Assembly: GCA_963663405.2 (NCBI GenBank)
Contig: CAXXSM010000007.1
Span: 1-41,201 of the forward strand
Source of the DNA: a bacterium
Lineage (GTDB): Bacteria; Hinthialibacterota; Hinthialibacteria; Hinthialibacterales; Hinthialibacteraceae
DNA length: 41,201 bases
Direction of reading: 5' to 3'
Under the pieces are notes generated by a model, which was not told where the DNA came from, made no database searches, and was given only the letters and a program-made list of their open reading frames with translations. The stretch's first letter is position 1, and each line of letters starts with the position of its first letter. Shown here piece by piece: positions 1 to 41,201 of the stretch. The position numbers and the translations under genes were made by a program.

Positions 1-152
1 GGAGCCAAGTGGACTCGAGAAGGCGCCGAGGCGATCTTGAAACTACGGCGGTCAAGAAAAACAAGGATTGGAGAACCTTTTGGGACTACTATATTTCACA
101 AAACAAGAAGCAATTGTATAAGATTTCTCTTAACTGAAAAGTAGCCACACTC
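1..152 (+). mobile_element. 3' end of an ISKra4-family element (transposase C-terminus, frameshifted, plus right terminus)
   Basis: Frame 1 reads GAKWTREGAEAILKLR, then after a frameshift KNKDWRTFWDYY...; this matches the ISKra4 C-terminal G(A/M)RW...GAEA.L.LR...(D)W..FW pattern. The stop is followed by AAAAGTAGCCACACTC, resembling ISKra4-type ends. Confidence 0.7.
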
Positions 153-377
153 TTATTAAATGAACTAATAAGCGCCCAAAATACAATAATGCAGAAAGGA
201 TTACGAAAACGGCTAAAACGAAAAGAAACTTAATAAGTGAACCTCCGCCTCTTTTTCGCCTGTATTTGTGGAGTCGATTTCTCGTTTCATCTGCGTTCTC
301 AATTTAGTATAGTAATTTTCTTTATTTATCTCACAATTCCTCTCACTTTTCAATATCCGCTAACGGCAAATCTAAGG

Positions 378-513
378 AAAAAAAAGACGGCGCATGGCGA
401 TGTTTTTTCAATGTTGTAGTATAGAAGGGAGAACCTTCACACACGCCGCCAACAATGAGAAAAAATGAGTTAATAGAGTTAATTTTAATACGCCAACCGA
501 TCGTTTACAGGGG
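378..513 (-). ncRNA. putative small RNA cassette, copy A (promoter-like box, hairpin, U8 terminator)
   Basis: Minus strand: CTGTAA-N17-TAAAAT (510-482), 11-bp stem GGCGGCGUGUG/CAUGCGCCGUC (450-440/396-386, three G-U pairs), U8 (385-378). Same architecture as 3528-3769. Confidence 0.5.
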
Positions 514-858
514 TATAGCAACGCAAAGGAATTTATAAATGGCGCCGTATGTAACAGCGGCCGTTTATCCCTCGAAGTTTTCTTTTACCGTTCAATCATC
601 ACAGGCAAAAGAGAAGGGATTGCGAACACTTATTCCTGGAGAGAAAGCGATTTAGTCTTTTAAGTTATGACGACTATCGCGCTGACCGTTCGTTCGTACC
701 GAGAAGGAAAGATGTTTTATTATGATGCCGAGAAAAAATCCCTGTGACATTGTGATCTCGTGACCTAGGATCTTTGGTTGTGAACGGAAAAGACCAGGTT
801 AGAATGACAAGACTCAATTGGAAGAAATAACATCACAGTAGATAGTAACGATTTGGAT

Positions 859-1194
859 TTAGAAGCGATCGATTTCGTGTAATTCAAAAATATCAAGATG
901 GCTATTACTTTTTGGCGTACAAATAAACTTGCAAAACATGTTCATATAAGACGACGTGCTTGAACGAATTATCTTTGAAATCGTTTTGTATCCTATCAAA
1001 CCTCCCACCATTGTTCCTGATATAGACGCGTCAGTAGACTCATAATTCTTACTATATTGTAATTTTACTTTAATCCCCATTTGTGTGAATTCACGTATGA
1101 TATCAGATTTGATCGCCTCTACCCATCGACTATACGAATCAAAAATAGTCTGATAGCCCTTTATTTCTTCCTGAGAAATCGTGTCTTGAAACAT
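859..1194 (-). CDS. hypothetical protein (possibly the C-terminal part of a split gene with 1281-1514)
   Basis: 111-aa ORF, no recognisable motif. Confidence 0.4.
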   Translation of the reverse strand: MFQDTISQEEIKGYQTIFDSYSRWVEAIKSDIIREFTQMGIKVKLQYSKNYESTDASISGTMVGGLIGYKTISKIIRSSTSSYMNMFCKFICTPKSNSHLDIFELHEIDRF

Positions 1195-1280
1195 ATTTAC
1201 GGCTTGAAATTTGAATGATTCTATTTCTAGTTTCTTTATTCTCCATTTTTCAAGGAATGATTTTGCTTGAGACCAATCAG

Positions 1281-1514
1281 TTAATATGGCTGAATGTGAG
1301 AACTCAAACTGTCTTTTGAATCAGAGAAATTAATTAAATCTATTTCGTTTTTATTTCGACTAAAGAAAGAAGACACAAAAAAGGACAGTAAAACAAGAGC
1401 GATAACTAGTGCGATTATGATCCGTTTATTATTTACAATGCACTGGAACATTTTATCAATTATTGGAAACAGTATTGATTTTTCCTTATTCTTTTCACTA
1501 TCGGTTTTATGCAT
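1281..1514 (-). CDS. hypothetical single-pass membrane protein
   Basis: AAAGGGAG RBS upstream; hydrophobic stretch IIIALVIALVLLSFFVSSFFS preceded by basic residues. Confidence 0.5.
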   Translation of the reverse strand: MHKTDSEKNKEKSILFPIIDKMFQCIVNNKRIIIALVIALVLLSFFVSSFFSRNKNEIDLINFSDSKDSLSSHIQPY

Positions 1515-1769
1515 ATATTATTACTCCCTTTCATTTGCGTAAAAATAGAAAATTCTTTAATGTAACTTGTGAATTTCATTGGTATCCTCCTATCGAATCG
1601 TAGATGTGAAGATACTCCAAATATCTAGGCTTGTGTGTCCTATCAACGAACTGGATGAATTTTCAAAAAATATTTGAGTAATCAGATTTCTGCATATACA
1701 ATTTTATGAAATGTGTGATGCAAAATTTAAAAACACTTGGGATTCTCAATAAGAAAACCGACTAAAAAT

Positions 1770-3042
1770 CTACTGTGTAGCCATACTCTTTTTGACCTCG
1801 GTGGGATGCCGATTAAACACTTCTTCTGTGATCTGTACAGTTGTCTTATTTATGGGAACATTTTGTATGATCTCAAGAATTTCTTGGTTGATGTCTTCAA
1901 ATGAGAATTCGGTTCTCGCTAAGAGAAGGCCGGTTTGACCCAATCTTCGCGCATACTCTGGATGTTTTAATAGGAGATTGATCGCATCAGCTAAGGCGAA
2001 AGGATCATTTGGGCGAACTAAAATACCTGTCTCATCGTCTTTTACGACTTCAGGAATCCCGCCACAATTCGATGCGATTACCGGGATTCCACACGAGGAC
2101 GCCTCGCAGGCGAATCGGCCCATAGTCTCATAATCTATTCCATACTTTAACGGATCATAAATGTTACGGCTGGGCATAAGCCCGATGTCTGAGGCTGATA
2201 GATAGAGCGGTAATTGATCGTGAGCGACTGGCCCAACAAATCTGACTCGATCAGAAACACCATAAGAGTAACACAAAGACCGCAATTGTTTGGTTTGAGG
2301 GCCGTGGCCGGCAATCACCAGTCGTAAATGCGGATTGTCGATCATTGATATCGCCTCTATGGCGACATCAATTCCCTTTTTTAGAACATGACGAGCTGCG
2401 ATAAATGCGATCGTAGAGTCTAAATCCCAACCCAATTGAACGCGAGCGTGGTGTTTCGATTCAGGTTGAAAACGGTTTGTATCCACACCACCGCGAATGA
2501 CTTGCAGTCTTTCAAATCCCTGTTTTGCTAGCTGACGCCGTGTCCATTCACTATTTGCACAGGATCGCTTGACATTGAGCGCCCTGCTCTTTTCGCCCAG
2601 ACCTTGTTCTCATGAATCCGCTGTTGCCTGACGTCGAATTGAAAGTGAATTCATCACCTGCCATGAAATATTAAATGGCCCTTCCCAAGGACGCAGGATA
2701 TCGTTTCCTGCGCTGCGACAGACGACTGGCGCAATTCCATCAAACGCCGGAGCCATTGCTGCCTGTGTTGTGAACACGGCCTGTGGGCTAAGTTTATGCG
2801 CAAGTCTTCTTAGCATTTGCATCCTGGCTTTAAAATCGTGATGGGGAAGAATACGCATGATCTCGATGCCAGAAGAGGAATCATAGTCCTCTGGTTTCTT
2901 TGACACTTTTAGAGTAATTATTCATGTTTGATAATACGTAATAAGGAATTTGACGGCGTTTTAAATACTTTGCAAATTCCATAGCCTGCACCTGGATTCC
3001 ACCGATCGCCGGAGGAAACTGAGGAAATACAAGTAGAATCAT
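1770..3042 (-). pseudogene. glycosyltransferase family 4 (GT-B), broken by several indels
   Basis: ATG at 3042 after AGGAGG reads MILLVFPQFPPAIGGIQ; middle piece ...CRSAGNDI...; then ANSEWTR...GGVDTNRFQP, KGID, and ETMGRFACEASSCGIPVIASNCGGIPEVV (GT4 EX7E motif). Pieces lie in different frames or contain a stop at 2610. Confidence 0.85.
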
Positions 3043-3058
3043 TTGACGTTCCTCCTTT

Positions 3059-3382
3059 CTACGAATCCTGACAATCCCAATCTATCTCTACACCGGATAA
3101 AGGCTCATCATCCTTAGTTGCTTCCCACTGATTTCCAAGCAATATCAATTTTCCACATACCGGATCAAAAACATTTACCGCTGTATAATCGATATCATCC
3201 TCGTACTCCGAATAATCCCGGTAAGACGTATCTCCATCTGTTACCCAATCCTGGGTGGCGCCGGATTGATTCTTGTGACGCCGTTCTTCGACGGATTTGG
3301 GGCAATTATCACAATACGGTTCAGAGCATTCCCCGCAGGTCTCAATCTTCCAGCAGTAGTCACAATTACGCTTCTCGTTCAT
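3059..3382 (-). CDS. small Cys-rich/acidic hypothetical protein (possible Zn-binding)
   Basis: Three CxxC pairs (CDYC, CGEC, CDNC) at the N-terminus and an acidic C-terminus; ends just upstream of the GT4 RBS. Confidence 0.55.
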   Translation of the reverse strand: MNEKRNCDYCWKIETCGECSEPYCDNCPKSVEERRHKNQSGATQDWVTDGDTSYRDYSEYEDDIDYTAVNVFDPVCGKLILLGNQWEATKDDEPLSGVEIDWDCQDS

Positions 3383-3527
3383 CGGTTCAGCCCATTCTTT
3401 TTTCTGCTCTCTTCATTAGGAATAGATATGGGCTTTTCTGGATAATTCTGATTTTTTTTATTTGTTTGGGATTTTTTTTTGATGGTGATGCGGATCAAGA
3501 AAATGATTTCGATTGATTCTCAGACGG

Positions 3528-3651
3528 AAAAAAAAGCGGCGGCGCGCAGAAGGGAAGCGGTTGGGGTAGGCCTCTGCAACGCGCCACCACAGCAAAACGT
3601 GAATTACATACATACGTTATCACACTCGACAGGGATGTATAGGGTGGAATT
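3528..3651 (-). ncRNA. putative small RNA cassette, copy B
   Basis: Minus strand: TCCACCCTATAC-N17-TAACGT (3648-3614), stem GUGGUGGCGC(GUU)GCAGA/UCUGCGCGCCGCCGC (3590-3573/3550-3536), U8 (3535-3528). Confidence 0.6.
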
Positions 3652-3769
3652 AAAAAAAACGCGGCACGTAGATCCAAGGGATTAAAAATGGGATGTCCGC
3701 TACGCGCCGCCATGTGACAAAATTGGCTCTTATTTTATCACAGTTGACAGCCACGTATAGGGTGGATTA
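3652..3769 (-). ncRNA. putative small RNA cassette, copy C (tandem with copy B)
   Basis: Minus strand: TCCACCCTATAC-N17-TAAAAT (3766-3732), 11-bp stem GCGGCGCGUAG/CUACGUGCCGC (3710-3700/3671-3661), U8 (3659-3652). Confidence 0.6.
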
Positions 3770-4018
3770 TCTCTCTGCAGCGAGTTTTTGTCTTGGGGAT
3801 ATTGTATATACCTGTTTTGAAATGGTGGCGCTTTCAAGAAATTCTAAGTGGAGAAATGGAAGAGAATTTGGCTATGGCTGAAATTTGAATTGATTAGAAA
3901 TGTGGTAAGAGAGGAAAAATGACTCACTTTATTTGCAAATGATAATTAAATGTCGCCGCCTTGTTTTCCAATCAGAGTTTTTTAATTTTTATCGTTAAAA
4001 AGTAAAACAAGAAAAAAG

Positions 4019-4411
4019 TTAATTATTTGTTATTAACGCTCGTAATCTCTCCCACACTTCAGCATAAAACACGTATCCACTTTCATCCATACCAAGCAGT
4101 AGGCCAAGATCCTTTGAATCATAGACCAAAAATCCAAACTTGGCGATCATATCAGGATGGGAGCGAATAAAGTCTGCCAATTCATCATCGCGTGGATGAA
4201 ACATTGTTCTCCAATGCGCGGGCCAATGTAGCAGAATTTCTTGTTCAGATGGTGTATCCAGACGTATCAATTGTTCACTTCGCAAGTCATACATATTCTC
4301 TACAGTCTCTGTAGAGATAAAATCAAATTCTCGCGCAACCCAATTACCGATTGGCTCAGTAATTTGATAATGGCTGATACTTTCTCCACTTTTGTTTTTT
4401 TTCGCTTCCAT
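4019..4411 (-). CDS. hypothetical protein (mobile-element type)
   Basis: Start re-assigned to ATG 4411 (MEAKKN) after a strong AAGGAGGTG RBS; directly downstream of 4425-4820. Confidence 0.7.
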   Translation of the reverse strand: MEAKKNKSGESISHYQITEPIGNWVAREFDFISTETVENMYDLRSEQLIRLDTPSEQEILLHWPAHWRTMFHPRDDELADFIRSHPDMIAKFGFLVYDSKDLGLLLGMDESGYVFYAEVWERLRALITNN

Positions 4412-4424
4412 TGTTATCACCTCC

Positions 4425-4820
4425 TTATATTGTCTCCAGGTATTCTTCTCCCTGCATCTCAGCGTATATTGCCTCGTTTTCCAATCCAACAACCGAATTG
4501 GATCGGATCATTTTCGATTCAAGTTTTTCTTTCAAAAACTCATTAACCTGCGTGAGTACACAAAGCGCAAACTTTATTTCTCTTGGCCGAAATGAATGGC
4601 TTGTCCTCCAAAGCCCATCTTTCAAATAGCGCGCTCCGAACGAAATTTGATAAAACGATTCATGCTCATCATTTTTCCCAAGACGCTTTTTTTCAAATAT
4701 CGCCGCCCGAATATTATTCATATCGATCACTTTTACCGGCTTGTTCGATTGCAGGTTATTTATACAAACTTTTTGAAACCGCTCTATACTGGTTTGCTTT
4801 TCCGTGTTGGATTCATCCAT
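4425..4820 (-). CDS. small putative ssDNA-binding-like protein of plasmids/ICEs
   Basis: ATG 4820 after GAGGT. KPVKVI..NNIRAAIFEK...YQISFGARYLKDGLWRTSHSFRPREI matches the 'KPV...IKAAIW.N...V.F.R.YKDG..WK.S.SF...DL' family I recall from mobile elements; the fold assignment is inference. Confidence 0.55.
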   Translation of the reverse strand: MDESNTEKQTSIERFQKVCINNLQSNKPVKVIDMNNIRAAIFEKKRLGKNDEHESFYQISFGARYLKDGLWRTSHSFRPREIKFALCVLTQVNEFLKEKLESKMIRSNSVVGLENEAIYAEMQGEEYLETI

Positions 4821-5107
4821 GGTTTTTACCTCATTTTTTTTATATGGCCATACGGCCGATTCATATCCTCGCGTTGATGGAGGACACCCTGATCCCTCCA
4901 TCTCAGCGATCATTACTCATCAGTTTTTTTAGTTATGGAACAGGTAAAATAGAATCCGTAATTACCAATGAAGATCTCTAAAAAATATCGGATTTTGGAG
5001 GTAGGTACTCGTGTAATATTTTATTCAGGTGGTTGAAGGGCTGAGAAAGTGGATAAAAATTGGTGTACTTATCTATCCAATGAAAAGAGGATCAAGAAGT
5101 GCGGATA

Positions 5108-5201
5108 ATCCATAAGTGATTATTGTCATTTATTAGAATCTGATAACCTGAAGTAGAATCTCTTTTTTTTCTATCCCACTTATCAGAATCGGTTTATGGA
5201 T
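5108..5201. promoter_or_regulatory. nested inverted repeats, res-site-like
   Basis: ATCCATAA (5108-5115) / TTATGGAT (5194-5201) enclosing TCTGATAA (5139-5146) / TTATCAGA (5180-5187). Confidence 0.35.
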
Positions 5202-5257
5202 CGGTTAGTTTCCAGAGTTCATATAGGTACATATAGAGATTGATACGGTGTATTCAA

Positions 5258-5686
5258 TTATTTCCCAGTATACGTTCCACGGCCCACTTTCTCAATCGCT
5301 TTGTTTTTGACTTGTTTGTTCAGTTCTAGATACAGAACACGTCTTGGATCATTCGCTTTACTTTTGTATCCTTGCGCATTAAGCGCTTCCATAATTTCCT
5401 CAATTTTCATCGGTTTGGATCCTAACACCGCTATCAAGTGATCACCAAGTGATTTTTTCTTTCCCGAAGATCTTTCTTTTCCTCTTTTATCCTCAGGTTT
5501 TGGTTCACTCATTTTCGCTTTTGGCGCTGCCTTTCGTCCTCCAATCACTTGGGAAAGAGCATCCAAATGACTACGGGCTTCATCTAGGGCTGAGGTTTCA
5601 TTCTGCTGCGCTTTAGCTTTGACAAGATCAAGCAATTCGCTAAGAGAGTAATGTTGGAGAATTGTTGAAGCGTTCGGCTTTGCCAT
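5258..5686 (-). CDS. basic DNA-binding protein: N-terminal coiled coil, K-rich linker, C-terminal winged helix (H-NS/MvaT/Rok-like architecture)
   Basis: YSLSELLDLVKAK N-terminal helix, Lys-rich linker, and SLGDHLIAVLGSKPMKIEEIMEAL...GYKSKA...IEKVGRGTY winged-helix pattern. Confidence 0.6.
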   Translation of the reverse strand: MAKPNASTILQHYSLSELLDLVKAKAQQNETSALDEARSHLDALSQVIGGRKAAPKAKMSEPKPEDKRGKERSSGKKKSLGDHLIAVLGSKPMKIEEIMEALNAQGYKSKANDPRRVLYLELNKQVKNKAIEKVGRGTYTGK

Positions 5687-6043
5687 TGTTAAAACGACCT
5701 TTCTATTAATTGTAAAATTCTCTTGGGTAATACCAAGTATAATATATTGGCAATGTTTTGTCTATACTTTGCTAGCAAAATTATTTTATAACCTTATATA
5801 TTCTTCTATTCGAAATAGATTTTGAAGGGTATTCATTAATTGGATTTATACAAACATCTGGTCAACGATCATTATTTGATTTTGCTATAGCCTGACTGTC
5901 AATCGCACTTAATTGAGCAACCTACCTGACCATAATCTGATCCTCAAGAGCCGATTTCGAGTTGCTAGGACAACAAGACTATCACAAATCCAAAATATTC
6001 GTACAATGTGATAAATCCAGAATCGGATAGTAAAGGAGGCTTC

Positions 6044-6349
6044 GTGCAAAAGAAGGATATCATTCAACTCGTCGCAACAAGGATGCGTCAAATCGGGCAA
6101 CCGATTAAGATAAATCACATTAAGGTGATAGTGGAATGTGTCTTGGAAGTATTTATCGATCAGCTCAAGAAAAGTGGGCGAATAGAAATCCGTAATTTTG
6201 GTGTTTTCAATCTCAAGAAGACTCCATCTCGAATCGGGCGAAATCCTATCACTGGAGAAGAAGCCGAAATTAAGGCTCGATACTTCGTACAGTTCAAGGC
6301 CGGGAGAACAATGAAGAAATCTGTCGCTCAAAAGAAAACGCTTAAATGA
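6044..6349 (+). CDS. HU/IHF-family histone-like DNA-binding protein
   Basis: GTG 6044 after AAAGGAGG; GRIEIRNFGVF...RIGRNPITGEE..I.ARYFVQFKAG signature. Confidence 0.93.
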   Translation: MQKKDIIQLVATRMRQIGQPIKINHIKVIVECVLEVFIDQLKKSGRIEIRNFGVFNLKKTPSRIGRNPITGEEAEIKARYFVQFKAGRTMKKSVAQKKTLK

Positions 6350-6738
6350 ATTGGACGGGTGCAGCGAATCATGGGAAAGACAAAGAAACGCCTAATCATT
6401 CCGAAATATCCAATCCGGATTTCTTCATTTAGTATTCAGAAAGATCAAAAACTTCTTATTGCAATACCTCCAAAAAACGAGAATGAATCAAAATCCGAAT
6501 CAATGATATACAGATTCTTTGCGAAGATGTTGGCTTGGATATCCTTGATCTAATCTTATTATTTGCTAGGACTATACAAGAATTTTTAAATGATACTACA
6601 CTCTTATCCGCTATGGATGTTCCTGAAGATAAACCAATTTCTCCTCTGATCAATTCAGCTTAAATCTTCGAGATACTGAACTTCCCTATGCAAGGAATTG
6701 GACAATAATCAATAATAAATTGAAACGAAACCTTTTGA

Positions 6739-9700
6739 ATGCGCATAGGGAAAAGCATCATGGACAATCGTGTTTCGAATGAATGGTCATTGTTTGCGAT
6801 CTATACCCTTCTTTGTAGCGTATATGGGATTGCTCTCGTAGCGTTGCATTGGTTGAGCCAAGTCTCTTGGACGGATGAACTGCTTGCGTTGATGGTGATT
6901 CCTATCTTCCACGTGGCGTTTTCTTGCCGATGCAGAGTATACGTTCCAATGATTGGGATAGTAATTGTGATCTCGATTTTTGTCATATCCTGTGTTGTCT
7001 CCCATATCATTTCCTCACTTGTGACGATTGCGATCACTCTTTGTATGATTTCCGCCGCCTCTGAAATGGTATATAGAGCCATGCAAAAGCATCGGATTTC
7101 TCAGGAGGAACTACTGGAAGCCAGAAAATTTCTTGAAGCCGCAGTGGCGCAATCTCCCTCAGGCATTCTGATTGCCGACGCGCCGGATGTAACGATTCGC
7201 ATGGCCAATCCAGCGGCTTTTGGTATCCGTGGTGAAACGGATCGCCCATTGACAAATATTGAAGTGGAGCAGCACGCGTCGAATTGGCAAACATTTCGTC
7301 CAGATGGCGCGCCTTATCCTCCGGAGGAGTTGCCTCTTTCCCGTGCGGTTTTAAAGGGTGAAATCACAAGAAACGAAGAAGTGATAATCCGGGATGAATT
7401 TGGAGCGGATCACTGGGTCAGCGCCAACGCTGCGCCCATCCGTGATTCCGAGGGATGTATTACTGCCGGCATTGTCATCTTCCATGATATCACAGAGCGT
7501 AAAAAAAATGAGGTAGCGCTCCGGGATAGTGAAATGTTGTACCGGACATTAATCGAGAATCTACAGCAAAGCGTATTCTTGAAAGATATCGATCTCCGTT
7601 TCATCTCAGCCAATCGCAGTTTCTGTGATCTTCTCGGATTCGCCTCTGAGGAAATCGAAGGGAAAACGGACTACGATTTTTTTCCAAAAGAGTTGGCCGA
7701 TAAATATAGGGCGGACGATCAAAGAGTGCTTGAGACGGGAAGGCCTTTAACGCTTACGGAAGAAAACATCGTTGGAAATACGAAGCGCTGGGTGGAAGTC
7801 GTGAAAACACCAGTTCAGGACGCGGATGGAATGACAAAAGGCATCCTGGGAATATTCTGGGATATTACCACACGTAAGCAAGCCGAGGAGGAGTTGCGCG
7901 AAAGTGAGTTTCGAATGCGGGCCATCGTAGAAGGTTCACCTTTCGGCGCCTTTGTCTATGAGCTGGAATCGAATGACGACTTACTACTGGCTTCCGCTAA
8001 CTCATCCGCAAACAGGATTTTAGGTGTCGATTGCCAGCAATTCGTCGGCAAGACGATTGAAGAGGCTTTTCCTGCGCTGACACATACAGAGATCCCTACG
8101 GCCTATCGTCATGTAGCCGCGACGGGTGAGTCTTTCTCTCAGGATGTTGTCGACTACGATGAGCAAGGGATCAAAGGTTCCTACGAGATCCACGCGTTCC
8201 AGATTGGGACTAACCGGATGACTGTATTATTCCGAGACATTACAGAGCGCAAACAGGCCGAGGAGGCGTTGCGGAATGAGAAAAAATTCACAGAGACCGC
8301 CCTGAATTCACAGCAAGATACCTTTTTCCTTTTCGAACCTGCGACAGGGAAAGCTATTCGCTGGAACCGGGCGTTTAATGATATTTCAGGATATACCGAT
8401 GAAGATATTCGCAGGATGAGAGCGCCTGATTCATATTACAGCCCCGGCGATTTAGAGCGAGCGGCGAGTTTCACGAAAGACGTGTTGGAATCAGGGATTG
8501 GAACGATTGAACTGGAATTACTATGCAAAGACGGTCATAAGGTTCCCACGGAGTACAATGTCTCGGTCATCAAAGATGAGAAAAATCTGTCGAAGTACTT
8601 AATCTCGATCGGTCGAGATATCACCGACAGGAAGCGCGCTGAAATCGCCTTACGCGAAAGCGAGGAAAACCTGCGCACAACTCTCAACTCCATCGGTGAC
8701 GCTGTGATCGTCACGAACACCCAAGGTATTATTATCCGGATGAATCCTGTTGCCGAGAAACTCACCGGCTGGCCCCAACGCGAATCCATGGGTAAACCAC
8801 TCGTTGATGTGTTTCACATTGTCAACGCGCAGACAGGGAAAGAGGCGGACAATCCAGTCGAAAAAGTTCTTCAAACCGGTAAGATCATCGGTCTTGCTAA
8901 TCATACAAAACTGATTTCCCGAAACGGCGATCAATACCAAATTGCCGATTCGGCTGCGCCTATCATGGATGATGAAGGAAATACAACGGGTATCGTTCTT
9001 GTTTTCCGAGACGTGACCGACGAATACCAGATGCAAAGCGCATTGCAAGAGAGAGAGCGTTTTCTTAAGAATGTTTTCCAATCTCTTCAAGATGGTGTGA
9101 GTGTCTTGGATCGAAACTTAACCATTGTTCAGACCAACAAGTGGATGGAAGAGATGTACGCCCACGAAGCGCCACTGGGAGGCAAGAAGTGTTACACCGC
9201 ATATCAGCAACGTGAAACGGTTTGTCCTTGGTGTCCAACAGTTGAAGCGATGGAAACGGGTGAGACTCGAAGAGTCGAAGTTCCTTATCCCAATATAAAA
9301 AATGTGAAAGGATGGATCGACCTGTCGGCCTTTCCGCTCAAGAATGAAGGTGGGGAAGTCACGGGTGTGATCGAGTACGTCAAAGATATCTCCGAACGCA
9401 AGCGAGCTGAAAACGCTTTGCAAAAAAGCGAGCAGATGTATCGTGAGGCCATCGAAGTGGCCGGCGCCGTCCCATACTACCAGAACTACCAAACGAATAC
9501 CTATAATTTTATCGGGAACGAAATTAAAGCCTTAACGGGCTATGCGCCCGAGGAATTCACATATGATTTATGGCAATCGCTCGAACAGGAAATCGTCTTG
9601 CTTGGAGCGCTGGAAGGCTGCTCCCCAGATGAATTGGCGCAACAAGCGCGAAACGGGGAGGATGTTCATTGGCGCGCGGATTATCGGATCAAAACCAAGA

Positions 9701-11424
9701 CCGGTGAAGAACGCTGGTTAGCCAACGCCGCCATTCAAGTCAAGAACGAACAGGGGCAGGTTGTCGGCTCGCTCGGGATTTTGCAAGATATCACCGAGCG
9801 TAAGCATGCCGAGGAAGAACTCCGGAAAAGTGAGGAACGCTATCGGAATTTCATTATTAATGCGAGTGAAGGGATCTACCGGATCGATTTCACAACGCCC
9901 ATCTCCATAGATCTTACTGATGAAGAACTGATAGAGAGTATTTCTAGTCATGCCGTAATTGGTGAAGTCAATGAGGCCTTAGCAAGAATGTACGGGCTGC
10001 ACTCGGTTGACATGGTTGGACGGCCAGCCACTGAGTATGCTCCTGAATATGGAAAGAGAGCCATACTAGCGGTACGAGCCCCGAATTATCGAATCCGTGA
10101 TGTCGAAACCGAGGACGTGGATAAGGATGGACAGCCTCTTTATCTACTGGAAAGTTATTCTGCGTTTATAAAAGACGGTATGCTCATTCGAATTTGGGGC
10201 ATGCAGAGGGATATAACCGAAAGGAAGCGGTTGGAGGAGCAATTGCGTCAAGCGCAAAAAATGGAGGCGGTCGGCCAGCTGGCTGGTGGGGTCGCTCACG
10301 ATTTTAACAATATCCTCACCGCCGTCATCGGTAATTTGAATTTAGCGGAGTATAGCGCCTCCGGAGAAATTCGCCCGTTTCTGGAAAAAGCGAAAATAGC
10401 TTCCGATCGGGCGGCGGGGTTGGTGAAACAGCTCCTCGCTTTCAGCCGGAAAACGGGAGTTGATCTAAAATTAGTGAATGTAAACGACATCGTTGCAGAA
10501 GTGTATGACTTGGCCCGGCATACGATAGATCGCCGAATAGAGATCGCTGTACACACGTCAAAAGATTTACCGTTAGTAAATGTGGACTCAGCGCAGATTA
10601 ATTCAGTTTTAATGAACCTTTGTATTAATGCCCGTGACACCATAAACGACGTGCTAAGCGGAAAAGCGTTTCCCGAACGCCAAGATGACCACTTCGTAAT
10701 TTCAATTGAAACCAAGAGTACGATCGTTCAAAAAGAATATTGCGATATCTATCCCTACGCGCGTCCCGGCCGGTATATTGTTATCAGCGTAACGGATAAT
10801 GGAACGGGAATCGAAGAAGAAATTCAACGCCATGTGTTTGAACCTTTTTATAGCACGAAGGAGGTTGGGCAAGGCTCAGGATTGGGATTAGCGAGTTCAT
10901 ACGGAATCATCAAACAGCACGGTGGTTGGATCAATCTATACAGCGAACCACGCGAAGGAACGACCTTCAAGATCTACTTACCGATTGCGCAAGCAGAAGC
11001 GCCTAAGGAGTCACCTCAACGAGTGGAGAAGAATTTTCGTGGCGCCGAGACGATTCTCCTGGTTGACGACGAACCGATGGTTCGTGAACCGGGAAAAATG
11101 ATTCTGGAATCGTATGGTTATACCGTTTTAGCCGCTACAAACGGGAAGGAAGCGCTCGAACTTTTTCAAAAAGAGCAGGAACGAATCGACCTTATCCTGC
11201 TCGATCTATCCATGCCACTCATGTCGGGGCGAGAGGTATTGGAACGGTTGCGCGCGATGCATTCAAACGTAAAAGTGATCGTATGCAGTGGATATGCGGA
11301 GAATGATCAGAGGGGATACTTAGGCAAGCTGGGTGTTATAAATTATGTGTCAAAACCATACTCTCCCAGCGATTTAGCGCGCGTCGTGCGATCCGCGCTG
11401 GATATGAATACTCATTATTCTTAA
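6739..11424 (+). CDS. membrane-bound multi-PAS hybrid sensor histidine kinase / response regulator
   Basis: N-terminal TM helices; eight PAS/PAC units ending in DITERK-like motifs; H-box LAGGVAHDFNNILT; N-box MNLCINARD; G1 DNGTGI; F FEPFYSTK; G2 GSGLGL; receiver ILLVDDE...LLDLSMP...SKPY. Confidence 0.97.
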   Translation: MRIGKSIMDNRVSNEWSLFAIYTLLCSVYGIALVALHWLSQVSWTDELLALMVIPIFHVAFSCRCRVYVPMIGIVIVISIFVISCVVSHIISSLVTIAITLCMISAASEMVYRAMQKHRISQEELLEARKFLEAAVAQSPSGILIADAPDVTIRMANPAAFGIRGETDRPLTNIEVEQHASNWQTFRPDGAPYPPEELPLSRAVLKGEITRNEEVIIRDEFGADHWVSANAAPIRDSEGCITAGIVIFHDITERKKNEVALRDSEMLYRTLIENLQQSVFLKDIDLRFISANRSFCDLLGFASEEIEGKTDYDFFPKELADKYRADDQRVLETGRPLTLTEENIVGNTKRWVEVVKTPVQDADGMTKGILGIFWDITTRKQAEEELRESEFRMRAIVEGSPFGAFVYELESNDDLLLASANSSANRILGVDCQQFVGKTIEEAFPALTHTEIPTAYRHVAATGESFSQDVVDYDEQGIKGSYEIHAFQIGTNRMTVLFRDITERKQAEEALRNEKKFTETALNSQQDTFFLFEPATGKAIRWNRAFNDISGYTDEDIRRMRAPDSYYSPGDLERAASFTKDVLESGIGTIELELLCKDGHKVPTEYNVSVIKDEKNLSKYLISIGRDITDRKRAEIALRESEENLRTTLNSIGDAVIVTNTQGIIIRMNPVAEKLTGWPQRESMGKPLVDVFHIVNAQTGKEADNPVEKVLQTGKIIGLANHTKLISRNGDQYQIADSAAPIMDDEGNTTGIVLVFRDVTDEYQMQSALQERERFLKNVFQSLQDGVSVLDRNLTIVQTNKWMEEMYAHEAPLGGKKCYTAYQQRETVCPWCPTVEAMETGETRRVEVPYPNIKNVKGWIDLSAFPLKNEGGEVTGVIEYVKDISERKRAENALQKSEQMYREAIEVAGAVPYYQNYQTNTYNFIGNEIKALTGYAPEEFTYDLWQSLEQEIVLLGALEGCSPDELAQQARNGEDVHWRADYRIKTKTGEERWLANAAIQVKNEQGQVVGSLGILQDITERKHAEEELRKSEERYRNFIINASEGIYRIDFTTPISIDLTDEELIESISSHAVIGEVNEALARMYGLHSVDMVGRPATEYAPEYGKRAILAVRAPNYRIRDVETEDVDKDGQPLYLLESYSAFIKDGMLIRIWGMQRDITERKRLEEQLRQAQKMEAVGQLAGGVAHDFNNILTAVIGNLNLAEYSASGEIRPFLEKAKIASDRAAGLVKQLLAFSRKTGVDLKLVNVNDIVAEVYDLARHTIDRRIEIAVHTSKDLPLVNVDSAQINSVLMNLCINARDTINDVLSGKAFPERQDDHFVISIETKSTIVQKEYCDIYPYARPGRYIVISVTDNGTGIEEEIQRHVFEPFYSTKEVGQGSGLGLASSYGIIKQHGGWINLYSEPREGTTFKIYLPIAQAEAPKESPQRVEKNFRGAETILLVDDEPMVREPGKMILESYGYTVLAATNGKEALELFQKEQERIDLILLDLSMPLMSGREVLERLRAMHSNVKVIVCSGYAENDQRGYLGKLGVINYVSKPYSPSDLARVVRSALDMNTHYS

Positions 11425-11522
11425 GAATTCTCACCGTAATATCGCTCTTTTACACGTTTATTTCATTTCTTTCGATACGCGAAGGCGATTTTATTACGAT
11501 ATCATTTTTTTTGTTTTTTCTA

Positions 11523-11580
11523 TTGACATAGTATATTTGAAATATTATGATCGATATTCAAATTAATACAATGTGTATTA
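11523..11580 (+). promoter_or_regulatory. sigma70 promoter and BlaI-type palindromic operator
   Basis: TTGACA (11523-11528)-N17-TATGAT (11546-11551); perfect arms TAATACA-ATG-TGTATTA (11564-11580) just before the blaI-like RBS, similar to TACA..TGTA BlaI/CopY boxes. Confidence 0.7.
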
Positions 11581-11593
11581 GAGAAGGGATCGG

Positions 11594-11941
11594 ATGACAG
11601 ACAAAAAACTATCCTCGCTAAGTCCGCTCGAGTGGAAAATTATGCGGATCGTTTGTGAATTGAAAAAGTGCGCGGCGCGGGATGTGTATCAAATCACAAA
11701 AGAGAAATTGGATATGCATCCCGGCACAACCCGTACTTTATTGCGTCGCTTGGTTGATAAAGGGCATCTCAAAACTCAGCAGATTGGGAATTGTTTCGTT
11801 AATGAGCCCAAAGTCTCGCTGATCGATTCGGTTATGAATGAGACCGATATTCTCTTCGATCATGCGCTGGATGGAAACGCGGGATTGATGATGGGATGGC
11901 TGAGTTTTTTTTTCTTTTCTACTTTTTCGGCTGGGAATTAG
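11594..11941 (+). pseudogene. BlaI/MecI/CopY-family repressor, C-terminally truncated
   Basis: LSPLEWKIMRIV...TTRTLLRRLVDKGHL; similarity ends about 11895 and runs into a T-rich non-coding-like tail; no M56 partner follows. Confidence 0.8.
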
Positions 11942-12184
11942 AGCGAATCGAACACGTAAGTTCTTAAACGTAACGTATCCTATAGAAGTAAACACCTATC
12001 TCATCAATTTAAGACGGCTGGAATCAATCGCCGATCTCCTCTGTCCGGTACGCTGGTTTGCCGGTGTCTGGGTATAAGAATTCTGGATTTAACTCATGAT
12101 CCTGCGTCAAAATTGTCTATTGCCGCGCATGTCACAATCATCCTCCTCGCATTGATCGTCAGTTCCTTTACCGGGCAGCGCTTA

Positions 12185-12460
12185 ATGACTCAATCCATCC
12201 AATGGAAACAGATTGACAAACCTCAGGGGGGCGCTCCCGAACAGCGTCAGGGACATTCCATGTGTTACGATGAGATCAGGCAAAAAGTTGTCCTGTTCGG
12301 AGGTTTCGAAAGCGAACCTCGTGTTATGCACGATGAGACGTTGGAGTGGGATGGCCGTGAGTGGGTGGAGATCGGAATGGATCCATATAACCGCCCATTG
12401 AAACGATTTCTTTCCGCAATGGCCTACGACCCGATTCGAAAGAAAATCGTCCTATACGGG
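12185..12460 (+). pseudogene. Kelch/galactose-oxidase-type beta-propeller fragment
   Basis: PEQRQGHSMCYDEIRQKVVLFGG...ETLEWDGREW...RFLSAMAYDPIRKKIVLYG: about 1.5 Kelch repeats, then unrelated sequence. Confidence 0.75.
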
Positions 12461-12757
12461 TATGTTACGATATTATTATCGAGATGCAGCATAACGCGTT
12501 TTACTTCAGGTAAACCATTCCGAAAGTCTATCCACCAATCCGCCGATTCTTGACTTTTCACGACGATTTCAGGTCGTCACGTATGATATTATACCTAGTA
12601 TAATTATGAAGGTTATAATACCGCGAAATAGGATGTAAATGCAAGGGGGGTAAGAAAAAAAACGTAGAAAAGTACGAAAATTCGAAGATTTTTGACTTGA
12701 AATGAAGGAAAACCGGGGAAATTGGAAGAAAGCACATTCAGGTCGTGGAAAATATAT

Positions 12758-12843
12758 CCGTCATAAAGGTACTAAGATCAAAACGCGTAGTGCCTTGAAA
12801 AAGCAGTAAAATGCGCAGAAAAACTATAGTACGATTATGACGG
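12758..12843. repeat. 17-bp imperfect inverted repeat (res-site- or MITE-like)
   Basis: CCGTCATAAAGGTACTA (12758-12774) vs TAGTACGATTATGACGG (12827-12843), 15/17 complementary. Confidence 0.5.
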
Positions 12844-12878
12844 TTGAGGTTCTTGCGAAAATCGGTGTTCAATAAAAT

Positions 12879-15800
12879 TCAAATGGCGCGAAACATCACC
12901 TGTATTTCAATATTGTTATCACCTTGTTTTGAATCATACGTTCTGGTCAGATTGCCATTCTCGTCATAGTATTTAATCTCGATACGGACGCCATCAGGAT
13001 TGACGCCACTTTTACAATACCGAATGAATTCAGGATTATCACATTCGCTAATTGTTTCAAAATTTAAAAAAGTGTTGTAAGTTACACAATGGCACCAGAG
13101 TCGCAATGGAATCTCTTCGAATGTGATTGTTACAGTTTTGTATTTGAAATCTTCACCGCGAGAATTCCGAGAGTAATAGTCCTGTTCAGCCTGTCCGGAA
13201 ATGATTCCCGGAGCAGGATTCACCCACTCGATCTTTCCACCTGAATTTTTTTGAATCAATTCGGATGAGATCACGACGTTGTAATCGACAATCGGATAAA
13301 ATGAAACCCAAACGGAAACATTATCCTTCCACTGTTCGATTTTAGAATTGAAATTTTCATCGATTTCGTATGCGTATGCATTACTATTCTCTCCGTTGAC
13401 AGTAACGACAACGGGGCCGGTTTTCGCCCCAGAAGGAACTTGCAGAGTAATCCATGTGTCATTCCAATAAAGAATATTCGTTGCTTCTTGCCCGCAAAAC
13501 AGAACTCGACTCGATCCCTGGCTGTTTCCAAACCCTTTGCCGGTAATATTAACGATTGCTCCGATCGGCGCGCTGTTACAATCAACATCATCAATAATGA
13601 CATTATTATTGATGATCTCCGGCCAGCGATGCCCCAGCGTATCAAGAATGACAACCACAAGCGTGTCCGTTTTTTTAATAGCCGCATCGGTATAACTTTG
13701 CTGCTGCGCGGCATAGGGAACGGGAGTCGGATTCAGCTTGACACCTTGTACGGATTGAGGTTTGTCAAGTCGGTAGATATCATAACCAGCGATGAACTCC
13801 GTTGGAATATTGCCAATAGATCTTGTATTCCACAAAACCGCGCCTTCCTGCAATTCAATGATTTCAGGTTCAAGTAGAAGATAATATTGACAGTGTAGAT
13901 TCGCCACCATTTGACTTCCGCTTGCAAATCCACGATTGATAAATACCTGTTCGAATGAAGTGATACCGGCTGTCCCGCCAAAATTCTTGACGGAAAGGGG
14001 ATTGGTAAAAACCCAAGTCTTCTCGAGTGGATCGTTCACGTCATACCATGCGTCATCTGTACCGGCAGGCGCATAGGTTAAGGTTGAAGTCACCGCCAAT
14101 CCCTCGCCTTGGCTTTGATCGTATCGGCCAACCAATAAGCCTTCTTCTGTGGTCTTCGTTTGTAATTGCAAATACACTGCGGATAAAGAATCCAATCGCC
14201 GTTTCAGATCAAAATAGAGTGATGGCTTCCCGGTTTGTGAGGAGAGGACAAAGGTACGACTAATCGCTTCTTTAGGAGATAAATAAGACAAAATATCAGC
14301 TACCAAACTATCTTTAATCAAGCGGTTTAATCCATTGCTCGCGAGATGGTCGGGATGGGTAACAATAAACTCACAATATTCACGAAATACATCCGATAGG
14401 GATGAGGATGACAGTGAATGTTGTTGAATTACTGTATGGAGGTTTATGCGATCGTCAGTATTGTAGAATCGCTGATTCATTACATCAGCGACCACAGCCT
14501 CATCAGAGTATTTTTCGTTTTCCAACCAGTCCAGAAAATGAGACAACGTATAATAGCTTGCATCTTCATTGGCCGTAATGGGAACACTTAAGTATTTCGC
14601 CATGGTTTCGGACCAATAGGCTCGTTTTTCCACAGGACTCATACTCATTGCCACAGCGGAATAATAATTTGCAGTCGCTTCAAAAAACCATAGATTTCCG
14701 AAAAACCACGCCGCCGGTTTACCTCCAAGTGAATAGTAATCACCCTGCAGATAATGGCAAAGTTCATGCGCAGCGGTTCCCCTCATGCTTTGCCAGTTTT
14801 CCAGTTTGGTTTCATGAATTTGAATTCGACCACTGAACCAGCCGCGTGGCGCAGAATTACCATCGGATGAACCCAGGTCACGAACATACACATCCAAGGT
14901 GTTTTTTCCGATCAATCCGATAGTTGGATCGTTAAAAACATTACTACCATCATCTTGCTTCAAAGCCAGTAAACCGCGCAGGGCTTCATTCATGGCTTTG
15001 TCCAAATCTTCAACATAATCAGGAACGAGCGTATCTTCATAGGCGCCGCTGCCGACGGCGCTCCAATCCACGTCTTTTTTAACCGTTTGAGGATAATAGT
15101 GTATTTTGAAGTTAGAGCCTTCGTACGATGTGATGAACATGTTTCCGAAAAAAGGAATATAGACTCTGAATTTTCTTTTAAAGGTTCGTCCGAGAAAAAC
15201 CGGATCCTCTTTTGGGCTTACCTTTGCGAATAAGGAATTTGATGTTTTGGCTGATGCGTTTGAATCGTCAAATGGAGGTAGAGTCAAGCGGAATGTCAGT
15301 AGATTCGCCGCCGGATCAAATTCACTTAATGCGCCCAAAGATTTCCATCCACCTTCCGCTTCGTCGAAATACTGCGCTCCCGCCAATGATAAATCCAATG
15401 AATCTCGCCATTCATTATTCTCAACCGGCAAAACCAGAACGAGGTCCGAATTAAAATCACCTTCTGCTGTAATGGATAGTTCATATTCTCCGGACATAAC
15501 CGCGTATTCGTCCGTTCTTTGATTCAAGGAATTGGCTACAAGACCGAAGGCAACATTGACTTCACCATGAGTGAATCCCGCAGGAATTTCCACGCCAGCC
15601 TGATCGGATAAAGTAATCGTTCCCCCAGTGGCGCCATCGACCACCACAGGAATTACAGGAGTGGGACTTGCTTTCGGAAATTCAGTCGGGGTAGGGGTAT
15701 GAGTAGGTGCATATGCGGGTGTAAGCGTAGGTTCCGTTTCACCTGACGGATTATAGGCGAATATTTCTCTATCCAATGCATACACTTCGAATGAATCTAT

Positions 15801-17644
15801 AAAGACATTGACATCTTCTGCATTCACCGCGGCGGCGGCTTGAATGATGGGAGTCACTAAAGAACCTTCATCTGGTTCATAAAGGATGACGATTTGCCGT
15901 TCTTGTTGAATAAACGCATCAGCGCCAGCGGGGATTTGATACGCGATAGAACCGTCTACATATTGATTTGTTGCAAGATCACCCTTCAACGCGCCCAATG
16001 CGATGGATACATCCGGGGAATCCGCGCGGACATTCATTTTCAGCAAGAGAGGATAACCGTAAGTATTTAGCGCCGGAGTTAAATAAATGAATTCAACTTG
16101 CCCAGATCGCACGGTGATCGTTAGCCCTTTTTTGTCCTTAGACGAAATAAATCGATCAGACAAGAAATCCCCACAACGAACCTTACCCGTTACCATATCG
16201 GTAAAGCCACCAGGGATTTCTCCCAATCTGTTCAGTTGCAGCGACTCTGCGCTGAAATCGTTATCGTAAAGTATCACAGGATCGGGGATTCGCATAAAAG
16301 AGGAATCACAATTGACACCGGTTGATGAAAAAAGGGGATGATTAATCGGTATAATTTCAATGCAGTCAATCAAAACCGTAGTATTATTATCCATAGATAA
16401 ACCCATCACCTGAATCGCAGGAGTAATAACTCCTTCATTATCCGGTTGATAGAGCAGAACCTCACGAAATTCCTGGTTCATCGCAGGTTTAGTGTTGCAT
16501 GGAGACATAACACCAAGGGAACCATCCCATAGCCCTGCGCTCCCTTTTAATGCGACCAACACGACTTGCGCTGCGGGCGAACTCGCGCGGGCGTGTAAGC
16601 GTAATAAAACCGGCGAATCTCCTGAAAAAATTGCATCAAGCGCGTAAAGAAACGTAACTTGTCCCGGTTTTACTGTGACGGCCAATCCTTTTCCATCCTG
16701 TGATTCAGGATATTCCTGATCAGTAAAATCCCGGAATAAAAATGAACCGGGAGAAGTATTCGGTATAAACCCCCCTGGAATTTCCGCCAGGCCATTCGCA
16801 GCTAATTCTGATTGATTGAATTCGTTGATTATTGGTTCTTTTAAACACGGTATAGAAGTTGGTTTGACTGTAATAAATGGTGTAGGTGTCTCGCTAGGTG
16901 TAGGTGTCCTGCTAGGTGTAGGTATCCTGCTAGGTGTAGGTGTCCTGCTAGGTGTAGGTGTCCTGCTAGGTGTAGGTGTCGCTGTTGATTGCTGGATTGG
17001 TGTGTAAGGCTTTTGCACTCGGAGAAATCAGTATCGTTCTGTGGAGAAAATGCAAAACCTGAAACAAGTATATCAAAGCCAAAATCCGGATCATGCGCAT
17101 AAACAGCTTCTCCAATTTGATCCTCCAGAAATAAAATCGTCTCCCAATCGTCACAAGTCAATTGATTATAACGAATATCGATATATCCATCCTGGCCTAA
17201 AACAGGTTGAGTTTTCAGGTTTGAAATATCGGTTAATTGATTGAAACTGCAATCCAATATTCTAATATTAGATAAGGGGGGTAATATTAGCGTCACGATA
17301 TTGTTGAAACTGCAATCTAACTTCTCGAGAGAAACATTCTTGGATAAATCCAACAAAGTTAATGAGTTGATATAACAAATCAACTCGTTGATATTAATAA
17401 AATATTCGATCCCCTTCATGTCTTGAATATCCATAAATGCGCAATCCAGTATTCCCGTTTTCACCTTCGCCTCCTGTGCGGTGAAAGTGACACCGGGAGA
17501 GACTCCCATGAAAGATTCTACGATCGAACGAAAATTCGGATCAGGAAAATATTCCGGTGTGTTGATGTTTTGAGCAGTAACTAAATGTAAATCGATGAAC
17601 GTAAACCATACAAAAAGAAAAAGGGGAGAATATCTTGTAAGCAT
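12879..17644 (-). CDS. large secreted modular protein: signal peptide, LRR, Pro/Thr linker, two repeated beta-rich domains, ZU5-like segment, HEXXH metallopeptidase-like domain, IPT/TIG; one frameshift near 17010
   Basis: ORF 16841-17644 has a signal peptide and FPDPNFR...LRRs. ORF 12879-17018 starts with TPTPSR repeats and contains AAHELCHYLQ...WFFEATANY and GAIVNITGKGFG...W.DT.I...VP.GA.TGPVVVTV. The two overlap across TGCAAAAGCC. Confidence 0.8.
16879..16980 (-). repeat. 18-bp tandem repeat (~5.7 copies) encoding a TPTPSR linker
   Basis: Plus-strand unit GGTGTAGGTGTCCTGCTA at 16879, 16897, 16915, 16933, 16951 and partial at 16969. Confidence 0.95.
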
Positions 17645-17715
17645 GTAGAATCACCAATTAATAGGCGTCAAATAAAATCCGCATAACTTAATTATATTCT
17701 GTTAGCCGGGATTTC

Positions 17716-18901
17716 GGTAGTAGTCCATATTAACTGCAAGTCAAAAATTAGTGAATCTCAGGAGTTCCCCCATGCTCCAGACGTGATCAGCCAGATTCGC
17801 GGCCATGAAGGGAGTCGTGGATTTTCCATGCCGCTTGGTCAATGTTCCGTGTGGTTTACATAAGTGGTAATAGGCAAGAGTCAACGCGAGTTGATGGTGG
17901 TGGTTTTTCATGGATTTGGAGAATCGGAGCGATTTGCGTACGCAACGTGAATCCATGTGACGAATGATCCCGTTATTTCTCTCCACGTAGGATGTGTTGA
18001 TTGTCCGGCTGACTTTGGATGCCGCCAGAATCATTTCCACTCTTGCCGGATCGCCAAAAATCACTTTTCGTGTGACTTCAACCACTTTGTATTGTTTGTA
18101 GCGTTTCACGACGTGAACGTACACCAGATCGTTCGGGGGAACGAGTCGAGGATGCGGGGGTCTTCCCGGTCCCGGTTTCCGGCGAGGCTGGACCCATGTT
18201 CCATAGACTTGAAGCAACGCATTGGCATAATGATCCAGTTGATCGGAGGAGAACAGATCGGGCATGGATACGGTGACTCGTTTCACCTCTTCAACCAGGG
18301 CGGCGGCGGAAGGCGCCGTTCGTTTCCCAATGACATGCGCGAGAACGACCTTGTTGACGGCATCGAAAGCAATCCAAATCCAGGCGTCGCCTAACACACG
18401 CTGAAGTTTCTCGAACGGCTCCAGGTTTTTCTCCTTCTTCCCGGCGAAAGACCACATTTCATCCAGCTGACATTCAGAGACGTACACCTTCATGAGAAGA
18501 GCGCGGTTGACCTTGGCGGCATGCGCCCCAGCTTTCGCCAACACCATGAGAACGGTTTTCTTGTTCACGTTTTGAATGCGCGCCGTGGGCGAGATTCCCA
18601 CCCCTTCCGTAAGGGACCGGGCAATGGTGGCAAACCGTTCTTCCGAGAGACGCGTATGATGCAACGCGGTGTTTTTCCGTGGAGATGTCCTGGATTGGGA
18701 GGCCCTCAAAAAAATTCGTTCGGGATCAAGGAATAAACCGGCTACGCCATGGACGGTCAGGGTTTTCCGGAGACGCTTGTCTATCCGATACCGTTGGTTG
18801 AGGGCGGCCTTGCGCCCTTTCTCATAGAGTCCCTGGGCCTGATCCTCATCTTCAAAGAACATCCGGTGAGGACAGTCTCCCGCGTTCGCTTCCAAGGCCA
18901 A
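17716..18901 (-). mobile_element. IS1-family transposase (ORF 17741-18901; N-terminus appears chimeric) with right end
   Basis: ECQLDEMWSFAGKK, WIWIAFD...LAHVIGKRT, SSDQL..Y, NTSYVERNN, TPFMAANLADHVWS motifs; GGTAGTAGTCC terminus at 17716. The expected N-terminal Zn finger is missing upstream of RKNTAL. Confidence 0.85.
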
Positions 18902-18962
18902 TGTCAGCGGAGCCCTTTTTTTACTCAGATCAGTCTTTTCCTACAGCTAATGCTAAGGATGA

Positions 18963-19856
18963 CCTGAATCCGTAAACTGACAATCAAAAAAATGCGCCCA
19001 TGACTTACCTTATAAAAAATGACTTTCGAGAGTTGATTTTATACATTGAATAGCCGATCTGCATAGTATTCTTCATCTTTACATACGTCTATACTGTCAA
19101 ATTTTCAAATAATCACTGTCAGACATGCATTTCCGAACAGACCTCGAACTTTTTAGATCGTCAGATGAACGTTGCTTCCATTCTCCTCGATGGTTGGCTT
19201 TAACCATAGGCGTTCACAAACCGGCTGTACTCTCGGCGCCAAAACCGATACCATGGATTCCATCGCCCGAGCGTCATCCCCAAACGCCGCGCATGGGAGA
19301 TCATCCGGCTTGCCATATAGATCAAATCTTGCATCACGCTGCGCAACCGGCGGCGGAATACCTTCTTGCGCAGAGGGGCTCGTTCTTCTTCCGCAATCCC
19401 TTCCTCCCGCAACGATTCCTGGCCACACAACCGGAGACAATTATACGCGGTCATCCCAAGCAACAACACGACCGCATTCGTCGCAAACTTCCCGGACGGC
19501 AGCCGCTCCAGGTCCATATCGCTTTTGATCTCCGAGTGAAACTGCTCGCTCGTTCCATGCGCGTGATACAAGTCGATAATCGTTCCCGGCTCCTCCTGCA
19601 AGGAGGTTTCGTAGGTCTCCACTTCCGGAAGCAGCAGATTTTGGCCTTGGCGATCGATGGTCCGTACCGTCATTTCGAACACTTGGCGGAGAGGTTTCTC
19701 GACTCCTTCGCGAGAGACGTGGATATCTCCTCGATACACCACTTTCCCTAGCCGTGGAACGTGAACGGTTCCCTTCGCTTTGGCAATTTCCAACCATCTC
19801 TCAATCGACTCCTGGCGCAAATTGCGTTTGATCAGCCAATCGACTTTCTCTTTCAA
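18963..19856 (-). mobile_element. IS1380-family element, 3' half (transposase C-terminus 19200-19856 and right IR)
   Basis: IIDLYHAHGTSEQFHSEIKSDMDLERLPSGKFATNA...RRRLRSVMQDLIYMA; terminus CCTGAATCCGT at 18963; 5' half absent (abuts IS4). Confidence 0.85.
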
Positions 19857-21130
19857 ACAGATTTTAAAATATCCGCCTCAGAGAACAATCGTTGAATAGA
19901 ACGTTTTTCGAAAAGAGTTATACTCAACACTTGGAGAATTGTATACAAACTGTGTTCTAGATTGATTTGTTTTTTGAGGATCGATACCAACACATAAACC
20001 GATATGGCGATCCAAATTTGCGTTTTGACTGCGTTTTCAGATGTACCATAAAACGCCTTGATCCGAAGATGTTGCTTGATCCATTTGAAAAATAATTCCA
20101 CTTGCCAACGACAGCGATAAAGATCGGCGATGGTGATCGCCGACAACTAAAAATGATTCGTCAAATAATCAAATCGTCTTTTTTTCTCTCGATCGTAATA
20201 ACTTACACGGCGGAGATGTTCAGGATAGTCTTTAGCCGAATCGGCATTTGTAAGTTTGATCGTTTGATCGCATCGAAGACCAGTGCTTTTATCTACCGGG
20301 CAAGAATAGACTCTCTCATATTTTGTGTTTCTCTTTAATCGAATTACAAAATAAGCATGGTTTTGATTTAACGCGTATAGACGGGCAAAATCAAGATAAC
20401 CACGATCCATCAAATAGATCGATCCCGGTTCGGAGCACAGGACATCCAGAACATTTACGTCATGCACTTTCCCATTTGTAATGTGGATAAACACCGGGAG
20501 ATTCCCTCTCAAATCGATTAAAGTGTGTAATTTAATCGCTCCCTTTTATTTCCGAAATTTGGCCCAAGGAAACAATGATAAAAATAAATCAATCGTCGAG
20601 GCGTCAAGTGCATATATCGTCTCATCCAATTGAACACCGAAATCCTCATTCACATACAAATCTTTAGCCTGATGAATTAGAACTTGAGCAAAGTCAGCAT
20701 AAATGCGCCAATCTCGTTTGTCATTCGTTTCGGCTAAAGTGCTTCGTGCCACTCGTCCTCGAATCCCCATATGATAGAGTTTGAGTTGCATGGACCGCAA
20801 ACAGACTTCGATATCTCGGAGGCTTTCTCGATAGGTTAACTGAGCAAAAGCCATACAATAATATTGATCAAGACACGAAAAAGTGCGAACATTTTTTATG
20901 GCCTTGATAGCGATTCACACATTTGTGAAAGGCTTTCAATGGAACCAATTCCATCAGTTGGGAGAAAACGGTTTTTCCCTGATTCATCAACCATTCCTTT
21001 CGATTTTTCGAATTTTGTATGGTTGATCAGTTTACTCCCATTGAAATCGTTCCCAATTATTTGAGTTCCTAACTCTTTTTATTTTATTGCTTTAGGTCTT
21101 CTTTCGATTGAATTCAACCGGAGACTAGTG
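19853..21130 (-). mobile_element. IS4-family element with frameshifted transposase (ATG 20987), right end lost
   Basis: MNQGKTVFSQL..., MAFAQLTYRESLRDIE, YALDASTIDL, DRGYLDF, YRCRWQVELFFKWIKQHLRIK spread over four frames; left end CACTAGTCTCCGGTT at 21130-21116. Confidence 0.9.
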
Positions 21131-21158
21131 ACCAATTTTGATCACACACACAAAAAAA

Positions 21159-21187
21159 TTGACATTCTTGCTGCGATGTATTATTAT
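21159..21187 (+). promoter_or_regulatory. putative sigma70 promoter upstream of the WD40 gene
   Basis: TTGACA (21159-21164)-N17-TATTAT (21182-21187). Confidence 0.5.
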
Positions 21188-21437
21188 CACAGTACTATTG
21201 TCGCCATATGAATTTGGGATGATGAGAGAATTTATCTGTTTTTTCCAGATATATGAAATTATCTTTTGAGACGGAACTGATTTTAAACCTGTTATGATAT
21301 TCATTTCGACCAAAATCCTCATCAAGAATTGAGATAGTAAATATTCATATTTTGTAGTTCTTGAATAAAACCAAATCAAACCGCAATAGACTACATCATT
21401 TGTTAATGCCGAGCGGTTGAAGATAAGGAGAGAAAGA

Positions 21438-23758
21438 ATGAAACGACTCTATTGTATCATTAATCTCATCCTCTATAGTTATTTTCTCCATCACGCGTAC
21501 TCAGAAATTGATTATCCTTTACGGGGACCGTCGGATGAATTGATATTTGGTATGGGAATGCATTACACGGATTGTAGAGTTTTTCCAAATAAACAAAAAA
21601 TAGTAATGGATAATTTATTCGGGATCTTGGTGTGGAACCTCAATACCAAGACATTGGATACCGTCATTCCTTCTGCATCGATTTACGATATTTTTGTATC
21701 TTCAGATGTAGAGAGAGCGATAGTAAACATGGCTGAAAACCAAAATATTCTCTTGTTCGATCTCAAAACGAAAAAGATCATTGATGATATTTCCCCTGAG
21801 AGATACACCAAGGCTTGTTTTTCACCCGATGGTTCTCAGGCAGTTTTAGCCATGTCGGAGGAGGCAGGGATTTGGGATTTAGAAACAGGATCGTTTCTCT
21901 ATCCATTAGAGGATATCAGTTTTTATCCTTCGATTATCCAGTATACTCCGGATGGTCAACAAATTTTGACATTATCATGGCCGGACTCAGGGCTGGGTGA
22001 AATCACTTCTTGGGATGCGAATACGGGTAGGCGTAATTATTCTTTTTCTACAGGTTCCTCCCACTATATCGACACCATTGTTTTTCGGTTCATCCGGAAA
22101 TTGGGCACATCGATTGAATTTTTAATAAAAAGTGTAATCGAAAGCCCTATGGATCGTGACGTGTCTGTGGACAAATCTATCGATATTGCCCACAGCCACT
22201 TGGATAACGATAAAGCCGTTATCCACACGCTCCACAGTTATACGGATAATACCAATTCTATTTTATTCTTTGTTAATAACTGATTGAATATTCTATACTT
22301 AAGAATCTTGAAAAACTTGCTAAGATTTAAAGAAATCCTTGTATTGATCATTTTAAAAAACAGATTGCAAAACACCCAATAATCAATATTCCGATAGTCT
22401 ATTCAAAGATTAGATAATCATAGAATAAGATACACAAATATTTGACAGATTACTTTTGACATTTAACAGATCACGGAGTATCGATGCTTTTTTCCTAGGG
22501 AATTTGAGGTATCACAATGATAAAACTTACAAAAAATAGTGAAATTTCCTAAGAAAAAACGCAATGCGCCCAATTTCCGGATGAGCCTGTTTCATCCTGA
22601 CGGAGACAAGTTCGTTACGCAAGGTTCCACTTACAGCATTATCATGTGGGATTTATCAACCCGTTCAAAAATCAAAGAACTCAAAGGACATACTGGATTC
22701 GTCACATCGTTCGATTTTACAAAAGATGGAAAATACCTTGTTTCGGGGAGTTATGATTATAGCGTGCGGATGTGGGATGTGGAAAGCGAAGAACTCCTTC
22801 ATACTTATAGAAACGGTGAAACAACGATCTATTCCGCCTTTTATTCCGCAAATGAACAGTCCATTTTTTCTGTAAATGTGAATGGAGTGATTACCGAATG
22901 GAACCGAGTGAATGGAGAGATAACCAGTACATTTGGAATGGAAGAATACTCGAGTTTATACCCTTTTTTCTTTGTTTTAGACGATCAATCGTTCCTTGGA
23001 GCTGAAACGATCGGGAGTGGTGGAATTCTATGGGATTTAAATCTGAATCAACAAACGCGAACGTTTCCTGAACGTCCGTTGGCTGTTTCGTCGAATGGTT
23101 CTCTTTTTCTATCCCGCGTCATCGACGCCGATGGGCATTTTGAGTTAACCTATTCTTCCCATGATCGTTATGAAACAAAAATATGGGATATTCAAAACGG
23201 CGTTGCAATTCATCATTTTCCGGATAGTGGGAGTCCTTTCCAATTTATAGCCGCAGACCAGCGTCTCATTACAAACCGTATCGTTCCAGAAACGAGTTAT
23301 TATGATTCCTACTACGATCAATTAATCCCTCATTATCTAACGCAGGTATGGGATATCCAAGAGAATTCAATACTGCATACATTTGATGGGGAGACTCTCG
23401 CGATCACACAGGATCATCAATGGATTTTTACGGAAGTCGGAAACCATCCTCGTATCTGGAATATTGAAACGGAAGAAGTGATTAAACATTTTCCTCAACA
23501 ATCCTTTGTACGAACAACAAAAGCGCAATTTTCCCCCAACAAACGATATATACTTTTACATCGCGTGTATGACGATGATTTCTATGTAAGTGAACAATGG
23601 AACGAATTATGGGATTTAGAAACCAATGAACAGGTTTCTAATCCGCTCATTGGAGACAATTGGATTTTCACGACGGATAGTCAATCGGTGTTATACTCCC
23701 GCGGTAACACTGTGCGAAAACGTGATATAGTCACCGGACGTGAGATTATCTATGAAAG
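21438..23758 (+). pseudogene. secreted WD40-repeat protein, interrupted by a MITE (22087-22587) and truncated by IS21 (23759)
   Basis: ATG 21438 after AAGGAG; signal-like N-terminus; FSPDGS...IWDLETG and GHTGFVTSFDFTKDGKYLVSGSYDYSVRMWD repeats. Removing the MITE restores ...DTIVF|HPDGDKF in frame. Confidence 0.88.
22087..22587. mobile_element. non-autonomous ISL3-derived MITE (501 bp)
   Basis: Terminal IRs GGTTCATCCGGAAATTGGGCACAT / ATGCGCCCAATTTCCGGATGAGCC; the last 46 bp are the exact reverse complement of the ISL3 end at 26725; flanks TGTTTTTC / TGTTTC (TSD differing only in T-run length); no transposase. Confidence 0.9.
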
Positions 23759-23896
23759 TGTAAACGGCGGTCGAAAAGTGAGTGAGAAATCGGCGTAAAA
23801 ACGGCGGTCCAAAAGTGCGGTATATAAAAGCCGATACCTGGAAGAAATCGTCCAAGTCAGAATTCAGCGGATGAGTTTCTTCCGGAGGTAGAAAGG

Positions 23897-25405
23897 ATGT
23901 ATACCGAGATGAAAGAATGGACTGATATCCGAATACGAGTAAGAAACAAGAAGGAGAAGAAGAGCGAGATCTTGGAAGAGACAGGGATGCATTGGCAGAC
24001 CTTGGAGAAGATCCTAACCCATCCCGAGCCCCCCGGTTACCAGATGAAGCAAGCCCGCCCAAAGCCCGTCTTAGGCCCCTATCTGTCCCGAATTCACGAA
24101 ATCCTGAAATCGGATCAAGATCCCGCGATCCCTCGGAAGCAGAAACATACCGCCCAAAGGATTTTTGAACGGATCAAAGAAGAAGGCTACCAGGGTGGTT
24201 ATACCCAGGTGAAAGAGGCGGTGCGGGAATGGAAGAAGCATAACAAGGATGTTTTCATTCCGTTGACTCATCCGGCCGGTGAAGCGCAGGTCGATTTCGG
24301 ATTTGCGTTAGTGAAGTTGGCGGGGAAGTTAAAGAAAGTGGCCTTTTTTGTCATGACCTTGCCTCACTCCGATGCGATCTTTGTGATGACCAGTGAGCGG
24401 GAATGCACGGAAACGTTCTGGGAAGGGCATGTGAGAGCGTTTAATTTTTGGGGCGCGGTTCCAAGACGAATCGCCTATGACAACAGCCGGATCGCGGTGT
24501 CCAAGATCATCGGAGCACATAAAAGAAAATTAACGTATGGATTTCTGCAATTGCAAAGTCATTATTTGTTCGAAAAGCATTTTTGTTGCGTCCGCCGTCC
24601 CAACGAAAAAGGGGTAGTGGAAGGAACGGTGAAATATGCGCGGTTGAATTTCATGGTCCCGGTCCCTCAAGTGCAAACGTTGGAGGAATTGAATGAGAAA
24701 TTGGAGGCGAGTTGCCGGGAGAATTTGAAGCGTAAGTTACGAGGCCGGTCCGGAACAAAAGAGGAGTTGCTGAAGGCCGATCAATCGGCGTTCTTGCCCC
24801 TTCCTCCTTCCCCATTTGACGCCTGCCGGAAAGACGAGGTCCATGCCAGTTCCTTATCGTTGGGCCGGTTTGACTGTAACGATTATTCGGTGCCGGTGGA
24901 GTACGCCCATCATCTCCTGGTGGCCAAAGGCTACATCGACCGAGTGGTGTTCTGCTATCAAGAGAAAGTGATAGCGGAGCATAAGCGGATTTGGGAGAAG
25001 GAACAAGTGGCGTTGAAACCGGAGCACTACTTGCCTCTTCTACCATCCAGACCCGGCGCTCTGGATCACGGCCAACCGTTCACCGAGTGGCGTCTCCCCC
25101 CGTGTTTTTCGGTTTTACGCCGCCGGCTGGAAAATGAGTTCGAAGGAGGAGAAGGCGTTCGGGAATACATTCGAGTGCTTCAGCTCTTGCGAATCCGTTC
25201 ATTACCTGAACTGAGCCGGGCCGTGGAAAAAACGCTGCGCGTGGGCGGTTGTACGCGGGATGTGGTGGCGCAATATCTCTATGGGGATGAAGGGGAAGGA
25301 CTGGAGAAATTCCGCCTGGATGGCCGGGAGCATTTACGGTATGTCCGAGTCGATTCGCCTGACTTGTCCGCCTATCAGGGGATGCTGAAAGGAGGGGCGC
25401 TATGA
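23897..25405 (+). CDS. istA: IS21 transposase IstA
   Basis: HTAQRIFERIKEEGYQGGY, GEAQVDFG, YDNS, NEKGVVEG, YSVP motifs; intact 502 aa. Confidence 0.96.
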   Translation: MYTEMKEWTDIRIRVRNKKEKKSEILEETGMHWQTLEKILTHPEPPGYQMKQARPKPVLGPYLSRIHEILKSDQDPAIPRKQKHTAQRIFERIKEEGYQGGYTQVKEAVREWKKHNKDVFIPLTHPAGEAQVDFGFALVKLAGKLKKVAFFVMTLPHSDAIFVMTSERECTETFWEGHVRAFNFWGAVPRRIAYDNSRIAVSKIIGAHKRKLTYGFLQLQSHYLFEKHFCCVRRPNEKGVVEGTVKYARLNFMVPVPQVQTLEELNEKLEASCRENLKRKLRGRSGTKEELLKADQSAFLPLPPSPFDACRKDEVHASSLSLGRFDCNDYSVPVEYAHHLLVAKGYIDRVVFCYQEKVIAEHKRIWEKEQVALKPEHYLPLLPSRPGALDHGQPFTEWRLPPCFSVLRRRLENEFEGGEGVREYIRVLQLLRIRSLPELSRAVEKTLRVGGCTRDVVAQYLYGDEGEGLEKFRLDGREHLRYVRVDSPDLSAYQGMLKGGAL

Positions 25406-26187
25406 GTTCCTCCCAATCGAACGTATTACTGGAATACTATTTAAAAAAATTAAAACTGCCGACGATCTTGCGCGAGTATAAAAGCATGGCGGCCAAGTGC
25501 CGCGCCGATCGCTCTGATTTTACCACGTATCTCCTTCGGCTGGTTGAATTGGAATCGATCGAACGGGATCAGAGAGCGGCGGATCGGCGAGTGAAAGCGG
25601 CCAAATTTCCCGTGGTTAAAACGATCGATACCTTTGATTTCAGCGCTCAGCCGTCGATTAATGAACCCTTAGTCCGTGAATTGCTCCAAGGGGAATATAT
25701 CGAAAAACGGGAGAATTTGCTCCTGATCGGAAATCCGGGGACCGGGAAAACTCACATCTCTTGTGCCTTGGGATTCGCCGCTTGCGCGCAAGGCTACAAG
25801 GTCCGTTTTTATACGGCAACCGCGTTAGTCACCCACTTGCTCGAAAAACGAGAAGAACGCTTGTTAGAAAAATTCCAAAACCAACTGACTCGTCATCATC
25901 TCATTTTGATTGACGAACTTGGTTACGTCCCGTTCTCCAAAGCGGGAGCGGAACTTCTTTTTGATGTGGTCAGCCAGGCTTATGAACGGACCAGTCTCAT
26001 CGTGACGACAAATTTACCTTTTGAGGAATGGACAGAAGTGATGGGAAGTGAGCGCTTAACTGGAGCCCTCCTGGATCGATTGACTCATCGAGTGCACATC
26101 CTGGAAGCCAATGGAGAAAGTTACCGGCTCAAGGAATCCAAAAAACGGCTGAAACGGCGCCCTAAAAAAGAGTCTTCTCAATCTTAA
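25402..26187 (+). CDS. istB: IS21 helper AAA+ ATPase IstB
   Basis: Walker A GNPGTGKT, Walker B LILIDELGY, TTNLPFEEW, ALLDRLTH; ATGA overlap with istA. Confidence 0.97.
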   Translation: MSSSQSNVLLEYYLKKLKLPTILREYKSMAAKCRADRSDFTTYLLRLVELESIERDQRAADRRVKAAKFPVVKTIDTFDFSAQPSINEPLVRELLQGEYIEKRENLLLIGNPGTGKTHISCALGFAACAQGYKVRFYTATALVTHLLEKREERLLEKFQNQLTRHHLILIDELGYVPFSKAGAELLFDVVSQAYERTSLIVTTNLPFEEWTEVMGSERLTGALLDRLTHRVHILEANGESYRLKESKKRLKRRPKKESSQS

Positions 26188-26724
26188 GGAGTCCCCCGGC
26201 TGTCGTTGGCCAATGGGGATTCGAGAGAATTGGGATCTCAGAAGAGGATCTTTTACGAGTGAATAATAGTGAATCGTTCTTGGAATTTCACTGGATCGGG
26301 AATCCGCATCCCGTTCCTTTCCAATTGGGGGCTCTGCCCCCAAACCCCCGGAGTTTTTAAGGCATGGGCAAATGCTCTGGATGGTCTGAGGAAGGATGGA
26401 TGGAGGGACAATCCACTATAGATCGTCCCCAGATACCATCCGTCGCACATGCGCCAAGTTATCCCTTGATTGGGTGCTCTCCAGCAGAGCCAATCTCCGT
26501 TTGACTTGGTACTACAATCATCGGACGGTAACTAAAAAAACTAAATACCATGACCGTCAATTAAATAATGCTCAGCATCTATTGACAACTCACAATGGAG
26601 TCGATTATTCTTGGAAAAAATCCGCACTTTTCGACCGCCGCAAGCTCACTTTTCGACCGCCGTCAGCAGTGTACGAGAATGCGTGCGGAATGTGGGATTT
26701 AATACATAAAAACCCTAAAAAAAA

Positions 26725-28165
26725 GGCTCATCCGGAAATTGGGCGCATTGCGTTTTTTCTTAGGAAATTTTGATATTTTTCTACGTTTTCGAGTAGAGTC
26801 TTTTCAAATTTATTCGAAAAAAATGACCTTCACCTCCACCATCCGGTAATTTCTATCATCCGACTAACCTGTACTTTGTTTCATGAATTCCCAGGACTTT
26901 GAGTTTAAAAAACTCATGATCTCGAAATCCATACGCTTGGCGTTTCATCGTTTTAATTTTGTTATTCGTCCCTTCTAAAGGACCAGTTGAAATGGGATAA
27001 CTGTAGTAAGCCAGTATGCCTTGGCGATGAGTCTCCAAAGTCTTGGCAAACTTCTTAAGCATACCGACTCCCGAGGCGATGGCTCGCTTGATCCAACCTG
27101 TCAAATACTTGTTCGCCTCCGCCCAATTGGCTTGGTTCCATAACTGGCGAAGATCTTCTTTCATGTAATATGCAATGGAAAGAGGTTGGTTCAGATCCAA
27201 GGCGGCTTGGAGACGTTCTTTCTCATCGCGTTCCGGGCTTCAAATTGTCTGGATTCTTCAGCAATAAAAACCGAATGCCTTTCAGGACGCCCTTGCCTTC
27301 TTCGGTGGCTTTCCGAAACAGCGAGCGGCGCAACTGAGTCAATTTCTCATTGAAGAGTTTGATCACATGAAAATGATCGAAAACAATGACGGCGTCCGGC
27401 AAGTTGGTTGCCACCGCTTTGATATAGGCGGGGCCCATATCCATGGCTACGGCTTCAATTTTGGCTCGAGACGAACGAAGCCGTTTCCCAGAAGGGGTTG
27501 AGCGCCTCCGCGTCCCTTTCCGTCTCCGACAAAAACAACCGCTCCACTCTCCAGATCCATGACGATTGTTACATAGGTATGCCCCTTGGCAATCGCAATT
27601 TCATCGATGGCGAGGCGCCGGATATGCTTCAACTTGGGGCGGGGCGTATTTGCGGTGAAGATTTCTTCTTTGAATCTCTTTGATCAAATCCCAACTCACG
27701 CCCAAATGAGTGGCCACATCCTGGATGGTCATGCTCTTGGATAGGTCGAGAACATAGCGTTCAAAACTCCGGGTATAACTCTTCTGAGGATCGGCAAACC
27801 GGATCTTGACTTGGCGATATTCACCACAGTTTTCACACTCGACTCGGGGCACGGCAAAGAGAATCTCTATGCTTTTCAAGCCCCACGTTGGCGCTTTGAA
27901 CGTACGGGGTCTCGAGCCTCGGGGATGGACGTCGTATGAACCACACGTCGCACACTGTAACTTCTCCGGATCTTGAGTGATTGTAACTTGGGTTTTTCCT
28001 TTCACGTACTCGGTTCTCTTATATTTGTAGCCTCGGATTCCTAAATTATGATAGAATAAACTCGTGGACATGCTTGCTCTCCTTTTTTTCTATCTTTAAC
28101 CAGTTAGGAGAGTTAAGCCTGTCCTCTCTTTTTTTGAAAGTTTTAACCCGATTCCCGGATGAACC
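26725..28165 (-). mobile_element. ISL3-family insertion sequence, transposase 26856-28071 broken by frameshifts
   Basis: IRs GGCTCATCCGGAAATTGGG / CCCGATTCCCGGATGAACC; 8-bp A8 TSD (26717-26724, 28166-28173); motifs CxxC Zn finger, LAIDE, MDMGPAY, FDHFHV, STGPLEGTNNKIKTMKRQAYGFRD. Confidence 0.95.
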
Positions 28166-28286
28166 AAAAAAAATACTTATTTTCCCTAATAGATTTGAAT
28201 ATTTTTTTTATTAATATAAACAAATGAAAAACCAATATGAAGTAATGAAATATCTATTCTGATCACCATCTAAAGGGAGAACAAAC

Positions 28287-29267
28287 ATGAAGAGCGTAGG
28301 ATTGGGAATAATCGTTATCATCGTCAGTCTTATTGGATTCACGAACAGTACAAACGGACAGTCATCGATTATAGATGTCCACCAGAACGTCGTTGACGCA
28401 TTTAACGCGCACGACATGGACGCAATGCTAAGTCAAACGACGGATGACTTTGTCTTTGAAGCGTGTTGGTTAACCGATATTTTGGACGGGCAGGAGTATA
28501 AGATATACATGGATACGTTATTCGAAGCCTATCCCGATGAGGCATTCCTTGATGGGCTTATTTTTTATACTGATGATTTTATCGTTAAAGAACACGGTAT
28601 ACAGGGAACGCATATGAAAGAATATTTTGGTATACCTCCCACAGGAAAAAAAGCCGATCCCTGGATGCATATCGATGTGTTTGAATTAGATGGTCTTAAA
28701 ATCAAAAAACTATGGGGATATGGGGACATCCAAACCGTTTTTGTGGAGGGGGGCGTCATGCCTGCGCCTGAATATCCGCCATTTATTCCTTCATTTGATA
28801 CACCGGCTCCCGAAGCAACTGGTTTATCGCCCATGGACGCCAATACTGAAGCCTTATCCCGGTTTAACGCCCGGGATCCACAATCCTGGATTAAAATGGT
28901 AGCTGAAGGCGCGGATCTTTTCATCGGTGTCTTGCGTCAACCACTGACTCGCACCGAACTAGCTGCAATCTTAGAGATTCACTTCGCAGGATTTCCCGAC
29001 ATGAATGTTGAAACAGTTCGGACAGTTGATTTGGGTGATGGTTGGGTGTTAACACAAAATAATGTGACCGCTACACACACCGGAACATGGTTTGGTATTC
29101 CTCCAACGGGAAAACTCTCTGTGATTCAAGAGGCTTACATCATGCGATTTAACTCTGACGGTCTCATCACGTATTATCATTCTTACTATGATAACTTGAC
29201 CGTATTGACTAATCTGGGATTGCTTGGGGAAACTTCATCGAGTCAAAATTGGGAGCTTTTCGAATAA
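28287..29267 (+). CDS. secreted protein with two SnoaL-like/ester-cyclase (NTF2-fold) domains
   Basis: Signal peptide; two repeats AFNAHD...AYPD...GTH...FGIPPTGK and RFNARD...GFPD...ATH...FGIPPTGK; C-terminus TSSSQNWELFE. Confidence 0.9.
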   Translation: MKSVGLGIIVIIVSLIGFTNSTNGQSSIIDVHQNVVDAFNAHDMDAMLSQTTDDFVFEACWLTDILDGQEYKIYMDTLFEAYPDEAFLDGLIFYTDDFIVKEHGIQGTHMKEYFGIPPTGKKADPWMHIDVFELDGLKIKKLWGYGDIQTVFVEGGVMPAPEYPPFIPSFDTPAPEATGLSPMDANTEALSRFNARDPQSWIKMVAEGADLFIGVLRQPLTRTELAAILEIHFAGFPDMNVETVRTVDLGDGWVLTQNNVTATHTGTWFGIPPTGKLSVIQEAYIMRFNSDGLITYYHSYYDNLTVLTNLGLLGETSSSQNWELFE

Positions 29268-29476
29268 ACGGTTGTGCAATAAATGGTAATATAGAAAGTT
29301 TTTTAGATTCTAACGTCTAAAGTGGATTACACAGAGGAACATGTATGCAAGTCATTTTTAAATGGAATAATTTACATAAAAAGAACATTGTAAAATAATT
29401 GGATGTAAATCATTTTTAATTGTTCTAAATAGAAAATCTTTATTTATTGTCCAAATCATCATGAAAGGAATCAATT

Positions 29477-30346
29477 ATGTTTAATAAATTTAAGATATAT
29501 TTTTTTATTTGCTTTGCTTCCCAATTTCTATCAATTACTCATGCTGATGGAATTGTTGAACACCATAAAATAATAAGTCAAATTTTAGCGGATGCTCGTC
29601 AAGTATCTACACGAGAAATCAGTATTTATCTCCCAGAAGACTATGTGTGTTCCAACAAGTATTATCCAACATTGTATCTTCTACATGGTGCAACAGGTAC
29701 AAATAGAACTTTTTTAGGCAGCGGATACAGCAACACTTATATGACAGGGGTAAAAGTAAATTTAATTGTTGATAGACTGATCGATGAAAATATAATAAAA
29801 CCTTTGATTATAGTATTGCCTAATATGAACCGATCTTGGGGAAGAAAGCTTGATCCCTATGATAATTATTTTGTAGAAGAACTTATGCCATTTATTGATG
29901 AAAATTACCGCACAATTAAACATAGAAATGCGAGAGCAATTATTGGACATTCTGAAGGAGGACATGGTTCTCTGCATATCGCTTTTTCACACCCAGAATT
30001 ATTTAGCCAAGTGGGTGGTTACAGTTCTTATTCACCGGGAGGGGCTTTACCAAACAGAAATGTTATAATATCTCACGATAATAATGCTTTTTTTCTCCAA
30101 TTTTGGCTCTACGCCGGATTAAATGATCATTTTGATCCAGTTATTCCTGGTAATCGAGATCTAGTGGAAAGTCTTAAAACAGCAAATTTACCATATACAT
30201 ACATTGAAGATACTGGTGATCATTTCAATAAGATACCTCAAAGGCTTGAAGAAAGCATTATATATTTTTCAGAAAAATACATCTACGAAGTTGATTCAAT
30301 AAAATCACAAGGAAATCTTATCGACATTTGGGAACGGATGAAATAA
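29477..30346 (+). CDS. secreted alpha/beta-hydrolase esterase (Fes/XynC-like)
   Basis: IYLPEDY...YPTLYLLHG, ELMPFIDENYRT, nucleophile elbow GHSEGG, catalytic-His region GDH; AAAGGA RBS. Confidence 0.92.
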   Translation: MFNKFKIYFFICFASQFLSITHADGIVEHHKIISQILADARQVSTREISIYLPEDYVCSNKYYPTLYLLHGATGTNRTFLGSGYSNTYMTGVKVNLIVDRLIDENIIKPLIIVLPNMNRSWGRKLDPYDNYFVEELMPFIDENYRTIKHRNARAIIGHSEGGHGSLHIAFSHPELFSQVGGYSSYSPGGALPNRNVIISHDNNAFFLQFWLYAGLNDHFDPVIPGNRDLVESLKTANLPYTYIEDTGDHFNKIPQRLEESIIYFSEKYIYEVDSIKSQGNLIDIWERMK

Positions 30347-30381
30347 AAAACCGTCAATATAGAACTTCTTTCCTTTGCAAT

Positions 30382-30605
30382 AGGGTGTGTAGTAATTTTT
30401 ACTTAGATCTAATGAAAAGAAAGGAGATGATTTGACTGAAAAAGGCGCTTTATCCATGTTCAATTTCAGATTCATGTTTCTTAATGAAGTGTGGGAGAAT
30501 TTTCAAATGCATCGAATCGAACAACAATTATATCTACGATATTCTCAAAGCGAACCATCTCGCTCCGCTCGTTATCCTAATAATGAGTTGATACAAGAAA
30601 TTTGA
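30382..30605 (+). pseudogene. degenerate ISKra4-family transposase C-terminal remnant (missed by the ORF track)
   Basis: Reads GVCSNFYLDLMKRKEMI[W, 1-nt deletion]TEKGALSMFNFRFMFLNEVWENFQMHRIEQQ, matching the ISKra4 'GACR...DRMERSGMRW...GA..ML.LR...LN..W..F...RI..E' pattern. Confidence 0.6.
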
Positions 30606-30982
30606 CAGGAAACCGGTAACATAGAATGCGAATTACACTTAAATAAATTACTGATCACTTATAAATCAATGAAGCTTATAAAAAGTCAAACTCAAAACTA
30701 GGATGCTTTTAAGTAATTGAATCCGATTTTGCAAACGTATACCTGGATTTCTAACTCATTGTTTTTGAATAGAATACAATTCACAACATTGTGAGATATA
30801 ACAAAAATCCAACAAATCCTCGTTAAAACATAACTATGTGCGAAAATCCCGGTTGGATACGAAAAGGCCCGCTATTATTGGCGATTCGTAATTTACATTT
30901 TTTGAGTTCCTGCATTTTTTCCCGAAATCACTGATTTTTCCATCCCAGCCTCAAAATTCCGGAATTTTGTTGTAAAAAAATG

Positions 30983-31011
30983 TTGACATTCGAGCCAACA
31001 AAAGGCATAAT
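30983..31011 (+). promoter_or_regulatory. IS-internal sigma70 promoter
   Basis: TTGACA (30983-30988)-N17-CATAAT (31006-31011); palindrome AAAATTCCGGAATTTT just upstream. Confidence 0.6.
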
Positions 31012-31064
31012 ATGTATATATTACAGTACATATAATACATGTCATGCCTAAAGGTTGAGAGTCC

Positions 31065-31709
31065 ATGGACAACGAAACGATTTTGATGAAATTGCGGAAG
31101 CGAAAAGTCTTTACCATTGATCAACTGATCTCTTTTCTGAACGGTTCGATGCGGACCGCCCGGCGCCGGATCCAGCAGTGGAAGGTTTACACCAGTATTA
31201 ACCAGAACGGCCGGTATTACACACTGCCCGATATCCCTCAATTTAATTCAAACGGACTCTGGCGATACCGGAACGTCTTGTTTTCCCAACATGGCAATTT
31301 GAAACAAACGACCGTCCATTTAATCCGGCAATCGCCCCATGGATTGACGGCGCAGGAACTTATGGAATTTCTGGATCATCCGACACCGACCTTTCTGACT
31401 CCTTTACGAGAGTCGTCCGATCTACGCCGGGAGAAACATCATGGACGGTATATCTATTTCGCGGGAGACGCCAAGATCTACGCGCAACAAAAACGCCGGT
31501 GGGAGGCTCTCGAGGAAGAAATCAACGCGCAGTTGTCGGATGAGGAGGCGGTCCAGGTGTTAGTCTATTTCATTAAGCATCCCCAGCTGACGCCGGAAGA
31601 ACTGGCCCGGCGGCTTTCGTGTAAGGGCCGGAGCCTGAAAGCGGTCGGCATTCGCCGCTTGTTAGAAACGCATGACCTTCAAAAAAAAACGCCGGGTATC
31701 AAGCCGTAA
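31065..31709 (+). CDS. IS accessory ORF1, putative multi-HTH DNA-binding protein
   Basis: 214 aa inside the IRs; helix-turn-helix-like segments (FTIDQLISFL..SMRTARRRI; LTAQELMEFL; LTPEELARRL); ends in an A9 run overlapping the -1 frame of the transposase. Confidence 0.75.
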   Translation: MDNETILMKLRKRKVFTIDQLISFLNGSMRTARRRIQQWKVYTSINQNGRYYTLPDIPQFNSNGLWRYRNVLFSQHGNLKQTTVHLIRQSPHGLTAQELMEFLDHPTPTFLTPLRESSDLRREKHHGRYIYFAGDAKIYAQQKRRWEALEEEINAQLSDEEAVQVLVYFIKHPQLTPEELARRLSCKGRSLKAVGIRRLLETHDLQKKTPGIKP

Positions 31710-31714
31710 CCTGT

Positions 31715-33520
31715 TTGAGAGAGTATCTCGATAAAGTCAATTCCAAGTGTTCGCCCCGGAATTTATTTGCGGAAATCCCAACCCTGCATTTCGAATCGCC
31801 TCAGAAAACCTGCCCGATCTGCGGCCAACCATTGAAATTACTCAAAACGCGTGAAAAAACCATTGTGACGTTGGATATCGGACCGTTCCGAGCGAAAGAG
31901 ACGATCCGGTGGTGTCCTCAGCATCGGCAAGTGTTCGCCTCACCCGACTTGAAAGCGCTCACACCGGCTCATGGCACGTTTGGATTTGACGTGCTGATCT
32001 ATGTCGGTAACGCCCTGTTTCTTCGCAGCCGGAGCAACCAAGAAATCCGGGAGGAATTGAGGGAACGAAACATTGTCATTTCCGATCGAGAGATCAGTTA
32101 CTTGGGCAAGAAGTTTGTCTTCTATGTGACTATGGCGCATCAAGAAAGCCGCCCGGCGATCAAGGAACTGTTGGAGGCTCAGGGCGGTTACATTCTTCAC
32201 GTCGATGGAACCTGTGAAAGCGATAGCCCTCATGTGTTCACGGGGATGGATGGTCTATCGAATATCGTTTTAGACAGCGCGAAATATCCGTCCGAAAAAT
32301 CCGGCTCCATCGCGCCCTTCTTTCAACGCATTGAGCAGGACTACGGCCGCCCTGTCGCGTTGGTTCATGATATGGGAAAAGGCATCCTCAAAGCCGTTGA
32401 GGAAGTGTTTCCCGATGTTCCCGATTTCATCTGCCATTTCCATTTCCTGCGCGCTCTTGGCGGGGATCTGTTGAAAAAAGATTACGACGGTATCCGGGAT
32501 GGGTTAAGGCGGCTTCGGATCCGGACCACGCTTCGGAGTTATGAAAAAACATTTGAGCCATTGTTCCGCCAGAATCAGAGCCGGTTTCAAGAGATTCTCA
32601 CTGGCTTGGACTCGGGGCATTCTCCCCAAACCTTACTGGCCCAAACCCCGGCGGCCTTCGCCTATGCCTTAATTCATTGGGCGCTTCATCCCGTCAATCA
32701 ATTTGGGGGCTATGGATTTCCCTTCGACCTGACTCATGTCGTCTTCCTTCGGCGGTTGCATACGATGGAAACGGCGGTAAGTGAGATGTTGGTCACATCC
32801 TTTCAAGGTGATCTTGATACGAATTGGCCGTTCTTCCGGTTGCTCAAAGCTCTGCGAAAGGTGACCAATGATGAGAAACTACTCATTCATTTGGTATAGA
32901 TCGAAGAGAAGATTGAAGTCTTCGAGGCGCTTCGTTCCGCCTTGAGAGTGGCGCTGCCTGAGGGGAAGCAAGGCTTGAATGATGACGGAGACGAGACGCC
33001 GATCCACACGATCAAAGAGAACGTGGAAGCGTTTCGAGACTGGGTTACGACAGACAAGCGGTTCCTCTGGAACAAGGCCTATAAAAAGATGGTCGCTCAA
33101 CTCGACCAATACTGGGAAAAACTGTTCGCCGATCCGATTCCCGTCACGACACCACAAGGGATTGTAATGATCCAACCGCAAAGGACAAATAATATATTAG
33201 AAAGATTTTTCCGGGATCTAAAACGACGGAATCGGAAGAAAAGCGGAATTTCAAGTATGGGCAAAACACTTACATACATGCTTCCCTCAACGCCGTTGGT
33301 GTGTAACCTAGAACACAATGAATATGAGCAAATCATTCGGAATGGATGTGAAAGCCTGGAAAAACGATTCGCTCAGATCGATTGCCAGTTGATATGGGAC
33401 CAATTCAAGCAATCCCGTAAAAGTTCTGTCATTATTTCCCCCCAAATCAAAAAACTCATCGCTCAGCCCAACTTCCCAGAACAACTGAGCAACCACTACG
33501 CCGCCTTCGCCTCAAACTAA
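31715..33520 (+). pseudogene. DDE transposase (MULE-like) with a single in-frame TAG at 32897-32899
   Basis: CPICG Zn finger, YILHVDGT, LVHDMGKG, CHFHFLR (CxxH), RTNNILERFF; ORFs 31715-32899 and 32942-33520 are in the same frame. Confidence 0.85.
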
Positions 33521-33634
33521 AATCCAACCGGCATTTGCGGGCATACAAACATAATAAATAAGGCTTAAATCGTGCCTAAATCAGCACTCAAGCGCTCATT
33601 CAGAGATACAAATCCTCCCCTGACGCACACACAT

Positions 33635-33823
33635 AAAAAAAATGATTCATCCAGATCGATTACTGCTTGGTTTGGTCTAATTCAAGCAATCCTGCATGAG
33701 TTCCGCCGTTATCTCCCCCCAAATCTAGAAAATTATCGCCAAACCGGCTTTCCCCCAATTCCTGAGCGAACACTATGCCGCCTGCGCAACTCCCTGATAT
33801 CCAACCGTCATTTGCAGTCATAG
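33635..33823 (+). mobile_element. older degenerate copy of the 3' end and right IR of a related element
   Basis: Aligns by eye to about 33360-33546 (CAGATCGATT, AATTCAAGCAATCC, TCCCCCCAAATC, CACTA.GCCGCC) and ends in ATCCAACCGTCATTTGCAGTCATAG. Confidence 0.8.
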
Positions 33824-34101
33824 AAGAATTCGTATATAGGTCTTAATGGATATGGCTAATAAATTTAATGAGAATGTATGGGCTATATCCTTTCTTTTGC
33901 TAGTACAACTGCCAATTGGATATGGTCGAGGCCTCTGCCAAGTTTTTTTAACTCCACATCCCAAAAACACCCAAGCACCATTTCATGATGCTCGGGAGAT
34001 CATGCTAATAGAATGACATATATCGGATCCTTTAGCTCGATTTCGCGTATATTGTGCAGTGTCCACTCTAGTGTTTTAGAGTTGAAATAGTACATACTGA
34101 C

Positions 34102-34410
34102 TGTCGTGCCATCGCCCGGTCCAACCGCTTAACGCTGCCTCCCATGGAGCCCAGCCATGAAACGGACGAAAAATGGGCGGTGATCAGTGAAGAGTTTGAA
34201 GAAGTGCTCTATCACGCCGCTGGTGTGGACCTCACCACCAAGGGCGGAAGCGGATTCCCCTCCATGGTGCCCCATATTCTGCGCCACCGGAAACAAGTAC
34301 CCTGGAACTGGACCAACCAACAGTGGCCATCCTCTCACCAATGGGTATCGTCACACAGCTGGCCCTCATCCCACACCATGCCGTCTTCACATAGTTCGGT
34401 GAAGAAATAG
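34102..34410 (+). pseudogene. short ORF or C-terminal remnant with 6-aa [WM][PV]SSH[QST] repeats
   Basis: GC-richer than flanks, open from about 34075, no RBS before ATG 34144; ends WPSSHQ WVSSHS WPSSHT MPSSHS; followed by a terminator. Confidence 0.55.
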
Positions 34411-34430
34411 AAACATTTCGACAGCAATCA

Positions 34431-34469
34431 AAGGCCCCATTTCAGGAAACTGGAATGGGGCTTTGTTTA
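34431..34469. terminator. intrinsic terminator between convergent genes
   Basis: AAGGCCCCATTTCAG-GAAA-CTGGAATGGGGCTTT followed by GTTTAT. Confidence 0.8.
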
Positions 34470-34542
34470 TGGCATCCAATCATGTAGGCATAATAAGATA
34501 TTGCCAAAGTTGGTTGGTGGTTTCCTTAAACAATCAATAATG

Positions 34543-35183
34543 TCACCACGGATCTGTAGTCACCCATGGTTTCCAATCTTTTTCGGGTGGTAAGGAATAA
34601 TCTATTCCTAGTGATGGTCGACCTAAACCATCAATAATATCACCCCTGCTTATAATACCATTTGATATATTGTAATGTAATCTTCCATACTGATCACATT
34701 GGTCTGGCCCAAAACTCCACATTTTAAATGTAAAACAATAATTGGCATTCTGCTTCCATGATTCAAATTCTCTCGGTGAAAGCCGTCTGCCAAAATGAAA
34801 TGCGTATGATAAATCATCATAGTCACCACAGAATTCAAGCCATGCTGGATGTTTGAATATATCTGTAGAGATTCCAGCAGAGAGATAAGGTTTTAACATG
34901 AATGGTAAATTGGGATTGATTCCATTAAAAGATGTTTCCGCCCAATTCTTATTTGAACTTTGCTTCCGTATATGCTCTTGTGCTTCTAACTCAAGAGGAA
35001 ATAATCATGATCAACATGATACATATTGAAAGCCTGTTCGAATTTATTTAAATCATGAAGCATCCGTGCCACCTTCCCTCGAATCTGAGCGTTGAGAAAA
35101 TTGGGCACCATGATCGCTAAAAGAATGCCCAAAATAGACACTACAACTAACAATTCAATAAGGGTAAAGGCATATTTTTTCAT
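34543..35183 (-). CDS. prepilin-type N-terminal cleavage/methylation domain protein (pseudopilin-like), frameshift at about 34998
   Basis: MKKYA|FTLIELLVVVSILGILLAIMVPNFLNAQIR; adding one T in TATTTCCT joins it to ...LKPYL...DIF...WSFGPD...YNISNGIISRGDI. Confidence 0.85.
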
Positions 35184-35210
35184 GATTAAATGTTTCCTGA
35201 CTATGATCCA

Positions 35211-36212
35211 TTAATACAGTTGCCAATTTGATAAAGAGGATGTCTCTAACAAACTCTTCAATTCTACGTCCCAAAAATGTCCCACTGCCATTTCATGATT
35301 CTCATTGGACCACGCAGCTAAAGCGGCATATACCGGATCGTTCAACTCAATTTCTTGTGTATCATAAAGAATCCATTCTTGTGTCTGAATATTGTAATAG
35401 TACATCCTGGCTAACTTACCTTCTCGCTCTAATCGAATCCATCCATCTTGCATGGATGGCGTGATCCATCCTGTAACATCCGGGTAGTGATTGTTTGAAA
35501 TGCGCCATTCTCCTTTAACCTGACCATTTGTTCGATAAAAGACCATATAGAAAGCGGGAGGAGGCAGGATTAATTCATCGGTTATAATTATAATAGCTGC
35601 TCCTGCTATATCGGTGCTAGGGCATTCTGCTTTCAATCTGGCTTGAATAAGAAATGGTCCGCTCAATTCCGAATACACTAAATGAGACCAAAAATCCGGT
35701 GAACTTCCCGCGCGGATTTGATATTCACCTGTTTGGCTGTCATATGCAGCATCATATGCCAATCGAATCTCTCCAACGATATCTTTATGATCCTGGAAAA
35801 TGCCCAATGGCTGAGGGGATTGAGATGCTTGGGAAAGTGTTATTATTTCTGTGATTTTATGATCACCAATTTTACCGGAAAAAACTGCATTTCCTTCCGC
35901 TGTAGATGGGGGTGTTACAGAATAGGTGATAATTGCCGATTGATTATCCTGTGAATCCAAATCCCAAGTAATTACTCCATTATTCACTTTCCCATTGTTT
36001 TCCACATCGTCTATTGTCCAGTCCATGGGTGGTGTTTCTTCGATGTGTATGGCTCCATCTGGACCGCTGATATTGATGGTTACCTGATGTTTCATCCCTG
36101 GCCAGTATTCCGAATAAGGCAGAGACCGTTCTGCAATGGGCTGCGCTGAAGCGGAGGCTACAAAACAAAAAGCAATAGTCAATGTTAGTATTTGCATAAT
36201 GATTTTTTTCAT
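35211..36212 (-). CDS. secreted two-domain beta-sandwich protein, paralogous to the BlaR1 ectodomain
   Basis: Signal peptide ending ASA|Q; domain 1 AERSLP..YWPG..V.INISG...IEETPP.DWTI...NGVITW; domain 2 PLGIFQDHKD...YDSQTGEYQIRAG...QDGWIRLEREG...DPVYA; C-terminus TSSLSNWQLY. Confidence 0.85.
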   Translation of the reverse strand: MKKIIMQILTLTIAFCFVASASAQPIAERSLPYSEYWPGMKHQVTINISGPDGAIHIEETPPMDWTIDDVENNGKVNNGVITWDLDSQDNQSAIITYSVTPPSTAEGNAVFSGKIGDHKITEIITLSQASQSPQPLGIFQDHKDIVGEIRLAYDAAYDSQTGEYQIRAGSSPDFWSHLVYSELSGPFLIQARLKAECPSTDIAGAAIIIITDELILPPPAFYMVFYRTNGQVKGEWRISNNHYPDVTGWITPSMQDGWIRLEREGKLARMYYYNIQTQEWILYDTQEIELNDPVYAALAAWSNENHEMAVGHFWDVELKSLLETSSLSNWQLY

Positions 36213-36439
36213 TGTTTTTCCTTTCTTCTTCTGGTGGCTGTTCTGTTACATCTCTATTTCTGTCTTTATTCAGATGATCCATCTTCAATATGGAATTCCA
36301 CTTCAGAAAAAATCCCCATTGTGGTTCGGCCTGGATCTACGGATTGAGCAAATAAACCTGCATAAACTGGATCACTGAATTGAATGGTATAAGAATCGAA
36401 GAAAGTACGTTTATTGGTTCTCAAATCGACATAATAAGT

Positions 36440-38198
36440 CCTAAGCTGAGCGATTATGTGTGAATAATACTGATAAAAAACTGCGTAACGCTTTGATTTC
36501 TCATACGTTATACATATATGGCATTCATAATTTAATCTAACCTATTGGGTGAGGGAAATCAATGGCGCGTTCCAAGAAAAAATCGAAACGAAATCCGGCT
36601 AAGATCACTAAAATTGGAGTCACCTCCGATGTGCTGACTTCGCGAGGAGGACTCAATTTCTTTTCAAAGTATATTGAAAACATACAAATTCTTTCTGTCT
36701 TAGGAATGCTATTTGGCTCCATCCGGAAAAGTAAAAAAGGACAGTCAATCGAAACCATCTTAAAACAAGTGATCTGTAATTTAATGAATGGCATGAGCCG
36801 CCATTTGACTTACTTTGACCAATTGAAAACGGATCAAGGCTATACCGCCAGTCTCGAACTGACGTCGGAGGAGATGGTCTCCTCTCACAGCGTCAAACGA
36901 TTTTTTAAAGCCTTTTCCATGCCCCTGGTTTGGGCGTTTCGCAAACTGTTGAAGCAACTGTTCCTGTGGCGGTTGCGGTTGGAGAATCCACCAGTCATTT
37001 ATCTCGGAATCGATTCAATGGTGATGGACAACGACGAAGCCAGCAAGCGGGATGGAGTGCAGCCGACGTACAAAAAAAAGAAAGGCTTTCACCCGTTGCA
37101 GATGACGTGGAAGCGAGTGATTATAGATGCAGTGTTCCGTGGAGGCAAGAAACATTGCAACCATGGAGAGACGGTGGCCAATATGGCGCGAGAAATCGTG
37201 AAACTCATCCGGAAAAAATATCGGAAAGACGTAGCCATCGTCTTTCTTCTGGATGGAGGATTTTTCGACGAAAAACTCTTCCAGGAATTTGAAGCGCTGA
37301 AGGTCGGGTATATCTGTGGGGGGAAACTCTACGAAGACCTTTCTGACTATGCCGAAAGCCTGGAGAAAGAAGAGTGGAAAAAGTATACCAATGGGAAAGA
37401 CGGATGGGATTATTACGAGATGGAGGATCGGCGAGCGAGTTGGTCAAAATCGCGCCGCGCCATTTTCTGCCGCTTCACCCCGGAAGATCCGCAGCGAGTG
37501 TTTGACGCGTTTCGTCCCCTGACGATACTCTATACCAACTTGGGGCAAGGTGAGTCGATTGACGAACAACTCCTATTCGTTGGTCGGCAGGATCTCATCC
37601 AGACCGAAAAGATCCTCGAATGCGCTCATGGACGGGGACGGGATGAACTAGTCCATCGCGCCTTCAAGAACTTTGCCTTCGAGGCCCTACCGTTCCAGCG
37701 GTTCGCTCCGAATGCCGCCTACTATTACACAATGGTTGTCTCTCACTTTTTATACGAATGTTTCAAAGCAGATACATGTGAGGCGATCTTGCCTCTCGAA
37801 ACGTATGCGTCGACTTTCCGACGAAAAGTAATTGATATCGCTTCAAAGATTGTTCGAAAGAGTGGAGAGATATGGATCAAGTTCAATCAGGCCACTTGGA
37901 ACGATCTCCAACTCGATATACTCTGGGACCGATGTAAGAATCCCCCTCAATTTGTTTGGACCTAAGTAAAAAAAAAAGATAATTCCATCTTGAAGACCTG
38001 CCAATGTAACAGGATAAGTGCGCCTATAGGCTGTAAATTTCCACTCGACGACTCTTGTTCATACCCAACATTTCACTCACACGTTCTTTACTTACTGGAT
38101 TTTCAATGAAATTTAACTTACATTTATCAAACAACATAGTTGATCTTTGTAATTTCATTTAAAGTGAATATTTTTCAAGAAGAATCGCTCAATTTAGG
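36440..38198 (+). mobile_element. IS1380-family insertion sequence
   Basis: IRs CCTAAGCTGAGCGATT / AATCGCTCAATTTAGG (14/16), exact 5-bp TSD TAAGT (36435-36439, 38199-38203). Confidence 0.95.
36562..37965 (+). CDS. IS1380-family transposase (intact)
   Basis: LTSRGGL, LGIDS, TYKKKKGFHPL, LLDGGF, HGRGRDELVHRAFK, LPFQRFAPNAAYY, TFRRKVIDIASKIV. Confidence 0.93.
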   Translation: MARSKKKSKRNPAKITKIGVTSDVLTSRGGLNFFSKYIENIQILSVLGMLFGSIRKSKKGQSIETILKQVICNLMNGMSRHLTYFDQLKTDQGYTASLELTSEEMVSSHSVKRFFKAFSMPLVWAFRKLLKQLFLWRLRLENPPVIYLGIDSMVMDNDEASKRDGVQPTYKKKKGFHPLQMTWKRVIIDAVFRGGKKHCNHGETVANMAREIVKLIRKKYRKDVAIVFLLDGGFFDEKLFQEFEALKVGYICGGKLYEDLSDYAESLEKEEWKKYTNGKDGWDYYEMEDRRASWSKSRRAIFCRFTPEDPQRVFDAFRPLTILYTNLGQGESIDEQLLFVGRQDLIQTEKILECAHGRGRDELVHRAFKNFAFEALPFQRFAPNAAYYYTMVVSHFLYECFKADTCEAILPLETYASTFRRKVIDIASKIVRKSGEIWIKFNQATWNDLQLDILWDRCKNPPQFVWT

Positions 38199-40692
38199 TA
38201 AGTATTGATTTGATTCCCGCGGCGTTCCATTTCCAAACGTCCATCTTGAATATCCGGAATTAAAGATTTACCGGAGTTCCCCCATCGTTTCCCTTTGCTC
38301 CATAGTGTTGTTACTTTTGCCGTTGTCGCATTGACTTTTGCACAATAACCTTCAGGATTCGTGATGGGAAAATCGATTACACCGATTCCCGCACCGGCCA
38401 GGGGATGAGTTGTATTCAAATTTTGGGCTTGGACTCTGGCTTTGATAGTGAAATCACCAATAACTTTACGATAGATAATATAATGAGAAATAACCATTGG
38501 TGTGTCACCCGCAATGATCCGGTACTCTTGATTTTGCGGATTATATTCTGCAATGCCCGGTGGTTTTGAATTTCCTGAATCCAGATGATGTTCAAATATC
38601 CCGATAGGTTTCGGAGGTGTGAGAAATTTCAATCCGTCAATTTCAATATTATTGATGCTGCCTTTAAAAATAACATTTTGATTTGCATCCGTTGACGGTA
38701 TTACAACATAACGGATAGGTTCCGGATTAGAGAGAGGTTCCCGCTCCCAGGTAATTTTTTCCATTAATATACATTCCTCCCGGTAAAAGATCTTTTACCG
38801 TCCATCCATCAGGCGTTATTTCTTCTACCCTTACTGGTGAATCATTTCCTTGAATATTGATTGCCACGTCTACCGGTTCACCAGGCAGGTATGTTCTATC
38901 TGAAAACATTCGTTGTCCTGCAACCGGTTTGATTTCTTTTTGTGATGCCAAATCATCCGCTGAGTTGTTTACGTCCAGTGAAACGGATTTTTTTTTATTT
39001 GCAAATCACGAAAATAACCGTTTACCCGTGTCAGCGGCTCATCCGCGCCGGAACTGGCGGTAATCCCTAACAGGACTGTATGGGGCATGGCTAATGGTAA
39101 CGAAGAAAACACATTCCAATGTTTGGTTTGAGGGTCATACCATTCCAAAAGAAAACGATTTTCCAAATGCAGCCGGGTCAGGCGAAACCGGATCGGCTGT
39201 TCATGAAGATTCATGGAAACAAGCGAACCCGAAGTATACTGGGAATGTCCAGTATGAAGCCGGTGATGCATGTTAATCCAGTTCATATTCCCGGGCAGAA
39301 ACAGAAAGACTTGTTTTGATCCGGCATTCGTTGATTCCCGGCACATAAGACCAAGATTGGCCTTGCGTGGAATTTCCGAACCGGTCCATTCCAATGTGGC
39401 TTCAATGGACCAGCTTCCAGTCATTTTTTTGTAGGCAAAAATGATTTCATCCTCCCATTTACAGGCCCCTTTACCGCTTCCCGTGACCGCATATACATCC
39501 CGGCTCTCATCGTATTGAACCTCTCCGCTTACGGTTGGAGAGCCAATCATCGCGGTGTGCGTGAAAATCCCTATCGGTTTTTCTTCGACGCGGGCGAAAG
39601 CGAGAATACCGTGTACGCCGATATAAGAAAGAAGAATTATCAACGACGATAAAGAAATCAGCGCGGACAGGCTTGAGCGGCTGCTGTGGGATGCGGGAAA
39701 CCGTAGTAAATGTTCCACCCGCTTGTAAAGCGAACCCCGGTTAGCGGTCATCGCCAATTGATACTGGGAACGCCGCAGATCTTCGAGTTTCGCCAGGGCT
39801 TCGATGTACTCATACACACCGCCGCATACGTCAGCGGATATTTCATCACAGCATTTTTCCCGCTCCACACGAATTCGATGCGACATCCACCATACAATCG
39901 GATGGTAAAAATAGAGCGTTTCAATGATGGTCTGAATCAGGTTCAATAGATAGTCGTTACGTTTAATATGCGCCAACTCATGAACGATAATGGCTTCCAA
40001 ATGGTTTGGATGCAGTCCGGTCAATACGCTGGCGGGGATCAGTACGGCGGGTTTCATCCAGCCCACCGTCATGGGAACTTTTGCCGCCGCGGATTCCAAA
40101 AACGAAACCGGTTTTTGAATGGAAAGTTTTTCTTGAATTTTCTGAAAGCGCTCTTTGAGACCGTCAACAAAGGGTTTCACGTTTTCAATCTTCAATTTTC
40201 GCAAACCGTACCATCCCATAAGCCGCCGGGCCGACAGGAGCAATACGCCAATGAACCACAAAAGAACATACTGAAAGAGATAGGGCTCCAGGCAGGCGGC
40301 CATGGTGTTGCGCAAGGGATCAATGATCTGTGTCAGCGTGAGGGGCGGTTTTGTACTTTCGATTTGAGTGGAATCCGGTCGTTCGCTGGTTGATGCCGGG
40401 GATTGCCCGGAGGATTGAGGGGCAGCAACATTTGAGATTGCTCCCGCTTCACTTGTTTCATGCGGAATACTGGAAGCCGGTGAGGATATATAAATATAAG
40501 TGAGAACGGGCAAACAAGCCGTCAATACAAATAACGAATAAATTGTAATATAACAGATATTGGCTTTTGGCCGCCGCATAAACAGCAGGAGAATGGCGCA
40601 CACTAGCCCTGCAACAGCGCCTTGCCAGAGGAAGTGGACCAGGACCCAGCCCAGTCTCGTCACCACGGAATTGATAAAGAGAGTCTCAATCA

Positions 40693-41088
40693 TTACAATT
40701 TTCGTTTTGATTTTTTATGTTCGCTGACGAGTTTTTGAATATCGTCCAACTCTTTTTTGGATACCGGATTCATCGAAAGCGCTTTCATCACCATTTGATA
40801 GGTCGATCCCTCAAACGCCCGGTCGAGAACATTTTTTAGCATATGCTGCCGGGTTTGGTCCGCGGATTGCCGGGCCTCGTAGATATGAGCGAACCGGGAT
40901 TCATCCCGCGTTACAAGCCCTTTCTCATACATGATTTGCAAAAGAGTCAAAATCGTGGTTCTTGGCCGGTCCATGTATTTTGCTACCTGTGTCACTGTGC
41001 TTGGCCCGATTCTCCAAAGAACATGAAGAATACCCAATTCCCCCTCTGTTGGTATGAGTGTTTTTGGTTTTTTCATGAAATACTCCAT
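40693..41088 (-). CDS. BlaI/MecI/CopY-family transcriptional repressor
   Basis: PTEGELGILHVLWRIGPSTV...TTILTLLQIMYEKGLVTRDESRFAHIY...FEGS; TAATG overlap with the M56 gene. Confidence 0.95.
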   Translation of the reverse strand: MEYFMKKPKTLIPTEGELGILHVLWRIGPSTVTQVAKYMDRPRTTILTLLQIMYEKGLVTRDESRFAHIYEARQSADQTRQHMLKNVLDRAFEGSTYQMVMKALSMNPVSKKELDDIQKLVSEHKKSKRKL

Positions 41089-41102
41089 GGAACGAAAAGA
41101 AC

Positions 41103-41155
41103 TTAACTAGCATATTAGTCAACTATATTTAACTAAATGCCTTGTCAGGAGTCAA
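41103..41155 (-). promoter_or_regulatory. putative promoter and operator of the blaI-blaR1 operon
   Basis: Minus strand TTGACT (41155-41150)-N17-TTAAAT; imperfect palindrome TTAACTA-GCATAT-TAGTCAA (41103-41122). Confidence 0.5.
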
Positions 41156-41201
41156 GGGGATTTTTTATAATGATGGAAAAATCTAGATTCTTTCAATAAA
41201 A

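Follow-up and report, generated by a model that had tools for sequence, protein, structure and literature searches.

Here, we describe a lineage-specific family of small hairpin-bearing cassettes, nine units and a weak tenth, that is found only in one bacterial host genome and in a close relative. Its members have in common a conserved -10 element and a basal helix with some covariation, a C-rich motif recurs in most of them, and the hairpin of one is conserved in the relative. Judged from this architecture, it is plausible that the cassettes are independently transcribed small RNAs. The reading that we prefer, tentatively and with a probability approaching one half, is that they are sibling small RNAs specific to this lineage which carry C-rich single-stranded motifs, analogous and not homologous to LhrC of Listeria and NsiR1 of Nostoc.

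Layout of the tandem units and their candidate promoters

The window (the whole stretch of DNA analysed, 41,201 nt) is the entire 41.2-kb contig C7 of an 8.44-Mb, 170-contig, 82%-complete genome. Direct reading of its minus strand confirms the two head-to-tail units of the original prediction, with the same box TCCACCCTATAC (two exact matches in the window, one per unit) and a gap of exactly 17 nt between box and -10 in both, the spacer ending in TGA (Table 1). A leader of 21-23 nt lies between the -10 and the stem, and the apical region measures 28-31 nt.

A repeat search aligned a 32-nt promoter block (27/32 identical, spacing 118), a 17-nt 5′ arm (82%) and a 13-nt 3′ arm with its T run (92%). 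Segment by segment, the two units agree at 29/38 positions in the promoter, 12/26 in the leader, 9/11 in the 5′ stem, 16/36 in the apical region, 9/11 in the 3′ stem and 9/11 in the tail. The scaffold is thus conserved while leader and apex have diverged, a mosaic unlike uniform drift after duplication. The loops had been described as differing completely between the copies; yet the apical regions are not entirely unrelated, since both hold CCCUU(G/C), in line with the UCCCUU pointed out in the original prediction, and this motif recurs in the family.

Table 1. Units and their features on the minus strand of the window. R1 and R3 are covariance models (CM) built from units 1 and 2 and from nine sequences, respectively; scores of R2 (a refined model) and R3 for their own seed units are circular.
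Feature	Position	Strand	Description
Unit 1, whole cassette	3649-3769	-	Box, -10, leader, hairpin, U8; CM 144 bits (R1), 97 bits (R3)
Unit 1 box TCCACCCTATAC	3755-3766	-	Exact match; inside the 32-nt block 27/32 identical to unit 2
Unit 1 extended -10, TG-A-TAAAAT	3732-3740	-	TAAAAT = 3737-3732; direct reading and 9-unit alignment
Unit 1 hairpin	3660-3710	-	11-bp stem 3710-3700/3671-3661, 1 G.U; 28-nt apex; fold
Unit 1 apex motifs	AUCCCA; CCCUUG (3680-3675)	-	Fold
Unit 1 U8 tract	3652-3659	-	Direct reading
Unit 2, whole cassette	3528-3651	-	CM 145 bits (R1), 102 bits (R3)
Unit 2 box TCCACCCTATAC	3637-3648	-	Exact match
Unit 2 extended -10, TG-A-TAACGT	3614-3622	-	TAACGT = 3619-3614; direct reading and 9-unit alignment
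Unit 2 hairpin	3536-3590	-	12-bp stem 3590-3579/3547-3536, 3 G.U; CCCUUC in apex (3554-3549)
Unit 2 U8 tract	3528-3535	-	Direct reading
Third, more diverged unit	366-517	-	TAAAAT, stem GGCGGCGUGUG.../...CAUGCGCCGUC, CCCUUC apex, U8

The minus-strand folds of units 1 and 2 are better than those of shuffled sequences (z -2.0 and -3.0), and their plus-strand folds are not (z -0.1 and -1.5). The box alone, with up to 2 mismatches, has 3 matches in the window against 1.8 expected, which is insignificant, so that significance rests on the entire unit; with up to 3 mismatches the box pattern is no commoner across the host phylum than in a reversed control. A candidate inverted partial copy at 3814-3839 was rejected (local alignment score 22, below the shuffle mean of 26). 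We also looked for a conserved peptide ORF across the region, which would have told against small RNAs. The two ORFs that cross the hairpins, 3495-3713 and 3458-3613, are rejected as coding because out-of-frame indels break them in the close relative and because the hairpin lengths of the various units differ by non-multiples of 3.

The candidate promoters of the cassettes are, by their sequence, of ordinary sigma-70 type. The -10 TAnnnT is conserved in 9/9 aligned units, both T being invariant and the A present in at least 8, and the T three bases before it also belongs to the conserved columns. Indeed, the columns kept in all or all but one of the nine units are mainly T..TA...T, the cores of the stem arms and the U tract. 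TGn extends the -10 in unit 1, unit 2 and C6b, one of two units on contig C6. On contigs C20 and C119 the promoters read TTGAAC-N17/18-TGnTAAGAT or TATAGT and appear, from these words, to be of the same type as those upstream of the host tRNA genes (TTGACA-N17-TATAAT). In the C7 and C6 units there is no usable -35, and about 9 nt are added (CCCTATAC...); in the covariance-model alignment, their ACCCTATAC or a variant of it stands opposite a gap of 9 columns in the C20 units. These extra nucleotides put the TTGAAC-like word out of register, and the C7 and C6 units would thus depend on their -10. The unusual -35 had been read as a possible sign of an alternative sigma factor, a suggestion which the ordinary TAnnnT with TGn and the tRNA-like TTGAAC of the C20 and C119 units do not support. 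Each cassette would have its own sigma-70-type promoter, with a -10 TAnnnT usually preceded by TGn, and transcription would start about 7 nt past the -10, near 3725 for unit 1 and 3607 for unit 2.

Further copies in the host genome and in a close relative

The covariance model that had been proposed as a check was built and gave further copies in the host's own genome. R1 found two more full-length matches, on contig C6 at 18454-18317 (-) and 16219-16354 (+), with scores of 45 and 43 bits (E 3e-6 and 1e-5). The original prediction had also implied a third copy, and there is one in the window at 517-366; it is a weak R1 match (11.7 bits, E 0.46), accepted on its own features and on a GUGUGAAGGU..CCCU stretch in common with unit C20_3. 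This unit became a seed of R2 and R3, whose scores for it are therefore not independent. R2 added a tandem of three units on the minus strand of C20 (9785-9448) and one unit on C119, and nhmmer a weak second C119 unit (E 0.45) directly upstream of the first. The final model, R3, finds nine units in the genome, on contigs C7, C6, C20 and C119, the weak nhmmer unit being the tenth. BLASTN-short in the same genome returned merely chance words of 14-19 nt; the further copies were found by the covariance model.

The two C6 units (C6a and C6b) sit within an inverted duplication of ~540-660 nt, along with the 5′ ends of two paralogous genes for secreted lectin-like proteins, and the C119 locus is a ~85% identical paralogue of the C20 locus. 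A third C119 unit has only the promoter, without a hairpin, in front of a 137-aa gene. All four contigs are low in GC for the assembly (4th to 19th percentile), and the remainder of C7 is full of transposase genes and fragments, in agreement with the mobile setting proposed earlier, that is, low-GC, transposase-rich accessory DNA. The copies would have arisen via tandem and segmental duplication in such accessory DNA, some of them decaying later.

How far does the family extend? The collection searched holds 35 species genomes of the host phylum. In the 34 besides the host, related genomes of the kind that had been proposed for a scan, R3 found nothing at E<=0.1 (96 first-look candidates per genome scored). 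BLASTN of positions 3400-3900 and of the C20 array against phages and plasmids gave no match, and a pattern of the stem scaffold gave none in viral contigs. The same pattern matched 8 times in genome contigs and 47 times in metagenome contigs; all of these were rejected as high-GC chance matches without the unit architecture. The family had been called unrecognised at the outset, and no stretch with units that was scanned against Rfam changes this: the window holds nothing at gathering score, positions 3300-4000 at E<=10 give four weak matches, none on the units, and the stretches with the C6, C20 and C119 units at E<=0.1 give nothing on them. On this comparison of sequences, the cassette family appears to be new to Rfam, and no named RNA family includes the units.

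None of the sequencing runs that contain the stretch is recorded as RNA. The clearest view of how the units evolve comes from contigs of four DNA runs that were compared with positions 2900-4600. A contig of 2915 nt from a different study (X2 record 5) spans this entire stretch, tandem pair included, with 73 substitutions and 15 gaps; being ~95% identical and retaining the two-unit layout, it constitutes an independent confirmation. In the probable source run, its own short contigs are interrupted within unit 2. The relative's differences, as listed, reach 3741, and the counts given here are among those listed. The 51-nt hairpin of unit 1 shows 0 changes, against 6.2% in the flanks (chance of this at the flank rate ~0.04 by hand arithmetic), and the leader of the same unit shows 6. 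Its -10 reads TAGAAT (3735), which is still a -10, and the TG is retained. The 107-aa ORF downstream of the units has 20 substitutions in 324 nt, just 9 of them at third codon positions, and the remainder of 3383-3741 has 19 in 308 nt.

Unit 2 behaves differently. Its box has a T>G change at 3641, and its hairpin has 6 substitutions and 1 insertion among the differences listed, with loss of CCCUUC. Two G-to-A changes (3545 and 3580) break pairs on the minus strand and would be G.U if the plus strand were the RNA; the fold loses 3 bp of stem and, at -18.4 kcal/mol, is weaker than that of the host's unit (-28.9 kcal/mol). In a second variant (X3 record 10), a shifted register keeps -27.9 kcal/mol. 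These sequences make unit 1 look constrained and unit 2 look like a decaying or fast-changing sibling. Furthermore, a 104-nt contig (X2 record 7) holds a unit-1-like hairpin in other flanks, then ..CCCCTTGAACC, which is the junction type of the C20 and C119 arrays; the relative thus has additional copies.

The hairpin as a putative terminator and its C-rich apex

The helix and covariation figures come from paralogues of one genome in an alignment (A4) fitted to the structure, and are therefore supportive and not decisive. In five units, 94.4% of the 54 helix cells pair, with 10 wobble cells; in 6/11 helix pairs the variation is confined to one side, and A.C, which the other strand would read as a wobble, is absent from the 3 unpaired cells. 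This result, 10 sense wobble cells and no A.C cell, agrees with the earlier argument that the wobble pairs favour a minus-strand RNA. In nine units, 91.3% of 92 helix cells pair, 3 pairs have changed on both sides (GC<->AU), and the covariation score of 0.328 against 0.249 for shuffles is reached by 3/500 shuffles, a statistic that the relatedness of copies from a single genome inflates. Sliding the helix partners leaves 18-58% paired in the nine units. Over whole minimum-free-energy folds of ten units, G.U pairs number 16 in sense and 12 in antisense, and the sense hairpin is the more stable in 6/10 units only.

In every unit the GC-rich stem runs straight into a U tract, found on the 3′ side only; on the transcribed strand this is the arrangement of an intrinsic terminator. 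A simple terminator scanner missed these hairpins because its loops were limited to 3-8 nt. A tract of exactly eight U had been claimed; it is found in units 1 and 2, but the relative has 7 (unit 1) and 6 (unit 2) and the other units have 5-9. The conserved -10, the short leader, the helix acting at the RNA level and the U tract are together consistent with the self-contained minus-strand units first proposed. Each transcript would begin with a leader of 13-25 nt holding a U-rich UUUUG stretch and continue into a GC-clamped hairpin that may double as the intrinsic terminator, so as to end in the U tract; the predicted RNAs are roughly 75-100 nt long. Like ordinary intrinsic terminators, the cassettes have a GC-rich stem and then a U run on the transcribed strand. 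They differ in their unusually large apices (17-43 nt) with a recurrent motif, in the conserved -10 located ~20-35 nt upstream of the hairpin, and in their tandem arrangement with no gene between.

What recurs in the apex is C-rich. CCCTTC is present in 6/10 units, a count that 0/2000 shuffles reach, although relatedness within one genome inflates this statistic as well; with the C20 and C119 duplicates counted once, it is found in 4/8 lineages. Near variants are CCCTTG in unit 1 and CCCTCA in C20_3, and C6a and C6b have no CCCUUC (10 units examined). The site lies in the apex, except in C20_2 and C119_2, where it lies in the leader. Moreover, C20_1 and C119_1 differ at just 2/24 positions of the apex (CAGGAYAUCCCUUCWACUGCAUGG), while their stem has changed and been partly re-paired. 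The recurrence of CCCUUC and an apex kept better than its stem argue that the apex is no free spacer, and the variable seed or guide of the original prediction is not borne out.

With which partners could this motif pair? CCUUC would be able to pair with GGAGG via one G.U, and the ribosome-binding sites of the host are of AAGGAG type. The exact complement, GAAGGG, is not enriched at Shine-Dalgarno positions: an ATG that opens a long ORF follows 2.4% of its sites, compared with 11.6% of the AAGGAG sites. Complementarity of the loops had been another proposed check; the sites complementary to the apices in the host's own genome are 14-19 nt long and intergenic or gene-internal, with 0 at start regions and no convincing target among them, and BLASTN gave no phage or plasmid match. 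The UUUUG stretch stands 0-7 nt before the stem in unit 1, unit 2, C6a, C6b and C20_3. Together with a hairpin and a poly-U tail, such a U-rich stretch forms an Hfq-binding module. The host genome has an Hfq gene (C2:4244-4432, 82.7 bits), and ProQ was not found in it. We would place the working part of the RNA in the single-stranded CCCUUC or near variant, in the terminator apex or, in C20_2 and C119_2, in the leader; it would act in trans by pairing with G-rich, Shine-Dalgarno-like mRNA sequences, and Hfq may help this pairing by binding the module of U-rich stretch, hairpin and poly-U.

Known systems and alternative explanations

From their sequence, the cassettes have what is expected of sibling small RNAs, namely at least 2 homologous copies and a putative promoter and terminator of its own for each copy. 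LhrC of Listeria monocytogenes is a five-copy small RNA that binds the lapB Shine-Dalgarno region through three sites with UCCC, of which one lies in the terminator loop (PMC4132741). The cassettes resemble LhrC1-5 in having several homologous copies per genome, a putative intrinsic terminator as their end and redundant C-rich motifs of UCCC type, which in LhrC are located in loops and in a single-stranded stretch. Four of the LhrC copies are in tandem. Unlike LhrC, which has two hairpins, the cassettes have one, and there is no sequence or Rfam match between them; the LhrC host is a low-GC Gram-positive, whereas the cassettes belong to an uncultured lineage. NsiR1 of Nostoc is encoded by a tandem repeat array whose versions have different targets (PMC9045159). 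Head-to-tail repeats with slightly differing copies are common to both, the cassette RNAs being predicted; the cassette arrays differ in counting just 2-3 units, in being scattered over four contigs and in having no Rfam match. Promoter and terminator come with every NsiR1 repeat. A cyanobacterial host was considered and rejected, as the HIP1 count is modest (602) and Photo_RC, the photosystem reaction-centre family, has no match in the host genome, although at 82% completeness this does not prove absence.

OmrA/OmrB and PrrF1/PrrF2 are adjacent paralogous small RNA genes, each with its own promoter and terminator, with conserved ends and diverged interiors; these families are conserved across genera and have known regulators. 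The cassettes resemble them as adjacent paralogues with conserved ends and a diverged interior, but are found only in one genome and its ~95% identical relative. If the cassettes are expressed, they would be the first small RNA family described for a poorly known phylum (35 species genomes in the collection) and a compact natural example of the birth and decay of sibling small RNAs, in the form of a self-sufficient gene of ~120 bp duplicated in tandem and in segments, whose promoter variants either have a -35 or lack it. The design of a C-rich loop in a terminator hairpin, known from Firmicutes, would then extend to a distant lineage. The model R3 allows annotators to mark these units.

The competing explanation that survives best, unlikely in our view but deserving serious weight, is that a promoter-terminator module has been copied by slippage and segmental duplication as mere 'punctuation' between genes, its RNAs being by-products without a function in trans. 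Every locus is indeed intergenic with a downstream gene in the same orientation (73 nt away on C6b, 225-420 nt on C119 and C20). The third C119 promoter, which stands without a hairpin before its gene, the decay of unit 2 in the relative, the unrelated downstream genes and the low-GC contigs rich in transposase fragments all fit this explanation. The persistence of CCCUUC in apices that otherwise cannot be aligned is left unexplained, and the explanation sits badly with the C20_1/C119_1 apex being kept better than the stem and with the 28-nt apex of unit 1, unchanged in the relative among the differences listed; moreover, the inner units of the arrays have nothing to punctuate.

The same orientation of the downstream genes at all loci examined, with a terminator between promoter and gene, would also suit cis attenuators, in which a trans factor on the C-rich apex switches read-through into the downstream gene and the arrays are stacked copies. 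We find this improbable. The folds reveal no antiterminator pairing in leaders of 13-25 nt, the downstream genes are unrelated, C6a persists as a unit although the ORF downstream of it no longer has a start codon, and a shared orientation at ~3 independent loci is not significant.

Could the cassettes belong to a conflict system, as guide-like, decoy or antitoxin RNAs with an apex that detects foreign nucleic acid or inactivates a toxin encoded nearby? The gene neighbourhood bears on this question. Upstream of the units, on the same strand, is a 130-aa gene (4411-4022) whose ribosome-binding site, AAGGAGGTGA, is strong; 146 nt downstream comes a cysteine-rich 107-aa ORF (3382-3059) and, beyond it, a family-4 glycosyltransferase (GT4) gene broken up into three ORFs (3042-1770). 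Counting the host, 6/35 phylum genomes have a relative of the 130-aa gene, which is accompanied there by genes for SSB, a GT4 and a resolvase and by a 140-aa gene; none of the other phylum genomes has cassettes downstream of it. Its protein has no relative in metagenome contigs and no usable match in a protein atlas. The 107-aa ORF is nearly an orphan, with atlas leads below 0.9 only (small viral zinc-ribbon proteins).

The glycosyltransferase of the window island, a homologue of it in a relative that adjoins SSB and resolvase genes and has a weak match, below the cut-off (22 bits, cut-off 26), to a family of 'GT4 in conflict systems', and the fast divergence of the apices between paralogues all point towards such a role. 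Nevertheless, we consider it very improbable. The co-conserved neighbouring protein that had been sought is missing, no protein family being common to the C7, C6 and C20/C119 neighbourhoods; the flanking small ORFs match nothing in Pfam, PHROG or NCBIfam; and relatives with the 130-aa gene do without cassettes. The architecture is also unlike that of type III antitoxin repeats and CRISPR arrays. In type III toxin-antitoxin systems, short tandem repeats with one promoter and one terminator are followed by a conserved endoribonuclease toxin gene. Here, in contrast to ToxI, each cassette has its own terminator, and the downstream genes differ and have no family matches. Unlike CRISPR-like arrays, the cassettes have no shared effector neighbour (no Cas-type family among the 36 window ORFs by Pfam), and their apices, which have a motif in common, are no free spacers. 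The antitoxin or guide RNA of the original prediction is thus left without a partner.

Least probable of all is a repeat that works as DNA through its hairpin, either a MITE/REP-like element or a recombination site: the units are multicopy hairpin-bearing intergenic repeats in mobile-element-rich DNA, with CCAC-type words on both unit flanks (e.g. U-tract-AUGCCCACC after C6a) and an antisense hairpin that folds equally well or better in 4/10 units, but homology runs ~65 nt upstream of the hairpin, so that the inverted repeat does not bound the element as terminal inverted repeats would, there are only ~10 copies and not many dispersed ones, the wobble pairs and the always one-sided U tract favour the sense strand, and C6a and C6b were copied inside their inverted duplication together with gene starts and not as free elements; no Rfam family matched the units in the stretches scanned.

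Sibling small RNAs with a C-rich motif, the reading that we prefer, could be taken one step further. On a speculative and rather unlikely extension, the cassettes would be self-amplifying, fast-diversifying accessory RNAs that serve as programmable translation-blockers or decoys in conflicts between mobile elements and their host, and not in housekeeping. Its basis is that the apices are 44-45% identical between copies, against 73-91% for the stems, with the C-rich core kept.

A two-gene module and its neighbours

The small gene pair lying upstream of the RNA units, coding for proteins of ~132 and 130 aa of unknown family, is present in 6 of the 35 phylum genomes, this one included, and its usual neighbour is an SSB gene. 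In the relative G010 the pair also adjoins a serine resolvase gene, a MazE-like gene and an unbroken family-4 glycosyltransferase (GT4) gene encoding a 435-aa homologue of the product of the split gene found in the window. The pair has the appearance of a mobile module. In the window, the 53-aa ORF of the split GT4 gene carries the N-terminal FPP..GG motif and the 238-aa ORF the Glycos_transf_1 domain, and the interruption reflects either assembly frameshifts or a pseudogene.

An intergenic segment downstream of the 130-aa gene (3846-3866) is complementary to the start region of that gene (4381-4412) on the same transcript strand, over 11/11 and 11/12 nt (inverted repeats I14 and I15). This complementarity could represent a 3′-5′ pairing or could be the remnant of an inverted duplication.

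Features of the contig outside the RNA units
Feature	Position	Strand	Remarks
GT4 gene	1770-3042	-	three ORFs: 53 aa, 98 aa, 238 aa
Small gene pair	4022-4913	-	~132 aa + 130 aa; also at phylum loci L084 (G010:C8), L085 (G014:C92), L024-L028
142-aa ORF	5258-5686	-	same low-GC island as units
HU/IHF-like DNA-binding protein gene	6008-6349	+	same low-GC island as units
BlaI-type repressor gene	11594-11941	+	solitary
Transposases	17741-37965		IS1-like; DDE_Tnp_1 (two pieces); IS21 istA/istB pair; ISL3 (two pieces); Mutator-like; DDE_Tnp_1_4
BlaR1 (M56 peptidase) + BlaI pair	38969-41088	-	contig end

Copy number and the units on contig C6

In the stretch 3480-3602, the short contigs assembled from X1, the sequencing run best covering the window, end within unit 2, as short tandem repeats would lead one to expect, and the array copy number in this assembly may therefore be uncertain. 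On contig C6 of the same genome (14153-22771), two paralogous genes for secreted lectin-like proteins of 676 and 1363 aa diverge from a centre of ~2.5 kb. The inverted duplication at this locus, ~540-660 nt long, comprises, for each lectin-like gene, the 5′ end, the region upstream of it and one RNA unit.

Accessory character of the contig

Transposase genes and fragments are densely packed between 17741 and 37965, which marks this contig as highly rearranged accessory DNA. The 142-aa ORF gave no family match; its C-terminus gives the impression of a putative winged-helix domain.
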